A stretch of 64,000 nt of DNA from Ostreococcus lucimarinus (lineage: Eukaryota), in NCBI GenBank assembly GCA_000092065.1, contig CP000597.1; one strand, written 5' to 3'. Positions 1 to 64,000 of this stretch are shown in pieces. The notes under the pieces were generated by a model. The model saw only the letters and a list, made by a program, of their open reading frames with translations, did not search any database and had not been told where the DNA came from. The position numbers and the translations under genes were made by a program. The first letter of the stretch is position 1. Each line of letters opens with the position of its first letter.

Positions 1-673
1 CGCGCGCGCGCGCCGTCGTCGTCGCGCGCGCCGCGGCGAATCGATCGAGCGCGTTCCGGACGCTTCTCGCGCTTCCCGCGCGCGCGACGACCGCGCACGC
101 GCCGAGCGCGCGCCTCGGCGTCGCGCACGCCGCCGGCGCGCGCGCGTCGACGCGCGCGCGCGCGCGCGCCGTCGCCGCGACGCGCATCGCCGCCAGCGCG
201 CTCCGGCGCATGCGACCGCGGCGCGCTCGGGTCGACGCCGCCGGCGCGCGTCGCGCGCGTGTGCGGCGCCGAGGCGCGCGCGCGCGCGCGGCGCGCGGCC
301 GCGCGGCGATGTCGCGTATGCGCATACAGCGCGCGGTTGGTTTTCACGGTCGCGTCGCCCCCGATGCGGTTTACGTGCGCTTTGAAGGGTGCTCGATGTC
401 CGATGAAAGTGCGCGGTGTGACGATATATGCGATGTTCGGACAAACGGCGCGCGCGCGCCGCGATTCGACGATTCGACGATTGGACGACGGGACGCGCGC
501 GACGCGATCGTGATGATAAGTACGCGTTCGTCGTCGGTTACAACGCGAATAAAACGCGACGCCTCGAGGCGTCGCGCGTCGACGCGGGCGCGCGACGACG
601 ACGGCGGCGCGACGAGCGCGCGCGAGCGGCGCGACGAGCGCGCCGGTCGCGATGGACGGCGAGGCGGCGCTTA

Positions 674-994
674 CATGCCGGCAGCCTTGCGCTCTTCCTC
701 CATCTTCTTCGCGGCGGCGGCGCGACGGGCTTGGATTTCCTTCTCCTCGGCCGCGTTCTTCGCGCGAAGCTCCTCGGGAGAGAGCGTCTTCTCGTCGGAG
801 CCTTCGTAGGCGTTCCAGTTGGACTTGCCGGCGACGGAATCCTTGAATCCGGCGCTGCGAGCGGACGACGCGACGACGACGGCGCGCGCTTCGTCAGTCT
901 TCCGCGGTTCGAATTTTTTCGCGTCGTCGCGACGTCGTCGAACCCTCGCGCCCGTCCTCGCGCGATTTCGACGACGCCGTCCTCGTCATCCTCG
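674..994 (-). CDS. Probable terminal coding exon of a spliced gene (acidic/lysine-rich tail, possibly PP28/PDAP1-like); no start codon in the segment
   Basis: The minus-strand frame is open from the TGA at 995..997 to the TAA at 671..673. It translates to ...DDAKKFEPRKTDEARAVVVASSARSAGFKDSVAGKSNWNAYEGSDEKTLSPEELRAKNAAEEKEIQARRAAAAKKMEEERKAAGM*. The K/E-rich composition and the GC3 codon bias differ from the surrounding R/A-rich low-complexity reading frames. There is no Met in the segment, so it is absent from the ORF track. Its tail resembles the C-terminus of the PP28 phosphoprotein family (…REEAARKKEEERKAK…), recalled from memory only. Confidence 0.3.
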
Positions 995-1496
995 TCATCC
1001 TCGTCAGCATCGTCGACGTCGCCGCGGCGTCGTCGCCGCGACGTCGACGACGAGAAAATTTCCCTCGCGACGCCCCTCGACCCGCCCTCGCGCGCGTCGC
1101 GCCGCCGTATTTCTCCCGTGCCGACGCGCGTCGCGTCGCGTTCGCCCGCGCGTCGCGCGCGCGCCCGCGCGCGCGCGCGCGCGTAACGCATAGGGGGGCC
1201 CATCGCGCGAAATCGCGCGTCGCGTCGTCGCGGCGTCCCGCGTCGCGCGACCTCGCGTCGCGTCGCGCGTCGCTCGAGACGCACCGCGCGGAGACGTTGC
1301 GCTTGAATTGCGCCGGCGCGTTCGCGCGAACGGCCGCGGAGGAGGTGACGAGGGCAAACATCGTGTCGGAGCGCGTGCGTGTGTGTCGCGCGGGGTCGAC
1401 GCGCGCGCGCTGGATAAGGATAAACCCTTGTATTTTTTCGCGAAAATCGGGTATGTTCGTCGCGTTTTCGGGTGACGGGCGTCGGTTACGCGTAAT

Positions 1497-1680
1497 TAGC
1501 CATTTCGGCGCTAATATACGTGTCGTTTCCATGTGATTAGGCGTTTCGGCGGTCGTATACGTGCCGGTCGCGTGCATCCCGCGTGATGCGCCGTTTCGGC
1601 GCTCGTATGCGTGTGAATTCCATGTGATTAGGCGTTTCGGGGCTCGTGTACGCGTCAGCGCCGCGCGCGGGTGCGATTCG
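1497..1680. repeat. Tandemly repeated promoter/intergenic motif: two ~91-bp units, each holding two ~45-bp sub-repeats (CGTTTCGGCGNTCGTATACGTG…CCATGTGATTAGG)
   Basis: CCATGTGATTAGGCGTTTCGG occurs at 1529 and 1620, a period of 91 bp. TTCGGCGCT(A/C)(A/G)TAT(A/G)CGTG occurs at about 1503, 1542, 1592 and 1632. The block lies between the minus-strand gene that ends near 672 and the plus-strand coiled-coil gene that starts at 1769. Confidence 0.7.
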
Positions 1681-1768
1681 GCCGTTGCGCGGTCGCGCGC
1701 GGTCGCGCGCGCACATCGCGACGCCGCGACGCCGCGCGAAACGCGTCGCGCGCGACGCGAGCGTCGCC

Positions 1769-4198
1769 ATGCGCGCGGACGATCCCGACGCCGACGCGTG
1801 CCTGTCCGACGGCGCGCGCGCGCGCGTGGACGCGCGACGCGCGCTCGCGGACGCCGAGAGGGGAACCGACGCGCGACGCGCGACGCGACGGCCGCGGACG
1901 CTCGCGCGCGTCGATCGCGACGACGGGCGAGGCGCGAGGGCGAGCGAGACGATCGCGGACGTCGACGGCCGACGACGGGCGATCGAAGCGAGCGTCAGGC
2001 GGGAGTACGAGCGAGCGCTGCGACGACGCGCGGCGCGGTGCGAGACGCTCGAGCGCGAGGGCGAGGCGCGCGAGCGAGCGACGCGCGAGCTCGAGGCGCG
2101 ACGCGCGGCGGAGGCGGAGAGGTTGAGGACGGAGTTGGAGGCGCGGACGGAGGAGCTGGCGCGCGCGAGAGGAGAGGGCGAGGAGATGGCGAAGGTGAAG
2201 GCGCGGGCGGAGGCGGAGGCGGAGACGCGCGCGCGCGCCGAGGCGGAGAACGAGACGCTGCGACGGCGGTGTGAGGAGGCGTGCGCGAGCGAAAAGAGCG
2301 CGAGGGAAAGCTTGGAAGAGCGCACGCGCGAGCTCGAGCGTTTGGCGAGCGCGATGGAGGCGGTGAAGGCGGATGCGACGCGAGCGAGGACGGCGAGCGA
2401 AAAGGCGAGCGAGCGGTGCGCCGAGCAAGAGGCGCGCGTATTTCGAGCGGTGCGTGCGGCGGAGAGAATGAAGCAGCGCGTCGAGGAAGCGGAACAACGC
2501 GCCAGTCGTGCGCAACGCGCTATGGCGTCGAGCGATGAGTCCAACGCGGCGCACAGTTGCGAGCTCGTCGAGCGTGCGAAGAGAGAAATCACCGACGCGC
2601 GTCGGCGAAACGAAGATTTGGAAACTCGTCTGACGCAGACGACGAGCGAGTTGGAGGCGTTGAGAGAAAAACTCGGTCCGGACATGGAGCGTGCGCGGTT
2701 AGAGGGTGCGCAATCCTATCGCGTTCGCATCGAGGCTCTGACGACCGCGCGAGACGACCTTCAACGCGAAGTCGAGGCGAGGCAGAGCAAAATCGACGAG
2801 CTCGAACGCGCCGACGCCAAAGCGCGCGCGCGGTACGACGAACTCAGGCGTGGAGCGGAGTTTAAGATTCAGACTCTCGAGCAACGCTGCGCGAACGCCG
2901 AGCGGCGCGTGTTGGAGAAGGAGGCGAGCGTGCGCGTGGCTGCGACGGCGCGCGACGCGGCTGAGCGACGGTGCGAAGAGCACGAAAAGATTCTCGAGAA
3001 GTCGTCGTCGCAAGACGTCGTCATCACTTCTTTGCTCGCTAAGCTCGAGCAACGCGTGTGCGAGCTGTATGCCAAAGCCGACAGCGCGGCAAAGCTCATG
3101 CAAACGCAGCGTAAAGGAGACGCGACAAAAATGGCAAAGTTGCAGGCTCGCGTTCGCGCGGCGAGACGCGCGCGAGACGCCGCGAAGACGCGAGCGTCGC
3201 GACTCGTTCGAGAAAATGAAGAGTCCTTGATGCGCATTGGAATCATGGAAGTTCAATTGAAAGATGCCGAGCGTATGATCGAGAACGCCAACCGCGAGTG
3301 GTTGGCGGAATGTAGACGTCGCGAAACCGCGGAGAGCGTCTCGTCCCGCGCCGAGGACGAACTCGGGGAGATCAGAGCGAAGATGAACGCGCTCGAGAGC
3401 GACAGAGCGGTGGTGCAGCGCGAAAACCAAAAGTCATACGCCATGGCGCTCGAGCAAAACGTTCACGCCGAGGAGCGCATCGCTGAATTGACGAGTCAAC
3501 TGGAGGCTTTGAAGTCGGACCTTGCCGCCGCTTCGGAAGCGTTGGCGGCGGCTCAAGTGGACGTGAATGCGGCGACAACCCGCGAGCAGTCGCTTCGCTG
3601 GAAATCTCAGGAGTTGGAGTCGTCGAACGCCAACCTTCAGCGCGCGATCGACGAGCAGCGCGCCGCAATCGACGAACGCGACGGCGTCGAAGCCACCTTG
3701 GCCAAGCGAGAGGAAGAGCTCGCCAACGCCGAGGCGCGCTCAGCTCGACTCGACTGTGAGCTCACGGATGCGAAGATCGACGCGCGACGCGCGAAAGAGG
3801 CGATGGCAAAAATGCAAAGCGAGTTGGACGCGCTGCGAGCCCAGAGACCGGCGTCATCGCTCTCGAGCGAGCTCGCCGTCGTCGAGGCGATTCGCCGCGA
3901 CCTTGCCACCCCCGAACCCGCGAAGACAGTTCCAGGCGCGCTCGCACTGAGCCCCGACCAAGTTCAGCCATCATCCACGACGGCGACGACGACGACGACG
4001 ATCATCGTCGACGCACCGCCGGAACAGAAGGAACAGACTCGGTCGACGCAACCGTCGCCCGCGCGTCGCGCGCGACGCCGCGCCAATCCGTTCGCCGACA
4101 AGGAGAACCCCGACGCCTCTCCCAAGCTCACCGCCGTCCCTCGCCGACAACACACCAACGCCCCTCTGTCCCCGTTATCACTCCTAGGCGTGCGATAA
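1769..4198 (+). CDS. Long coiled-coil protein (E/R/A/L heptad-rich, myosin-tail/SMC-like filament-forming region); function unknown
   Basis: A 2.4-kb uninterrupted ORF. The track starts it at a GTG at 1646; the first ATG is at 1769. It contains long runs such as ELEARRAAEAERLRTELEARTEELARARGEGEEMAKVKARAEAEAE and LEALKSDLAAASEALAAAQVDVNAATTREQSLRWKSQELESSNANLQRAIDEQRAAIDERD. The C-terminus is S/T/P-rich. Confidence 0.6.
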   Translation: MRADDPDADACLSDGARARVDARRALADAERGTDARRATRRPRTLARVDRDDGRGARASETIADVDGRRRAIEASVRREYERALRRRAARCETLEREGEARERATRELEARRAAEAERLRTELEARTEELARARGEGEEMAKVKARAEAEAETRARAEAENETLRRRCEEACASEKSARESLEERTRELERLASAMEAVKADATRARTASEKASERCAEQEARVFRAVRAAERMKQRVEEAEQRASRAQRAMASSDESNAAHSCELVERAKREITDARRRNEDLETRLTQTTSELEALREKLGPDMERARLEGAQSYRVRIEALTTARDDLQREVEARQSKIDELERADAKARARYDELRRGAEFKIQTLEQRCANAERRVLEKEASVRVAATARDAAERRCEEHEKILEKSSSQDVVITSLLAKLEQRVCELYAKADSAAKLMQTQRKGDATKMAKLQARVRAARRARDAAKTRASRLVRENEESLMRIGIMEVQLKDAERMIENANREWLAECRRRETAESVSSRAEDELGEIRAKMNALESDRAVVQRENQKSYAMALEQNVHAEERIAELTSQLEALKSDLAAASEALAAAQVDVNAATTREQSLRWKSQELESSNANLQRAIDEQRAAIDERDGVEATLAKREEELANAEARSARLDCELTDAKIDARRAKEAMAKMQSELDALRAQRPASSLSSELAVVEAIRRDLATPEPAKTVPGALALSPDQVQPSSTTATTTTTIIVDAPPEQKEQTRSTQPSPARRARRRANPFADKENPDASPKLTAVPRRQHTNAPLSPLSLLGVR

Positions 4199-4265
4199 AC
4201 ATCAAATTCGTCTCTTCGCGCGTCGCCGCCGCCGCGCCCCGTCGCCTCACAACGAGTCGCTCGCC

Positions 4266-5360
4266 ATGCGCACCGACGGAGGCGTCGACGCCTCCGTCGG
4301 CGCCCTCGATCCGATGCGCGATGAGGTCACGCTTCGAACGCGCGTCGTCGCCAGCGCTTGCGCCGCGAGCGTCGCCGCCGTCGTCACCAATCCACTCGAC
4401 GTCATCAAGACACAAATCCAAGCCAACCACGCCGCGCTGGCGCGAATCAACCGCCTGAACCTCGCGCCGTACAGCGCAAAGTCGTGCCCGACGACGTGCC
4501 CGACGACCGGCAGCGCGACGTACATGTGCGCGCCCGAGTGCGCGCTGCCGACGAAGACGCTGGACGCGGCGCGAACGCTGGCGAGACGCGAGGGCGCGCG
4601 AGGGTTCTGGCGAGGCACCGGTGGGGCGCTGTTCGTCGCGCTGCCGGCGGTTGGCATATATTTGCCGTGCTACGACTACGCCCTGCGATGGTTGATCGAG
4701 AGTGGGGGCGTGGGAGAGAACGCGGCGCCGGCGCTCGCGGGGGCGGCGAGTCGAACGTTGGCGGTGTCGGCGTGCGCGCCGTTAGAGTTGGCCCGCACGC
4801 GCGTGTTAGCGACGCGTCGCGGGAGTCCGGGGGTGTATGGACAGAGCGGGGGACGGGCGTTCGTGGGAGCGCTCAGAGAGAGCGCGGGGGGAAGAGGAGG
4901 CGGGATGTTGGCGGGCGCTCGAAACGCGTGGACGGGCGTCGGGCCGACGCTGGCGAGAGACGTGCCGTACAGTGCGATGTATTGGTACGCCGTCGAGCAG
5001 TTCCGGTCGATACTCGGAGGCGACGTCGCGGGACATCGTCGAGAACGAACGACGCGAGAGTTGGCGGGGATCAATTTCGTGAGCGGGTGCGCGGCGGGCG
5101 CCGCGGTGGCGGCGCTCACGACGCCTCTGGACGTCGTGAAGACTCGCGTGCAAATACGCGATATCGCGCCAGTAGACTTTGCTTCTTCCACTGAGACCGT
5201 TCCGGGTGTATCTCGTCGTGGGATCGTGGGTGAACTCGCACACATCGCGCGCACCGGGGGAGTCGACGCGTTGTTCGCGGGGTGGGGCCCCAGAGCCGCT
5301 CGAGCGGCGCCTACGGGTGCGATCGTCCTGGTTGCGTACGAGGTCGTGAAGACGATGTGA
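4266..5360 (+). CDS. Mitochondrial carrier family protein, SLC25A39/SLC25A40 (yeast MTM1)-like
   Basis: It has three carrier signature motifs: NPLDVIKTQIQ, PLELARTRV and TPLDVVKTRVQ. A cysteine-rich insert, SCPTTCPTTGSATYMCAPECALP, sits between helices 1 and 2 and is diagnostic of the SLC25A39/40 subfamily. The start is an ATG at 4266. Confidence 0.8.
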   Translation: MRTDGGVDASVGALDPMRDEVTLRTRVVASACAASVAAVVTNPLDVIKTQIQANHAALARINRLNLAPYSAKSCPTTCPTTGSATYMCAPECALPTKTLDAARTLARREGARGFWRGTGGALFVALPAVGIYLPCYDYALRWLIESGGVGENAAPALAGAASRTLAVSACAPLELARTRVLATRRGSPGVYGQSGGRAFVGALRESAGGRGGGMLAGARNAWTGVGPTLARDVPYSAMYWYAVEQFRSILGGDVAGHRRERTTRELAGINFVSGCAAGAAVAALTTPLDVVKTRVQIRDIAPVDFASSTETVPGVSRRGIVGELAHIARTGGVDALFAGWGPRAARAAPTGAIVLVAYEVVKTM

Positions 5361-5456
5361 AAGATAGATTTAGATAGCGCGTTAACGATGAGCGACTTAG
5401 CACTAGCTAGCATTACAGAATATTATTTAGTCGATTGTTTTGACGAGAACAGCGCA

Positions 5457-6866
5457 TTAGAACCACGAAGCCTCGGCACGGGTATTTTGCCTCGTCCCGG
5501 CGAGTGTCGATCGGCAAATCACGCATTGCCCGGTCTCGAACGCCGCTTTTGTCGAATGAAGCGCCCCGCACGCTTTGCATTCGATCCCGTTCGCACTTTT
5601 CGGGATAGATTCCAGAGTCGCCGCGCACATCTTCTTAGGATCTTCGGTTTCCGGAACGTCGTCGGTCCTTTGGCCTCGCATCTCACACTGCGCCAGCATG
5701 GCTTCCAAATTTCCCCAATTTGACGATGATGTTATCGACATTAGCTCTTTGATCATCTCCCCCGCCACCCCGGCGTTGCCTACCTTGAAATTTTTCGCGC
5801 TGGCGAACCGAAGCGACGCCCGGCGGTGTCGATCCTCGACTCTAGGCAGTGCTACGAGGTGCCGCGTCAACCGAGCGCACTCGCTGACGTTACCTGCCAG
5901 AAACGTCGAGCAGTCGCGCAATATTTTGCACGTTGTCGCGTACGCCGCGCATCTAAGCGCGATAGGATCTCCACTGTGCACCGCATTCACGGCTCCCGCG
6001 ACAAACGCGAACAGCGCCTCGCTAAGCTTGTTGGCGTCGAACAGCTCGACTCCGCGATTGAACTCGCGTTGCGGGTTGATGGTATCGGTATCGGGTAGCG
6101 AAATTTGCGCTAGTTCTTCATAGAATGCCGATGATTCCGCTCCGAACGATCCTCTTGAGACGCCCCCGCGCGGGCTCACTACTCCGGACGTCGACCCTCC
6201 GCCTATCGATCGATTCGATGTTCGTCCTTCGTGCTCGCGACCACCTCCTCTTCCATTCAGGGCGTTTAATTCACGATTTTGTAGACTGGATCGACTCGGT
6301 GGAGACGATGTATGATGTCTGTCAACCGTGACGCTATCTATTCCCGACGAATCGGCCGTCGGTGTGCCGACGATGGCGTCGAGCATATCGTAAGGATCGA
6401 CCGCAAGTGGCTTCGGCCTCGGCGTCGAGCGGGTAGGCGCCGCGACCGATTTCGACGCCGTCATCGTCGTGAAAGCCTCTAAATCACGCGTTAGCTGCGA
6501 CAGACCTCCACGTTTCGTCGTTTGCGCCTCGTCTGATCCATCTTTCGCTACATCAACCGCCGCAGACGTCCCCGGCGCTTCATTTTCCGGTCGATCCGTC
6601 GTCGACGTCGCGTTTGAGTCAGCGTTCACACCCTCGACGGCGTCCACGCGCGCCGACATCCTCGCCCGCGGCGGCGGTGCGAAAGAAAACGCATCTAACG
6701 GCTTCTCGTTCGTTTTCGCGTTCGTCATCGCGGATAACGGCTTGATTTCAATCATAATCTTCCCCGGCGCACCGCGTCCAGACGCGCCCGGCCCTTCGGT
6801 TTCGTCGTCCGAAGAATCCACCGCACCACCCTTCTTCGCGTAAAACGACGACGCATCGAGCGACAT
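5457..6866 (-). CDS. Hypothetical protein with a C-terminal CxxC…CxxC zinc-ribbon-like motif (…ECKACGALHSTKAAFETGQCVICRS)
   Basis: A 477-aa ORF in a locally lower-GC segment. The track start at 6890 is TTG; the first ATG is at 6866. It is convergent with the carrier gene, and AT-rich 3' UTRs lie between them (5361..5456). I recognise no family with confidence. Confidence 0.5.
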   Translation of the reverse strand: MSLDASSFYAKKGGAVDSSDDETEGPGASGRGAPGKIMIEIKPLSAMTNAKTNEKPLDAFSFAPPPRARMSARVDAVEGVNADSNATSTTDRPENEAPGTSAAVDVAKDGSDEAQTTKRGGLSQLTRDLEAFTTMTASKSVAAPTRSTPRPKPLAVDPYDMLDAIVGTPTADSSGIDSVTVDRHHTSSPPSRSSLQNRELNALNGRGGGREHEGRTSNRSIGGGSTSGVVSPRGGVSRGSFGAESSAFYEELAQISLPDTDTINPQREFNRGVELFDANKLSEALFAFVAGAVNAVHSGDPIALRCAAYATTCKILRDCSTFLAGNVSECARLTRHLVALPRVEDRHRRASLRFASAKNFKVGNAGVAGEMIKELMSITSSSNWGNLEAMLAQCEMRGQRTDDVPETEDPKKMCAATLESIPKSANGIECKACGALHSTKAAFETGQCVICRSTLAGTRQNTRAEASWF

Positions 6867-7475
6867 CTCCTTATCGTCGACCGCCTCCAACGCCCTCGTG
6901 CCCGGACGCCGCGCGGCCTCGAGCGCTACACCGCGTCAAACACGCGCGAGTGCGTTCCGATTGCGTTTTACACCGTCCACGAAATCAACCGCGCGCGTCG
7001 CCCTCGACGCGTCGATCGTCCGTCGCGCGTCGCCGCGCGCCCGCGCGGGATCCGTGCGCCCGCGCGCCCGCGCCTCGGGCTCGCGACGCGCCGGACGATC
7101 GCGACCCGGCGCGCGCGGAATGCCGCGGGTGCGTCCCCCCATCCTCACCTCCGTGGACCCGAGCGCGGTCGGTCGGTGTCGATCGCCATCGACCATCACC
7201 CAACCCCGTTTCGGGTTCACGACGTAAAAAACGAAACACGCGCGGGTTCGCGAAACGCAACGTGGTTCGATGACCGCGGATCGAACGTCATCGCGCGCAT
7301 CGGAGATCGCGAAATCCAGTCGATCGCGAACGACCGAATCGAACCGCGCGCGTCGTCGATCGATGCGTTCGACGCGATCGATGGGACGAGGTTCGATGTG
7401 ATCGCGCCGATCGATCGATCGATCGATCGACGCGGCGCCGCGCGCGCGCGAATCGTCGGCACATCGCGCCGACGG

Positions 7476-8975
7476 ATGGTGCGCGCGATGGACGTCGACG
7501 TCGTCGACCGGGCGTCGCGCGAGGGCGATGAGATCGCGAAACGCGCCTCGCTGGACGTCGAGACGGGTCGGGACGCGAAGATGGGCGACGCGGGGGCGAG
7601 TTCGCGGTCGAATTCGTCCGCCGCCACGGAGACTATGCGAAATGTCGATCGCGAATGCGGGACGACGGCGGAGCGACGAGGGAAGTACAGGTCGAGCGAG
7701 ACGCACGAGGAGCACGTGAATAAGAAGATACACGCGGCGAAGCGGCGGACGAGGAGCGAGCTGTCGGTGCGACAGGGAGGGTGGGCGAAGCACGGGTACG
7801 CGTACGAGGACGCGGACGCGACGTCGCGGTCGTTGAAACATTTACACGCGATCGAGCGGATATCGGTGAAGACGACGACAAAGGAAGAGTTTATCGAAAG
7901 GTTCGAGAGGACACGGACGCCGTGCGTGATCACGGACGCGATGGAGGATTGGGGGTGTTATAAAAACGACGGCGGGCGGTTTTGGAGCGTAGACACGCTC
8001 GCGGAGCGGTTTCGAGAGGTCAAGTTCAAGGTGGGGACGGACGACGATGGGTACCCGGTGCGGTTGAAGATGAAGCACATTCAGCATTACGTGAACGATC
8101 CGGTGCACATGCGAGACGATAGTCCGATGTATGCGTTCGACGGGAGCGTCTTTGACAAGCCGGAGACAAAGTCGTTATTGGAGGACTTCAAGATTCCAGA
8201 TTGGTTCGAGGAGGATTTGTTCAAGCACGTCGGGGCGAAGCGTCGACCGCCTTATCGATGGATCGTTTTTGGGCCGCCTCGGAGCGGTTCGTCCGTGCAC
8301 GTTGACCCGTTGGCGACGAGCGCTTGGAATGCGTTGATTTCGGGACGCAAGCGTTGGGCGCTTTATCCGCCGCGCTCGGTGGACAAGGCGACGATCAAGC
8401 CGCGAGGAATTGGTCTGGATGGTGAATCGGTGACCTGGTTCAACAAAATGTACCCTCGAACGACGACAGAGGAGTGGAAGCGCCAAGGATTGCCCCCACC
8501 CATTGATGTCATCCAACATCCTGGGGAAATCATGTTCGTTCCAGACGGTTGGTGGCACGCAGTGCTGAATCTCGACCACACCATGGCGGTGACGCAAAAC
8601 TTTTCGACTTCCGCCCGATTCGACGCGGTGTGGCGCATCACGCGTCGAGCGCGACCGAAAATGTCTGCTAGATGGCTGGAAAAGTTGCGACGGGTTCGTC
8701 CAGATTTAGCCGAGGTGGCGGATGCGCAGCCTCGTCGAAGCGAAGTCAGCGCAGGTGAACAAACGAGTTCGACGAGCAGTTCATCCTCTGGTTCAAGCGA
8801 TACCGAAGCCGAAGCCGAGGACGAGGTCATGACGAAAGAACGCGAGACCTTTGAGCGAGCCGCGGGGGGCGGCGGCGACGCCTCGACCAAACGCACGAGA
8901 ACTGGAGACGGTTTGATCGCCGACCTGGCCGCGGAAAAGATGCGCGCGGCGTCGAAATCGATGGACATCAACTAA
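7476..8975 (+). CDS. JmjC-domain 2-oxoglutarate/Fe(II) oxygenase, JMJD6-like (lysyl hydroxylase/arginine demethylase family)
   Basis: YRWIVFGPPRSGSSVHVDPLATSAWNALISGRKRWALYPP and GEIMFVPDGWWHAVLNLDHTMAVTQNF align to the JMJD6 core, which reads [27 protein letters not shown]…[27 protein letters not shown]. The track ORF starts at a GTG at 7176 and has a low-complexity N-terminal extension; the first ATG is at 7476. Confidence 0.8.
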   Translation: MVRAMDVDVVDRASREGDEIAKRASLDVETGRDAKMGDAGASSRSNSSAATETMRNVDRECGTTAERRGKYRSSETHEEHVNKKIHAAKRRTRSELSVRQGGWAKHGYAYEDADATSRSLKHLHAIERISVKTTTKEEFIERFERTRTPCVITDAMEDWGCYKNDGGRFWSVDTLAERFREVKFKVGTDDDGYPVRLKMKHIQHYVNDPVHMRDDSPMYAFDGSVFDKPETKSLLEDFKIPDWFEEDLFKHVGAKRRPPYRWIVFGPPRSGSSVHVDPLATSAWNALISGRKRWALYPPRSVDKATIKPRGIGLDGESVTWFNKMYPRTTTEEWKRQGLPPPIDVIQHPGEIMFVPDGWWHAVLNLDHTMAVTQNFSTSARFDAVWRITRRARPKMSARWLEKLRRVRPDLAEVADAQPRRSEVSAGEQTSSTSSSSSGSSDTEAEAEDEVMTKERETFERAAGGGGDASTKRTRTGDGLIADLAAEKMRAASKSMDIN

Positions 8976-9039
8976 AAATTACGATATCAGAGGCACTCAT
9001 CATTAATTCATTGTACAATTGTTGTGAAACACATATAAT

Positions 9040-10149
9040 CTACACATTCAATGTCCACGCCATATCAATCTCTGTCTCGGTCAGGCGCTCCGAGTACGAG
9101 CTCCTGACGCCACTTTCGTCTAAGAACGCCGTCAAACAAAATCCTAAATATTCCGTCGAGGGCGATCCGAGTCCTCGCGAGACAAGCTCGCGAGCGCCCC
9201 ACAGCGTGGCCGGTCCGTTGACGCGAACGCGAACGCGTCGCTCGCGCTCAGCCGAGGACGCCATCTCGGCATCCGACTGCGCGGCACCCCTCAAATCGTA
9301 ATCCACGCTGATCCTCAACGCGTACCCGCTCCTCACGAACACCTCCGCGATATCTCGCATACCCTCCACCGCGAGATCGAGCCGCTCCTTCCCTCCCCTC
9401 GCCGATACCGGTGCCGGCGTGCCCTTGAAGTACGCCACGTCGAAATCCTCCCCGCGATCGAACCCTCTCCGCAAGCGTTCATAAATCTTTTTCCCACACC
9501 TCTCCGCGATCGCCTCGGGCAAGTTCGCGTTATCCATCAACGCGGGATCCCTCCGCACGACCGTCACGAGACCCTCCGCTCCCGTACGTTCCTCAAAAAC
9601 CTTCGCCGCCTTTGGAATCGCTCGCGACGCGCACGCCATCTGCACGAACGTCACAAAGTCGAAATACAGCGGATCCGTGATTTTCCCTTGCTCGATCCGC
9701 AGCGGTTCGTACAAATACTTGTACGGCTCCCACTCCGACGCTCGAAACTTCCACGACGTCGCCTGGAACTCGTCCATCGGGAGCATGTCCACGTCGTCGA
9801 TCGCCTCGTACGCCGACCGCAGCAGCAGCACCGCGAACGCGCCCTCGAGCGGCTTTCGCGGGAACTTCACCGGCACCGGCGCGCTCGGCGGCGGCGCGAA
9901 CGCGAAATTTCCCGCGTTTTCGCGCGTCGGCGCGTACGCGTTCGCGCGCGCGTCCCTCGCCGCGCGCCGTCGGCCGTCGTCGTCGTCGTCGTCACCGTCC
10001 CTCGTCGCGCTCTCCGCGCGCCTCGTCGTCGCGATCAGGGGCGCCAACGCCGCGTACGCGGACATGACGTCGCGACGCGTCATCGCGCGCGCCGTCACGC
10101 GCCGACGCGGCGCCACCGACGCGCGCGGCGCGACGCGCGCGCGGCACAT
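9040..10149 (-). CDS. Hypothetical protein, probably organelle-targeted (R/A-rich N-terminus)
   Basis: A 369-aa ORF with coding-like composition after about residue 80 (…PLRIEQGKITDPLYFDFVTFVQMACASRAIPKAAKVFEERTG…). It is convergent with the JmjC gene. No family assigned. Confidence 0.5.
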   Translation of the reverse strand: MCRARVAPRASVAPRRRVTARAMTRRDVMSAYAALAPLIATTRRAESATRDGDDDDDDGRRRAARDARANAYAPTRENAGNFAFAPPPSAPVPVKFPRKPLEGAFAVLLLRSAYEAIDDVDMLPMDEFQATSWKFRASEWEPYKYLYEPLRIEQGKITDPLYFDFVTFVQMACASRAIPKAAKVFEERTGAEGLVTVVRRDPALMDNANLPEAIAERCGKKIYERLRRGFDRGEDFDVAYFKGTPAPVSARGGKERLDLAVEGMRDIAEVFVRSGYALRISVDYDLRGAAQSDAEMASSAERERRVRVRVNGPATLWGARELVSRGLGSPSTEYLGFCLTAFLDESGVRSSYSERLTETEIDMAWTLNV

Positions 10150-10160
10150 CGCGGCTCGAA

Positions 10161-12110
10161 ATGATGCGAGTCGTCGTCGCGCGCGCGCTCCGCGCGCACG
10201 CGCTCGAGCGCGCGCGCGGCGATCGCTCGACGAAGACCGTCGTCGTCGCGCGCGCGCTTCGTCGGCGGTCGAGCGCGATCGAGGCGACGCCGAGCGCGAG
10301 CGGTGGCGGCGGCGGCGGCGGTTGGGCGAGCGGATTGCGACGCGCCGCGGGCGACGAGCGCGACGACGACGACCGCGACGCGTACGAAGACGACGGTCGA
10401 GCTTCGCGCTCGCGCGCGAGCGCGCGCGAGGGGCGAACGAGCGCGGGAGGGTTCGGGGAAGGACGAGAGGAGTGGCGCGGACGCGGCGACGGGGACGACG
10501 GCGCGCGGCGACGACGGTCGCGACCGACGGGCGATCGAGCGCGCTCGCGCGGGAGACACGATCAGAGGCACGGCGCGCAGTCGTACGGACGAGGCGGACG
10601 AAGAGACGACGCGAGGGAGGGCGCGAGAGGGCGAGATCGGGAGGCGGCGCGGGAGGACGAGGGGCCGAAGCCGGTTCGAGCGGGACATCGGAGGTTTTAC
10701 GCGACGTGTCATCCGGGTTTGGAGGACGTCGTGGCGCGAGAGTTGGCGTCGCCGATGATAAATGCGAGTGATATCGTGATCGGGAAGTCTGGGGTGTCGT
10801 TTACGGGGACGCAAAGAGTTGGGTACGACGCGAACGTGTGGCTGCGGAGCGCGGTTCGCGTGCTCGTGGAGCTCAAGCGAGGATATTTGGATCCATACGT
10901 GAGCGGGACGCAGAGTGTGTACGAGTTCGTGAAGCACGCCGTGCCTTGGGAAGAGGTCATACCGGGAGGCGAGCGCGGAGATGGGCTGAAGTTCGGCGTG
11001 GAGACGCGCCTGTGGGACTGCTCGCAGATTACTTCGTCGCACGCCGCGAAGATTCGCGTCAAGGACGCCGTGTGCGACGCCCTCGTGGACGCCACGGGAA
11101 CGAGGCCTTCGCCGCCGGATAATTACGCCGCCGCGGATGTGCCTCTTTACGTCACCCTGTATCGCGACGAGATCATCATGTACCGCGATATGAGCGGAGA
11201 ATCGCTGCACAGACGGGGATACCGCAACGCCATGCATCGCGCGTCGCTGAGCGAAAGCGCGGCGGCGGGGATGTTAAGTTTGGCGGGATGGCCCGATATG
11301 CTCGAAGAGTGGCAACGCGACCCCGCTGGATCGCCGCCACCCGTACTCATCGATCCCATGTGCGGAAGCGGGACGTTCCTCATCGAGGGCGCGCTCATGG
11401 CGGCCAACGTCGCCCCCGGTTTGATTCGCAGCGAAACCATCGGGTACGCGTTTGAGCGATGGCCCGATCACAATCCGAGAACTTTTGAGGAGTGCTTAGA
11501 AAATGCCAGAAGAATAGGAGCAGAAACGCGCACGGCGGTACCGACGCCGCCCGTGATCATCGGGAACGATATACATCCAGGGGCGGTGACGTTGGCGGGT
11601 CAAGGATCAGAGACGGCGCGCGTGGCGGGCATGATCGACGTCTTCAGAAACGATTGCGAGATGTTCAACATCACCGCATCGAGCGCTGGGGCGAAAATCG
11701 CCCCGAACGCACCCAAACTCGTCGTGACGAACCCACCGTGGGGTAAACGAATCGGCGCGGGCGAACCCGCCGGTAGACGACGCGTGGGCCCTGGGGATTA
11801 CGACGACGAATACGGCGACGAAGACTCGTTCGATCGCGACACGACGGTTGGTTCGAACGACATCAGCGCAGAAGAAGCGCTCGAGCAGGTGTGGAATTCA
11901 TTAGGCGTATTCTTAAAGCGCGAGTGTCCCGACTCTTCGGCTTTCGTGCTCAGTGGAAACCCAGAGGTATCTCGCGCGATTCGCATGCGAGCGTCTCGTA
12001 AACACGTCGTCGGCATCGGCGGCGTCGATTGCCGGCTGCTCCGGTACGATATTTTGCCCCCCAAACCACCCGGCTACGCCCCAAGGCAGCGATTAGAGGA
12101 GCGCGATTGA
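10161..12110 (+). CDS. THUMP-domain RNA (guanine-N2) methyltransferase, UPF0020/RlmL/Trm14-like
   Basis: THUMP-like region: FYATCHPGLEDVVARELAS…GVSFTG…WLRSAVRVL. Rossmann methylase motifs follow: LIDPMCGSGTFLIEGALMA and the catalytic VVTNPPWGKRIG, an NPPW variant of NPPY. The first ~170 residues are R/G low complexity, so the true start may lie downstream near 10670. Confidence 0.7.
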   Translation: MMRVVVARALRAHALERARGDRSTKTVVVARALRRRSSAIEATPSASGGGGGGGWASGLRRAAGDERDDDDRDAYEDDGRASRSRASAREGRTSAGGFGEGREEWRGRGDGDDGARRRRSRPTGDRARSRGRHDQRHGAQSYGRGGRRDDAREGARGRDREAAREDEGPKPVRAGHRRFYATCHPGLEDVVARELASPMINASDIVIGKSGVSFTGTQRVGYDANVWLRSAVRVLVELKRGYLDPYVSGTQSVYEFVKHAVPWEEVIPGGERGDGLKFGVETRLWDCSQITSSHAAKIRVKDAVCDALVDATGTRPSPPDNYAAADVPLYVTLYRDEIIMYRDMSGESLHRRGYRNAMHRASLSESAAAGMLSLAGWPDMLEEWQRDPAGSPPPVLIDPMCGSGTFLIEGALMAANVAPGLIRSETIGYAFERWPDHNPRTFEECLENARRIGAETRTAVPTPPVIIGNDIHPGAVTLAGQGSETARVAGMIDVFRNDCEMFNITASSAGAKIAPNAPKLVVTNPPWGKRIGAGEPAGRRRVGPGDYDDEYGDEDSFDRDTTVGSNDISAEEALEQVWNSLGVFLKRECPDSSAFVLSGNPEVSRAIRMRASRKHVVGIGGVDCRLLRYDILPPKPPGYAPRQRLEERD

Positions 12111-12167
12111 ACGACGAGGCGCGAACGGTCGCAAGAATGTGTGATGTTGTAATATTTCAGCGAGCTT

Positions 12168-13007
12168 TTACTTCAAGAACGTGCACGTGATCCACATCGC
12201 GACAAAGCTGAACAACGCGAGTATCAGCTCCGGGGCCACACCCTGCGGGAACAGTGGGATGTACACCGGCACGATCGACCCCACGAGCCACGCGAGCAAA
12301 AGCGCGATGAGAGAGTCCCTAAAAGCCTTTCCGAGCGTTCCCTGACCCCCGCGCTTTTCGTTCAAAAAGTACACGCACGTCCCGAACGCGCACGCCATCT
12401 GAAACGCCGGTCCACTCGTCGCCGGCGCCGCGATCGCCCATCCAGATATGATCACATACAGCATCGTCCGTCTGATCAGCGTCTGTTGATCCGGTTTCGC
12501 GAACATCGCCTTCACCCGCTGCACCAACGGCGCGTCGTAATCGACCCCATCCTTATTCTTCTCCTTCTTCATCTTCCTAAGTCCCTTCTGCATCTTCCGC
12601 GTCGACAGTCTCTCGGATATCACCTTATCGTACGCCGCCTCGATCGCCTCCACCCCTCGTTCGTCTCCCGCGTGCTCGCGAATCAAGTAATTAAACGCGC
12701 TCGACACCTCCTCGCTCGTCGCGTCCGCGTCGATCCCTAACCTCTTGTACGGGTCCTTCTCCTTCGTCCGCGCGAACGCGTTCGTCGGCCGCTTCGCCGC
12801 CGCGCCTCGAGCGTCGCTCTCGGCGTCGCCGCGCGCGTCGAACCCGCCGTCGTCGGCGCTCGCGCCGTCCATCGCGGCGTCGGCGCGTCGGACGAGCGAA
12901 TCGCGGCGTCGCGCGCCGCCTCGCGCCTCGGCGCCTCGGCGCGCGCTCGAGAGGCGCGCGCGCGCGCGAACGGCGACGCGCGGGCGCGCGACGACGACGC
13001 GCGACAT
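12168..13007 (-). CDS. J-like-domain membrane protein, DUF3353 (CPP1/CDF1-like, chaperone-like protein of POR), chloroplast-targeted
   Basis: A J-domain-like segment, DPYKRLGIDADATSEEVSSAFNYLIREHAGDE, is followed by C-terminal transmembrane helices (…MLYVIISGWAIAAP…LLLAWLVGSIVPVYIPLF…). The N-terminal presequence is R/A-rich. Confidence 0.55.
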   Translation of the reverse strand: MSRVVVARPRVAVRARARLSSARRGAEARGGARRRDSLVRRADAAMDGASADDGGFDARGDAESDARGAAAKRPTNAFARTKEKDPYKRLGIDADATSEEVSSAFNYLIREHAGDERGVEAIEAAYDKVISERLSTRKMQKGLRKMKKEKNKDGVDYDAPLVQRVKAMFAKPDQQTLIRRTMLYVIISGWAIAAPATSGPAFQMACAFGTCVYFLNEKRGGQGTLGKAFRDSLIALLLAWLVGSIVPVYIPLFPQGVAPELILALFSFVAMWITCTFLK

Positions 13008-13393
13008 CGCGGCGCGCGCGCGTGGGAGTGCGCGCGCGCGAGCCCGGCGCGCGGCGCGAGGGCGCGCAAAGCCCTCGGAGTCCGTCCGTCGAGTCGTGAA
13101 CGGTCAATCAGTCGATCGAGGGAAATCAGAGGAGGACCGAGACGACCGAGCGACGAAGAGAGACGAAGGAGAGATGAAGAAAGAAAGATTGTTATTCGCG
13201 AGAACGTCAGAGATGGCGTCGAAACGACCGATGGCGATGGCGCGATGGCGCGACGACGATCGTCGACGCGAATCGCCGGCGGTTCCTCGCGGAACGGCGC
13301 GCGGAGGCGACGACGACGATCGTCGACGCGGAATCGACGACGATGAATGAGATGTCTTGGTACAGCGACGGTGAGGCGAGAGGGCGTCGCCGT

Positions 13394-14221
13394 TTACGCG
13401 GTGATCGCCGTGGGCATGACGCGCTTACCGATGGCGACGGCGTACTTGCCGCCGGCGACGGCGTACGGCGCGGCGACGTCGATGGCTTTGCTCACGACGG
13501 GCTGCGCCAACACGCGCTCGGCGACCGGGGTCGCCTTTTCGACGACCGCCACGACGCGCGGATTGGTGATGACCTGCTCCCACAACGACTTGACGCGAGC
13601 GAAGAGCTTATCGGAATCGAGAGCCGCGCGCGCTTGCGCGATGGCCATCTTCAACGCCGTCATCGCCTCCTCCGGGAGCTTCACCGCGCGCGTCTTCAAT
13701 TCCTCGATCGCGTGCTCAACCTTGGACAAGTACTCCGATCTCGCTTGTTTCAGCGCATCTAAGTTATCCGGATACTGTTCCTTCGCCTTGATCGCGTACG
13801 CGTACGCCGCGTTCGCCGTCTTCACCGGCGCCGAATTCTTCACGCGCGTCTCGTACGCCTCGTTCAGCACCTTCACCGCCCGGTCCACGTTCGCGTCCGC
13901 CTTCATCAGCGCCACCGGATACGTCTCACACACCTTCTTCGCCACCGGTTGTCCGTAATGCGCGATCAAGCTTTCAATCTTGGTCAACGACCCTCGCAGC
14001 GCGGTCGCGTCTCGCGCCTTTTCGTACGCCGCCGTCGCCCGCTTCGTCAACGCGTGCGTCTTCACGTACTCCAGCGACGTCTCCGTCGCGTTCACCACGA
14101 ACGCCAACTGCTTCAATTCGTTCGTCGCGGTCGTCGTTTCGCCCTTTTCGACCACCGGGGCGACCGTTTTCGGCTTGGGCATCTTTTTAATCTTTTCCAC
14201 GGACGGTTGCTCGAGGCTCAT
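13394..14221 (-). CDS. Hypothetical alanine/lysine-rich amphipathic-helix protein (possibly a lipid-droplet/plastoglobule-associated protein)
   Basis: A 275-aa ORF with markedly lower GC than its neighbours. It has repeated amphipathic segments (…AAYEKARDATALRGSLTKIESLIAHYGQPVAKKV…). No signature motif recognised. Confidence 0.5.
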   Translation of the reverse strand: MSLEQPSVEKIKKMPKPKTVAPVVEKGETTTATNELKQLAFVVNATETSLEYVKTHALTKRATAAYEKARDATALRGSLTKIESLIAHYGQPVAKKVCETYPVALMKADANVDRAVKVLNEAYETRVKNSAPVKTANAAYAYAIKAKEQYPDNLDALKQARSEYLSKVEHAIEELKTRAVKLPEEAMTALKMAIAQARAALDSDKLFARVKSLWEQVITNPRVVAVVEKATPVAERVLAQPVVSKAIDVAAPYAVAGGKYAVAIGKRVMPTAITA

Positions 14222-14447
14222 CTTTTCGTGCGCGTCGTAAAACGTCTCCTCGGGCGCGTCGTCGCGGGCGTCGATCGTCGATCGTTTGATCGTTTTCGTC
14301 TGTGCGCGCGCGTCGCGCGATTCACGGAACGGAATCGTGACGGTGCGTCGCGATGTGATGCATCAGCGGCGCGCGCGGTGCCCTCTGCCAGCGCTGGCGC
14401 CGACGCGCGCGACGGAAGGCGAAAGCGGGACGTCGATTACAACAAGA

Positions 14448-15635
14448 TCAAGACGAGAAAGAGTCGAGGTAGCCGTGTAAAGAGGTGGCGCCGCCGGTGT
14501 GCAAGAAACAGACTCGATCGCCCGGTTTGAAGACGCCGCGCGCGCAATAGTCAATCAAACCGGCGCCGGCTTTGCCGCTGTAGACGGGATCGAGGAGGAC
14601 GCCCTCCGTCGACGCGAAGAGCCTGATGGCGTCGATGGTTTGCGAGGTCGGGATGCCGTAGCCGTCGCCGACGTAATTGGTGTCGGCGACGATCTTGGAA
14701 CGCTCGATCGGACGGATGCCGAGCTCGGCGCACGTCGCGAGGGCGAGCGCGTGCACGTTGGCTTCTTGCGTCGGTTGCGGCGCGCGGACGCCGAACCCGA
14801 GCAAGGGAAGGGAAGAATCGACGGAGTGTAAGCCGACGGCGAGTCCCGCCTGCGTACCCGCGCTACCGGTGGCGTGCACGAGATGATCGAACTCGATATC
14901 CATCTCGCGCGCTTGATCCAAGAGCTCGTGCGCCGCGCGCACGTATCCCAAAGCGCCTCGCGGGCACGACCCGCCGCCTACGATGGTGTACACTTTCTCG
15001 CCTTTCGCGCGAAACTCGTCCGCCACGCGCTCAAGCTCTTCGTTCATGTTTAACCCCTGGTCACCCGGACGGTATTCTCGCGTCGCACCGAACAAATCAT
15101 CCAACAAAACGTTCCCGTTTCGCGTGTAGTTTTCGTCCTCGCGTCCCGTCCGATCCTCGAGCAAGACGTGACACTTCAATCCCAATTTCGCACACGCCGC
15201 CGCGGTTTGCCGCGCGTGATTCGATTGCGTCGCCCCTTGCGTCATCACCATCGTCGCCCCCACGGCGAGGGCTTCGGCCATGAGATACTCCAGCTTTCGC
15301 GTCTTATTCCCTCCCGTCAGCACGCCGTACGCGTCGTCCCGCTTCGCGTACACTCGCACGCCGTTCAACTTCTCGCTCAATCGCGGCAAGTACTCCAACG
15401 GCGTCGGTCCGTGCGCGAACGATTCAACTCTCGGAAACGCTTTCAACGCCTCGCGCGCGTTCACCGCCGACGTCGCGTCCAGCGCCGCGTCGTTCGCGAT
15501 CGCGCGTCGTCGCGACGCTTCGGATCCTCGCGATGTCGACCGCATCGTCTTCGACGCCGCGCTTCGGCGTCCTCCTCGCGTCGTCGCCCCGAGCGCGGGC
15601 GCGCGCGTCTTCATCGTCTTCATCGTCGTCTTCAT
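14448..15635 (-). CDS. PLP-dependent 1-aminocyclopropane-1-carboxylate deaminase/D-cysteine desulfhydrase family enzyme, with organellar presequence
   Basis: [13 protein letters not shown]…[53 protein letters not shown] carries the PLP lysine of the GGNKTRK motif. The C-terminal core matches the ACC deaminase/D-cysteine desulfhydrase fold. Confidence 0.85.
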
Positions 15636-15899
15636 TCGTCTCGCGCGTCGGTCGCGTCGCGCGCGCGCGCGTGTGCGCGGTCGGCACCCGCGCGTCGGCG
15701 TCGACGCCCAACCGTCGGCGACCGACCGATTTTATCCGATCCCGACGCGAACGACAGCGCATATACGAGACGACGCGACGCTTATGTGCGAAAAGCATAC
15801 ACGCGCCGCACACGGTACGGGATTTCATACCGCGCGCGCCCGCGCGCGCGGCGCCGCGACGCGCGCGCGGCGCGACGCGACGCCTCGACGCCGACGGCG

Positions 15900-16442
15900 A
15901 TGGCGGCGACGGCGGCGACGACGACGACGTCGATGAACGCGACGTCGGCGCGCTCGAGCGCGCGCGCGACGCGCGCGCGACGCGCGGATAAAACGACCGC
16001 GCGCGCGCGCCGACGCGCCGACGACGGCGACGACGACGGACGCGCGGCGACGACGACGACGCGCGCGGCGTGCGCGGCGATCGCGGCGATGGCGATGGCG
16101 TGCTCGAGCGCGCGGGCTTACGTCCCGGGATTCTTCGCGGCGAGCGCGGAGGCGAGCGAGACGACGACGACGACCTTCGCGGGGCGGTACGCCGACCCGA
16201 AACACCCGGGGTGCCTGCGAGAGATCTCGGCCGACGGCACGGTGCGAGGCGAAGACGGCGATCCGGGGTGCGGGAAGACGACGCGGACGCGGCCGTGGAC
16301 CCTGAGCGGGGTGATCGACGTGAACGACGACTCGATATTCATCGACTTTAGCCCGAAGGGCGGACCGGCGAACTTGCTCGGCGAACGCGTCGAGGGGGGG
16401 GTGAAATTTCCCGACGGTAACGTCTGGCGCAAGCTCGAGTGA
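15900..16442 (+). CDS. Hypothetical small protein with cleavable hydrophobic N-terminal region
   Basis: It lies inside the long track ORF 15168..16442; the 5' part of that ORF is antisense to the deaminase gene and is discounted. From the ATG at 15900 it reads MAATAATTTT…AAIAAMAMACSSARAYVPGFF…PKHPGCLREISADGTVRGEDGDPGCGKTTRTRPWTLSGVIDVNDDSIFIDFSPKGG…. Confidence 0.4.
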   Translation: MAATAATTTTSMNATSARSSARATRARRADKTTARARRRADDGDDDGRAATTTTRAACAAIAAMAMACSSARAYVPGFFAASAEASETTTTTFAGRYADPKHPGCLREISADGTVRGEDGDPGCGKTTRTRPWTLSGVIDVNDDSIFIDFSPKGGPANLLGERVEGGVKFPDGNVWRKLE

Positions 16443-16642
16443 GGGCTCGGACGATCGGATTGGGACTCGGAACGACGCGCGCGCGCGTCGTTTTCGCGTC
16501 GTTCGCGCGTTCGTTGTCGCACATTTTTCTCGCTCGCGCGTCGTTCTTGTAATGCGCCGACGCGACGCCTCGCCGCGTAACGCGACGCTCGAACGACGCG
16601 CGTCGATACGCGAGTCGCGCGCCCGGACGCGCGATCGCGAGT

Positions 16643-17032
16643 ATGGTCTTCTCCACCGTCGCGTCCGTCGCGAGGCGCGCGATGACGTCCGCGCTCGCCG
16701 GGACGTCGAAAACGGCGCCGAGTGCGATCGCCGCCCCGTTCGCGCTCGCGAGCGCGAGCGCGCTCGCGAACGCGCGTCAGCCGTCGATCGCGACGCGGCC
16801 GATGATCACCATCCCAGTCGAGCGTGGGGACGCCGAACGGGCGTATAAACGACTGCGGAGGATCATGATGAGCGAAGGGATTTATAAAGATTTGCGCGCG
16901 AGCACCGAGGGGCATCGAAAGCCGTCGCAGTTGCGCGTGTTGGCGCGGAAAGAGCGCGAACGGCGGACGAAGCGGAGCAAGTTGAACTCTAAGCTCGGAT
17001 GGATCATGCGTCAGAAGGAGCGTGGGTTTTAG
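16643..17032 (+). CDS. Organellar ribosomal protein bS21 (S21) with N-terminal transit peptide
   Basis: The C-terminal half, ERAYKRLRRIMMSEGIYKDLRASTEGHRKPSQLRVLARKERERRTKRSKL, matches the bS21 pattern (…ALRRFKR…G…E.RRR.YEKPS..RKR….A.KR..K…). The overlapping minus ORF 16118..17155 is antisense noise. Confidence 0.7.
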   Translation: MVFSTVASVARRAMTSALAGTSKTAPSAIAAPFALASASALANARQPSIATRPMITIPVERGDAERAYKRLRRIMMSEGIYKDLRASTEGHRKPSQLRVLARKERERRTKRSKLNSKLGWIMRQKERGF

Positions 17033-17193
17033 GAGGTTGGTCATCGTCGACGAAGCGGCGGCGGCGGCTTTGCGAGGTTTTACTTTAGCGTTAGAGTTGT
17101 TTTGTGACGACGGATGGTTCAGGATTGTGAATGAAAATAAGCGTCTGGGCAACAATTACACCACCAACTACACACGGTAAAGCTACATCGAAT

Positions 17194-17598
17194 CTAATCC
17201 TCGCACGCCGGGTCTTTCGCCATCTCGCTGCCCGGCGCGAAGAGCACCGCGCTCTTGTCCACGATGCCGACCAACAATCCCTCGAATCCACTCGTCTCTT
17301 TCTTCGTCGTGAACACGCTGGCGGATGAATTCTCGCTGATATCGTCCCCATCCGCGGCCATGGCGTCGCACTCATCGCTACAAGCGTCCGCACAGTACCC
17401 GTCGCTGCCGGGCGCGATGCGCAGGCACTCCTTCACGCACTTGCTCTGACAAAACTGCGTGTCCGCCGCGGCCACGCTCGCGCCGACGTTCGTCGCCGAG
17501 ACGGCGGCGAACACCATCGCCGACACGGCGAACGCAAATCGTCGCTCGCGCGCGGTATCGGTCGAGGCGGACGACCGGGACACGGCGGAGGGAGTCAT
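17194..17598 (-). CDS. Hypothetical small cysteine-rich protein with signal-peptide-like N-terminus
   Basis: MTPSAVSRSS…FAFAVSAMVFAAVSATNVGASVAAADTQFCQSKCVKECLRIAPGSDGYCADACSDECDAMAADGDD…. Short and low-complexity. Confidence 0.35.
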   Translation of the reverse strand: MTPSAVSRSSASTDTARERRFAFAVSAMVFAAVSATNVGASVAAADTQFCQSKCVKECLRIAPGSDGYCADACSDECDAMAADGDDISENSSASVFTTKKETSGFEGLLVGIVDKSAVLFAPGSEMAKDPACED

Positions 17599-17894
17599 CC
17601 TATCCACTCGAGAAGCGCGACTTTGGCGTTCGTTCGCTCGGCGCGGCGTCGCCGGGAGCGTCGGTCGGCGGGTGGTGTGGGCGAGCGTCATTACACACGC
17701 CGTGCTCGCGCGTTCAAGGGCGACGAAGGCGTCGGGAAGTGAGGTAAACAAAATTTTGTTGTTGGAAGTTTACATGAGGTGTCCGAAGTATTAATTTCTA
17801 GAACTGTCGAGAGAGACGGACGCTCTCGGCGGTGGGGTTTCTATTCGAGCGATCATCGATTGGTTATCCTGAACGCGTCACGTCACTTAACATC

Positions 17895-19607
17895 CTATTT
17901 CCTGCCGTGCTCGAAGGTGAAGCGCTCGCCGACGCCGCCCGAGACCTCTCGCGCGTTCATCGCGTCCACGCTGCTCATATCCGGGATGCTCGATAGACGT
18001 TTTGCTTTTGGCTCTTGGAGGGACTTCCGATGGTTTTCCGCAGCGACTGACTTCGTGGACAAAGGGAAGAAAAACGGATGCGCCAATGCCTGCTCCGGGG
18101 TGATGCGCTTACTGGCGTCGAGGGTGACCATTCGAGAAATCAGCGCAAGTAAGACTTCGTGCTCTTCATCGAATCTACCGTCTTCTCTCGACATCCCCGC
18201 CGCGGCGTGCATCTTTTCCCTATGCTCTACGGATTCCATAGGATCATCGACATCGTCCATCGCGGCTTGTGCTTGCGCCGACACCGAACCGCGCTTGGCG
18301 AGTTCGTCATACAAAACCTTGGCCAGCGGTCGCGAACCGGGCGCGGGGACAGAGGAGTCGGATTTCTGCGCCGCGCGCAGCGCCTCTGGTGAAGGTTCTA
18401 TACCACCATCCTCGTCAAAATATCTCGCCCGGTACTCGGTAGGAATCCTGTCGAACATCGATCGCGGTACTCGCCCTAAAGTCGCCTCGATTCGACACAA
18501 TTGATCGTGCTCGCTCCAACCCGTAAAGAGCGGCTTGCCGGTGCGAAGTTCGTACATCATGCACCCGGCGCTCCACATATCGATCGCAGGACCGTACTGC
18601 ATTCCTAGCATAACTTCTGGTGCGCGATAAAATCTTGACTGCACGTATGAAAACTGTTGCTTGCCACACTTGCACGCGCTACCGAAATCGATGAGCTTCA
18701 CCGCGCTTCGCTCTGGGTGACAGAGCAACACGTTTTCAGGCTTGATGTCGCAGTGAATGATGCCGAGCGATTTCGTGTACTCTAGCGCGCGCATGATTTG
18801 AATCGCAAACTTTCGCACGAGCTTGATCGAAACTCCGCTGAGGTTGGTGACGCGAAGCAAGTCGTACAGGGAGTGTGACATGATTTCAAACACCAAGCAC
18901 TGGTAGCCCCCGCCGAGTTTTTCCGTCTGGTGCATAAAGACGTCCAGCAAGCGCACACACGCGTCTTTTCCCGGCAAATTCATCGCGTGAACGTCTTCGA
19001 GTGACATTTCCAGCTTTTCGTCCACTGATTCTCCGCCAGTCTCTCGCAAAAACGCAATCTCCTGAGCCACCGCGGCGTCGGCGCGCTGCGAACGTTCGAT
19101 CACCTTGATGGCTACGTGTTTGTCCTCCGCCAAATCGTACGCCAAGACGACTTTCCCGAACGACCCGCGTCCTAAAACTTTATCTAATAAGTACCTATCG
19201 TGCACCACCTCTCTCGAATTCCCCGCCGGTCGCTTCGTCGGCGACACCCACGGCTCGGTGGCTGAAGTCTCGCTCACGCGCACGCCCTCGCGCGACGGAC
19301 TCGACGGCGGCGATACCTCGTGACTCAACCGTCTTCGCGCCTCTAACGCATCGTAGTAGTTGCTATTGATCGACATATAAGTCGTCGTGAGCCCAACCGT
19401 GAGCGCTCGCGCTGGATTCACGTTTTGCGTAAACGTCTCTCCCGAAAGCAATCGCGCCTCGCCGCCCCCCTTCCCCTCGTCCCGTCGCGTCGTCGTCTCC
19501 CGCGCCGTCGTCGACCGCTCGCCCGTCGCAAAACTCACGCTCGCCCTTCCCTCGAGATCCATCGCCTCCGCCGCGCGCTCGACGCTCGCATCGGTGAACC
19601 GCGTCAT
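17895..19607 (-). CDS. DYRK-family dual-specificity protein kinase
   Basis: VLGRGSFGKVV, AIKVI, HCDIKPENVLL, DFGSA and the DYRK activation loop YVQSRFYRAPEV are all present. The track start at 19850 is GTG; the first ATG is at 19607. Confidence 0.85.
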   Translation of the reverse strand: MTRFTDASVERAAEAMDLEGRASVSFATGERSTTARETTTRRDEGKGGGEARLLSGETFTQNVNPARALTVGLTTTYMSINSNYYDALEARRRLSHEVSPPSSPSREGVRVSETSATEPWVSPTKRPAGNSREVVHDRYLLDKVLGRGSFGKVVLAYDLAEDKHVAIKVIERSQRADAAVAQEIAFLRETGGESVDEKLEMSLEDVHAMNLPGKDACVRLLDVFMHQTEKLGGGYQCLVFEIMSHSLYDLLRVTNLSGVSIKLVRKFAIQIMRALEYTKSLGIIHCDIKPENVLLCHPERSAVKLIDFGSACKCGKQQFSYVQSRFYRAPEVMLGMQYGPAIDMWSAGCMMYELRTGKPLFTGWSEHDQLCRIEATLGRVPRSMFDRIPTEYRARYFDEDGGIEPSPEALRAAQKSDSSVPAPGSRPLAKVLYDELAKRGSVSAQAQAAMDDVDDPMESVEHREKMHAAAGMSREDGRFDEEHEVLLALISRMVTLDASKRITPEQALAHPFFFPLSTKSVAAENHRKSLQEPKAKRLSSIPDMSSVDAMNAREVSGGVGERFTFEHGRK

Positions 19608-20073
19608 GCGGAACGTCTCGACAATCAACGACTGAATGCTCGCGAATGTGCGCTCGAATGCCCCCTCGTCGTTCGCGTCGTCGCGACTCCCGCCGCGTTT
19701 TCGCGCGCGCGCGCCTCCTCGCGCCGTCGCTCGCGCGCTCCCGCGCGCCGATCCGACGACGCGCGTCGACGCGCGCGGCGCGCTCTCGCGTCCGCGCGAC
19801 GCGGGACGCCGACGTGGCGTGCGACCGACCGCGCGCGCGATGAAGATCACGTAGAAAGCGTGCGGTTTTGTTAGAAATCTGAAGAGTAAAGTATGAAGTA
19901 TAGCTTCCCCTAGTTAACCTACAGGGACTCATTGACGAGTTAACACTCATGAATCAACTAATCAATCATACTAGCTCGCAGGTTTCGCCGATGTGAAGTT
20001 TTATGATTCACGAAAAAGTCGGACAAAAGATTCGTTCCCGCGCATTTTCGCGACTCGAGGGGTGACTAAGGCT

Positions 20074-20124
20074 GGCTATCGGCTATCGGCTATCGGCTAT
20101 CGGCTATCGGCTATTGGCTGTGGC
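20074..20124. repeat. Heptanucleotide microsatellite (GGCTATC)x7
   Basis: The repeat reads gctggctatcggctatcggctatcggctatcggctatcggctattggctg. It lies between the DYRK promoter and the 3' end of the next gene. Confidence 0.8.
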
Positions 20125-21721
20125 TACGGGCCGCGGCCCACATCGTGAACACCTCGCTCGGTTCGCCGAAATCTTTGGAGACGAACCCGGAGACGGCGGT
20201 CGGGGAGACGGAACCGCAAAACAGCAGGCGACCGCCGGGCCAGGGGTTGCCGGCGTACCGGCCGCGTAAGACCACGCGGGGAGGGCAGACGGGGACGGAA
20301 CCGTCGCGCGCGTCGGAATCGTCGATGACGTAGACGATGCCCTTGAGTTCAGCCTTGCCCAAGCCGTCTTCGAGGTGCGCGGTGATGGTTCGCGAAGAAC
20401 GCGCGTCGACGTCGTCGTCGTCGGACGCGCGCGCGACGGCGTGCCAACCGCCCCGGTGAGCGCGGTCTCGAGTCGACACGAGGGGCTGGTAGTCGGGAGG
20501 AATCAAGAGCTTGAGCTTGAAGACGACGGCGTCCTTCGGGTCGTACCTCGGGTCGGTTGGGTGAAGCGTGTTCGCGTAGAGACGTGGAACGTCGAACGCG
20601 TATCGAAATCCCCGGTAATTCCCATCCATCGCGTTCGCCGTCGTCGGCGCGTCTGAAACGAGCGCGCGACGCTCGAGATCGCCCGTCGGACGGCCGCCGT
20701 GCGGATACGGACCGCCGCCGATGCGAGTGGGAGGGCATAAGTGGAACCCGTCGCTCGTAAACATCGCCGATAAAAGCGGGATCACGTGACACAGCTCGTG
20801 CGCCATTCCATAACTGTTCGATGCCCACATCGCCGTGCGCGCGAGAGTCCAGTCCTGCGATGGACTTCCACTGCCGATCTTCATTAAATTTCCCACGACC
20901 TTCTCATTCTTCTTCCTCTTCAGTGATATTTGAGCCTCCATAGCGCGCGTAGAGTACGCCGACAGAACTTCGCACATCGCCGGAACGAGCCCTTTAAACC
21001 GAGCTTCAATCGCACTCAACATGTCTTCGCGCGTTCCGTTTTTCCATAACCGACGCAGGCCAGGGTCTTTCACCAACAGTTCTCGAATCAATAGCGGAAT
21101 TATCGGCTTCGCTCGGTCGTCGAAAACCGCGTCGTAGTCGTCCGACGGCCTCGTTCCGCGGGCTCCGGATTCCGAATCGCCGTCGGGATCGTCATAATCG
21201 CAGTGCGTCGGCGCCCAAGGCAGCGGTGGTACGGTCAACGCCTCGACCAAGCCCGCAAAGTTTTCGCGCTCGCTTTCGCGCGCCCGATCGAAATCGACCC
21301 CCCTCTCCCGCTCCGCCCGCTCGCTCTCGCGCTCCGGCTCGCGCGTTCTCGTCAGACACGCGACTTTCAACGCGTACTCGTACGCGCGCGCGTCGTCCCC
21401 GAGCTCTCGAAACGACGCTCCGACGTCGTCGGCTCGCGCCGTCGCCGCCGCCGTCGTCGCGCACGTCTTCAGGAACACCCCTCGCATCGTCCGTCGCGTC
21501 GACGTCGTCCCGTCCGCGCGTCCCGGATGCCTCGCCAGCGCGCCTCGGCACGCGCGCGCCATCCTTCGCTCGTAGTGCGCGTCGTCGTCCGTCGCCGCGT
21601 CCGCGTACGCGCCGCATCGCGAGAACGCCGCGATCGTTCGCGCGTCCATCCACGGCAGGACGCAGTCCGCGAACACGCGCGTCGGGACGACGTCCTCGAG
21701 CGTCGTCGCGTCGCCCGTCAT
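20111..21721 (-). CDS. Hypothetical protein with a zincin-like HExxH motif (…SNSYGMAHELCHVIPLL…)
   Basis: A 536-aa ORF with coding-like composition across its length. The HELCH motif could indicate a metalloprotease-like fold. No family recognised. Confidence 0.5.
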   Translation of the reverse strand: MTGDATTLEDVVPTRVFADCVLPWMDARTIAAFSRCGAYADAATDDDAHYERRMARACRGALARHPGRADGTTSTRRTMRGVFLKTCATTAAATARADDVGASFRELGDDARAYEYALKVACLTRTREPERESERAERERGVDFDRARESERENFAGLVEALTVPPLPWAPTHCDYDDPDGDSESGARGTRPSDDYDAVFDDRAKPIIPLLIRELLVKDPGLRRLWKNGTREDMLSAIEARFKGLVPAMCEVLSAYSTRAMEAQISLKRKKNEKVVGNLMKIGSGSPSQDWTLARTAMWASNSYGMAHELCHVIPLLSAMFTSDGFHLCPPTRIGGGPYPHGGRPTGDLERRALVSDAPTTANAMDGNYRGFRYAFDVPRLYANTLHPTDPRYDPKDAVVFKLKLLIPPDYQPLVSTRDRAHRGGWHAVARASDDDDVDARSSRTITAHLEDGLGKAELKGIVYVIDDSDARDGSVPVCPPRVVLRGRYAGNPWPGGRLLFCGSVSPTAVSGFVSKDFGEPSEVFTMWAAARSHSQ

Positions 21722-21779
21722 CGCGCGTCATCGAGTGGCGCCGCATCGCGAGGCGTCTGCGCGCGGCATCGCGCGACGC

Positions 21780-23027
21780 ATGGCGCCGCGCGCCGCGAGC
21801 GACGCGCCGGCGCTGCCGTGCGCCGCGCGCGACGCGCGGTCGTCGCGAAGGCGGACGATGTCGCGAAAGTGGGACCGATTCGCGTCGCGCGGCGACCCGA
21901 CGCCGCTGTGGGTGGCGGACATGGATTTCAGCGCCCCGCGCGCGGTCGTCGACGCGGTGACGGCGATCGCGCGCGCGGGGCACTACGGGTACGCCGATCC
22001 GGACGATGCGGTGACGGAGGCGGCGACGGCGCGGTTTCGGGAGCGGCACGGCGTCGCGGACGCGAACGCGAACGCCCTGCGATGGCTTCCGGGACTGAAT
22101 CCGGGACTCAATCACGCCGTGCGCGCGGCGCGTCGCGCGCGGGGGGGACGAGCGGTCGTCACGGCGGTGTGCACGCCGATTTATCCACCGTTTTTGCACG
22201 CGTCGAGGAACGACGAAAGCGCGAGAGTCGAGGTGGCGCTGAGGCGAGCGATCGAAGACGGACGCGCGCGGTACTCGATCGATTGGGAAGCGCTCGAAAC
22301 CGCGCTGGCGAGAGAAGACGTCGGGTTGCTGCTGTGGTGCAATCCGCACAACCCGGTGGGACGGGTGTGGACGAGGGACGAGATGGTTCGCGTCGCGAGG
22401 CTGTGCGTAAAGCACGACGTCGTTTTGTGCTCGGATGAAGTGTGGCGGGAGTTGATTTTGGACGAAAAGGCGACGCCATTTTGCGGCGCGGGCTCGATTT
22501 TGGACGAAGTCGACGGTTTGCGCGAGCGATTGATCATCATGACGTCGCCTTCGAAGACGTACAACGTCGCGGGGTGCGACGTCGCGATGGCGTACATCGC
22601 CGATAAAGCTCTGCGGCTGCACTTCGCGCGCGCTGGCTCGGATAAAGCCGAAATCACGCCTTTTGGCTACGCCGCGACGCTGGCGGCTTACACAGATCCC
22701 TCGTGCGAAGAGTGGCGGCAGCGCCTTTTGACGTACTTGCGAGCGAATCGCGACCACATCGACGCCGCGCTCTCAGACGACGCCAACGCGCGTGAGCTCA
22801 TGACTTGGACAGTACCTGACGCGTCGTATTTGATGTGGCTCAACTGTGAAAAACTCGTCGATCGCGTCGAGCGATCGCCGTTCGAGCATTTCATCGAACA
22901 CGGCGTGGCGTTGAGCGACGGCGCTCCGTTCTCGGCGCCGCTCAGCGCGCGCATCAACTTCGCCACGAGGCGCGATATCTTAGATCAAGGTCTCGACAGC
23001 ATCGTGACCGCACTCGAGCGGGCGTAA
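21780..23027 (+). CDS. PLP-dependent class I/II aminotransferase, C-S lyase (MalY/PatB cystathionine beta-lyase-like)
   Basis: KWDRFASRGDPTPLWVADMDF resembles the MalY N-terminus. The PLP-lysine motif IIMTSPSKTYNVAGC is present. The track start at 21735 is GTG; ATGs lie at 21780 and 21858. Confidence 0.8.
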   Translation: MAPRAASDAPALPCAARDARSSRRRTMSRKWDRFASRGDPTPLWVADMDFSAPRAVVDAVTAIARAGHYGYADPDDAVTEAATARFRERHGVADANANALRWLPGLNPGLNHAVRAARRARGGRAVVTAVCTPIYPPFLHASRNDESARVEVALRRAIEDGRARYSIDWEALETALAREDVGLLLWCNPHNPVGRVWTRDEMVRVARLCVKHDVVLCSDEVWRELILDEKATPFCGAGSILDEVDGLRERLIIMTSPSKTYNVAGCDVAMAYIADKALRLHFARAGSDKAEITPFGYAATLAAYTDPSCEEWRQRLLTYLRANRDHIDAALSDDANARELMTWTVPDASYLMWLNCEKLVDRVERSPFEHFIEHGVALSDGAPFSAPLSARINFATRRDILDQGLDSIVTALERA

Positions 23028-23088
23028 TATCGAACTGAATCGAATTGAATTGTAACTTACATGCATTGATACCTTCCTATACAGGCGA

Positions 23089-23835
23089 CTACGACTTTTG
23101 CGGTTCTCGCAAAGTATTCGGTTGCGCCCTGGGCGCGATTCGTCCCTTACTCGCCTTCTTCGACGCCTCCGCGCGTATGCGCTCTAATTTCTGCCTCGGT
23201 GTCTCCGGTGCCTTGGTCAAAGGCGACGATTTTGGATTTTCTTTCGTGTACCGCACCACACGCTCGTCCTCCTTTCCGCCGAGCGTGATAATTTTTTCCT
23301 TTTCATACGTCAATTTCTTCTTCCCATACCTCTCCCTTTGCATCTTATCCGCGTACGGTCTCGGCAACCCGCTCCTCGTCATCCACTTATAATTCTTCCC
23401 GAGCGCCTCCATCCGTCGTTTCGCCGCCGCCGTCTGATGAAACGTATTCCACGCGTAAAACGCCAAGCCCGCCGCGCCGACGAGCAACAGCACCACCAGC
23501 AGCACCCTTCGCAATCGATCGCGTTTCATCTTCGCCCTGCGGCTTCGAAACCACGCGTTCACCGCTTGTTCCGTCGTACCGATCTGTTTCGCCAGCCTCC
23601 GTCGCGTCGCCGCGTCGGGTCGTCGTTCGAGTTCGAAGACGCCGCGCAGAATCTCCGCGCCGGCGTCGCTCACCCCCGTTTGCCGCGCCTTCGCCTCATC
23701 CAGCGCGCGCGCCATCGTTCGTCGCCGAAGCGTCGACGCGCTCGAGGACGACACCGTCGACGCGCCGGTCTCGCTCGACGTCGCGCTCGAGCGAGCGACG
23801 CGCGCGTCGTCACCGAAACTCTCCCGTCGCGACAT
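23089..23835 (-). CDS. Hypothetical protein with a homeodomain-helix-3-like segment (TEQAVNAWFRSRRAKMKR) followed by a transmembrane helix
   Basis: WFxxRRxKxKR mimics the homeodomain recognition helix. It is followed by VLLVVLLLVGAAGLAFYAW and a lysine-rich tail. The long R/S-rich extension upstream, out to 24624, is probably not coding. Confidence 0.35.
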   Translation of the reverse strand: MSRRESFGDDARVARSSATSSETGASTVSSSSASTLRRRTMARALDEAKARQTGVSDAGAEILRGVFELERRPDAATRRRLAKQIGTTEQAVNAWFRSRRAKMKRDRLRRVLLVVLLLVGAAGLAFYAWNTFHQTAAAKRRMEALGKNYKWMTRSGLPRPYADKMQRERYGKKKLTYEKEKIITLGGKEDERVVRYTKENPKSSPLTKAPETPRQKLERIRAEASKKASKGRIAPRAQPNTLREPQKS

Positions 23836-24143
23836 CGCGGTCGCGCGCGCGATCGCTCGCTCGCTCGCGCGCGCGCGCGAGTCGCTCGAACGACGCGTCG
23901 CGCGTCTCCGTCGCTCGTCGCGCGCCGATCGCGATCGCGCGCGTCCCGGGCGACGACGTGTGGCGTCGCGTCGCGCGCGGCCGCGCGTCCATCTTCGCCG
24001 CCCGCCGCACTGCGCGTCGCGCGAAAGCGCTCGATCGCGACGCGCGCGCGCGGAATCGCGAGACGAACGCCTCGCGCGCCCGCTCGACGCCGCGATCGAT
24101 CGCGTCGACCGTCGCGACGCGCGAGAGCGACGGAATCGTGACG

Positions 24144-24986
24144 ATGCGCGCCGACGCCTCGATCGCGGCGTCGCGACGATTCTTCGTCGTCGCGTTCGCG
24201 CTCGCGTGCGCGCTCGCGGGCGTCGCGCGCGCGCGCGCGTACGGCTACGATCCGTGCGCGTCGTCCGGCGAGCGCGGGATCGAGATCGCGGGCGCGGTGA
24301 CGATCGGGTTGGCGTTTTGGCCCGGCGGCGCGCTCGAGCGCTGGGACGGGTATCACCCGTGCGCGCAGAGGGCGCAGCTCGCGGCGCTGGGCGTCGGAAC
24401 GACGTCGTTCGTGATAAACAGCGCGGAGCTGACGGCGCTGCGAGGCACGCGGGCGGACGAGGATGGGCTGTACGCGACGAACGCGAGCGCGACGATGATG
24501 TCCGTCGTCGCGTACACGGCGACGCGGGTGAGCGCGCCGAGAGCGGTGCGGTTGGAGGCGGCGGAGCCGACGAACGCGAACGGACGAAGCGGTCGGGTGA
24601 ACGCGCTGACGCTGTTAGTGACATTAGACGGTGGGGACGTGAAGTATTTGCGTTGGCACGACGGCGGGTGCGGAGCGTGCGGCGGCGTCGGGGACGCGCG
24701 GTGCTTGTCCGTGGGCGACGGCGACGTCGCGTGCTCGGCGTCGTTGGCGGGATGCGATGGCACGTGCTCGGGCTCGGCGTGCGACGTGGATTTAGCCACC
24801 GCAGATGCGTTGCGGTGTCAGCTCACGGTGACGGTGGCGACGAGCGGGACGGATAAAAACGACGAAGTCTTCGTCTTGGGTAGCCAGCTCGAGCGGCTTT
24901 CAATGTACGCGAGCTCGGGGGCGTACGCGAGCGCCTCGGCGCAGTCCACGGCGGCGGTGACGGGAGTGACGGGATTCCTCGGTTGA
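24144..24986 (+). CDS. Hypothetical secreted Cys/Gly-rich protein
   Basis: From the ATG at 24144: MRADASIAASRRFFVVAFALACALAGVARARA, a signal-peptide-like start, then …WHDGGCGACGGVGDARCLSVGDGDVACSASLAGCDGTCSGSACDVD…. It overlaps an opposite-strand low-complexity ORF. Confidence 0.4.
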   Translation: MRADASIAASRRFFVVAFALACALAGVARARAYGYDPCASSGERGIEIAGAVTIGLAFWPGGALERWDGYHPCAQRAQLAALGVGTTSFVINSAELTALRGTRADEDGLYATNASATMMSVVAYTATRVSAPRAVRLEAAEPTNANGRSGRVNALTLLVTLDGGDVKYLRWHDGGCGACGGVGDARCLSVGDGDVACSASLAGCDGTCSGSACDVDLATADALRCQLTVTVATSGTDKNDEVFVLGSQLERLSMYASSGAYASASAQSTAAVTGVTGFLG

Positions 24987-25047
24987 GCGTTTTGAGCGTT
25001 TGTTCGCGAAAATCTAACGCGTCTTGTTACACGGTTTGTTCTTTCTT

Positions 25048-25756
25048 CTATAACGACAGGTCGCCGGCGAGAATGTCGGCCAGTTTTTCCAAACGCTCCT
25101 CCTCCTTTAACGCCAACGCGTCGTCGTACAACGCGGCTATGCGCGCCTGCACCACGCCCTCGCCCATCGCGCTCGGCGACTCGGCCGCGTCGTCGCCGAG
25201 CAGCCCGTTTGCCACCGCCAGCGCCTCGACGTCCTCGCGCGTCCTCGTCGTCGTCGTCGCCCGCATCTCTCTCCCCAAATCACTCTCTTCCCCTAAACTC
25301 TTCAGTTCCAACACGTCCCACATCGTCGCTTCCAACGCCGCTATCGTCCTTCGAACGCCGTGCGCGTCCTCGTCCTTCGCCGCGTCCCTCGTCAGCGCCT
25401 CGTCCGCCGCCGCGTCGTCCAACCGCACCTCCACCACCTCAAACATCCGATCCAGCGCCCACGCCCGCACGTCTTCGGGCACGCCCGTCTCGCGCGCCTC
25501 GCTCACGTCGTACGCCACGATCCGCGCGTCGACGCCCTCGAACGCTTCCGTCGCGTCCTCGTCGTCTCGCGCGTCCCGCTCGAGCGCGTCCCGCCCGCGC
25601 GCGAACTCCTCCGCGCTCCCGCACGCCAGCACCACCGCGCGCGCGCGTCCACGACGCGCGCGCGACGCACTCTCGCGTTTCTCGCCCGCCGTCGCGTCGT
25701 CGACGACGCGCGCGCGCACGTCGGCGACGTAATACTTCGTGTCCAGCGTCCAGCGT

Positions 25757-25790
<34 letters not shown>

Positions 25791-25923
25791 GCGCGCCGAG
25801 CGTCGCGCGCACGGCGTCGACGTACGCCATCGCGCGCGCGCCGTACACGTCGCACGCGTTGGCGCGCATGCTCGCGCGCGACGCGTCGGCGCGCGTCGCT
25901 GTGCCGCACTGCGGGACGCGCAT
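25048..25923 (-). CDS. Alpha- and gamma-adaptin-binding protein p34 (AAGAB)-like
   Basis: GRWTLDTKYYVADVRARVV aligns to human AAGAB PWTIDNKYYSADINLCVV. Further matches are VVLACGS/VVYFDST, ARIVAYDVSEA/VMILVCDRVSE and WALDRMFEVVEV/WCIKHGFELVEL. The acidic C-terminal tail also matches. Confidence 0.7.
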
Positions 25924-26065
25924 GTTCGAGCGCGGCGCGCTCGCGCGGCTCGGACGACGCGCGGTCGAGCGCGCGCGCGCGCCGGCGCTCCGTCCAGAGC
26001 GCGGCGCGGCCGGCGCGGCGCACGCGCGGCGACGACGCGCGCGCGCGACGACGACGACGACGACG

Positions 26066-27931
26066 ATGACGTCGAAACCTTTGGACCTGCACGACTCGTT
26101 CGAGGACGCGGCGCGACGCGCGGGCGCGCAGACGTGGATCGAAAGCCTGGACGAGGACCCGGAATCGAGCGCGCGCGCGCCGAACCGAACGTCGCGAGAG
26201 GTGAGATCGGGGCACTACGTGGAGGTCGAGCCCGAGGCGCTGGCGAACCCTCGCGCGCGGTTGGCGTCGACGACGTGCGCGGAGGCGATCGGGTTTAAAA
26301 TCGCGCGAGAGTGCGAAAACTTGGAGGATGGGTTCGTGAAATATTTCAGCGGTGACGTCGGGGGGGCGCGGGAGACGACGATGCGGACGTGGGCGACGCC
26401 GTACGCGCTGAGCATCATGGGACAGCGGATGACGAGCAACTGTCCGTTCGGAAACGGGAACGGGTACGGCGATGGACGCGCGATTTCGGTGGGAGAGATG
26501 GTGAATCCGGTGACTGGACAGAGGTATGAGCTCCAGTTGAAGGGGGGGGGGCGGACGCCGTTTTGTCGCGGCGCGGATGGACGCGCGGTGTTGAGGAGTT
26601 CGATTCGAGAATTTTTGGCGAGCGAGGCGATGCACGCGTTGGGGGTGGATACGACGCGGGCGTTGTGTTTGATCGAAAGCGTTCGCGGGACGACGGCGCG
26701 AAGGCCCTGGTACAGCCCGACGAGCGACGAGGAACACGCCAAGCGCGTGCCCACGGTGGATGACCCGAGACTGAAGGATTACCCGCCCGAGCAACGCGTG
26801 GAAATCGTGGAAATGTTAAAGCAACAGAAACGCGATCCGGACATCATGATACAAGAGCCGTGCGCGATCACGACGCGCGTTGCGCCGAGTTTCATGCGCA
26901 TCGGGCACATTGATCTGTTTTCGCGACGCGCGACGGCGCCTCGAGCGACGGCGCTTCAGAAGGAACAGCTCAAGAAAATCATTCGCCACGCGGCGTTTCG
27001 AGAGTTCCCAGAGACTATCGAAGAGCACGGAGAAGACATGGCGAAAGTCACTCGATCGATGCTCGAAAAATCTGGCAAGAAAATAGCGAAAATGGTCGCG
27101 GGATGGATCCGCGTCGGGTTTTGTCAAGGAAATTTTAACGCCGACAACTGTCTCGTCGGCGGACGAACGATGGATTACGGCCCCTTTGGTTTCATGGACA
27201 AGTACGACCCCTCGTTCGCCAAGTGGACGGGGAGCGGTGATCACTTTGCGTTCATGGCGCAACCCAAAGCTGGGCTCACGAATTTCGCCGTGCTGGCGGT
27301 TTCGTGCGCGCCTTTACTCGCGGGCGGCTCGGACGAGGCGACGGAGCTCGTGCGCGAGATGGAGGCGACGTTTGAGAACGAACTCAACGACGTCTTCCGC
27401 GCCAAGCTCGGGTTTGCGCCGAACGAAGACTCAGTGCGCGTCGCGCGCGACTTGTTCCGCTCAGAAAATGGTCTCGAAGGTTTGATGTACGAGAGCCAGG
27501 CGGATTGGACGGTGACTTGGAGACGGCTCGCGGAGTGCGCCGAAGTCGCCGACGAGAGCGACGACGAGGCGCTTCTCGCCCCGTTGCTGGAGACGTGCTT
27601 TTACGGTAATTCGATGAATGATGAGCGCAAAGCGAGCTGGTGCGCCTTCATACGTCGATGGAGAGACGCACTGAAGGCGTCTGGGACGTCGCTCGCCGAC
27701 GCAGCGAAGCGCATGCGCTCGGAGAATCCAAAGTACGTCTTGCGCGAGCACTTGCTCGTCGATGCGTACACCAAAGCCTCCGACGGCGACTTTTCGCTCG
27801 CTGAAGAGTTGTTTGAGCTCACGCAGCACCCGTACGGGGGTGAAGGCGACGATGCGAAGTACGACGCAAAGTATTTTGTCAAGGCGCCCGAGGAGGCGCT
27901 GACGTCTGGCGGCGTCGCGTTCATGTCTTGA
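26066..27931 (+). CDS. SelO/YdiU-family protein adenylyltransferase (selenoprotein O-like, UPF0061)
   Basis: [46 protein letters not shown] matches the SelO core [31 protein letters not shown].LG. It runs full length from the ATG at 26066. The track ORF extends upstream to 25739 through low complexity. Confidence 0.85.
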   Translation: [621 protein letters not shown]

Positions 27932-28135
27932 TCCTCGTAAGCGAGTCCACTGTTCTTTGAACGGGCTCGCGCGGTCGCAAACGATTGAATTGATTAGTAC
28001 GCTCGGTGTCGTTCACATCTCCACCCACTACGGTGGAAGACGTGACGCGACGACTCGAAACGCGTTTTTAACGCGCGAGCCGTCGCCGATTTTTTGGAAC
28101 GACCCAAATTCGTTTTGTAACGCTAAATTACATTG

Positions 28136-29455
28136 CTAAAGCGATCCCAACTCCGTGGCTTGAATTCGAGTGTACTGCACCACGGGACGACCCGATCCGA
28201 ACATGATGCCGTCTCGCCACCATAAGTACGCGGTGACGGCGATAATGGACGAGAGAAGAACGATGAAGCACGCCAACCAAAGCGAGCCTCCGACCGCCGT
28301 CCCGTGTCGTCTCAACGCCTCCTTGCGATGTTCGACTTGATCGGGATCTACAGGTGGAGGCGGCGGTGGTGGCGACGGATCCGCCGTCGGACTCGCTTGC
28401 CCGAGCGGTGTCCGCAGCGCGCTCGCGCAAAACGCCAAAGTCGCCGAGACGTCGATGTCTCTTCGAGTCTTTTCCTCGTTCACGGCCGCCACGCACACCG
28501 TCTTGATGCGATCGTTCGCGCTCAAATCGCACCCTTCACGACTTTTCACGTCGTCGTATTCGTATTTTGACATCAACGCCGCGCCGAGCGCTCGAGCGCA
28601 CGCCTCGGTCTCGCGCTCGCCCTCCCCCGCGCCGACTAAATCGCTCGACTCGCACGCCCTCGTCGCGTCTTCCACCCCTCGCGCTAAACCAGCGTCGACG
28701 TGCGCCTCGACGACGCCGAATCGGCACGAACGCACGCCATCCACACCATTCGCCCTACCGCACGCCTCCCACGCGTCTCGCGTCGCCCTCTCGACCGCCT
28801 TCGTCGCCCTTCGCGTCGCCCGACCGACGGCGCGCGCGCACGTCCCGTACTTCCCCCCCCCAACCTCATCGCACGTCCTCAGCGCTCGCTCCACCACCGC
28901 CTCGACGTCCCCATTCGTCATCTCTCCCACGATGCGCTCCACCACGCGCTCGAGCACGCCCTCGACGCACCCTCCCTCGCACGTCGCGTCCGCGTCGTCG
29001 CCGCACGCGCTCGCCCCCCCGTCCCCCCTCGCCTCGTCGTACGCCCGCTCCCGCCCGATCGCCCGCCCGACGCCCGCGCACGTCCCCAACAGCGCCTTTC
29101 GCGCCCCCGTCTCGCCCTCGTTCGGCGTCTCCATCGCGCGCGTCGTCGTCGCTCTCGCCGCGCACGTCGCCGCCGCCGCGTCCCGCGCGCCGTCGCGACA
29201 TCGCGTCAGCAGCGCCTCCGTCGCGCACGCCTCGCGGTCGGCGCTCGACGCGCACGTCGCCGCGATCTCGTCCGCGACCTCGCTCCACGTCGTCGGCGCC
29301 CGCGCGTCGTCGAGACGAGACGCGCGAAGATTCGGATTCGTCGCGCGCGGCGCGATCGCGCGCGCGCTCGCTCGCGTCGCCGTCGCGCCCCGCGCGAGCG
29401 CGGCGACGCAGACGACGCAGACGGCGATCGCGCGTCGACGCGCGCCGTCGCGCAT
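28136..29455 (-). CDS. Hypothetical type-I membrane protein: signal peptide, Cys-rich ectodomain, poly-Pro stalk, one TM helix, short cytoplasmic tail
   Basis: MRDGARRRAIAVCVVCVAALARG…, then many spaced Cys residues, …PTADPSPPPPPPPVDP…, and SLWLACFIVLLSSIIAVTAYLWW. The opposite-strand R/P/S-rich ORFs 28455..29801 and 28567..30639 are rejected. Confidence 0.55.
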   Translation of the reverse strand: MRDGARRRAIAVCVVCVAALARGATATRASARAIAPRATNPNLRASRLDDARAPTTWSEVADEIAATCASSADREACATEALLTRCRDGARDAAAATCAARATTTRAMETPNEGETGARKALLGTCAGVGRAIGRERAYDEARGDGGASACGDDADATCEGGCVEGVLERVVERIVGEMTNGDVEAVVERALRTCDEVGGGKYGTCARAVGRATRRATKAVERATRDAWEACGRANGVDGVRSCRFGVVEAHVDAGLARGVEDATRACESSDLVGAGEGERETEACARALGAALMSKYEYDDVKSREGCDLSANDRIKTVCVAAVNEEKTRRDIDVSATLAFCASALRTPLGQASPTADPSPPPPPPPVDPDQVEHRKEALRRHGTAVGGSLWLACFIVLLSSIIAVTAYLWWRDGIMFGSGRPVVQYTRIQATELGSL

Positions 29456-29509
29456 CTCGTCTCGACGTCGCGACGTCGCGATGTGCCGTCGCGGTGATTT
29501 CGCGACGCG

Positions 29510-30796
29510 ATGGCGAACGGCGACGCGCGGCGACGGCGCGCGCGCGTCGACGTCGGCGACGCGACGCGCGACGAATCGCGCGACGCGATCGCCGTCGCGC
29601 TCGACGGCGACGCGTTCGGACGCGACGCGACGCGACGCGCGACGAACGCGCTGGCGACGCTGCGAGATTACGACGACGGGGGAGACGACGACGACGACGA
29701 GATCGCGCGCGACGACGGGACGAACGAGGCGTTACCGCTCGGGTGGAAACGCGCGATCGACGCCGCGAGCGGGCGAGGGTACTACTACAACAAGTCCCTG
29801 AACGCGTCGTCGTGGACGCGGCCGACGACGACGACGACGACGAGGGAACGAGGGACGACGAAGGGACGCGAAGGCGACGATGGGGGAGACGGCGAAGACG
29901 ACGAAACGAACGACGCGACGTTAAACGCGCGGGCGCGCGCGAGAGGGTTGATGGAGGCGTACGAGGCGAGGTGCGCGGACGTGGGCGCGCGGGCGGCGGC
30001 GACGCCGAGCGCGGCGCTGCGATACGCCGAGTTGATGGAGGTCGTGAACGGACGACGCGACGACGTGGGGGCGGAGAGATTGCGAGCGATCGAGCGAGGG
30101 ATGGATGCGGACGTCGAGGCGTACGAGGCGTGGACGAGGGAGGCGGAGGAAGAGACGGCGCGCGAGGAGGCGGCGGCGACGACGAGGGAGGGCGAGGCGG
30201 ACGCGGCGGAAGCGGCGGAAGCGGTCGTCGTCGACGCGCGCGCGAAGGGGACGATACGTCGACCTCCGGCGCCGCCGTTACCGACGCACGAAGCGTTCGT
30301 CGCGCCGCCGGCGCCGCCGGCGAAGAAACCAAAGCGCTCCGCGGCGGCGGCGCTGAGCCACGCCAAGAGACTCGGGGGCGACGTTCAGAAGTGGGCCAAG
30401 CTGCGCGACGTGGAAGCGGAAGACGCGAGGCCCGCGAAGGCGAGCGAACGCATGGAGGCCGAACGCGCGCGCGAGCTCGAGGAATGGCGAAAGGATCGCA
30501 TTCGAGACGGCGTCGATGGGTCGAAGAATCCAAACTTTTTACCCGTCGGCGACTGGCGCGCGCGCGTCAAAGCGGCGGCGGCGAAGACCAAACTCGAGGA
30601 GTTTCGCGCGCGCCGAGAGGATCAAGCGCGAGTGAATAAAACGGCGACGATAGAACGGTCGAACGCAGACGACGCGAGCGCAGAGCTCGAAGCGCCGCTT
30701 CCACCCGGCTGGCGCGCCTTCGTCGACGACGAATCGGGCCGCGTCTACTTCGGCAACTTTGACACGAAGCGAACGACGTGGGAACGACCGCGGTAG
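29510..30796 (+). CDS. Protein with two WW domains flanking a charged helical region
   Basis: The N-terminal WW domain is LPLGWKRAIDAASGRGYYYNKSLNASSWTRP. The C-terminal WW domain is LPPGWRAFVDDESGRVYFGNFDTKRTTWERP. The start is an ATG at 29510. Confidence 0.7.
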   Translation: MANGDARRRRARVDVGDATRDESRDAIAVALDGDAFGRDATRRATNALATLRDYDDGGDDDDDEIARDDGTNEALPLGWKRAIDAASGRGYYYNKSLNASSWTRPTTTTTTRERGTTKGREGDDGGDGEDDETNDATLNARARARGLMEAYEARCADVGARAAATPSAALRYAELMEVVNGRRDDVGAERLRAIERGMDADVEAYEAWTREAEEETAREEAAATTREGEADAAEAAEAVVVDARAKGTIRRPPAPPLPTHEAFVAPPAPPAKKPKRSAAAALSHAKRLGGDVQKWAKLRDVEAEDARPAKASERMEAERARELEEWRKDRIRDGVDGSKNPNFLPVGDWRARVKAAAAKTKLEEFRARREDQARVNKTATIERSNADDASAELEAPLPPGWRAFVDDESGRVYFGNFDTKRTTWERPR

Positions 30797-30883
30797 CGAA
30801 ATCTTAGAAAACATAGACCTAGCGATGCGTAAAATAGAAAATCTAGCAAAAACTACTCATACCCGCGAGAACTACCCGCGCGT

Positions 30884-31819
30884 CTAATCCGCGGCTTCGG
30901 CGGGCTTTTCTTCGTCGTTTTTCTTCGTTCCCGGCGCCGGCGCGTTACCGTTCGCCGTCGCCTTTGCGTGCTCCCGGTCCTCTTTCGTCATCGCCACCAT
31001 GCGCAGATTATACTTGCACAACTTTTCGTAGTCTTGCACCACGGAAAGACACGCGACGCCCTTGACGATCTCCACCATGATGGTCAAGTCTGGGTCTCCC
31101 AGGTTCACCTTGTTCGGCGGCTGTTCAATCATCCCCGCGATGGCTTCGATCACCTCCGTTCTGTGCAGCGTGTTATTCGACCGACGTTCGAACGCGATCG
31201 CGAACGTCTGCTCTCTCCCACTCTTGAAATGTTTCTCGATCAGCGGTTTACACGCCTCCTTGATCTCATCCACCCCCGCGAAGCACGTCGTCTCCACCGG
31301 CACGACGCGCATGGCGTGTCGCGAAAACGTCACATTCGTATCCCTCGCTCGCTCCAAGTCCGCCTTCACCAGCGCCGCGACGTCCGCGACGTCCACGACC
31401 TCCTTCGACGCTCGCACGAACGTGCACGCGCGCATGTCGAGCGATATTTCCTTAAACAGAGGATTCTTTCCCGCCTCGCGCAGTTCCTCCAGCTCCGCCG
31501 CGAGCGCGTCGCCCGCGTCGCCCGCGTCCTCAGCTTTCGTCTCCGCCGTCGCCGCGCCCGTCGCCGCGTCGCTCGCGCCATCCGCGCCCTCGCTCTCTTC
31601 CCTCGCGCGCTTCCGCGCGCGCTCGTGCTGCTCGCCGAGGTTCCTCGCGACGTCTCGCGCCGCGCTTCGCTCCTTCCCGCCGTCGCACGTCACGATGACG
31701 CCGCGCGCGCCGTACGGAATCGTCCCGCCGCTCGCGTGCGAGCTCTTGAACCACTTCGCCTTCTTTTGGCGCCCGCGCTGGGCGCCATCGCGCGCGCGCT
31801 CGCGCTTGCCGTCGCGCAT
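30884..31819 (-). CDS. THUMP domain-containing protein 1 (THUMPD1/Tan1-like)
   Basis: The N-terminus KKAKWFKSS…GARGVIVTCDGGKERSAARDVARNL matches THUMPD1 (KRKGKAQYVLAKR…GILITCNMNERKCVEEAYSLL). A THUMP-like core follows (…FVRASKEVVDVADVAALVKADL…RVVPVETTCFA…). The start is an ATG at 31819. Confidence 0.75.
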   Translation of the reverse strand: MRDGKRERARDGAQRGRQKKAKWFKSSHASGGTIPYGARGVIVTCDGGKERSAARDVARNLGEQHERARKRAREESEGADGASDAATGAATAETKAEDAGDAGDALAAELEELREAGKNPLFKEISLDMRACTFVRASKEVVDVADVAALVKADLERARDTNVTFSRHAMRVVPVETTCFAGVDEIKEACKPLIEKHFKSGREQTFAIAFERRSNNTLHRTEVIEAIAGMIEQPPNKVNLGDPDLTIMVEIVKGVACLSVVQDYEKLCKYNLRMVAMTKEDREHAKATANGNAPAPGTKKNDEEKPAEAAD

Positions 31820-31881
31820 CGTCGCGTCGCGGTGTGGCGGCGCGCGATCGATGTCGCACTTCTCGACGCGCGCGCGCGCGC

Positions 31882-32484
31882 ATGGCGTCGCGAGGCGCCC
31901 ACGTCCCGGGCACCGACGGCAGCGACCACGCGTTTCGTCAGCGCGTCGTCGACAGGTACCAAAACTACGCCACGGCGCGCCGAAGGGCGAAAGTTTTGTT
32001 GCGCGCGCACGCGCTCGTCGCGATGGCGTTCGCGATGTGCACCGCGCTCGGCGCGTTCGCGACGCGCGGGATGCGCCTGGGGGCGACGTTTGACTCGAGA
32101 ACGACGGCGACGCTGATGGCGGGGGTGATGGCGTGCGCGCTCGCGGCGCACGGCGCGCGAGCGGTGGACGATAAGCGCGGGACGGGGGGGACGAGGACGT
32201 GCGCGCTCGCGCTCGGCGCGCTCGGCGCGGCGCACGGAGCGTTCGGGACGTACGCGCGGTGGGTCGGGATCGACGAGATCGGGTCGCCGGCGTGGATGTG
32301 GGCGGAACTGACGTCGATGGCGATCGGGAAAGCGCTCGGCGCGACGTGGGTGTCGCCGGGGATGTGCTATCCCGCGTGCGTCAACGCGGAGACGCTCGCG
32401 GAGATGTTCATGATCGGGACGCCGCTGGGGGTGTACGCGATGTGCGTCGGGATCGATAGTCATCACGGGCGGAAGAATAAGTGA
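31882..32484 (+). CDS. Hypothetical small multi-pass membrane protein
   Basis: It carries about 4 hydrophobic helices (…LVAMAFAMCTALGAFA…LMAGVMACALAAHGA…CALALGALGAAHGAFG…MFMIGTPLGVYAMCVGI…). It is divergent from THUMPD1. Confidence 0.35.
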   Translation: MASRGAHVPGTDGSDHAFRQRVVDRYQNYATARRRAKVLLRAHALVAMAFAMCTALGAFATRGMRLGATFDSRTTATLMAGVMACALAAHGARAVDDKRGTGGTRTCALALGALGAAHGAFGTYARWVGIDEIGSPAWMWAELTSMAIGKALGATWVSPGMCYPACVNAETLAEMFMIGTPLGVYAMCVGIDSHHGRKNK

Positions 32485-32526
32485 GCGCGCTTTATTATTC
32501 ACGAGGGTGACGGACGTTTCGCGAGT

Positions 32527-33723
32527 CTACGCGCGCGCGGGCGTCGACGACGCCCACGCGCGAGGCGAACGCAAGGCGTCGACGAGTCTACTCTCGGGCG
32601 AACCCGGTTCGGGCTTGACGTCGTAATCCCACCGCACGCGCGGTGGTGCGCTCACCATGATGGCTTCGATGCGTCCGCCGTCCAGGCCGAAGCGCACGCC
32701 GCGATCGTACAAGAGATTGAACTCGATGTAACGTCCGCGACGCTGGTGGTGCCATCGCTCCTGCGCCTCGCCGTACGGTTCGTCTCGTCGACGATGGACG
32801 ATGGGGAGGTAGGAATTCAACCATTCGTCCGCGATCGCGCGCGTGAACGCCTCGGCGTCGGTGACGCCGCGCACGCGCGCGCCCTGATCCGATGTCTCGC
32901 CGGTTTCCAAGTCGTCGAAGAAGACGCCGCCGACGCCGCGATGTTCCCTTCGCGCGGGAATGTAAAAGTATTCATCGCACCACTCCTTGCACGCCTCGTA
33001 CACCCCGTGTTCGCTCGGCGCGCTGTCGTACGCATCGCACACCGCCTCGTACTTGTCGTGAAACTCGCTCGCGTCGTCCTCGAACAAATAATATGGCGTC
33101 AAATCCGCGCCGCCGCCGTACCACGCCTTACCGCCGACTCGAAACCTGCGCACGTCCGCGCGAAACGTCGGCACCATGGGCGACCGCGGATGAAACACTA
33201 ACGACAGCGCGCACGCTTCGTACGCTTGTCCGCCGCTCGGATCGATCTCTTGCCGTCCTCGGCTCGACATCGCCTTCGCGCGTTCCGCCGTGAGCGTCCC
33301 GCGAATGATGGACACGTTCGCCGCCGCCTTCTCGAACACTCGTCCGCCCTCGAGCACGCGCGTGAGCCCGTACCCGTCGGCTTTCGTGCCTCGCTCCCAG
33401 TAGTCCTCGCAAAACCCGATCCCGTCGCCCTCGACCGCCGCGAGCGCTTCGCAAAGTTCGCGCTGCTTATCCAAAAGAAAATCTTCAAAAGAATCCAAAT
33501 CGACGCCGCTCGCGACGTCGCGCGCGCTCGACGCGACGCGGCGTCGCGACGACGTCGCCGTCGTGCTCGCACCGCGCTCGCGCCGTCGTCGCTCGCTCGC
33601 GCGCGCGATCGCGGTGCCGGAGACCGTCGCGCGGGACATGGCGGCGCCGACGAGTGCGGCGTCCGCGGCGTCGACCGACGCGATCGGACGCGCCGCGATC
33701 GTTCGCTCGCGCGCGCGTTTCAT
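32527..33723 (-). CDS. CPOX: Oxygen-dependent coproporphyrinogen III oxidase (HemF/CPOX), chloroplast-targeted
   Basis: GRYIEFNLLYDRGVRFGLDGGRIEAIMVSAPP, WYGGGADLTPYY and WCDEYFYIPARREHRGVGGVFFDD are classic HemF motifs. The N-terminal presequence is R-rich. The probable start is the ATG at 33723. Confidence 0.9.
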   Translation of the reverse strand: MKRARERTIAARPIASVDAADAALVGAAMSRATVSGTAIARASERRRRERGASTTATSSRRRVASSARDVASGVDLDSFEDFLLDKQRELCEALAAVEGDGIGFCEDYWERGTKADGYGLTRVLEGGRVFEKAAANVSIIRGTLTAERAKAMSSRGRQEIDPSGGQAYEACALSLVFHPRSPMVPTFRADVRRFRVGGKAWYGGGADLTPYYLFEDDASEFHDKYEAVCDAYDSAPSEHGVYEACKEWCDEYFYIPARREHRGVGGVFFDDLETGETSDQGARVRGVTDAEAFTRAIADEWLNSYLPIVHRRRDEPYGEAQERWHHQRRGRYIEFNLLYDRGVRFGLDGGRIEAIMVSAPPRVRWDYDVKPEPGSPESRLVDALRSPRAWASSTPARA

Positions 33724-33761
33724 TCTATTACTAGCTAAGCTACATCGCTCTCGCGATCCGT

Positions 33762-34478
33762 CTAACGCGACGCCCCGAAGCCGCCGCGCGCCGCGTCGTC
33801 GGCGTCGTCCGCCGTCAACTGTCCCGGCAGCCGCGCGCACCCCGGATTAAATATCGAGTACGCGCTCGCCTCGCCCGGTCGTCGCCGCCCTAAATTCCCG
33901 CACACGAGCGCGAATCCCGTGAGCAGCACGAACGGCGGTCCCGCGTCGATCGCCGCCGCGCACCGCGCGCACGCCGCCCAGCACGCGACGCGAAGCGCCG
34001 GAAATCGCGCGACGACGTTCGCCGTCCACCGCGCCGTCCCGAGCCTCTCCCGCATGAACGTCTCCGCGCGCTTTCGCGTCCCCGTCAACGGTACTACTAA
34101 ATCGTCGTCCTCGTCCTCGCGCTCGTCCTCGCGCTCGCGCGTCGTTCGTCGTCGCGCTTCCTCGCTCGCGCCGTCGTCCCGCCTTCGCGTCGTCGTCGCC
34201 GTCACCGTCGCCCCGTCCTCGATCCCGATCGCCTCGACCGTCGCGTTCGACGTCGCGCTCAGCGCGCGTCCCTCGTGCTCGAACGCGACGTCCGCCGTCG
34301 TCGCGCCCGGCGCGCACCGCGCGAGCATCGCGTCGACGAGTTCGCGCTCGCGCGCGTCCGAACGCGTCTCCACGCGCGTCGCGACGACGTCGTCGACGAG
34401 CGTCCCGCGCGACGTCGCGCGCACCGTCACGCGCACGCGTCGACGCGAATGTTCGTCTCCCGCGATCGCGCGCGCCAT
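33762..34478 (-). CDS. TMUB-like protein: ubiquitin-like domain, TM segment and SAYSvFN domain
   Basis: The UBL-like N-terminus is VRVTVRATSRGTLVDDVVATRVETRSDARERELVDAMLARCAPGATTADVAFEHEGRALSATSNATVEAIGIEDGATVTA. The C-terminus carries SAYSIFNPGCARLPGQLTADD, the SAYSvFN signature. The start is an ATG at 34478. Confidence 0.65.
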   Translation of the reverse strand: MARAIAGDEHSRRRVRVTVRATSRGTLVDDVVATRVETRSDARERELVDAMLARCAPGATTADVAFEHEGRALSATSNATVEAIGIEDGATVTATTTRRRDDGASEEARRRTTREREDEREDEDDDLVVPLTGTRKRAETFMRERLGTARWTANVVARFPALRVACWAACARCAAAIDAGPPFVLLTGFALVCGNLGRRRPGEASAYSIFNPGCARLPGQLTADDADDAARGGFGASR

Positions 34479-34674
34479 CGCGTCGTCGACGAGTGCCGCG
34501 GCGTCGTCGGCGGACGCGCGCGCGGATTCGATGTCGCCGCACTCGTCGCCGCGCGATCTCGACGATCGCGGGCGTCGTCGGACGACGCGCGCGCCGCACG
34601 CGCCGCGCGCGCCGCGCTCTTCGCGCGCGCGTCGCGTCGAACGATCGGTCGAGCGGGGACGAGACGCGCGACGC

Positions 34675-34706
34675 GAATCTGAATTCTGAATTCTGAATTC
34701 TGAATC
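34675..34706. repeat. Short microsatellite (TGAATTC)x4
   Basis: The repeat reads aatctgaattctgaattctgaattctgaatcc and ends just before the PrpD ATG at 34723. Confidence 0.6.
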
Positions 34707-34722
34707 CGCGGCGATTCGGACG

Positions 34723-36342
34723 ATGCGCGAGCGACGGCTGGGGACGAGCGATGGGACGACGACGCGCGAGGACTTTGGGGCGGATCGATTGCTGATCGAC
34801 GTGGCGAATTACGTCGTCGGGTACGAGATCAAGTCGAGGGACGCGGTGAAGACGGCGAGGCACGCGATAATGGATTTCGTCGCGTGCGCGCTGCGGGGAG
34901 GAAGCGATCCGGGGTGCGCGAAATTACTCGGACCGTGCGTGCCGGGAATCGAGTGCAAGCACGGAGCGCACGTGCCGGGGACGGAGTATTATCTCGATCC
35001 CGTGACGGCGACGTTTAACGCGACGACGTGCGCGCGGTGGTTGGATTACAACGATTCGTTTTACGGCGCGGAGTGGGCGCATCCGAGCGACACGATTGGG
35101 GCGATTTTGAGCGTCAGCGAGTACGTCAGTCGATTGAGGAACGATCGCGGGCTGAGCGTGCTGAGCATGCGAGACGTCATCGTGGCGACGATCAAGGCGT
35201 ACGAAATCGTCGGCGTGCTCGCGCTCGAGAACTCGTTCAATCAGATTGGCGTCGATCACGGACTGTTGACTCGCGTCGCCGTGGCCGCAGTGACGACGTC
35301 CATGCTCGGTGGTGGGCGATTAGAGGTGATGTACGCCACTTCGCAGGCTTTCATCGACGGCAGCGGTTTGCGATGCTTCCGACATTACCCGTGCGCGGGG
35401 ACGCGAAAGGGTTGGGCGGCGGGAGATAACGCCGCCCGAGGCGTCACTTTAGCGTTGATGACGATGAGAGGCGAAATAGGATATCTTGGTGCGCTGTCAG
35501 CGCCGGTTTGGGGATTCAACGACGTGTTTTACCGGCGTCAAGACATCGTGCTCAAGCGAGACTTTGGGGAATTCGTCATGGAAAACGTCGTCTTCAAGCC
35601 GTCGTTTCCGAGCGAGATTCACGCTCAAACCGCCATCGAGGCCGCGTTTCGATTGCATCCGCAAGTCGTCCACCGCGTGGACGAGGTTCACAGCGTCGCG
35701 GTTCACACCACACGTAGCGCTGTACGATGCATCGATAAGACCGGGCCGCTGAACGGGCCCGCGGATCGCGATCACTGCTTGCAGTACGCCGTCGCCGTCG
35801 CGCTCCTGTACGGGAATATGACATCAGATCATTACGAAGACTCCGTGGCGAGCGACCCGCGAGTGGATGAAATGAGACGCAAAATTCTCATCGCAGAAAA
35901 TCCACAATACAGCGCCGATTACGTTGATCCAGATCGCCGTTCTTGTTCGAATTCGATTCAAGTGCACTTTAAGGATCGCACGAGCACGAACAAGTTTGAG
36001 GTCGAGTACCCAGTTGGACATCGTCGCAGAAGAATGGAGGGGTTTCCAGCGTTAGAAAAGAAGTTCATATCGTCTTTACACACAAAGTTTCCACCGGAGC
36101 GTGCGGGATTCATCTTTGAACGAGTCACCGACGCGCAAATTTTCGACGCCTTGACACCGATGGACTTCATGGAATTGTTCAACGCCACGCCGCATCCCGT
36201 GCTCTTACCGCCGATGCGCGCGGCACCTGGAGTTTTTGATTACACTCCGATAGATAGTCGAGCGTCGACCCTAGTTCCTCGTCTCACGGATGGTACCGCA
36301 GAGACTCGAGCGGTGGGAGACGGCGCAGACGCGCGCGGTTAG
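34723..36342 (+). CDS. prpD: MmgE/PrpD family 2-methylcitrate dehydratase
   Basis: A 539-aa family member with IMDFVACAL near the N-terminus. It also has the conserved GHRRRRMEGFPALEKKF motif (PrpD GHPxRRxxxxxLxxKF). The start is an ATG at 34723. Confidence 0.85.
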   Translation: MRERRLGTSDGTTTREDFGADRLLIDVANYVVGYEIKSRDAVKTARHAIMDFVACALRGGSDPGCAKLLGPCVPGIECKHGAHVPGTEYYLDPVTATFNATTCARWLDYNDSFYGAEWAHPSDTIGAILSVSEYVSRLRNDRGLSVLSMRDVIVATIKAYEIVGVLALENSFNQIGVDHGLLTRVAVAAVTTSMLGGGRLEVMYATSQAFIDGSGLRCFRHYPCAGTRKGWAAGDNAARGVTLALMTMRGEIGYLGALSAPVWGFNDVFYRRQDIVLKRDFGEFVMENVVFKPSFPSEIHAQTAIEAAFRLHPQVVHRVDEVHSVAVHTTRSAVRCIDKTGPLNGPADRDHCLQYAVAVALLYGNMTSDHYEDSVASDPRVDEMRRKILIAENPQYSADYVDPDRRSCSNSIQVHFKDRTSTNKFEVEYPVGHRRRRMEGFPALEKKFISSLHTKFPPERAGFIFERVTDAQIFDALTPMDFMELFNATPHPVLLPPMRAAPGVFDYTPIDSRASTLVPRLTDGTAETRAVGDGADARG

Positions 36343-36615
36343 CAACGCTTCGGCGACACCCCTTGTTGTAATGGTAGCATGAAACACGAACGCGAGCCGT
36401 CAGCGATTGAGTTTGCGCCAAGCAATCGAAACGACGCGATTTAGTGATGCGATTCAGTGATGCGATTCAGTGATGCGATGGCTAAAAAACGATGAAGTAA
36501 TGATCACTTCCGTGACAAGTCAGATAACAACTCTGAAGCTCCTCGCTTTTTTCAGCGAGAGCGTAACTACCCTCCGCTAACGGCTAATAGTAATATCGTT
36601 CCTTAGGGTAAATAT

Positions 36616-37478
36616 TTACCCTTGGACTTGGCGCTGGTCAACGGCGCACGCAGCTTCGGACGCCGGGCGGTGAGCCAAGAACGCGGAGCATTGCACTTGC
36701 TTGATGTTGTCGAAGCCAGCGACGCGGACGTAGCATTCCGGGAAGCACTTGATGCAGGTGTTGATTTCCGCAATGACTTCATCCGGGTTTTGGCAGCCGT
36801 ACATGGGGAGCTTCCACATAACCCAGTAACGGTTGTCGTAGTAACCGGCGTTGATGGAGGTGTCCATGTTCGCCCAGCCGTGGCCGTCGGTGTACGCGTG
36901 CGCGGAGTCTTCGAACTCGATGCACGGGGTCCAGCCGTTGTTCAACAAGTATTGCACTTGCTTGGAGATTTCGGCGTCGGAGAGCGGCGGCAAGAAGGAG
37001 AAGGTCTCGAACATCCTGCGTGACGACGTAAAAACGAAGCGAAATCGGTCAGTACAGCGCTCGCGCGCGTCGTTCGGACCCTCGTCGGTGACCGAGTTAA
37101 AACCCTAAAACCCAATAACCCAGCGCGCGTTCCTGACCGCACGATCGCCGCCGAACGAGCCCTCGCGCGCACCCCCCACGCCGACCCCTCGCACCGCGAT
37201 CGCGGGCGTTAAAACGTCGAAGAAGAACTTTCTTCAACGAAATATCGCCCTCGCGGCGTCGTCGAGGCGCGCGCGCGCGCGCAGAGGTCGCGCAACGTTC
37301 GCGCGATGCGGCGCTATCCTCTCGCGAAAGATACGCGAAGGTTCGATCGATCGCGCGCGTTCACGTACTTGTTGCCGTGCGGGCGCCAGATCATCATGGA
37401 CTTGGCGTTGGCGACCTTGCCGGTGGTGACGGCGACGGTCTTCGCGACTTGCGCGGAAGCTTGGGTGATGGCGGACAT
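36616..37478 (-). CDS. RBCS: Rubisco small subunit precursor, copy 1. Two exons: complement(join(36616..37015,37369..37478)). Intron 37016..37368 (GT…AG).
   Basis: Exon 2 encodes MFETFSFLPPLSDAEISKQVQYLLNNGWTPCIEFEDSAHAYTDGHGWANMDTSINAGYYDNRYWVMWKLPMYGCQNPDEVIAEINTCIKCFPECYVRVAGFDNIKQVQCSAFLAHRPASEAACAVDQRQVQG*. Exon 1 encodes the transit peptide MSAITQASAQVAKTVAVTTGKVANAKSMMIWRPHGN plus the first two bases (AA) of a codon. The AA|G junction restores …GNK-MFETF, exactly as in Chlamydomonas RbcS (…VNNKMFETFSYLPPL). Confidence 0.9.
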
Positions 37479-37741
37479 GATTGCGTGCGTGTGGATTAGT
37501 GCGGCGCGCGCGCCGCGCGCGCGCGTCGGGGCGGCGCGAGGTGCCGAATGTCCGAATCACGATCGCCCGCCCCTTAAAACGTATTCCAATCGTCTCTACA
37601 ACTATATGATTTCGATTTTGACGGGATAATCTCGACGAGATAAATTCGAGCGCGCGTTTTCGCGCGAATCGTGTGGATTTGCTGACTCGGTGCCGATCAC
37701 GCGAGGGCGTCGGCACTTTCCAGCACGCTTATCTCGAAATC
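37479..37741. promoter_or_regulatory. Shared bidirectional promoter between divergent RBCS copies 1 and 2
   Basis: 263 bp separate the two ATGs (37478 on minus, 37742 on plus). The GC-rich left half contains CCGAATGTCCGAAT at 37544..37557. The AT-rich right half (37568..37650) has TATA-like CTATATGA and GATAA elements. Confidence 0.6.
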
Positions 37742-38633
37742 ATGTCCGCCATCACCCAAGCCTCCGCGCAAGTCGCGAAGACCGTCGCCGTCACCACCGG
37801 CAAGGTCGCCAACGCCAAGTCCATGATGATCTGGCGCCCGCACGGCAACAAGTACGTGAACGCGCGCGCGCGACGGGACGCGAACGTAATCCGAAAAAGC
37901 GACGCGCGCGGATTGCTCGGCCGGTCGTGAAGAAGGGGTCTTCGAGGGGCGCGCGAGGGCGTCGTGACGCGCGCGATGAATGAAAAAGATGCCTGAAGTT
38001 TTTATGCATCGGATCGTCAGCGCGCGGTGGGCGTCGCGCGTCGACGCGAGCGTCGGCACGGGGTTCGAGTGAGCCCCCCCAGGGGGGAGGCCTCCGAGAT
38101 CCATCGTAACCGCCTTCGGAGATTTCTTCTTTAATTTTCCTCGCGACGCGTGGTTGCGCGTTGAAATCGACGGAAAACGATGCACAGAATAATTACTGAC
38201 CCGATTTCGCTTCGTTTTTACGTCGTCACGCAGGATGTTCGAGACCTTCTCCTTCTTGCCGCCGCTCTCCGACGCTGAAATCTCCAAGCAAGTGCAATAC
38301 TTGTTGAACAACGGCTGGACCCCGTGCATCGAGTTCGAAGACTCCGCGCACGCGTACACCGACGGCCACGGCTGGGCGAACATGGACACCTCCATCAACG
38401 CCGGTTACTACGACAACCGTTACTGGGTTATGTGGAAGCTCCCCATGTACGGCTGCCAAAACCCGGATGAAGTCATTGCGGAAATCAACACCTGCATCAA
38501 GTGCTTCCCGGATTGCTACGTCCGCGTCGCTGGCTTCGACAACATCAAGCAAGTGCAATGCTCCGCGTTCTTGGCTCACCGCCCGGCGTCCGAAGCTGCG
38601 TGCGCCGTTGACCAGCGCCAAGTCCAAGGGTAA
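37742..38633 (+). CDS. RBCS: Rubisco small subunit precursor, copy 2. Two exons: join(37742..37851,38234..38633). Intron 37852..38233 (GTACGT…CAG).
   Basis: Same exon structure as copy 1. The mature protein is identical to copy 3 and differs from copy 1 at one residue (CFPDCY versus CFPECY). The last ~45 nt of the intron (…cgatttcgcttcgtttttacgtcgtcacgcag) are conserved in all three copies. Confidence 0.9.
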
Positions 38634-39244
38634 ACGTCTCGACGTTTCCTGCGAACGCCCGCGCGCGTCTGTAGACGCGCGCTGCCGCGGACTCACGCTC
38701 GTGTAGAGATGTAGTCCTATTGAATTACATACGAAGACTTCACGTCACTTCACGCGTTAACGCTTCGCCCTCGCCCTCGCGCGTCGCGCATCTCCGGACG
38801 CTCTCTCTCCCTCTCGCGCGGACCGACCGCCGCGCAGCACACCCGGTCGTAACCGTTCCATTTGACCGTTCCAATCCCTTCTCGAACGCGCGCGAAGATT
38901 TTCCGAGATCGAGGACTCGCCGCGGTTCGCGACTCAAGAAATCTAGATCACGCCGTGAGATCTTCGCCCGCCGTCGTTTCCGCCACACGTTTCCGCGCCG
39001 CCGGGCGAAAATGAGGCTTTAGGGTTTACGCGCGTCGTATGGGCAAACAGTTCGCGAGCACTCTGCGTAGGCCCCCTGAAGGGGGCTTTTTCCTCTATTT
39101 TCTTACATACAGCTTACATAATTTATAATACAGAGAAGATCCCATATAAAGTACATCACGAATACGAATACGAACGCCCTCACAACCCCCTGACGCGCGC
39201 GCCGCCGCGGCCGAGCGACATAATCGCACGCGTATCTCGAGATC

Positions 39245-40364
39245 ATGTCTGCCATCACCCAAGCCTCCGCGCAAGTCGCGAAGACCGTCGCCGTCACCAC
39301 CGGCAAGGTCGCCAACGCCAAGTCCATGATGATCTGGCGCCCGCACGGCAACAAGTACGTATAGTTTACGACGTGTTTCGACGCGATCGCGCGCCGCGTC
39401 CGATCGCGCCGCATCCGACGCCCCGAGGGACGATCGTCGTCGTGTTCGCGCGCGTCCGCGCGCGCGTCGCCGACGCGATCGCGGTCGATCTCTTCGATGA
39501 TTTTCATCGCATCGATCGCGACGCGCGAAAGCGGCGCGCGCGCAACGTGGACGCGTGCGAACCGTCGATCACGGCGCGGTCGCGGGGTGATCGGATAAGC
39601 GCGAAAACCCAAACGCGAAAACCCAAACGGGAACCCGAGCGGGAATTTTCGGGTGTTTGCGTCGAACGGCGCGGCGTTCGACGATTTAGCGTGCGCGATG
39701 ATTTGTGCATCGTCGAGTCGGGCGTCGAGACGTCGAGACGTCGTCGCCGCGCGCGCGGCGGGGTCGGTCGGCGCGCGGATCATCCGTAGATTATCATCGA
39801 CCGGACGATCGGCCGTCGACCGACCTTTGAATGCTCGGCGCGGGAGGGTGTTTCGTACTCGGGTCGGACGCGGTCCACGAGCGACGTCACGGTTGGGCGA
39901 GCGTAGAAGACTCGCGCGAGCGCTGTACTGACCGATTTCGCTTCGTTTTTACGTCGTCACGCAGGATGTTCGAGACCTTCTCCTTCTTGCCGCCGCTCTC
40001 CGACGCCGAAATCTCCAAGCAAGTGCAATACTTGTTGAACAACGGCTGGACCCCGTGCATCGAGTTCGAAGACTCCGCGCACGCGTACACCGACGGCCAC
40101 GGCTGGGCGAACATGGACACCTCCATCAACGCCGGTTACTACGACAACCGTTACTGGGTTATGTGGAAGCTCCCCATGTACGGCTGCCAAAACCCGGATG
40201 AAGTCATTGCGGAAATCAACACCTGCATCAAGTGCTTCCCGGATTGCTACGTCCGCGTCGCTGGCTTCGACAACATCAAGCAAGTGCAATGCTCCGCGTT
40301 CTTGGCTCACCGCCCGGCGTCCGAAGCTGCGTGCGCCGTTGACCAGCGCCAAGTCCAAGGGTAA
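39245..40364 (+). CDS. RBCS: Rubisco small subunit precursor, copy 3. Two exons: join(39245..39354,39965..40364). Intron 39355..39964 (610 nt).
   Basis: Exon 1 is 110 nt and encodes the same transit peptide (atgtctgccatcacccaagcctcc…aacaa|gtacgt). Exon 2 is nucleotide-near-identical to copy 2. Its promoter has TATA-like elements (tttataatacag and ccatataaagtac) at 39120..39150. Confidence 0.9.
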
Positions 40365-40522
40365 ACGTCTCGACGTTTCCTGCGAACGCCCGCGCAAGTC
40401 GACTCAACTCAGTATTATGAAGATTTTTTCCATTTGATTTACGTAGGAAATTGCTTTGTCTGTCATAATGAGATGCATACTTACATATTAAAATGTCCCC
40501 GAATTTCTCGACGCGACTCGGA

Positions 40523-41824
40523 TCAGCGAAGCTCGCCGAGCGCCGCACGCGAGAAGACTGCCCGTGTGCTCTCGTCGCCCGCGCATACCTCTGACGAACT
40601 CGAGTCGTCGGAATTTTTGCTGAAGTCTAATGGTAATGTCAGTTCTAAGTGTCTCTTCGCGCCTGAGTATTTGAATTTGAAATCAAACGTGCGTCGAGAA
40701 CGTTCACGAAGCTCGCGCTTGCCCACGACGGCGGCGCTCGGCGGCGTCCCGGTGGTTACGACCCAACTCCGCGCTCGCTCGACGTCTCGGAGCTGCATCG
40801 TCGCCAACTCGTCCTGGCTTAAAGGCTGAGCTGTGATGGGTTTATGATTCAACCAAACGTTCACGAGGAACGTCACGCGCTTAGACGACTGCGGCGTACC
40901 GCGCGCGAACTCACTCGGGGCGCCGTGCAAGAACCGTCCGTCAAATGTGATTTGCTTCCCCCACTTTGGCCACGAAACGACGCACTCGGTGATATCACCG
41001 CACACCCCGACGTCGCCGTTTTCGTAATCACAATTCACCTTCGTCGGACGGTTCACGACCACCGTCGGCGTCCCTCCGTCGCAAAAGTACGTCACCGTGC
41101 CGAGTTGCGGATGCGCGTTGACGCCCGCGCCCTCGAGGGCGTAGTCTTTGTCCCAGTGCCACCCGATCTCATCACCCTCATCGATGACTTGCGTCCACCA
41201 CTCGGCGCCCGATTTCGAGGGATCATACCTCGCTCTCTCGTCTTCGTCGCGCGCGCCGGCGTCTCGTTCCGCGCGCGCCGCGGCTTCGCGCGTCGCCCTT
41301 CGAAACGTCTCTCGCGCTAAATACTCGAGCGCGCACCTCGGTTCGCTCTCGGCGTTCACCCAAAACGTCCTCCCACTCGACGTCCCGCTCGTCCTTCTCT
41401 TCCCTCTCGCATTTTTCGCCGTGTGCGCCGCCTCGCAATCCTTCGTCAACCGCCTCGCGTCGTCGTCGTCGAGCGCGTCTCGCCCCGCGAACGTCGTCGC
41501 GCTCGTCGTCTCGTACGTCAGGTATCGGTTCACTTCGCACGCGATTCGTCCGAGTTCATCCACCGCGAGTTCGAGCTCGGACGTCGCGCTCGCGTCGTCG
41601 TCGCTCTCGTCGCTCTCGTCGCTCTCGCTCTCGCTCTCGCTCTCGCTCGTCGTCGCCTCGCGCGCGTCGTTCGCGCGCCTCGTCCGTCGCGTCGTCATCC
41701 GCGCCTCGTCGTCGCGTCGTCGACGTCGCGCGTTCGCCGCCCCGCGTCGCGCGCGCCGGTCGCCCGACGCGCGACGGGCGTCGCGCGTTCGCCGCGTCGA
41801 CGGCCGCCGGGCTCGAGCGCGCAA
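40523..41824 (-). CDS. Hypothetical protein with a 2OG-Fe(II)-oxygenase/cupin-like HxD…H arrangement
   Basis: …IGWHWDKDYALEGAGVNAHPQLGTVTYFCDGGTPTVVVNRPTKVN…ITFDGRFLHGAP…RVTFLVNVWLNHKP…. The N-terminus has an acidic SESESESDESDESDDD tract. The first ATG after the low-complexity region is near 41698. Confidence 0.45.
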   Translation of the reverse strand: MRARARRPSTRRTRDARRASGDRRARRGAANARRRRRDDEARMTTRRTRRANDAREATTSESESESESDESDESDDDASATSELELAVDELGRIACEVNRYLTYETTSATTFAGRDALDDDDARRLTKDCEAAHTAKNARGKRRTSGTSSGRTFWVNAESEPRCALEYLARETFRRATREAAARAERDAGARDEDERARYDPSKSGAEWWTQVIDEGDEIGWHWDKDYALEGAGVNAHPQLGTVTYFCDGGTPTVVVNRPTKVNCDYENGDVGVCGDITECVVSWPKWGKQITFDGRFLHGAPSEFARGTPQSSKRVTFLVNVWLNHKPITAQPLSQDELATMQLRDVERARSWVVTTGTPPSAAVVGKRELRERSRRTFDFKFKYSGAKRHLELTLPLDFSKNSDDSSSSEVCAGDESTRAVFSRAALGELR

Positions 41825-41890
41825 GCGGACCCGAATACCACTAAAGCGTAGCGCTGTATACTCATACCCGAATGTCCGAACATCCGCGTG
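41821..41890 (+). promoter_or_regulatory. Conserved 70-bp TATA-containing promoter module, copy A, upstream of the phosphate transporter gene
   Basis: gcaagcggacccgaataccactaaagcgtagcgctgtatactcatacccgaatgtccgaacatccgcgtg. It is about 90% identical to copy B at 44206..44274. It contains TGTATACTCATA and the CCGAATGTCCGAA motif, and ends 240 bp upstream of the PiT ATG. Confidence 0.5.
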
Positions 41891-42129
41891 AAAGTGCTAC
41901 ACTTTGTCAGGAAAATGTCGATTCACAGTCGATTCACAGTTGATGAACATTGCAACAAGTTGCAAAAATCGAGTTCGATTGGAACCAATCGCGTCTTCTT
42001 TCGAGGTTCACGAACCGTGAATTCGTTCCGCGAGGAATATTCTCGGAATCTCGCCTTTTCAAATTCCCGCGTGGGAATATGCGCAGTCGCCGCAAGAACA
42101 CGTCGCGCGCCGTCTCGTCACGCACAACG

Positions 42130-43879
42130 ATGAGCTCTTCGGATGCGCTCGCTCAAGCGTCCCGCCACCTTTTGGCCGGCGCTACTGAAACCAAGAGATT
42201 CGAATGGATCGTCGTTTGCGGCGGTTTCCTCGCCTTCTTCGCCGCCTTTGGCATCGGTACGCACACGATGCGCGCACTTTTTACCTTTCGCGTTCATAGG
42301 CTTTAATGACACGGCTTGGTCGCACACGTGCGATTGGAGTGTATTAGAAGCATCACTGACGTCGTGCGATCAATCGTATTTACCTACAGGTGCCAACGAC
42401 GTCGCGAATGCGTTCGCCACCTCTGTCGGGTCCGGCGCGTTGACCATTAAAAACGCTGTAGTCCTCGCCGCGATCTTTGAATTCTGTGGTGCCATGTTCA
42501 TGGGCGGTCACGTCGTCAACACAATTCGCAAGGGCATTGCTAACCAGAAATGCTTCGCCGGTACCGGTGGTGCCAACGATCCCGGCCTCTTGATGTACGG
42601 CTGCCTATGCGTCATTTTTGCCGTCGCCATCTGGCTCGTCGTCGCATCTGCCTTCGAAATGGCCGTCTCCACGACGCACTCGTGCGTTGGTGGTATGATT
42701 GGAATGACTTTGGTCGCGCGTGGTAGCGAGTGTGTCATTTGGACCAAGAAAGCGGACGAATTCCCGTACGTCAAAGGCGTCGTCGCCGTCATCATCTCCT
42801 GGCTCTTGTCCCCGGTCATCTCTGGCGCCTTTGCGTTCGTCTTCTTCGTGACCCTGCGTACTCTCGTCATGCGTTCCGAACATTCTTATTCTCGTACTGC
42901 CGTCGCGTTCCCAGTGTTGCTTGCGTGCACTCTCATCATCAACATCTTCTTCATCGTGTACAAGGGCGCCAAGTTCCTTGAGCTCGACGACACACCGGTC
43001 GGTACGGCGTGCGCCATCGCGTTCGGCATCGGCGGAGGATGTGGCATTGTTGCGTACTTCTTCGTTACCCCTTACATCCTCAAGACGACCGATGAGCTCT
43101 TCGAGAAGCAACAGCTCGAAAAGGCGGAGCGTGGTTCGGGCAAGAAGGCCGAAGAGAAGGTCGTCCGTCAACCGCGCGAGTATCCTGTCGGGGTCTTTGG
43201 CGCGCCGCGTCGCATGTGGTACGCTCTGCAAGATCATCTTGAATCTTCACTCACCCACAAGGCTGAAGACATTCTTGACGAAGACATGGCTGTATTGGCG
43301 ATCCACGAAAACGCCGAAAAGTTTGACGAAAAGACTGAACTTTGCATGCGATACTTGCAAATCCTCACCGCGTGCTGCGACTCGTTCGCGCACGGCGCCA
43401 ACGATGTGGCCAACTCTATCGGTCCCTTCGCCTCTATGGTAGTCGTCTTCAAGAGCGGTAAAGTTTCGAAGGAAGCTGAAATGGGCGACGATTCATATTG
43501 GATTCTCGGTCTTGGCGCTGCCGGCATCGTCTGTGGCCTCGCCTTGTACGGCTACAAGATTCTTCACGCTCTCGGTACCAAGATTGCCAAGCTCACCCCG
43601 AGTCGCGGTATCTGCATCGAGCTTGGTGCGGCTTGCGTCATCATCATGGGATCCCGTCTCGGCTGGCCGCTGTCTACCACTCACTGCCAAGTTGGTGCCA
43701 CCGTCGGCGTCGCCCTACTCGAAGGCCGCAAGGGCATCAACTGGTTCATCATCGGTAAAACTGTGTTCGGCTGGATCATCACCCTCGTCATCGTCGGCTT
43801 CTCCACGGCGGCGTTCTTCGCACAAGGTGCCTACGCTCCGATGAAGAGCTACCCGTGCTACATCACAGGTAGTTGCTAA
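42130..43879 (+). CDS. PiT/PHO4-family Na+/H+-coupled inorganic phosphate transporter. Two exons: join(42130..42256,42390..43879). Intron 42257..42389.
   Basis: Exon 1 encodes MSSSDALAQASRHLLAGATETKRFEWIVVCGGFLAFFAAFGIG and ends …ATCG|gtacgc. Exon 2 begins after …tacctacag|GTGCCAACGAC and restores the PiT signature GANDVANAFATSVGSGALT (phase-1 intron). A second PiT repeat GANDVANSIGPFAS lies near the C-terminal half. The track splits the gene into ORFs 41950..42306 and 42143..43879. Confidence 0.9.
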
Positions 43880-44205
43880 ATGGGCCCTCCTAGCTTACCC
43901 CCTCCCTAGGTTACCCCCGACGGAGTTATTCTTTGAATACTCTCGGTGTTTTTCCCGCTATTGATAGCGATGAGATTCTCGACAAATTCGCGTTCAGTGG
44001 GGTCTGAAAATTTGCCGTCGCCCACGAGAGCGTCGAATTGCTCCGCCAACGTCCGTCGAATTGCTCCGCCAACGTCAGCGATGGCGCGCCTGTGCGAGAG
44101 AATTCAGACTCAACAATACTTCGCGCGCGCGCTGTTTTGGTTCCAACCGGAGCCGCACGGATCAATTGCACACCGCGTAATCGCCCTGAGTGGTATCGAT
44201 ACCAC

Positions 44206-44274
44206 GCAAGCGGACCCAAATACCACTAAAGCATAGTACTATATACTCATATCCGAATGTCCGAACATCCGCGC
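44206..44274 (+). promoter_or_regulatory. Conserved 70-bp TATA-containing promoter module, copy B, upstream of the PNPOx-like gene
   Basis: gcaagcggacccaaataccactaaagcatagtactatatactcatatccgaatgtccgaacatccgcgcg. It contains CTATATACTCATA, a TATA box, and CCGAATGTCCGAA. It ends about 95 bp upstream of the ATG at 44369. Confidence 0.5.
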
Positions 44275-44368
44275 GATTCCCGCCGCGATTCGCCGCGATT
44301 CGCCGCGACTCCGCGACGCGCGCGACGACGGACGGCGAACGACGCCTCGAGACGACGGCGCGCGCGCG

Positions 44369-45607
44369 ATGGCGACGACGACGACCCCGCGCGTCGCGAC
44401 GACGGGCGCGCGGGCGGCGCGAGGCCGACGCGCGAGGACGGAGGCGACGCGCGCGAACGCGACGGCGACGCGCGCGACGGGACGACGCGCGAACGGGACG
44501 GCCGCGAGGGACGCGCGAGCGAAAAGCGCGGGAAAGGACGACGGCGCGAGCGATCAGGGAGGGTCGAGCGGCGTGGAAAGGGAGACGCGCGCGCGACGGA
44601 CGCCGAGCGCGCGAGAGAGCGCGATGGAGGCGGCGGCGGCGCGCGAGGCGGAAAACGCGGGGATGAAGCCGTCGTCGAGCGGGGAGACGGCGACGCGGAC
44701 GGTGAAGGACGAGGCGCTGGAGATACCGTTTCAGAGCACGAGTCCGAGGAAACGGGTCGGGCGAACGCGGTTGTTGCGGACGCCCATGGCGGGGGGGGTG
44801 GTGAGCCGAGACACCAAGGATAGCAACTTGCCCTCGATGGCGACGGCGGCGAGAAACTTGATGGAACTCGCGGATTACGGCGATTTGAGCACGACGATGA
44901 GCGACATGCATCATCGTCGCGCTGGGTACCCGTTCGGAAGCACGGTGGACTTCGCGACGGACGCCACGGGGCATCCAATCTTTTGCCTGGCGCCGCTCGC
45001 GATTCACACGCGCAACATCGCCGCCGACGGCAAGTGCTCGTTGACGGTGAAGATGAGCGGTTGGGGCGGGTTGGCGAACGCCAGGGTGACGATATTCGGC
45101 GACGTTCAGCGCTTGCCCAACGGAGAGTATCAAACGGCGGCGAACGAAATCTTCAAGTCCAAGTATCACGCGCGCAAGGAAGCCATCGACATGGAGGATC
45201 GCTGGGGCGACTACACGTATTATCGCATGAATCGCATCGTCGACGTGTACTTCGTCGGTGGGTTCGGAACGTTGAACTGGATCAAGCTCGACGAGTACTG
45301 CTCGACGTCCCCCGACACGATCGTCACCGCCGCGCACGGTAAGAGCGTCATCGAAACCTTGGGCGAGCTCAACACGCGCTTCTCCCAGCGTCTCGCCGCG
45401 CACATGGGCAATCTCTTGGACCTCGTCGTGGACGATTTATGGATCATCTCCATCGATCGTCGCGGTATGGACGTTCGCGTGCGCACCGACGGCAGCTCGT
45501 TGATTCGCAGAATCTCTTTCGACACCGACGTCGAGTGTTTCGACGACGCCAAGCGCGCCGTCGAGTGCGCGTTGACCAACGACGACCTCTGTCGCGGCGA
45601 GTTCTGA
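44369..45607 (+). CDS. Pyridoxamine 5'-phosphate oxidase-like FMN-binding split-barrel protein (plant At3g03890/GluTR-binding-protein-like), plastid-targeted
   Basis: The T/A/R-rich transit peptide is followed by …AARNLMELADYGDLSTTMSDMHHRRAGYPFGSTVDFATDATGHPIFCLAPLAIHTRNIAADGKCSLTV…, which matches the PNPOx-like fold. The start is an ATG at 44369. Confidence 0.6.
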   Translation: MATTTTPRVATTGARAARGRRARTEATRANATATRATGRRANGTAARDARAKSAGKDDGASDQGGSSGVERETRARRTPSARESAMEAAAAREAENAGMKPSSSGETATRTVKDEALEIPFQSTSPRKRVGRTRLLRTPMAGGVVSRDTKDSNLPSMATAARNLMELADYGDLSTTMSDMHHRRAGYPFGSTVDFATDATGHPIFCLAPLAIHTRNIAADGKCSLTVKMSGWGGLANARVTIFGDVQRLPNGEYQTAANEIFKSKYHARKEAIDMEDRWGDYTYYRMNRIVDVYFVGGFGTLNWIKLDEYCSTSPDTIVTAAHGKSVIETLGELNTRFSQRLAAHMGNLLDLVVDDLWIISIDRRGMDVRVRTDGSSLIRRISFDTDVECFDDAKRAVECALTNDDLCRGEF

Positions 45608-45745
45608 TCCGCCCGCCCGCTCGCGCTTTCGACGCGTTGTAACCGATATCTTTCGTAATCTTTCGAGATTCGCGCGATCGATTTCGGATTTTCGCGCGCC
45701 GCCTCGTCGTCCTCTCCCGCGCGCGCGCCTCGCGTTCGTCCGACG

Positions 45746-47011
45746 ATGACGTCACCGCCCCGCCCGACGATCCAACCGCCGACGTCACGCCGCGCCGCAC
45801 TCGCGCGCGCGAACGAACGCCGACGCGACGAACGACGTGAGCGAACGACGCGAGCGATGGAAGAGTTCACGTCCGCGTTAATCTACGCCCCCGCCAAGGC
45901 GTTCGGCGACGGCGACGCCGCGCGCGACGTGCGCGCGCGCGTGCGATGCGCGCGCGCGATGCACGCGACGTCATCGTCCGCGGTGACGATCGCGGACGGC
46001 GTCGCGAACGGCGCGGCGATGAGCGCCGGAACGACGCCGCGGACGAAGGCGAAAGTGAACGCGCGCGACGCGCGACGCGTCGTGCGATGCGCGGCGGTCG
46101 GGGACTGGATCGTCGCGGCGAGCGGGACGGACGCGCGCGCCGTCGGGACGACGCTGGCGGAGGCGCGCGCGAGCGCGGAGGGCGGCGCGGCGCGCGTGGA
46201 GGCGATTCGAGACGCGCTTCGACGGGTGACGACGAAGGAAACGACGACGCCGTTTGCGGTGATCGCGTTCGACGGCGCGACGAAGCGCGGATTCGCGGTG
46301 AGACACAAGGACGGGCTTCGGACGAGGTACGGGCACGACGAGCGAGGCGCGCTCGTGCTCGCGCTCGGGGACGACTTTGAGAACGGCGATGCGTTGGAAG
46401 AGCTGTGCGCGGGGAGATTCATCTTCGGACACGGCTACGTCAAGCCGATGGAGTACGGGGCGTTCTGGAAGAGCGCCAAGAGCACTCGCGCGGGGTCGCC
46501 CGCCAAGGCGGCGCACGGCGAGGCGAGATCCGTCCCGCGCTCGCCTCTGGGCGTCGTCAAGACGAACGCGCCGCGCGCGGAAGCGAGCGCGCGCGCCTCT
46601 TCGCCGAACGCGTACGTGCCGCCGGCGCGTCGCGCGGCTTTGGCTGAAGAAAAGAGACGAGAGGAGGAAGCGCGCAGAAAGAGCGAAGCCGTCGATCGGG
46701 CGCTCGCGGAAACCCTGCAAAACCAAGAGCGCGTGGCGTCGGCGCTCGGCGGTGCGCTCGCGAGCGCGCTCATGAAGGCGGTGTCTCGCGCGAGCTTCTC
46801 CAAGGACGAGAGCATGAACGAAGTCTCTCGATTCCACGCCGCTCGATTGAGCCGCCAAAACATCGAGGCGGCGTCGAGCTTCTACGCTCCCGCCGCGCCG
46901 GCGTCGACCGCGCCGCGAGTCGCCTCGCGAGCGTCCATCGACTCCTGCGCTCGTCTCTCCATCGAAAGCCATCGCGAATCGATGGAATTCCTCCGTCGCG
47001 CCGCGTGCTGA
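45746..47011 (+). CDS. Hypothetical protein
   Basis: A 421-aa ORF from the ATG at 45746, with a coding-like central region (…RFIFGHGYVKPMEYGAFWKSAKS…). No family recognised. Opposite-strand ORFs here are low-complexity. Confidence 0.4.
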   Translation: MTSPPRPTIQPPTSRRAALARANERRRDERRERTTRAMEEFTSALIYAPAKAFGDGDAARDVRARVRCARAMHATSSSAVTIADGVANGAAMSAGTTPRTKAKVNARDARRVVRCAAVGDWIVAASGTDARAVGTTLAEARASAEGGAARVEAIRDALRRVTTKETTTPFAVIAFDGATKRGFAVRHKDGLRTRYGHDERGALVLALGDDFENGDALEELCAGRFIFGHGYVKPMEYGAFWKSAKSTRAGSPAKAAHGEARSVPRSPLGVVKTNAPRAEASARASSPNAYVPPARRAALAEEKRREEEARRKSEAVDRALAETLQNQERVASALGGALASALMKAVSRASFSKDESMNEVSRFHAARLSRQNIEAASSFYAPAAPASTAPRVASRASIDSCARLSIESHRESMEFLRRAAC

Positions 47012-47089
47012 GACGCGTCGCCGCTACGATTTAAACGCCGCCGCCGCTTTGTAACAACACGATTCTGCATTTACTATTACTACGCTCTA

Positions 47090-48598
47090 CTACTGCCCCA
47101 AGTGCACGCGCGTCGGGGCGACGTCGCCCTCGATTCGAAACGTCGTGTACTGCCGGAGTTGACGCAAGAAGTCCTCGCTCGCCTCGGGCGACGGCGAAGG
47201 CACGCGCGCGCGATCGCGAGCTCTCACCTCGCCGATGTAAAACTCTTTCAGGTACAAGAACGACTCGCGGCTGGAGTGATACATCTCGAAATGTCGCGCG
47301 GCGTCCATGTCGAGCGATTGTTTTGGGATGATGGTGTCCCCACCCGGGTGCTCGTTCAACCATCGCTTGACGTCCAAGACCATTCCGTCGATGACGAGCC
47401 AGACGCCTCCCGCGGCGTTGTGCGCGACGACTTCGTCCCAATCGTACTCGCGTATCCTCGAACCGTACGCCCCGAGCTTTTCGGCGCAGTATTCTTCGAG
47501 CGAACGGCATTCTAAAACCTCGGCCGCGCGCGCGAGCGCTTCGGTGACGCGAATGTCGAACGCGGGCGGAGGTTGCCCGGTGGCCGCTCGCTCGAGGAAA
47601 ATCAACGCTCGATCGAAGACGTCGGTGTCGATGTCGACATCCGCGCTCACGAATTCATCGGCGTCGTCCTCGCCGAGCTCTCCCGCGCGTCGAACCGCGG
47701 ACGTCAACGCTATGCACTGCCGAAGCAGACGCCTATTCACCGGAAACGTCTCGCCGTCTTTGGTGCGCACCTCGATCACTTCGCGCCGAGCCAATCGCAC
47801 CGAGCGCGCTTTGCCTTCATTATTCGCGATTCTCAACGAATTTTCGTCGCTCGAGCGCACGTAGAACGTCGTCTCAGCGTTTACGCGCGCGCGAAAGCAG
47901 TGATAGCCCAACGTCGCCGCTTCCTCTTCGCACGTCTTTGAGTTGACGTCGGCGACGCGCGCTCGATACGTCGACCCGTCGATGTCGAGCACGAACACCT
48001 CGGACGTCGTCAACACGCGACCGAGCTCTCCGAAGTGCGCCCTCATCGCGCGTCTCGCGACCTCGCTCTCGATTTCTCGCTCGTCGTCGTCGTCGTCGTC
48101 GTCGTCTCGAACGCGCGAGAGCTCCATCGCGACGTCCACCGCGTCGTCCACCTCGCTCGCCTCCACCGCCTCGAATTCCGCGTCGTTATCCAGCGCCAGT
48201 CGCATGTTGTGCCGCATCGCTCGTGTCATCGCCACGCATCCCACCGGGACGTCTCGCGACGGTTCGAATCGCACCGTCGACCCGCCCAACGCGGCGCCTC
48301 GTCTCGCGAACCGCCGAAGCGCGTCGTCTCGCGTCGCCGTCTCGCGCAGCCCTTCGTGCACGCGCGCCGCGCTCGACGTCGACGTCGCGTCGTCCGCGTC
48401 GTCATCGCTCGCGATCACTCGCAATCGCGCGCCTCGTCGCGCGTCGTCCGCGCGCGCGCCGGTCGCGTCGTCGTACCGCACGCGGTCGCCGAAACTCACG
48501 AATCGATCGCTCGCGGTCGGTTTTTCGTCATCCAGGGCGCGTCGGGAGACGCCCGCGGTCAGCGTGTTCGGCCCGCGCGGGAGTTTGAAGTTTACCAT
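47090..48598 (-). CDS. Cytochrome b5 heme-binding-domain protein with a long N-terminal region
   Basis: The C-terminal domain is YDWDEVVAHNAAGGVWLVIDGMVLDVKRWLNEHPGGDTIIPKQSLDMDAARHFEMYHSSRESFLYLKEFYIGEV. It shows the HPGG signature with H-P-G-G and a downstream His. The start is an ATG at 48598. Confidence 0.65.
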   Translation of the reverse strand: MVNFKLPRGPNTLTAGVSRRALDDEKPTASDRFVSFGDRVRYDDATGARADDARRGARLRVIASDDDADDATSTSSAARVHEGLRETATRDDALRRFARRGAALGGSTVRFEPSRDVPVGCVAMTRAMRHNMRLALDNDAEFEAVEASEVDDAVDVAMELSRVRDDDDDDDDEREIESEVARRAMRAHFGELGRVLTTSEVFVLDIDGSTYRARVADVNSKTCEEEAATLGYHCFRARVNAETTFYVRSSDENSLRIANNEGKARSVRLARREVIEVRTKDGETFPVNRRLLRQCIALTSAVRRAGELGEDDADEFVSADVDIDTDVFDRALIFLERAATGQPPPAFDIRVTEALARAAEVLECRSLEEYCAEKLGAYGSRIREYDWDEVVAHNAAGGVWLVIDGMVLDVKRWLNEHPGGDTIIPKQSLDMDAARHFEMYHSSRESFLYLKEFYIGEVRARDRARVPSPSPEASEDFLRQLRQYTTFRIEGDVAPTRVHLGQ

Positions 48599-49397
48599 CG
48601 CCGGAAACCGACGACGGCGACGAGACGACGCGATGCGGAGTGACGATTACAATCGCGTCGCGGCGAGCGCTCGCGGCGCGTCAACCGACGCCGAGGCGCG
48701 TCACGGAATCAATCCGCGTCGATCGTGCAGACCGACCATCGCGGCGCACGATTTCGCGTAAACGTCGTCGAACGACGCCGCGATGTCCGCGTTCAAGGTC
48801 TCGGCGCGTCTGACGCGCCTCGACGGCGCGGCGCCGCCGCCGCCCGCGCGTCGAGCGCGGCGGCGCGCGGCGTCCAGATACCCGACGGACACGCGCGCGT
48901 GCGCCGCCTCCGCGCTCGCGGGATCGGCGTGCGCGCGCCGGAAAAACGTCGTCGCCATCGCGCACCTGGCCGTGAACTCGCGAACCTCCCTTTCGTCGTC
49001 GCCTTCGCCTCGGCCGTCGCCTCGGTCGTCCCGCTCGACCGCGCTCGACCGCGCGAGCTCGACGACGCGATCGAGCAGCACCGCGCGCGCGCGCGCGGTG
49101 ATGGGCGCGATCGACGACGCCGCGTCCGCCGTCGCCGTCGTCGTCGTCGTCGCCGTCTCGTCCGCCGTCTCGTCCGCCGTCGCCGGTCGTCCCATCACCG
49201 CGCGCAGGACGGCGCGATACGACGCGCGCGCGAGCGCGACGGACGCGCGCGACGCCCTCGGCGCGCGCGCGAGCGGCATCGACGCGTCGGCGTCGATCTA
49301 CGACGGCATCGAGCCCGCGATCCGCGATCGATCGTCGACGACGCGCGCGCGTGTGCGGCGAATCGGCGCGGCGCGGCGTCACTCGACGTCGCGCGCG

Positions 49398-50183
49398 ATG
49401 GCGCGCGACGACGACGACGACGGCGACGTCGACGCGACGCGCGCGAACGCGCCGAACGTCGACGCCGACGCGCGCGCCGGCGACGGGGCGACGGAGGCGG
49501 ACGCGGCGCGCGAGCGCGAGGAAAGACGGCGCGCGTCGACGAGACGTTGGTTGGATTTCGTGCACTCGAAGGCGTTCAGAGATGAAGTGAGCGACGTGTT
49601 CGCGCGCGCGAGTGCGGTGCACAGAGACGACGGCGTGATGGATTGCACGGAATTGCAGTTCGCGATCGATTTGCTGCACGAACGATTGCGCGAGAAAGGG
49701 GCGAACGGGCACGCGATGCCGAGGGGACCGCGAGCGGGACGGCGCGAGGCGCGCGAGCTCTTGCGCGACTTTGATTTGGACAGAGACGGCGCGCTGGACG
49801 AGCGAGAGTTTCACTTGTTGTGTCAAAGGTATTTCAGTAGATTAGAGTGGCCGATGTGGCGCGTGTTCACGCGAGGGGCGACGATCGGGTTGGCGCTGTA
49901 CGCCGCGCACGAGCTGTGGATTTCGCCGTTGGCCCAAAACGTGTACTGGAATCACTTTTACCCGAAAATCGTGCAAAGGCTCAAGAAGAGGTATCAGAAG
50001 CGGTACGCGGGGCGCGTGAACACGTTTTTGAAGAAATTCCGCCGACCGCCCAAGAAGGAAGAGCTGCTGGAGCTCGAGCGAATCGCGCAGGAGGAGTTGA
50101 AGAAGAAACGGATTCGAAGAATCAAAGCCGCCGCGAGCGCCAGCGTCATCGGCGGAACGACCTCGGCGTTGGGGATACTTTAG
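49398..50183 (+). CDS. Hypothetical EF-hand-like motif membrane protein
   Basis: DFDLDRDGALDEREFHLLCQRYF is an EF-hand-like loop. It is followed by the TM segment GATIGLALYAAHELWISPLAQNVYW and a basic tail. The first ATG of the ORF (track start 48783) is at 49398. Confidence 0.45.
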   Translation: MARDDDDDGDVDATRANAPNVDADARAGDGATEADAAREREERRRASTRRWLDFVHSKAFRDEVSDVFARASAVHRDDGVMDCTELQFAIDLLHERLREKGANGHAMPRGPRAGRREARELLRDFDLDRDGALDEREFHLLCQRYFSRLEWPMWRVFTRGATIGLALYAAHELWISPLAQNVYWNHFYPKIVQRLKKRYQKRYAGRVNTFLKKFRRPPKKEELLELERIAQEELKKKRIRRIKAAASASVIGGTTSALGIL

Positions 50184-50341
50184 CGCTCGACGTGTCGACG
50201 CTTTTAGGAGCGACGCGTTTTATTTCATGTATTGAAGATATTTCATGTATTGCAGTGAAGGGTGATGAAAGACTGGTCGCGCCCGCCGAAGCGAGACGCG
50301 ACTTCTGGTTTTGAGCGTCGCGCGCGCGAAGCAATCCTATG

Positions 50342-52915
50342 TTAAACGTTGTGCACCACGTACGAGCTCTTGAACGCGGTGGTACCGCTCTTCCGAGACT
50401 TGTGCAACGCGATGGAGCCAACGATGACGCCAGCGAGGGCGACGATGAAGCTAATCGCCGCGAGCGCCTCCGCGGCGCGAATTTCCTTTGTGGACACGCC
50501 TCCCGAGCTGAGACCGTGCACGTGCGCCACCAAATCGGCGTAGCTCGTGCTGGAGAATTCCGTCTTGATGTCGCAGTGGACGTGATACGCTTTGTGGTAT
50601 TGGCCGAGTTCGGAGTCGGTGAAACCAAACACGCCCTTCAAGTTGGCGATGGCGGTGCAATAGTTGTCGTAGGCCCACGTACCGCGCGCGGGCGCGGTGC
50701 GCACGTCGAATAGCGCGTCGAAGAATTGGTACGCATCCGAGAACGTCGACGTACCCTTGGCCTTGACGTCGCCCGCGATGACGCGGTACAACGCCTGGCC
50801 CTCGGCTTGGTCGTCCCCGTACGCCGCGACGGCGCCGCTCTTGAGCGCCGTGTCAATCTTGAACGCGTACTTGATGACGCACTGAGAGTACACGATGCGC
50901 AGTTGCCTTTCGATGCCCTCGTAAATGTTGTGGAGGTCGGTGCAGTCCTTCTGTTCTTGCCCCGAGCGCAACAGCTTCAGGATGGTCTCGTACGGCTTCG
51001 CCGTGTGCGCCGTGCCCATGGTGCCGAACTCGACGCCGCGCTTTTGCGCGCGACCCATGACGGAGTGGTAGCCGTCGCCGATGAGCAGCGCCGCGGCGAC
51101 GTCCCACGCAGCCTCTTGATCCGCAGACTTTTGATTGTTCACGCACACCGTGGAGCTTTGAGCATAACTCAAGTGATTGAGCGCGGCGTGGAAGCCGACG
51201 GCGTCCAACATCGTCTTTTCAATCATTTCTTTGGCCGCTTCGTGATAATTTTTACCGCTCTTCGCGAGCGTCACGGCCTCGGCGATGTAACCTGAAAGCG
51301 GCGTACCCGTAGCCGCATGTTTGCCCGACGACCCCACGGCAACCTTGGTGAATTCGTACTGCGTCATACGCGGGTTCCATTCGTTCGACGTGTACGGCGC
51401 GGTTTCGGTCCACGCCTTGTACGCTTCCACGAAATCAGACGACATGTCATCCCAAGAGGCGCTGACGTCTTCGTTGCGAATGAACGTGTCCATCTCGGCG
51501 ACGATGTGCGCCACGTTCTTGCTCAAGCCCAACGCCTTTGCGTACTGCGTCTTCGCGCTCACGGTGGCTTGCGCGGTGCTGCTGTGCGTGAGTTCTGACG
51601 TGAAGTACGAGCCGGCGAGAGACTTGAGCTCTCTGGCCGGATCCTCGTTCGTTTCCAACGCGCAGTTCACGTAAGCGGCGTCGGAGTACGTGCCGAGCGA
51701 CGCCTCCTTGACGCCGTGAGAAGACATCGTGTTGATGAAGTCGACGACGTGCGTCCTGGCGGTGCAATAATTGCCGTAATCCCAGGTGCCTCTCTGCTTT
51801 GAGATTTCGATGTCAAAGAAGGTATTGAAGAACCCAACGGCACCACTGCAAGCGGTCGCGCACTTACGAAGCATGTCACCGGCGATGACGCGGTACATCG
51901 CCTGACCTTCCGCGACGATGTCGTCGTAGGCGTTGACGGATGCCCCGGACGCGAGCTTCTTGTCAATCTTGTATGCATACTTCAAGATGGATTGCGCGTA
52001 CACCACCCGCATCTGCGCTTCGATGTCTTCGTAGATGTTGTGCAAATCAGCGCACATGTCGTTCGTGCCCTCGATTTCTTGACCGTCTCGTAAGAGTTTG
52101 ACGATGGTTTCGTACGGCTTGGAGATGCCCGCCGCGCCCATGGTGCCGAACTCGAGCCCACGCTTTTGCGCGCGCCCCAAGACGGAGTGATATCCATCAC
52201 CGATGAGTAACGCGGCGGCGACGTCCCAATGCGCCTTCATAGCGTCGGTTTGAGAGCTACCCGTGCACAAGCTGCCGGCACCCACGTCTTCTTGCGCCGC
52301 CGCCAACGCCAACAGCGAGCCTTGATAGCCGACGGCGTCCCAGACGGTCTTTTCGATGATTTCGCGCATCGCCTCGAGCCTGGTTCCGGCCGTATCCGCT
52401 TTCGCGATAACCACCGCCTCGGCGATGTACGCCTCCAACGGATTAGCGACAGCAGTCACGCCATTGATGCCGCGCAAGACCTTCGGAGTGGAAATCCAAG
52501 TCCACTCGTTGGACGTCGTTGCATAGTTGGCGACGGCGTCCTCGACCCAAGTCTTCGACATCGAGTCGTAATTCGTATCCATTTTGTCCCAATTATCAGA
52601 GCTGTTCGTGAACGTGCGAAGCTCGGCGATGATGTGCGCGACGCTGTTCCCGTAGTCGAGCGCGTTTTCAATACTCGTGTGCGCGTTGCCGCCGTTCACT
52701 GATTCCGTCGTCGTACTCAACGTATTGAGCTTGTAGCTCCCCGCCAGCGTCGAGATGTGCGTCAGTGCGTTCGCACCGACGCCGCACGCGCTCATCACCC
52801 CCATCGCCGCGATCGTCGCCCGCTTCGTCGCGCGTCGCCCTCGCGCGCATCGCCCCCGCCTCGCGTCCCCGTCGTCGTTCTTCTTCCCCGTCGCGTCTCC
52901 CGCGCGTCGCGCCAT
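50342..52915 (-). CDS. FEA1/ISIP2a (phytotransferrin)-like iron-assimilation protein with an internally duplicated ~330-aa domain, signal peptide and C-terminal TM anchor
   Basis: There are two homologous halves. The motif HWDVAAALLIGDGYHSVLGRAQKRGLEFGTMG in the first half and WDVAAALLIGDGYHSVMGRAQKRGVEFGTMG in the second are near-identical. A C-terminal TM, AISFIVALAGVIVGSIALH, follows. The architecture fits algal Fea1/ISIP2a-type ferric uptake proteins; the family assignment is from memory. Confidence 0.55.
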   Translation of the reverse strand: MARRAGDATGKKNDDGDARRGRCARGRRATKRATIAAMGVMSACGVGANALTHISTLAGSYKLNTLSTTTESVNGGNAHTSIENALDYGNSVAHIIAELRTFTNSSDNWDKMDTNYDSMSKTWVEDAVANYATTSNEWTWISTPKVLRGINGVTAVANPLEAYIAEAVVIAKADTAGTRLEAMREIIEKTVWDAVGYQGSLLALAAAQEDVGAGSLCTGSSQTDAMKAHWDVAAALLIGDGYHSVLGRAQKRGLEFGTMGAAGISKPYETIVKLLRDGQEIEGTNDMCADLHNIYEDIEAQMRVVYAQSILKYAYKIDKKLASGASVNAYDDIVAEGQAMYRVIAGDMLRKCATACSGAVGFFNTFFDIEISKQRGTWDYGNYCTARTHVVDFINTMSSHGVKEASLGTYSDAAYVNCALETNEDPARELKSLAGSYFTSELTHSSTAQATVSAKTQYAKALGLSKNVAHIVAEMDTFIRNEDVSASWDDMSSDFVEAYKAWTETAPYTSNEWNPRMTQYEFTKVAVGSSGKHAATGTPLSGYIAEAVTLAKSGKNYHEAAKEMIEKTMLDAVGFHAALNHLSYAQSSTVCVNNQKSADQEAAWDVAAALLIGDGYHSVMGRAQKRGVEFGTMGTAHTAKPYETILKLLRSGQEQKDCTDLHNIYEGIERQLRIVYSQCVIKYAFKIDTALKSGAVAAYGDDQAEGQALYRVIAGDVKAKGTSTFSDAYQFFDALFDVRTAPARGTWAYDNYCTAIANLKGVFGFTDSELGQYHKAYHVHCDIKTEFSSTSYADLVAHVHGLSSGGVSTKEIRAAEALAAISFIVALAGVIVGSIALHKSRKSGTTAFKSSYVVHNV

Positions 52916-53030
52916 CGTTCTCTCGTTTCGCGCGCGCGTTCGCGTCGCGTCGCTCGCCGTTCGTTCGCTCGCGCGCTCGTCCGTCGCGGTGTGTCGCCGC
53001 GCCGCCGCGCCGTCGCCGTCGCCGCGATAT

Positions 53031-53070
53031 CGGGTTTATCGCGAGATGGCGCGCCATCTCGCGATAAACC
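53031..53070. promoter_or_regulatory. Perfect 40-bp palindrome (20+20) in the bidirectional promoter between the FEA1-like gene and the DUF4281 gene
   Basis: ggtttatcgcgagatggcgc|gccatctcgcgataaacc. The two arms are exact reverse complements, and the centre is a GGCGCGCC (AscI-like) site. It lies 116 bp upstream of the FEA1-like ATG at 52915. Confidence 0.7.
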
Positions 53071-53296
53071 AATCATTCGGACATTCGTCATTGGGTTCAC
53101 GCGCGTCACAATGCGTCCCGTCGATCTCGCGTTTCGATTGGTTCGCGCGAGATCGAGCTCGTCGCTTTCGTTCGACGTCGGACGACATCGGACATTCGGA
53201 CACGCGATCCTGACGCGCGATTCTGACACACGGATCGCATCGCGCGCGTCGCGTCGCGTCGAGGCGCGTTCGTCGAGGCGCGAGTGCGCGGCGTCG

Positions 53297-54049
53297 ATGC
53301 GAGGGACGACGTCGGCGTCGCGCGCGACGTCGAGCGCGAACGCGCGCGCGATGCGCGCCGCGAGCGCGACGTCTCGAGGGGTCGTTCGCGCGAACGCGCG
53401 CGCTCGGACGACGGCGTCGACGCGACCGAGGCGCGGCGACGGCGTCGAGGCGCGGCGCGCGCGTCGAGGACGGACGACGACGGGACGACGAAGGCGCGCG
53501 CGCGCGGACGCGGGCGCGGATGAAATCGCGTGGTGCTGCGCGACGGCGTACACCGTCGGCGCGGTGGTGATGTGCGCGCGAGCGGCGCGGGCGAGGCGAG
53601 AGGACGAAGACGTCGACGCGCGCGACTTCGCGGCGTCGCTCGCGAAGATGTTCGCCGCGCCGTGCGCGCTGTACGGAATCTTGCTCGCGCGGTCGTGGAC
53701 GCCGGAAACGCTGTCGCTGATGATGCCGGGAAGCCTGGAGCGAGGACTGGCGACGGGGGAGGTGCAATTCGTGCCGACGCTGCGCTCGATCATGACGCTC
53801 CTGAGCGCGCGCGCGACGGCGACGAGCGCGTGGGCGCACTTGCTGTGCGTCAACCTCTTCGTCGCTCGACACGTGGCGTTGAAAACGCGCGAACGAAACG
53901 TGCGCGACGGGCACGCGCCGCCGATCGCGCACACGCTCGTGTTGTCCACGCTCGTCGGGCCGCTCGCGCTGCTCTCGCACGTCGTCACCGACGCGGCGTA
54001 CTACGCCGTCGTTCGCGCGCGCGACGAACGACGACGGGCGACGGCGTGA
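53297..54049 (+). CDS. DUF4281 (ABA4/neoxanthin-synthase-associated-like) small membrane protein with R-rich presequence
   Basis: …FAASLAKMFAAPCALYGILLARSWTPETLSLMMPGS…ATSAWAHLLCVNLFVARHVAL…HTLVLSTLVGPLALLSHVV resembles the DUF4281 pattern (…AWVHYLAFDLFVGRW…). The ATG at 53297 lies within the longer track ORF. Confidence 0.5.
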   Translation: MRGTTSASRATSSANARAMRAASATSRGVVRANARARTTASTRPRRGDGVEARRARRGRTTTGRRRRARADAGADEIAWCCATAYTVGAVVMCARAARARREDEDVDARDFAASLAKMFAAPCALYGILLARSWTPETLSLMMPGSLERGLATGEVQFVPTLRSIMTLLSARATATSAWAHLLCVNLFVARHVALKTRERNVRDGHAPPIAHTLVLSTLVGPLALLSHVVTDAAYYAVVRARDERRRATA

Positions 54050-54261
54050 GACGACGGGCGACGGCGTCAGACGTCGACGACTTTGAAATGTGTAATATAC
54101 GAACGTAACGCGCGCGTCGACCTCGCGCGCGCGGTTTCCGCCGTCGGCGTCCGAGACGCGCGCGCGCGCCTGGGGTTTAGAGAGGCTGCGGCGTCGCGCG
54201 CGCGTCAATTCCCGACGCGCCTCGCGCGCGGCGCGATCGCCGCCGCGAGCGAATCCTCGCG

Positions 54262-55530
54262 ATGTGGACGAGCGATGAGGATGAAAAGCTGTTGGCGCTC
54301 ATCGAAAAGCACGGCGCGCGGCGATGGAACTCGCTCGCGAGCGCGATGGAGACGAAAACCGCCAAGCAGTGTCGAAGGCGTTGGAGCGGCCACTTGACGA
54401 CGGAAATCAAAGAGCACGAGTGGACGGAGGCGGAAGATCTCGCCCTGCTCGACGCGCACGAAAAGCTCGGTAACAAGTGGACGGCGATCGCCAAGTTAGT
54501 GGGCGGGAGAACCGATAACGGGGCGAAGAATAGATTCAAGGCGCTCGTGGACAAGCAGACGAAGAGCAAGCGAAGACGCTACGACGCAAAGGGAACGGCG
54601 CGGCGCGCGATGGTGGCGAGCGAAAGATCGACTCCGGCGAAGCGAGGCCGGAAAAAGCCCGCGCCGCGCTCACCGACGAATCAAGAGGGGATCGGCCGCG
54701 ATGTCAAGCGATCGAAAGTCGAGTCGTCGTTGGAGGAACTCGCGGCGACGCGAACGGGCGTCGGCAAGAACGGCATATCGCCGTCGCTTTTCGTGAGTTC
54801 GCCCACGAACTCGGCGAGCGCGGATCGACAGAATAAGATGTGGCGTCCGAGTTTGTCGATAAAAGTCAACAGCCGCGAGCAGAGCGCGGCGGGCGCGAGC
54901 GGGATGGACGGCTTCAAGACTGGCGCGTCGCTGAGCAACTTCCTTCCAACCAACTATTCGGTAGGGAAGACCCTGAGCTTGTCGTGCGCCGAGCTCGATT
55001 TGTTGCGAGAAGTGCAAGAGATGGTTTCACCGCGCGTCATGGCGAATTCGCACGGTGGCGGAAGCAACGCGAATAGCGCGTTCAATCGTTACGGCGGCGG
55101 CGAGAAATCAAACGCGACGAACGACATGCAGAGCGTGATGAATTGGTTACTCAGCGCGAGACCCGCGGGTGGTGGAGACGGTGCAGATAATAGATACAAA
55201 GCCAACGGAATCGTCTCGAATGGTGACGCGGTGACCGTGTCATTAGCCCCGAACGAAGACGGCACGGCGAACATCCAGCGAGGAACGACGTTGAAGCACT
55301 TCCTGAGCATCAAAGCTGACGCACCGACGCCCAAAGGCGGTAAAGGCGCGGATTCGAAACCGATTTCAATTCCGTCGTTCACGTCGAGCGAGTTGAATTT
55401 GCTCTTGAACGCCCTCGGTACGACACCTTCCGTCGCGAGCAGCCCCGTCGCCGCGAGCGAGTCCGTAGTTGCGAAACCGCGAGCGCGACCGACGCGAACG
55501 CCTCAAAGGCGCGCGTCGCGAAGGTCGTGA
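54262..55530 (+). CDS. R2R3-type MYB transcription factor
   Basis: It has two SANT/Myb repeats at the N-terminus: WTSDEDEKLLALIEKHGARRWNSLASAMETKTAKQCRRRWSGHL and WTEAEDLALLDAHEKLGNKWTAIAKLVGGRTDNGAKNRFKAL. The C-terminal region is low-complexity. Confidence 0.85.
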   Translation: MWTSDEDEKLLALIEKHGARRWNSLASAMETKTAKQCRRRWSGHLTTEIKEHEWTEAEDLALLDAHEKLGNKWTAIAKLVGGRTDNGAKNRFKALVDKQTKSKRRRYDAKGTARRAMVASERSTPAKRGRKKPAPRSPTNQEGIGRDVKRSKVESSLEELAATRTGVGKNGISPSLFVSSPTNSASADRQNKMWRPSLSIKVNSREQSAAGASGMDGFKTGASLSNFLPTNYSVGKTLSLSCAELDLLREVQEMVSPRVMANSHGGGSNANSAFNRYGGGEKSNATNDMQSVMNWLLSARPAGGGDGADNRYKANGIVSNGDAVTVSLAPNEDGTANIQRGTTLKHFLSIKADAPTPKGGKGADSKPISIPSFTSSELNLLLNALGTTPSVASSPVAASESVVAKPRARPTRTPQRRASRRS

Positions 55531-55668
55531 GCGCTCCGACGCATAGTTTTAGCGTGATTGTTGTACTACCACCGTGTGAAATTTCCTCCGAAGACTCGTC
55601 GGTCCGCGTCGCTGGCGCCGCGTCGCGCTCGCCGCACACGCTGACTGTGCGCGGCGTCCCGGGTCACC

Positions 55669-56616
55669 ATGCGCGCGTGGTTTCGCGCGCGCGCGGAGCC
55701 GGTGCGCGCGTCCCCGGGCCCGAGAACAAAAGCACTCGAACTCGCTGCGCGTTCACGTCGTTCGTGCGGTGACGCGCGGCGACGCCACGTCGTTTCGAAC
55801 GCCATCAAGGATCCGAGGCCAACGGAAGGTGAAAACGAAACGAATGACGCGCCGTCGACGAGTAAGAAGTCGCTTAAAGAGCAGCGACAGGCGACAAAAG
55901 TATCGGTCGACGTTCAACGCGCGTTGGCGAGACGAATTTTAGACGCCCAACGCGGATGGGTGAGCCCGAAACGGGCGAGGGAGACGAGCGAGCTCATAGA
56001 CACGGCGCCGAGCGGGGAAGTCGTCGACATCGACGCTGAGGTCGTAGGCGTCATACCCGAAGCGTACACTCGTGTGCGGTGGTTACTCGGGTTGCTCATA
56101 TTACAAAGCACGTCGAGCTTGGTGCTGGCGCGATACGAGGATCTCATCAAGGAGAATATCATCGTCACGTTGTTTTTGACCATGCTCGTCGGCGCCGGCG
56201 GAAACGCGGGAAACCAAAGCGCTATCCACGTCATTCGAGGACTGGCCACTGGAGAGATGGAGAACACCGAAGAGTGCATGCGTAAAACGCTCGCCGAGCA
56301 GTTTCAAGTCGGTTTATTGCTCGCCACCGCGTTGTCGTCCGCGGGTTTCGTGCGCGTGTTGCTCACGTCGCCGCAAGGCTCGGACGATTTGGTCGGACCG
56401 TTCGCTATCGCCACTGCTTTATTTGCGATAGTCACCACGTCCACATGCGTTGGTACGATTCTCCCGTTCGCACTGGTGAAATTAGGGCAAGACCCCGCCA
56501 ACGCCGGGACGAGCGTGCAGGTGATAATGGACGTAAGCGGCGTCATCATCACGTGCACGGTGGCGAGTTTCATTTTCGCAAACGCAGATAAAATTCCAGG
56601 CTTGGTAGCATTCTAA
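55669..56616 (+). CDS. MgtE/SLC41-like divalent-cation (Mg2+) transporter membrane domain protein
   Basis: LFLTMLVGAGGNAGNQSAIHVIRGLATGE matches the MgtE TM signature GAGGNAG.QS. It has 5 TM helices. The ATG at 55669 gives a 315-aa product, and further upstream exons are possible. Confidence 0.6.
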   Translation: MRAWFRARAEPVRASPGPRTKALELAARSRRSCGDARRRHVVSNAIKDPRPTEGENETNDAPSTSKKSLKEQRQATKVSVDVQRALARRILDAQRGWVSPKRARETSELIDTAPSGEVVDIDAEVVGVIPEAYTRVRWLLGLLILQSTSSLVLARYEDLIKENIIVTLFLTMLVGAGGNAGNQSAIHVIRGLATGEMENTEECMRKTLAEQFQVGLLLATALSSAGFVRVLLTSPQGSDDLVGPFAIATALFAIVTTSTCVGTILPFALVKLGQDPANAGTSVQVIMDVSGVIITCTVASFIFANADKIPGLVAF

Positions 56617-56683
56617 AAGATTCATTTCAAAGCTTTAAAAGACGCGCGAGACCACTTGTAAAACAAAACTGTAGCACGCAAAC

Positions 56684-57436
56684 TCACGCGACGTCGACTG
56701 GAATTCGTTTCACGGTCTGCGCCGCCGCCGATGCCTTCGGAACGACAATCTTGAGCACACCATTTTTCACGTTTGCGCTGATTTCTTCGACGATAGCGTG
56801 CGGTGGTAAAGTGAATTTGTTCATGAAGCTTCCGAAGTGGCGCTCTCTCTTGTGCTTGTGCACGTCCGATCCCACGTCCGATCCCGCGTCCTCGACGCGT
56901 TCGCCTCGAATCGTTAGCACATTCGTCGGCACGTTGACTTCGATGCTGAGATTCTTCTCGACATCGATTCCCGGAACATCGGCGGTAAAAGTGATCGAGG
57001 ACGCAGTTTCTTCGACGTCCATGGCAGATCTCCCGATCAACGTCGAAAAGATCTGTGCCAAGGGTGATTTGTGCCGCGCGCTCTCGTCCTCGACGTCGGC
57101 GCTCAAGACGGAAAAGATCTGTGCCAAGGGTGATTTGTGCCGCGCGCTCTCGTCCTCGACGTCGGCGCTCAAGACGGCGCCGCCGCCCGAGCCGCTCGCT
57201 GCTGGAGCACACACGTCGAAGCTACGAACGAGCTGTTGGACCGTGTCAAGTGCGCGCGTGAGTTCGTTCATCGGCGTCGATGAAGCCACGCCACCGCTTT
57301 CGGGCGTACTCGTTGAAGAAGCTTTTTCTCTCTTGGGGAAAAGCTGGAACGCGCGCGCGGGTGCAAAGCTTTGCACGACGACCGCAATGGAGAGCAGTAG
57401 TGCGGGAGCGAAGGAAAATTTCCGACGCGAATGCAT
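56684..57436 (-). CDS. Small heat-shock protein (HSP20/alpha-crystallin domain) with signal-peptide-like N-terminus and an internal 22-aa tandem duplication
   Basis: The alpha-crystallin domain is MDVEETASSITFTADVPGIDVEKNLSIEVNVPTNVLTIRGERVE…HFGSFMNKFTLPPHAIVEEISANVKNGVLKIVVPK. The N-terminus MHSRRKFSFAPALLLSIAVVVQSFAPARA is hydrophobic. Confidence 0.8.
   Translation of the reverse strand: MHSRRKFSFAPALLLSIAVVVQSFAPARAFQLFPKREKASSTSTPESGGVASSTPMNELTRALDTVQQLVRSFDVCAPAASGSGGGAVLSADVEDESARHKSPLAQIFSVLSADVEDESARHKSPLAQIFSTLIGRSAMDVEETASSITFTADVPGIDVEKNLSIEVNVPTNVLTIRGERVEDAGSDVGSDVHKHKRERHFGSFMNKFTLPPHAIVEEISANVKNGVLKIVVPKASAAAQTVKRIPVDVA
57045..57176. repeat. Perfect 66-bp in-frame tandem duplication inside the sHSP gene
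   Basis: gaaaagatctgtgccaagggtgatttgtgccgcgcgctctcgtcctcgacgtcggcgctcaagacg occurs twice, giving LSADVEDESARHKSPLAQIFS(V/T) twice in the protein. Confidence 0.8.
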
Positions 57437-57547
57437 GCTCGTTGGTATTGGTTTGATGAGCGAGAAACGTCGCGAGATCGAGCGCGCGGATTTATGAGGA
57501 GTGCTTACAGAATATAGATACATGAGATATTCATCGTCGGCGTGGCG

Positions 57548-60022
57548 CTAAATTTCATCGTCATCGTTCTCCGCGACTGCCCGTGCGACTTTCGTTTGAT
57601 CGACATCTCGATAGGTGGCACTGTTTGGCAAGTATCCCGTGCCTTGACGATACTTTTTTTTGTGCTTTTGGTTCAGACGCGCGACCGCTTGCAGCACCGT
57701 ATCGGCTTGATCGACGTCTAGACGAGACTTTTTCACTTCCTCTTCATTTTCGATTGGTCCAGGCACCGTCTCAAGCCTTGACTCATCGACTAATAATTTG
57801 TTCAGAATGTCGCCAACGTCGAAGATCGCGCTCTTCTTCGACGGATCGCGCGCTTCATCTTCAGCCTTGCGTTGAGCGCGCGCCTTGAGAACGTATTCCC
57901 TGCGAATCTTTTCGTAGTTCTCGTCCCCTGGTTCGAGAACGGATGCATCGACCGAACATGACTGGAGGAACTCAGAAAACCTCTCCGATGTTCTCACCGA
58001 GACGCTCGTCGCGGGTTCGCTCGGGTCCGTTCTGACCTGCATTTCTTCCAAATTATTTTCCATACTTGTACCGAAACGTCCCTCTGATCCTAACACTTCT
58101 TGCTTAACGCGCATCCTACGCACCTTTTGTCGTTCGGCAGGGTCCAGATCTTTCAACGCTTCTCGAAAAGCGGACATGTCCACGATGGATGAAATTTGTA
58201 CCAAGTCCTTTTCCGCGAGTTCGCTCGGAAGCAAGCTCGAAAGTTCCGAGCCGCTGTCGTCGCCGTCGCCGTCGCCATCGCCGGCTACGACGTCCGCGCT
58301 CGCAAACGACGACAAATTGCCGCTCGTCACCGTTCGATCGCGCAATGAAGGCTTTGACGCGGTCTTCTCATATTCCCAAAGCTTTTTCGACGTCTGTTCT
58401 CGACTTCGACGCTTTTGCCGCCTCAGAGCGCACGCCGTGGCGTTGTAGCACGGCACCGCGACTCGCACGAACGTGTGCAGCACGATGTACTCATATTTGG
58501 CAATATTTTCCTCTTGCGAATAATCGGGCTGATCAATAATCCAAAGCTGAAAACTCAGCAAGCTCTGCACCGCCAAGAGCATGGCGAGAAGCTCGACGTT
58601 GCTCGCCGGCAGTCTAAGCCGGCGCGCGCCGGCCACTAACAATGGATTGTAAAAGTACACAGTCGTCGTCGATGTCTTCGACTCTAAACGACGCTTCATA
58701 ACGCGGTTCGTTTGTATCCACTCGTAATAATGCCACAAGTACAACGGTCCGAGCATGAGAAACAAGGCGGCGGGCGCCGAGCCGAAGAGGCGGTCGATGT
58801 CTTCTAGCGGATCTGGGATGTTGCCAATCTCGGCAGCCAGGGCTGCTTCGGCGTCCACGCGTTCGTCCTTGGCCAATCGCTTCGCCTCGAGCGCTCGCTC
58901 TTTTCCGAACTCAGCAATTCTCCGACGACGCTTTTTAATATCCATTTTTACCCCGTCGCGAGTGAAGAGCATTCTTTTCAACGTAATTTCAATTTCTCTG
59001 ATTCGGTTTTGAAGCTCGAGCGCTCGTGGATCCGTCTTCAGCATCTCCACTGTAAAGTTTCCGCGAACGGAGTGCACGAGCCGTTTCATGTCCAAGAAGA
59101 GTTGTCCACAATTGAGCTCCAGCGTAGCCAACTTCACTTCCAAGTCGACGAGCGTCTTTCGCTCTGATTCGTAGTCGAACACCGCCTGCAGCTGCGTCTC
59201 TTCTTCTACGCTCTCCGATTCACTCGAAGCCGAGACGGTTTTCTTATCTCTTCCGGCACCGAAACACGCGAAGCAACCGGTCGGCGGTTCTTCCAACGCC
59301 GCCTCGGGTGCCTCCGGCGGCGGCGACGCTTCTGTGGTTTCCTCTTCCTCCTCCGTCGCCGCCGTTGACTCTTCCTCGGTGTCGGGCTCCTCCACGAAAC
59401 CATCCCTCTTGACGAACTCTTCGGCAAATATCCAATTCGCTACGCGTATGGGCGTCGCGTTCACGCTCCCGTCTGGGAACCGCGTCTGCGGCGCCACACG
59501 TTTTTCATAATAGCTCAAATTGATGTACTTCGACGTCACTTCCTCGTAAGTATGGACGTCAAACGCCGCCGGATCGGCGTCGTCCGCGTACACCACGCGT
59601 CTATCGCGTCCGTCGTCGTCGCTCTCGTCCGCCGACTCTCCGCTCGGTTCGGCCACGGGCGTCTGTAATCGTGTACGCCACGCTCGCTCTTGCGCCATCG
59701 CCGCGAAGCGTCTCGCCGCGCGCGTGAGCGATTCCTCCACCTCCCCCGCGCGCGTGCTCCCCGGTATCATCACCCCGAACGTGGCGTCGATGAGTTCGTC
59801 TTCGCGCACGCCCACGATCGCTTTACCGCCGTTCGTCGTCGCCAGCGCCTGGACGTAGCGCGCCTCGTCGTCGTCGTCGTCGTCGTCCGCTCGAACACCA
59901 TTCGTGTGGTCGGCGCCGAACACGTACGGTGCGTCGCCGTCGCGTCTCGTTCGACGCTCGCGCGCGACGTCGTACCCGACGATTTCGACCACGTCCGCCT
60001 TCGCGTCGTCGTCGTCCGCCAT
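57548..60022 (-). CDS. Hypothetical large protein with acidic N-terminal region, central coiled coil and C-terminal transmembrane segments
   Basis: A 902-aa track ORF (GTG start at 60256; first ATG at 60022, MADDDDAKADVVEIVGYDV…). Its coiled coil is QLQAVFDYESERKTLVDLEVKLATLELNCGQLFLDMKRLVH…. Hydrophobic helices follow (GPLYLWHYYEWIQ and LLAMLLAVQSLLSFQLWII). Confidence 0.5.
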   Translation of the reverse strand: MADDDDAKADVVEIVGYDVARERRTRRDGDAPYVFGADHTNGVRADDDDDDDEARYVQALATTNGGKAIVGVREDELIDATFGVMIPGSTRAGEVEESLTRAARRFAAMAQERAWRTRLQTPVAEPSGESADESDDDGRDRRVVYADDADPAAFDVHTYEEVTSKYINLSYYEKRVAPQTRFPDGSVNATPIRVANWIFAEEFVKRDGFVEEPDTEEESTAATEEEEETTEASPPPEAPEAALEEPPTGCFACFGAGRDKKTVSASSESESVEEETQLQAVFDYESERKTLVDLEVKLATLELNCGQLFLDMKRLVHSVRGNFTVEMLKTDPRALELQNRIREIEITLKRMLFTRDGVKMDIKKRRRRIAEFGKERALEAKRLAKDERVDAEAALAAEIGNIPDPLEDIDRLFGSAPAALFLMLGPLYLWHYYEWIQTNRVMKRRLESKTSTTTVYFYNPLLVAGARRLRLPASNVELLAMLLAVQSLLSFQLWIIDQPDYSQEENIAKYEYIVLHTFVRVAVPCYNATACALRRQKRRSREQTSKKLWEYEKTASKPSLRDRTVTSGNLSSFASADVVAGDGDGDGDDSGSELSSLLPSELAEKDLVQISSIVDMSAFREALKDLDPAERQKVRRMRVKQEVLGSEGRFGTSMENNLEEMQVRTDPSEPATSVSVRTSERFSEFLQSCSVDASVLEPGDENYEKIRREYVLKARAQRKAEDEARDPSKKSAIFDVGDILNKLLVDESRLETVPGPIENEEEVKKSRLDVDQADTVLQAVARLNQKHKKKYRQGTGYLPNSATYRDVDQTKVARAVAENDDDEI

Positions 60023-60157
60023 GGCGTGACGGCGCGTCGGCGTCTGACGCGCGGAACGACGCGCGCGTCGACGCGCGCATTCATCCGCTCGGTCGTCACA
60101 TCGCGGACGCGCGGATCGAGCGCGGGCGCGAACGTCCACGGCGCGTCGAACGTCGCG

Positions 60158-61516
60158 ATGGATCAAGAGTACGACGCCATCATCTTGGGCACCGGCCTGA
60201 AGGAGTGCCTCGTCGCCGGCTTGCTCGCGAGCGTCGAAGGCTACAAGATCCTGCACGTGGACCGAAACGATTACTACGGTGGGGAAAGCGCGAGTTTAAA
60301 TTTGACGCAGCTGCACGAGAAGTTCGCACCCGAGAAGGCGCAAGACAAAGCGGCGCTGACGGCCAAGTACGGACGATGGCAAGACTACAACATCGATTTG
60401 GTCCCCAAATTCATGATGGGAAACGGATTGCTCGTGCGCGTGCTCGTCCGCACCGGCGTGCACAACTACTTGCAATTTCGCGCCGCCGAAGGGTCGTACG
60501 TGCAAGGAAAGGGTGGAAAGATTCATAAAGTGCCGTCGAACGATAAGGAAGCGCTGCGGAGCTCGCTGATGGGAATGTTTGAAAAGTTGCGAGCGCGCAG
60601 CTTTTTCATCTTTGTGCAAAATTTCGTCGAGACGGACCCGAGCACGCACGGCGGATACAACTTACAGCGCATGCCGGCGAGAGATTTGTACGAAAAGTTT
60701 GGTTTAGCCGCGGAAACGGTGGAGTTCATCGGTCACGCGTTGGCGTTGAAGACGAACGAACGCTATTTGGACGAGCCCGCCGTCGACCTCGTCAAGGCGG
60801 TGAGACTTTACTCCGATTCTATGGCGCGATTCGACACCGGTTCGCCGTACATTTATCCGCTTTACGGCCTAGGAGAACTCCCGCAAGGATTTGCACGTCT
60901 CAGTGCGGTGCACGGGGGGACGTACATGCTGGCGAAATCCGACGTCGAGGTCGTGTACGACGAGGAAACCGGTCGCGCGTGCGGCGCGAAATCCGAGGGC
61001 GAAACCGCCAAAGCAAAGTTCGTCGTCGGTGACGCGAGCTACTTTCCAGGGAAGACTCAAAAGGTCGGTCAAGTCGTTCGAGCGTTGTGCTTGCTGAGCC
61101 ATCCGATTCCGAATGTGAACGACGCGGAGAGCGTACAAATTATCATTCCAGCGGCGCAGTGCGGCCGCCGCCACGACGTCTACGTGCTCGGCACGAGCTC
61201 GGCGCACAACGTTTGCGCAAAGGGACGCTACTTCGCGTCGGTGAGTACGACTGTTGAAACGAACGATCCTCATCGCGAACTCGAGGCTGGTCTTCGCATG
61301 CTCGGTCCGATCGACGAGCTCTTTTACAACGTCACCGACGTGCACGCGCCTCTCGCGGATGGAACTGCCGACGGCGCGTTCATCTCCACGGGTTACGATG
61401 CCACGACGCACTTCGAGACGACGGTTCGGGATGTCGTCGATATTTATCGACGAATCACGGGCAAAGAATTAGACTTGTCCAAGGACGACGCGGCCGCGGC
61501 GAACACTTCGGGCTGA
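60158..61516 (+). CDS. GDI: Rab GDP-dissociation inhibitor (Rab-GDI)
   Basis: MDQEYDAIILGTGLKECLVAGLLASVEGYKILHVDRNDYYGGESASLNL… shows full-length Rab-GDI/REP family conservation through to …GYDATTHFETTVRDVVDIYRRITGKELDL. The start is an ATG at 60158. Confidence 0.9.
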   Translation: MDQEYDAIILGTGLKECLVAGLLASVEGYKILHVDRNDYYGGESASLNLTQLHEKFAPEKAQDKAALTAKYGRWQDYNIDLVPKFMMGNGLLVRVLVRTGVHNYLQFRAAEGSYVQGKGGKIHKVPSNDKEALRSSLMGMFEKLRARSFFIFVQNFVETDPSTHGGYNLQRMPARDLYEKFGLAAETVEFIGHALALKTNERYLDEPAVDLVKAVRLYSDSMARFDTGSPYIYPLYGLGELPQGFARLSAVHGGTYMLAKSDVEVVYDEETGRACGAKSEGETAKAKFVVGDASYFPGKTQKVGQVVRALCLLSHPIPNVNDAESVQIIIPAAQCGRRHDVYVLGTSSAHNVCAKGRYFASVSTTVETNDPHRELEAGLRMLGPIDELFYNVTDVHAPLADGTADGAFISTGYDATTHFETTVRDVVDIYRRITGKELDLSKDDAAAANTSG

Positions 61517-61633
61517 TGATGTTATGAAACGAAACGAAACCAAACGACTCACCCACGCTGATCTCGACGACGAACTCGCGCAATCGAGATTCAGGATGAA
61601 AGAATACTAATTTTACAAACTTTTTAAATTTTT

Positions 61634-62767
61634 CTACATTTTTTGGCCCCATTCCTCAAAGTCTGGAAATCGTTCAATGAACTTGGCCGCCGACGTATTC
61701 ACGGCGACTATCGCGCTCGTCGTATCGTGCGGGTGCCTCTCGTGGAGAAACGCCAAACGCGATATCACGCGTTCGCTCGATGTGAGCATGCGCGCTAAAG
61801 ATGCCGGCTTCAGTGCGTACTGTTGAATCGCGCCCGGTTTCGTGCGCGCGAGCTGTGCGCACCTATCAGCGAAGGTGTTTGGGTTGGTCGTCAGTAATCG
61901 CGGCGAATACATGATCATCGCCTCGACCGTTGACTCGCTCACGCCTTCAGACGCCAGCGTTTGACGCATGGCGCGAAGATTCGAACTGACGCTCGATGAA
62001 ATATTCATCGAAAGCAACTTGGGATGAGAATCAATCAAGGCGAAGACATCGGTGTACGGCAACAGCTTTGACAACTCGCGCAGCTTTGCCGGTATCGTCA
62101 TGGTGAAATCCATGCCGAGCACCTGCGGGTTCCGTTCGATCAACCGCTTCAAGTCCACGGTCGGTAAAAGTTCGCGTAAAAGTTCCAACTTTTCCGCCGT
62201 CCAGTCTAAATCGCAGTAAATCACGCGTGGACATCGTCCGACGATGACGCCCAAATCGACGCCGCTCAGCGACGCGCCCAACCACAGCGCGTCTTCGAGC
62301 TGCGCCAATCGCTCGAGTAGACGAACAGGGTCTCGATAGAGTCCGGCTTTACACGCCATATCAATCAAACGCTCGCGATGCGCCTTCTTGCGCACTCCGA
62401 CGCCAATCCAGAACGCTTCCATGATTTTAACTTGCTCGCGCGTGAGCGACACGCTTCCAGCCTCTTTCACTTGCGTCGAGGCGTCCACCTCCATGAGCGC
62501 GCTGATCAAATCCTCCCGGAGCAACATCTCCCCGTGACCGTGGTAATACAACCGCTTCCCGTGCCGCTCTTTCACGCGGCGCGGGTCGGGAACGACGTAC
62601 GACGACGAGGCTCCTCCATCAGCACCCCCGGCGTCGTTCGACGAGCGTCCTCGCGCTGCGCGCGACGCCGTCGCACCGCGCGACGGGTGACGCGGACATC
62701 GAGCGACGCGTGGTACCGCGCACCACGTTCCGCCACGACCGGATGATTCCGCCGTCACCGCGCGCAT
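61634..62767 (-). CDS. mTERF-family (mitochondrial transcription termination factor-like) protein
   Basis: It has repeated mTERF-type helical motifs (…LRELLPTVDLKRLIERNPQVLGMDFTMTIPAKLRELSKLLPYTDVFALIDSHPKLLSMNISSSVSSNLRAM…). It sits in a lower-GC segment. The track start at 62854 is GTG; the first ATG is at 62767. Confidence 0.6.
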   Translation of the reverse strand: MRAVTAESSGRGGTWCAVPRVARCPRHPSRGATASRAARGRSSNDAGGADGGASSSYVVPDPRRVKERHGKRLYYHGHGEMLLREDLISALMEVDASTQVKEAGSVSLTREQVKIMEAFWIGVGVRKKAHRERLIDMACKAGLYRDPVRLLERLAQLEDALWLGASLSGVDLGVIVGRCPRVIYCDLDWTAEKLELLRELLPTVDLKRLIERNPQVLGMDFTMTIPAKLRELSKLLPYTDVFALIDSHPKLLSMNISSSVSSNLRAMRQTLASEGVSESTVEAMIMYSPRLLTTNPNTFADRCAQLARTKPGAIQQYALKPASLARMLTSSERVISRLAFLHERHPHDTTSAIVAVNTSAAKFIERFPDFEEWGQKM

Positions 62768-62926
62768 GACGCCGCTCGCGTCGCCGCACTGTGAGGAATT
62801 CAACAGATTTGGCGGTTGACGTTCGATCGACGCGATCGCGTCGCATTTCGGCACACTCTCGCGGGACGCGTGGGATCTACTTCATTCTTACATAGCGTTA
62901 CGCATTTTTGATGATTTCTTGGAGCG

Positions 62927-63505
62927 CTAAGCCAAGCCGTTTTCTCGCGCCCACTTCGGCGAGTACGTCGCCGCGCACTCCGCATCTATTTTGGCAGCGA
63001 GGATGAAGTCAAACCGCGAGAGTCCCCCGATAGCGTGTGTGGCGATCACCACTTCCACGTCGCGATAATTTTTAATGGCGACGTCCGGGTGGTGTCCTTC
63101 GCGCTCGGCGACGACGCTCACGGCGTTTAGAAACTCCATCGCCGCGGACCAGTTCTTTGAAGTGAACGCGCGTGAGATCGCGCGCCCATCCGCGGTGCGC
63201 CGCCACAACGGTCGCTGACGGAGTCCTTCTTCGATGGAACTTTCGCTCAATCGTGGGGTGTCCCTCGAACACGCGCCCTCGCACGAACTCTTTTCATCCA
63301 TCGCCGCGGTTTCACGAACGCCGCTCGTGACGCGCGAACTGAAACGACGTCCGACGGCGACGCGCGCGAACGAACGCGATGCGAACCTGTCGCACAACGC
63401 TCGTCCGGCCACGCGCGCTATGTATGCCGTCGTCGTCGCGCTCGTCGAACGACGTCTCCGTGGCGTCGCGCTGTGACGGTTACGCGTCACGGTCCCGCGC
63501 CACAT
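62927..63505 (-). CDS. PCBD: Pterin-4a-carbinolamine dehydratase (PCD/DCoH) with organellar presequence
   Basis: EGLRQRPLWRRTADGRAISRAFTSKNWSAAMEFLNAVSVVAEREGHHPDVAIKNYRDVEVVIATHAIGGLSRFDFILAAKID carries the [ED]-x-H-H-P-x5-Y-x2-V-x-V-x3-TH signature. Start candidates are ATGs at 63505 (with presequence) and 63301. Confidence 0.8.
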   Translation of the reverse strand: MWRGTVTRNRHSATPRRRRSTSATTTAYIARVAGRALCDRFASRSFARVAVGRRFSSRVTSGVRETAAMDEKSSCEGACSRDTPRLSESSIEEGLRQRPLWRRTADGRAISRAFTSKNWSAAMEFLNAVSVVAEREGHHPDVAIKNYRDVEVVIATHAIGGLSRFDFILAAKIDAECAATYSPKWARENGLA

Positions 63506-63575
63506 CGCGGCGCCGTGATGCCGAGCGAGCGCGGGGGCGGGTTTTGTCGAAGGAGGCAAGAAACATCGACCAGAC

Positions 63576-63851
63576 ATGGTCATCGACAACGCTTTCGACG
63601 ACAACGTCAAGATTGTGTTCGACCTCACCAACCAGGCGCCACTCACTCGCCATGGCACAAACATTCTGGCAGTTGACAACCACCTTGAGAGCGCGGAAGA
63701 GAAGAAGAGAAACTCGCCCGCATGGGCGAACTTTGTTCCCTTGGACGGCTTGACGAGCGAATTCGTGCCTTTTGCAATCGGTTGGTACGGTGAGATAGGT
63801 GGAGAAGCGTTGAGTTTCATTCGAAGAATCGTTGGCTTTTTTAGGGTTTAG
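63576..63851 (+). CDS. Terminal ORF (91 aa) abutting the telomere; its stop codon is provided by the first TTTAGGG repeats. Possibly a truncated gene fragment.
   Basis: MVIDNAFDDNVKIVFDLTNQAPLTRHGTNILAVDNHLESAEEKKRNSPAWANFVPLDGLTSEFVPFAIGWYGEIGGEALSFIRRIVGFFRV*. The last codons are …ggc ttt ttt agg gtt tag, with the final three lying inside the telomere repeat. The segment has lower GC and a non-low-complexity composition. No family recognised. Confidence 0.3.
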   Translation: MVIDNAFDDNVKIVFDLTNQAPLTRHGTNILAVDNHLESAEEKKRNSPAWANFVPLDGLTSEFVPFAIGWYGEIGGEALSFIRRIVGFFRV

Positions 63852-64000
63852 GGTTTAGGGTTTAGGGTTTAGGGTTTAGGGTTTAGGGTTTAGGGTTTAG
63901 GGTTTAGGGTTTAGGGTTTAGGGTTTAGGGTTTAGGGTTTAGGGTTTAGGGTTTAGGGTTTAGGGTTTAGGGTTTAGGGTTTAGGGTTTAGGGTTTAGGG
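63843..64000 (+). repeat. Telomere: about 22 tandem TTTAGGG repeats (plant/green-algal type), G-strand 5'→3' toward the window end
   Basis: A perfect tttagggtttaggg… array runs from 63843 to the end of the window. There is no subtelomeric satellite between it and unique sequence. Confidence 0.95.

What the first reader, a model, noticed from the sequence alone, without database searches (positions are those of the whole stretch)
63576..64000. Gene-like ORF that runs directly into the telomere and uses the telomere repeat as its stop codon; the chromosome end has no subtelomeric repeats
The final 91-codon ORF (lower GC, non-repetitive composition) ends …GFFRV*, where agg-gtt-tag are telomeric TTTAGGG units. 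Unique coding-like sequence therefore abuts the telomere with no subtelomeric satellite, and housekeeping genes (PCD, mTERF, Rab-GDI) lie within 2.5 kb of the end. This is the signature expected of chromosome breakage followed by de novo telomere addition (telomere healing) inside a gene. Alternatively the ORF is fortuitous in the PCD gene's upstream region. Either way, the absence of any subtelomeric buffer is notable.
Basis: partly seen in the sequence, partly recalled or inferred. Interest (0 to 1): 0.6.

Follow-up and report, generated by a model that had tools for sequence, protein, structure and literature searches.

The report
Retrotransposon scrap capped by a telomere
The "gene" that runs into the telomere of this Ostreococcus lucimarinus chromosome is a 294-base scrap of a telomere-associated retrotransposon, left at a chromosome end that was truncated and re-capped more than once; it records end repair and is not a broken housekeeping gene.

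Summary
The sequence observation holds. A 91-codon ORF (63576-63851) runs into 23 perfect TTTAGGG units (63840-64000) and takes its stop codon from them. The window is Ostreococcus lucimarinus CCE9901, and the ORF is annotated as XP_001422174.1.

In wild strains this same chromosome end is polymorphic exactly at 63540, with at least four alleles. Two of them continue with unique sequence that CCE9901 lacks.

Most likely history: truncation at a G-rich site, a telomere seed, acquisition of the element by retrotransposition or break-induced copying, then loss of its distal part and healing by telomerase.

"No subtelomeric repeat" and "inside a gene" are not. This is a new member of a known kind, of moderate interest.

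The parts
63840..64000 (+). Terminal telomere array, (TTTAGGG)23, G-rich strand on +, running to the end of the window
   Evidence: TRF reports period 7, 23.0 copies and 100% matches. The pattern search finds 22 overlapping dimer hits against 0 expected.
63837..63839 (+). Three extra T between the last element base (C63836) and the first full telomere unit, so the first unit reads TTTTTTAGGG
   Evidence: Sequence. The copies L010, L011, L012, L013 and L014 read ...GTTGGC|CATTATG here, so the T's are not templated by the element. P0038 ends ...ALFFRV*, which may reflect a similar T-rich start; this is inferred from the peptide only.
63543..63836 (+). Internal fragment of a non-LTR retrotransposon ORF. 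It corresponds to residues ~379-477 of the 613-aa reference P0030 and covers the RPD...D...E..KK core of the restriction-like endonuclease domain. It is truncated on both sides.
63576..63851 (+). The 91-codon ORF of the finding (annotated XP_001422174.1 / ABP00491.1, 'predicted protein'). Its start is the Met of the RPDM motif and its stop TAG comes from the telomere, so it is an annotation artefact of a dead element fragment.
   Evidence: ORF; annotation; the RPDM motif is conserved across the family.
63531..63545 (+). Proximal junction, GCGGGGGCGG(63540) G TTTT. This is the G-rich end of chromosome-unique sequence plus a one-unit telomere-like seed or T microhomology, and it is where wild alleles of this chromosome end diverge.
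   Evidence: Identity to L036, L038, L039 and L043 stops at 63540, and to L042 at 63544. L042 joins the same GGGTTT to a different internal point of the element. L036, L038 and L039 continue with unique sequence plus an inverted GDI 3' end, and L039 has GTTTAGGG at that junction.
62927..63507 (-). Last resident gene, pterin-4a-carbinolamine dehydratase. The start codon is my inference (MWRG...). Its upstream region therefore consists of the element scrap and the telomere.
   Evidence: Pfam Pterin_4a E = 1.2e-24 on the minus-strand ORF. The annotated start could not be recovered.

Best explanation
The ORF is a dead, doubly truncated fragment of a Mamiellales non-LTR retrotransposon. The full element encodes a reverse transcriptase, a linker of about 330 aa, an R2-type restriction-like (PD-(D/E)XK) endonuclease and a C-terminal tail. 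Its copies sit at chromosome ends with the sense strand on the G-rich strand.

Proposed history of this end:
1. An ancestral chromosome extended beyond 63540. This is shown: other wild strains carry at least 48 nt more unique sequence there.
2. It was truncated at the G-rich tract GCGGGGGCGG and received a telomere seed (G TTT). This is inferred.
3. A 5'-truncated copy of the element became attached to that very short telomere. One route is target-primed reverse transcription from an endonuclease nick in the C-rich strand, with the 5' end joined by T microhomology. The other is break-induced or microhomology-mediated copying from an element at another chromosome end. This step is inferred and the two routes are not resolved.
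4. The distal ~0.5 kb of the copy (the rest of the ORF and the 3' UTR) was lost by erosion or breakage, and telomerase added TTT(TTTAGGG)n directly to ...GTTGGC. The truncation is shown; the role of telomerase is inferred.

The start and stop codons of the 91-aa ORF are accidents of this history. The fragment lacks the reverse transcriptase and the RHD and E motifs of the nuclease, so it cannot be functional.
For: Identity of the fragment:
- 63543-63836 is 99.3% identical to L012, and 98-99% to L010, L011 and L013.
- The longer ORFs P0025, P0028 and P0030 embed it.
- Reverse transcriptase motifs (GVTQGCGLGTLLF, YADD) lie in the same ORF in L029. P0117 matches RVT_1 at 45.8 bits, above the cut-off of 29.6. 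Its best PDB sequence hits are LINE-1 ORF2p and R2.
- The motif spacing RHD-x22-E-x17-RPD-x15-D fits the published REL consensus, apart from one extra residue in the last spacer.

Telomere association of the family:
- 5'-truncated copies are preceded by 1-2 telomere units in L011, L013, L025/26/27 and L047.
- Intact 3' ends abut T(T)AGGG repeats in L001, L028 and L035, with a remnant in L010.
- Internal truncations are capped by telomere at different positions in the window, L013 (+18 nt) and L047. In L023 the cut is followed by one TTTAGGG unit, a 35-bp repeat of that end's subtelomeric motif and then the telomere. Peptides P0038 and P0053 also end in telomere-encoded residues.
- A Bathycoccus chromosome ends in two tandem copies in the same orientation.

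This chromosome end:
- Four alleles diverge at 63540.
- L040 reproduces the proximal junction.
- The shared subtelomere motif is absent from the window.

Literature parallels:
- MoTeR elements show truncation with de novo telomere formation, and interstitial tracts of two repeats or fewer are stable (PMC7367193).
- Healed terminal deletions occur in O. mediterraneus (PMC13390643).
Against: No full-length element was recovered. All ~100 protein hits are fragments and L046 is rearranged, so activity and the N-terminal architecture are unknown.

The distal junction (63836/63837) is seen only in the reference assembly.

The CCHC knuckle expected upstream of RHD in REL-type elements is absent.

Two alleles, the window and L042, share the same GGGTTT remnant but different element start points. 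That is awkward for simple independent insertions into a long telomere.

The polarity between the truncated alleles and those that continue past 63540 is inferred, not proven. The continuing alleles could themselves be fold-back products.

The first structure model, of full-length P0030, was unusable (pLDDT 34).
Confidence: 0.8

Rival explanations
1. The object is the same (a retroelement fragment), but it arrived without retrotransposition. A critically short telomere 3' end (...GGGTTT) invaded an element copy at another chromosome end at T/TT/TTT microhomology and copied outward by BIR or MMBIR. A later erosion was healed by telomerase.
For: - Every 5' junction that can be read sits at a TT(T) of the element: window, L042, L013, L011, L010.
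- Only 0-2 telomere units remain upstream.
- Non-element DNA is captured in the same way. The inverted GDI 3' end is joined after GGGTTT, and after GTTTAGGG in L039.
- L001, L002 and L003 share an identical 5.6-kb terminal block at 99.8% identity, which must have spread by recombination.
- BIR acquisition of telomeric elements is documented for MoTeRs.
Against: - The family encodes a reverse transcriptase and an apparently intact nuclease motif set.
- In L001, L028 and L035 the element 3' end joins telomere repeats directly, and L010 keeps a remnant, as expected of site-specific target-primed insertion.
- Microhomology at 5' junctions is also usual for 5'-truncated LINE insertions (my own knowledge).
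- Short interstitial tracts can be explained by instability of longer ones.
Confidence: 0.35
2. One reading: a resident single-copy cellular gene of this chromosome was cut by a chromosome break and healed by de novo telomere addition.
For: Homologues continue past the junction, so the ORF is truncated.
Against: - The sequence is multi-copy and occurs next to at least 8 different gene neighbourhoods.
- It is part of a reverse transcriptase plus endonuclease element.
- It is also cut at its 5' side at 63543, 36 bp from the PCD start.
- L042 carries a different piece of the element at the same site.
Confidence: 0.03
3. Fortuitous ORF in the upstream region of the PCD gene, with no coding ancestry.
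For: Both strands are open here: the minus-strand ORF 62927..63820 overlaps it. There is no Pfam hit for the 91-aa peptide.
Against: There are protein homologues down to ~30% identity with conserved motifs, and the family's endonuclease domain, of which the ORF is part, gives a confident nuclease-fold model.
Confidence: 0.01
4. Assembly artefact: telomeric reads were wrongly joined to an element fragment, so the real chromosome end differs.
For: The exact 91-aa product and the distal junction occur only in the reference record. The element is repetitive.
Against: - The proximal junction is reproduced in an independent assembly (L040).
- The same architecture, an element cut internally with telomere attached, appears in independent assemblies from other samples: L013, L023, L047.
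- The reference was finished with telomeres at chromosome ends (my own knowledge of the 2007 genome paper, not checked here).
Confidence: 0.05

Closest known systems
R2-type / REL-ENDO (restriction-like endonuclease) site-specific non-LTR retrotransposons (R2, CRE/SLACS/CZAR, NeSL, R4, Hero)
   Same: A single long ORF with a reverse transcriptase followed by a C-terminal PD-(D/E)XK nuclease. The motif series RHD...E...RPD...D is present. The best structural matches are the R2Tg and R2Bm proteins. Copies are 5'-truncated, and four element 3' ends join T(T)AGGG directly, although L035 lacks one T.
   Different: No CCHC knuckle precedes RHD. The linker between reverse transcriptase and nuclease is about 330 aa. 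The last spacer is x15 against x12-14 in the consensus. The N-terminal DNA-binding region is unknown and no full-length copy was found. No reverse transcriptase phylogeny was done, so the clade is unassigned.
Telomere-targeted REL-type elements: MoTeR1/2 (Pyricularia oryzae), FoTeR (Fusarium oxysporum), GilM/GilT (Giardia)
   Same: They live in or next to telomere repeats and encode a reverse transcriptase plus a REL nuclease. Truncated copies are capped by de novo telomeres, interstitial telomere tracts are short (two repeats or fewer), BIR spreads them between ends, and internalised relics occur (PMC7367193; PMC12857005; PMC10088271).
   Different: MoTeR and FoTeR have their 5' end toward the chromosome terminus. 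The Mamiellales element has its 3' end toward the terminus, with the sense strand on the G-rich strand. Telomere-capped truncations here therefore remove the 3' part and cannot result from incomplete reverse transcription. No variant-repeat 5' leader was seen. The host is a green alga.
Zepp / Zepp-like LINEs of green algae (Chlorella telomeric region, Coccomyxa and Chlamydomonas centromeres)
   Same: A green-algal LINE first described accumulated next to TTTAGGG telomeres, with frequent 5' truncation (PMC8226300; PMC10088271).
   Different: Zepp belongs to the L1 clade with an AP-type endonuclease and inserts into its own copies in nested fashion. The present family has an R2-like restriction-type nuclease and no poly(A) tail at the 3' ends seen.
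Chromosome healing / de novo telomere addition after terminal deletion
   Same: Telomere repeats are joined directly to non-telomeric DNA at a point where homologous copies continue. The end is polymorphic between strains. Terminal deletions with new telomeres are reported for the Ostreococcus small outlier chromosome (PMC13390643), and mutations are over-represented within 1 kb of telomeres in Mamiellophyceae (PMC5455958).
   Different: Here two successive events are stacked (63540 and 63836), with a retroelement fragment between them. The event lies on a standard, gene-dense chromosome end 0.33 kb from a housekeeping gene.

Membership tests
Non-LTR retrotransposon with restriction-like endonuclease (R2/CRE/NeSL group) | Reverse transcriptase domain with the conserved motifs | tested here: met
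   P0117 matches RVT_1 at E = 7.7e-12 and 45.8 bits, above the cut-off of 29.6. The motifs RPIGITSVFRR, IDVKNAFN, GVTQGCGLGTLLF and YADD/FADD are present. The best PDB sequence hits are LINE-1 ORF2p (1.4e-4) and R2 (1e-3). The link to the window runs through the single ORF of L029.
Non-LTR retrotransposon with restriction-like endonuclease (R2/CRE/NeSL group) | C-terminal REL-ENDO motifs RHD/N ... E ... R/KPD ... D/E | tested here: met
   The family alignment shows RRRHD-x22-E-x17-RPD-x15-D conserved. The published consensus spacings are x19-33, x9-21 and x12-14 (PMC12857005), so the last spacer is one residue longer. The window fragment retains only RPD...D...E..KK.
Non-LTR retrotransposon with restriction-like endonuclease (R2/CRE/NeSL group) | PD-(D/E)XK fold most similar to R2 endonuclease | tested here: met
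Non-LTR retrotransposon with restriction-like endonuclease (R2/CRE/NeSL group) | CCHC zinc knuckle immediately upstream of RHD | tested here: not met
   The ~30 residues before RHD read AERMGxQSLWxxxxxGHWSTRR and contain no Cys pattern in any member.
Non-LTR retrotransposon with restriction-like endonuclease (R2/CRE/NeSL group) | Variable 5' truncation with a constant 3' end at a specific target | tested here: met
   Different 5' start points occur in the window, L010, L011, L013, L026, L029, L042 and L047. The 3' ends are ...GTGTAATRA..AC or ...AAAAAA followed by T(T)AGGG repeats in L001, L028 and L035, with a remnant in L010.
Non-LTR retrotransposon with restriction-like endonuclease (R2/CRE/NeSL group) | No AP-type endonuclease; N-terminal DNA-binding motifs | tested here: inconclusive
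   No full-length copy was found. The longest N-terminal extension (L048 and P0120, ~200 aa before the reverse transcriptase) has no Pfam hit other than RVT_1.
MoTeR/FoTeR-type telomere-targeted retrotransposons | Embedded in telomere repeats at chromosome ends | tested here: met
   Telomere units flank copies in L011, L013, L025-27 and L047, and lie distal to the copies in L001, L023, L028 and the window.
MoTeR/FoTeR-type telomere-targeted retrotransposons | 5' end oriented toward the chromosome terminus | tested here: not met
   In every terminal copy recovered, the sense strand is the TTTAGGG strand, so the 3' end faces the terminus. MoTeR and FoTeR have the opposite orientation.
MoTeR/FoTeR-type telomere-targeted retrotransposons | Reverse transcriptase and REL phylogeny within the CRE clade | not tested
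Zepp / L1-clade algal LINE | AP endonuclease plus L1-type reverse transcriptase, poly(A) tail, nested self-insertion | tested here: not met
   The nuclease is restriction-like and C-terminal. The 3' ends lack poly(A), except for an A6 run in L028. Zepp features are taken from PMC8226300.
De novo telomere addition (chromosome healing) | Telomere repeats joined to non-telomeric DNA where homologous sequence continues elsewhere | tested here: met
   The window reads ...GTTGGC|TTTTTTAGGG, whereas L010-L014 read ...GTTGGC|CATTATGTGAGAG.
De novo telomere addition (chromosome healing) | Junction differs between strains or lineages at the same end | tested here: met
   Four alleles diverge at 63540. 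The distal junction itself could not be compared because L040 ends at 63597.
De novo telomere addition (chromosome healing) | Junction confirmed by raw or long reads of the strain | not testable with these tools
   No read-level data are available.

The most novel reading that the evidence does not exclude
Mamiellales (Ostreococcus, Bathycoccus) carry a previously undescribed, recently active, telomere-repeat-specific R2-like retrotransposon. It nicks the C-rich strand and inserts with its 3' end toward the terminus. Chromosome ends in wild picoalgal populations then turn over rapidly through cycles of erosion to G-rich seeds, telomerase healing and retroelement or BIR patching. In these ultra-compact genomes the element would act as the only buffer between housekeeping genes and the telomere.
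Probability: 0.3. Interest if true: 0.7.

Novelty: new member of a known kind. Interest (0 to 1): 0.5.

Why it matters
An annotated O. lucimarinus protein (XP_001422174.1) should be re-labelled as a retroelement relic.

The work points to a family of telomere-associated, R2-like non-LTR elements in the smallest free-living eukaryotes. Recent surveys say O. lucimarinus and Bathycoccus have almost no transposable elements, and I found no paper describing such a family.

Metagenome contigs can resolve natural structural alleles of a single chromosome end. Here at least four alleles differ within 10 bp of one position. That makes Ostreococcus a tractable system for studying telomere failure, healing and retroelement patching where genes lie a few hundred bases from the chromosome tip.

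Tried and rejected
- Pfam on the 91-aa ORF and on P0025, P0024, P0007, P0001, P0030 and P0034 gave no hits.
- A sequence search of PDB with the family profile gave only noise.
- The structure prediction of full-length P0030 had pLDDT 34 and was discarded. The second model, restricted to the C-terminal domain with 21 sequences, worked.
- The search for a full-length element failed. The representative search (72 hits in 1.84 billion, almost all fragments), the reverse transcriptase profile search, the metagenome loci and the P0066 contig (a rearranged relic) did not yield one.
- A viral origin was considered because the L012 copy lies in a low-GC region next to unannotated ORFs. A scan of viral contigs with P0030 found no relatives, and the L012 neighbours have no Pfam hits.
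- I tried to recover the annotated PCD protein and its start codon by exact look-up of six alternative starts. None is in the collection.
- Self-similarity of the terminal 445 bp within the window gave only low-complexity GC-rich hits and no second copy of the element.
- The original Zepp, GilM/GilT and MoTeR papers are not held in the library. Comparisons rest on later open-access papers.

Full report
**What is in the window.** The last 4 kb reads GDI (+, 60158-61516), mTERF (-, 61634-62854) and PCD/Pterin_4a (-, 62927 to about 63507). Then comes a lower-GC stretch, followed by 23 perfect TTTAGGG units (63840-64000) that run off the window. The ORF at 63576-63851 has 91 codons and ends GFFRV*, with the stop inside the telomere array. 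Exact protein look-ups identify the source as Ostreococcus lucimarinus CCE9901. GDI is XP_001422173.1, and the 91-aa ORF is itself annotated as XP_001422174.1, 'predicted protein', on a 366,173-bp record. GC is 52% for 63543-63836, against 64% for the adjacent PCD region.

**The ORF has homologues and is truncated on both sides.**
- A protein search gave close relatives (88-93% identity) on many contigs.
- Two of them (P0006, P0007) continue past the window junction...SFIRRIVG|HYVRDERTAAW....
- At DNA level, 63543-63836 is 99.3% identical to L012 10850-11143, where it lies inside a 510-codon ORF.
- Copies in L010, L011 and L013 are 98-99% identical. They begin at different internal positions (window equivalents 63747, 63664 and 63614), and all read GTTGGC|CATTATG where the window reads GTTGGC|TTTTTTAGGG.
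- Homology in the window starts only at 63543, 36 bp from the inferred PCD start.
- The ATG of the ORF is the Met of a conserved RPDM motif.

**The family is a non-LTR retrotransposon with an R2-type nuclease.**
- Searching with the longer ORF gave P0030 (613 aa), whose C-terminus ...VEGEVCGAVLVDE is conserved in members only ~45% identical. The window fragment corresponds to residues 379-477.
- Metagenome loci extend the ORF upstream into reverse transcriptase motifs: GVTQGCGLGTLLF and YADD in L029 and L026, with a partial RVT_1 hit at 9e-5.
- Further fragments add RPIGITSVFRR and IDVKNAFN. P0117 passes the Pfam RVT_1 threshold (E = 7.7e-12), and its best PDB sequence matches are LINE-1 ORF2p and R2. 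One fragment is from Bathycoccus prasinos.
- The C-terminal domain carries RHD-x22-E-x17-RPD-x15-D. This matches the REL-ENDO consensus quoted in PMC12857005, except for one extra residue in the last spacer and the absence of the CCHC knuckle.
- An all-against-library HMM search found only 72 relatives among 1.84 billion representatives, nearly all short fragments. No full-length copy was recovered. No relatives occur in viral contigs.

**The family is telomere-associated.**
- Orientation: in all terminal copies recovered, the sense strand is the TTTAGGG strand.
- Intact 3' ends join telomere repeats directly: L001 ...GTGTAATAAGTAAC|TTAGGG(TTTAGGG)n, L035 ...GTGTAATGATAAAAC|TAGGGCTTAGGG, L028 ...CCTAAAAAA|TTAGGG(TTTAGGG)n. 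L010 keeps a remnant...AATGAC|TTAGCG.
- 5'-truncated copies are preceded by 0-2 telomere units: L011 (TTTAGGG)2T7|, L013 TTTAGGATTTAGGGTTTT|, L025/26/27 ...TTTAGGGC|TTTT, L047 ...GGGTTCGGGTTT|. Every junction that can be read falls on a TT(T) of the element.
- Other copies are cut internally and capped by telomere at different positions: L013 18 nt beyond the window's cut and L047. In L023 the cut is followed by one TTTAGGG unit, a 35-bp repeat of that end's subtelomeric motif and then the telomere. Peptides P0038 and P0053 also end in telomere-encoded residues.
- A Bathycoccus chromosome (OZ116898.1) ends in two tandem partial copies in the same orientation.
- In one lineage, a 5.6-kb block is 99.8% identical on at least three different chromosome ends, so recombination also spreads these sequences. 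The block reads: element 5' part, a 61-aa ORF, an M66 peptidase gene, element 3' part, telomere.

**The same chromosome end in wild strains.** Contigs carrying the identical GDI protein gave independent assemblies of this end.
- L040 matches the window at 100% up to its end at 63597, which confirms the proximal junction.
- L042 shares ...GCGGGGGCGGGTTT but then continues with a far more 3' part of the element (CGCTTCGACATGGAAAGC..., around residue 525).
- L036, L038 and L043 diverge after 63540 into CGGATCGGTGGGATACGCGG.... In L036 and L038 this runs for 48 nt and is followed by GGG|TTTCGTTTCG..., an inverted, near-identical copy of the GDI 3' end. That copy is also seen in L039, where it runs for at least 190 nt. 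L043 ends 13 nt past the divergence point.
- L039 has ...GATACGCGG|GTTTAGGG|TTTCGTTTCG..., which is one telomere unit at that junction.
- The motif GTCGCCGCACTCGCCTCCCTGAA, which precedes five other Ostreococcus chromosome or contig ends, is absent from the window.

The chromosome-unique sequence of CCE9901 therefore stops at a G-rich tract where other strains continue. Everything distal to 63540 is added material.

**Interpretation.** What is shown:
- The ORF is an internal, non-functional piece of a reverse transcriptase plus endonuclease retroelement.
- It is truncated at 63543 and at 63836.
- Telomere repeats follow directly.
- The end is structurally polymorphic at 63540.

What is inferred is the order of events:
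1. Truncation at GCGGGGGCGG with a telomere seed.
2. Attachment of a 5'-truncated element copy.
3. Loss of its distal ~0.5 kb.
4. Healing by telomerase, with TTT plus TTTAGGG units.

For step 2 I cannot separate two routes. The first is target-primed reverse transcription from a nick in the C-rich strand. It is favoured by the direct 3' junctions with telomere repeats and the intact nuclease motifs. The second is microhomology-primed or break-induced copying from another end. It is favoured by the T microhomologies, the 0-2 unit remnants, the capture of non-element DNA in the same way, and the two alleles that share one GGGTTT remnant.

The MoTeR literature documents both routes. It also documents telomere formation on truncated elements and the stability of interstitial tracts of two repeats or fewer (PMC7367193). 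Terminal deletions with new telomeres, and excess mutation within 1 kb of telomeres, are known in this algal group.

**Comparison and novelty.** The family works like the telomere-targeted REL-type LINEs (MoTeR, FoTeR, GilM/T) and structurally resembles R2. It differs in three ways: its orientation (3' end distal), the absence of the CCHC knuckle, and its host. It is not Zepp-like, because Zepp is L1-clade. Full-text searches found no description of a telomere-associated non-LTR element in Ostreococcus or Bathycoccus. [quoted passage not shown] I therefore class it as a new member of a known kind.

**Verdict.** The feature in the window is a small relic, but it opens onto a family and a population-level pattern of end turnover that merit follow-up. 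Its 'healing' idea is right in spirit. Its 'gene' and 'no subtelomeric repeat' claims are not.

Noticed in passing
L026 4742-5986 (-): A 414-aa ORF with a Cas12f1-like TNB domain (Pfam E = 7.6e-11) and a weak OrfB_IS605 hit. It is a TnpB/Fanzor-like gene lying just distal to a telomere-flanked retroelement fragment in an Ostreococcus-like metagenome contig.
   Followed up: partly
L001 9457-15237, L002 9457-15042, L003 8901-14505: A 5.6-kb terminal block, 99.8% identical on at least three different chromosome ends. A 1281-aa Peptidase_M66 gene and a 61-aa ORF sit between the 5' and 3' parts of the retroelement, followed by the telomere.
   Followed up: partly
L036 13438-13508, L038 11272-11385, L039 10971-11160: Distal to PCD, some wild strains carry an inverted, near-identical copy of the GDI 3' end, starting at window-equivalent 61547. 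In L039 it is joined through a single GTTTAGGG unit. This may be a fold-back or template-switch repair product.
   Followed up: partly
L001 9493, L002 9493, L010 9956, L013 7893, L047 5638: The subtelomeric motif GTCGCCGCACTCGCCTCCCTGAA(A)CTAGGG..., followed by degenerate GAAACTAGGGTTA units, is shared by five different chromosome or contig ends and is absent from the window.
   Followed up: partly
L048 6800-8883 (Bathycoccus prasinos OZ116898.1, last 2.1 kb): Two tandem partial copies of the reverse transcriptase element point toward the chromosome end, and the assembly stops inside the second copy without telomere repeats.
   Followed up: partly
L012 11731-13062 (+) and neighbours; L017 6715-8046: A 443-aa ORF with no Pfam hit lies next to the internal copy of the element, in a low-GC (42-55%) region rich in glycosyltransferase and pyruvyl-transferase genes that resembles a small outlier chromosome. 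Here the element copy diverges from the true ORF after ...TAAW.
   Followed up: no
L017 12942-12962: An interstitial (TTTAGGG)3, followed by degenerate telomere-like units, lies about 6.5 kb downstream of the internal element copy.
   Followed up: no
L010 12699-16451: A DDE_Tnp_4 (Harbinger-type) transposase ORF and an XPG-family nuclease gene lie between a 5'-truncated element copy and the contig end. The contig end again matches the start of the L001-type block.
   Followed up: no
window 57045-57177: A perfect tandem duplication of a 66-bp unit (2.0 copies, 100% identity), about 370 bp upstream of the start of the long minus-strand ORF 57548-60256.
   Followed up: no
window 62927-63820 (-): The minus-strand reading frame of the PCD gene stays open through the whole retroelement fragment (297 codons), so both strands are open over 63576-63820. 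The annotated PCD start could not be recovered by exact look-up.
   Followed up: partly
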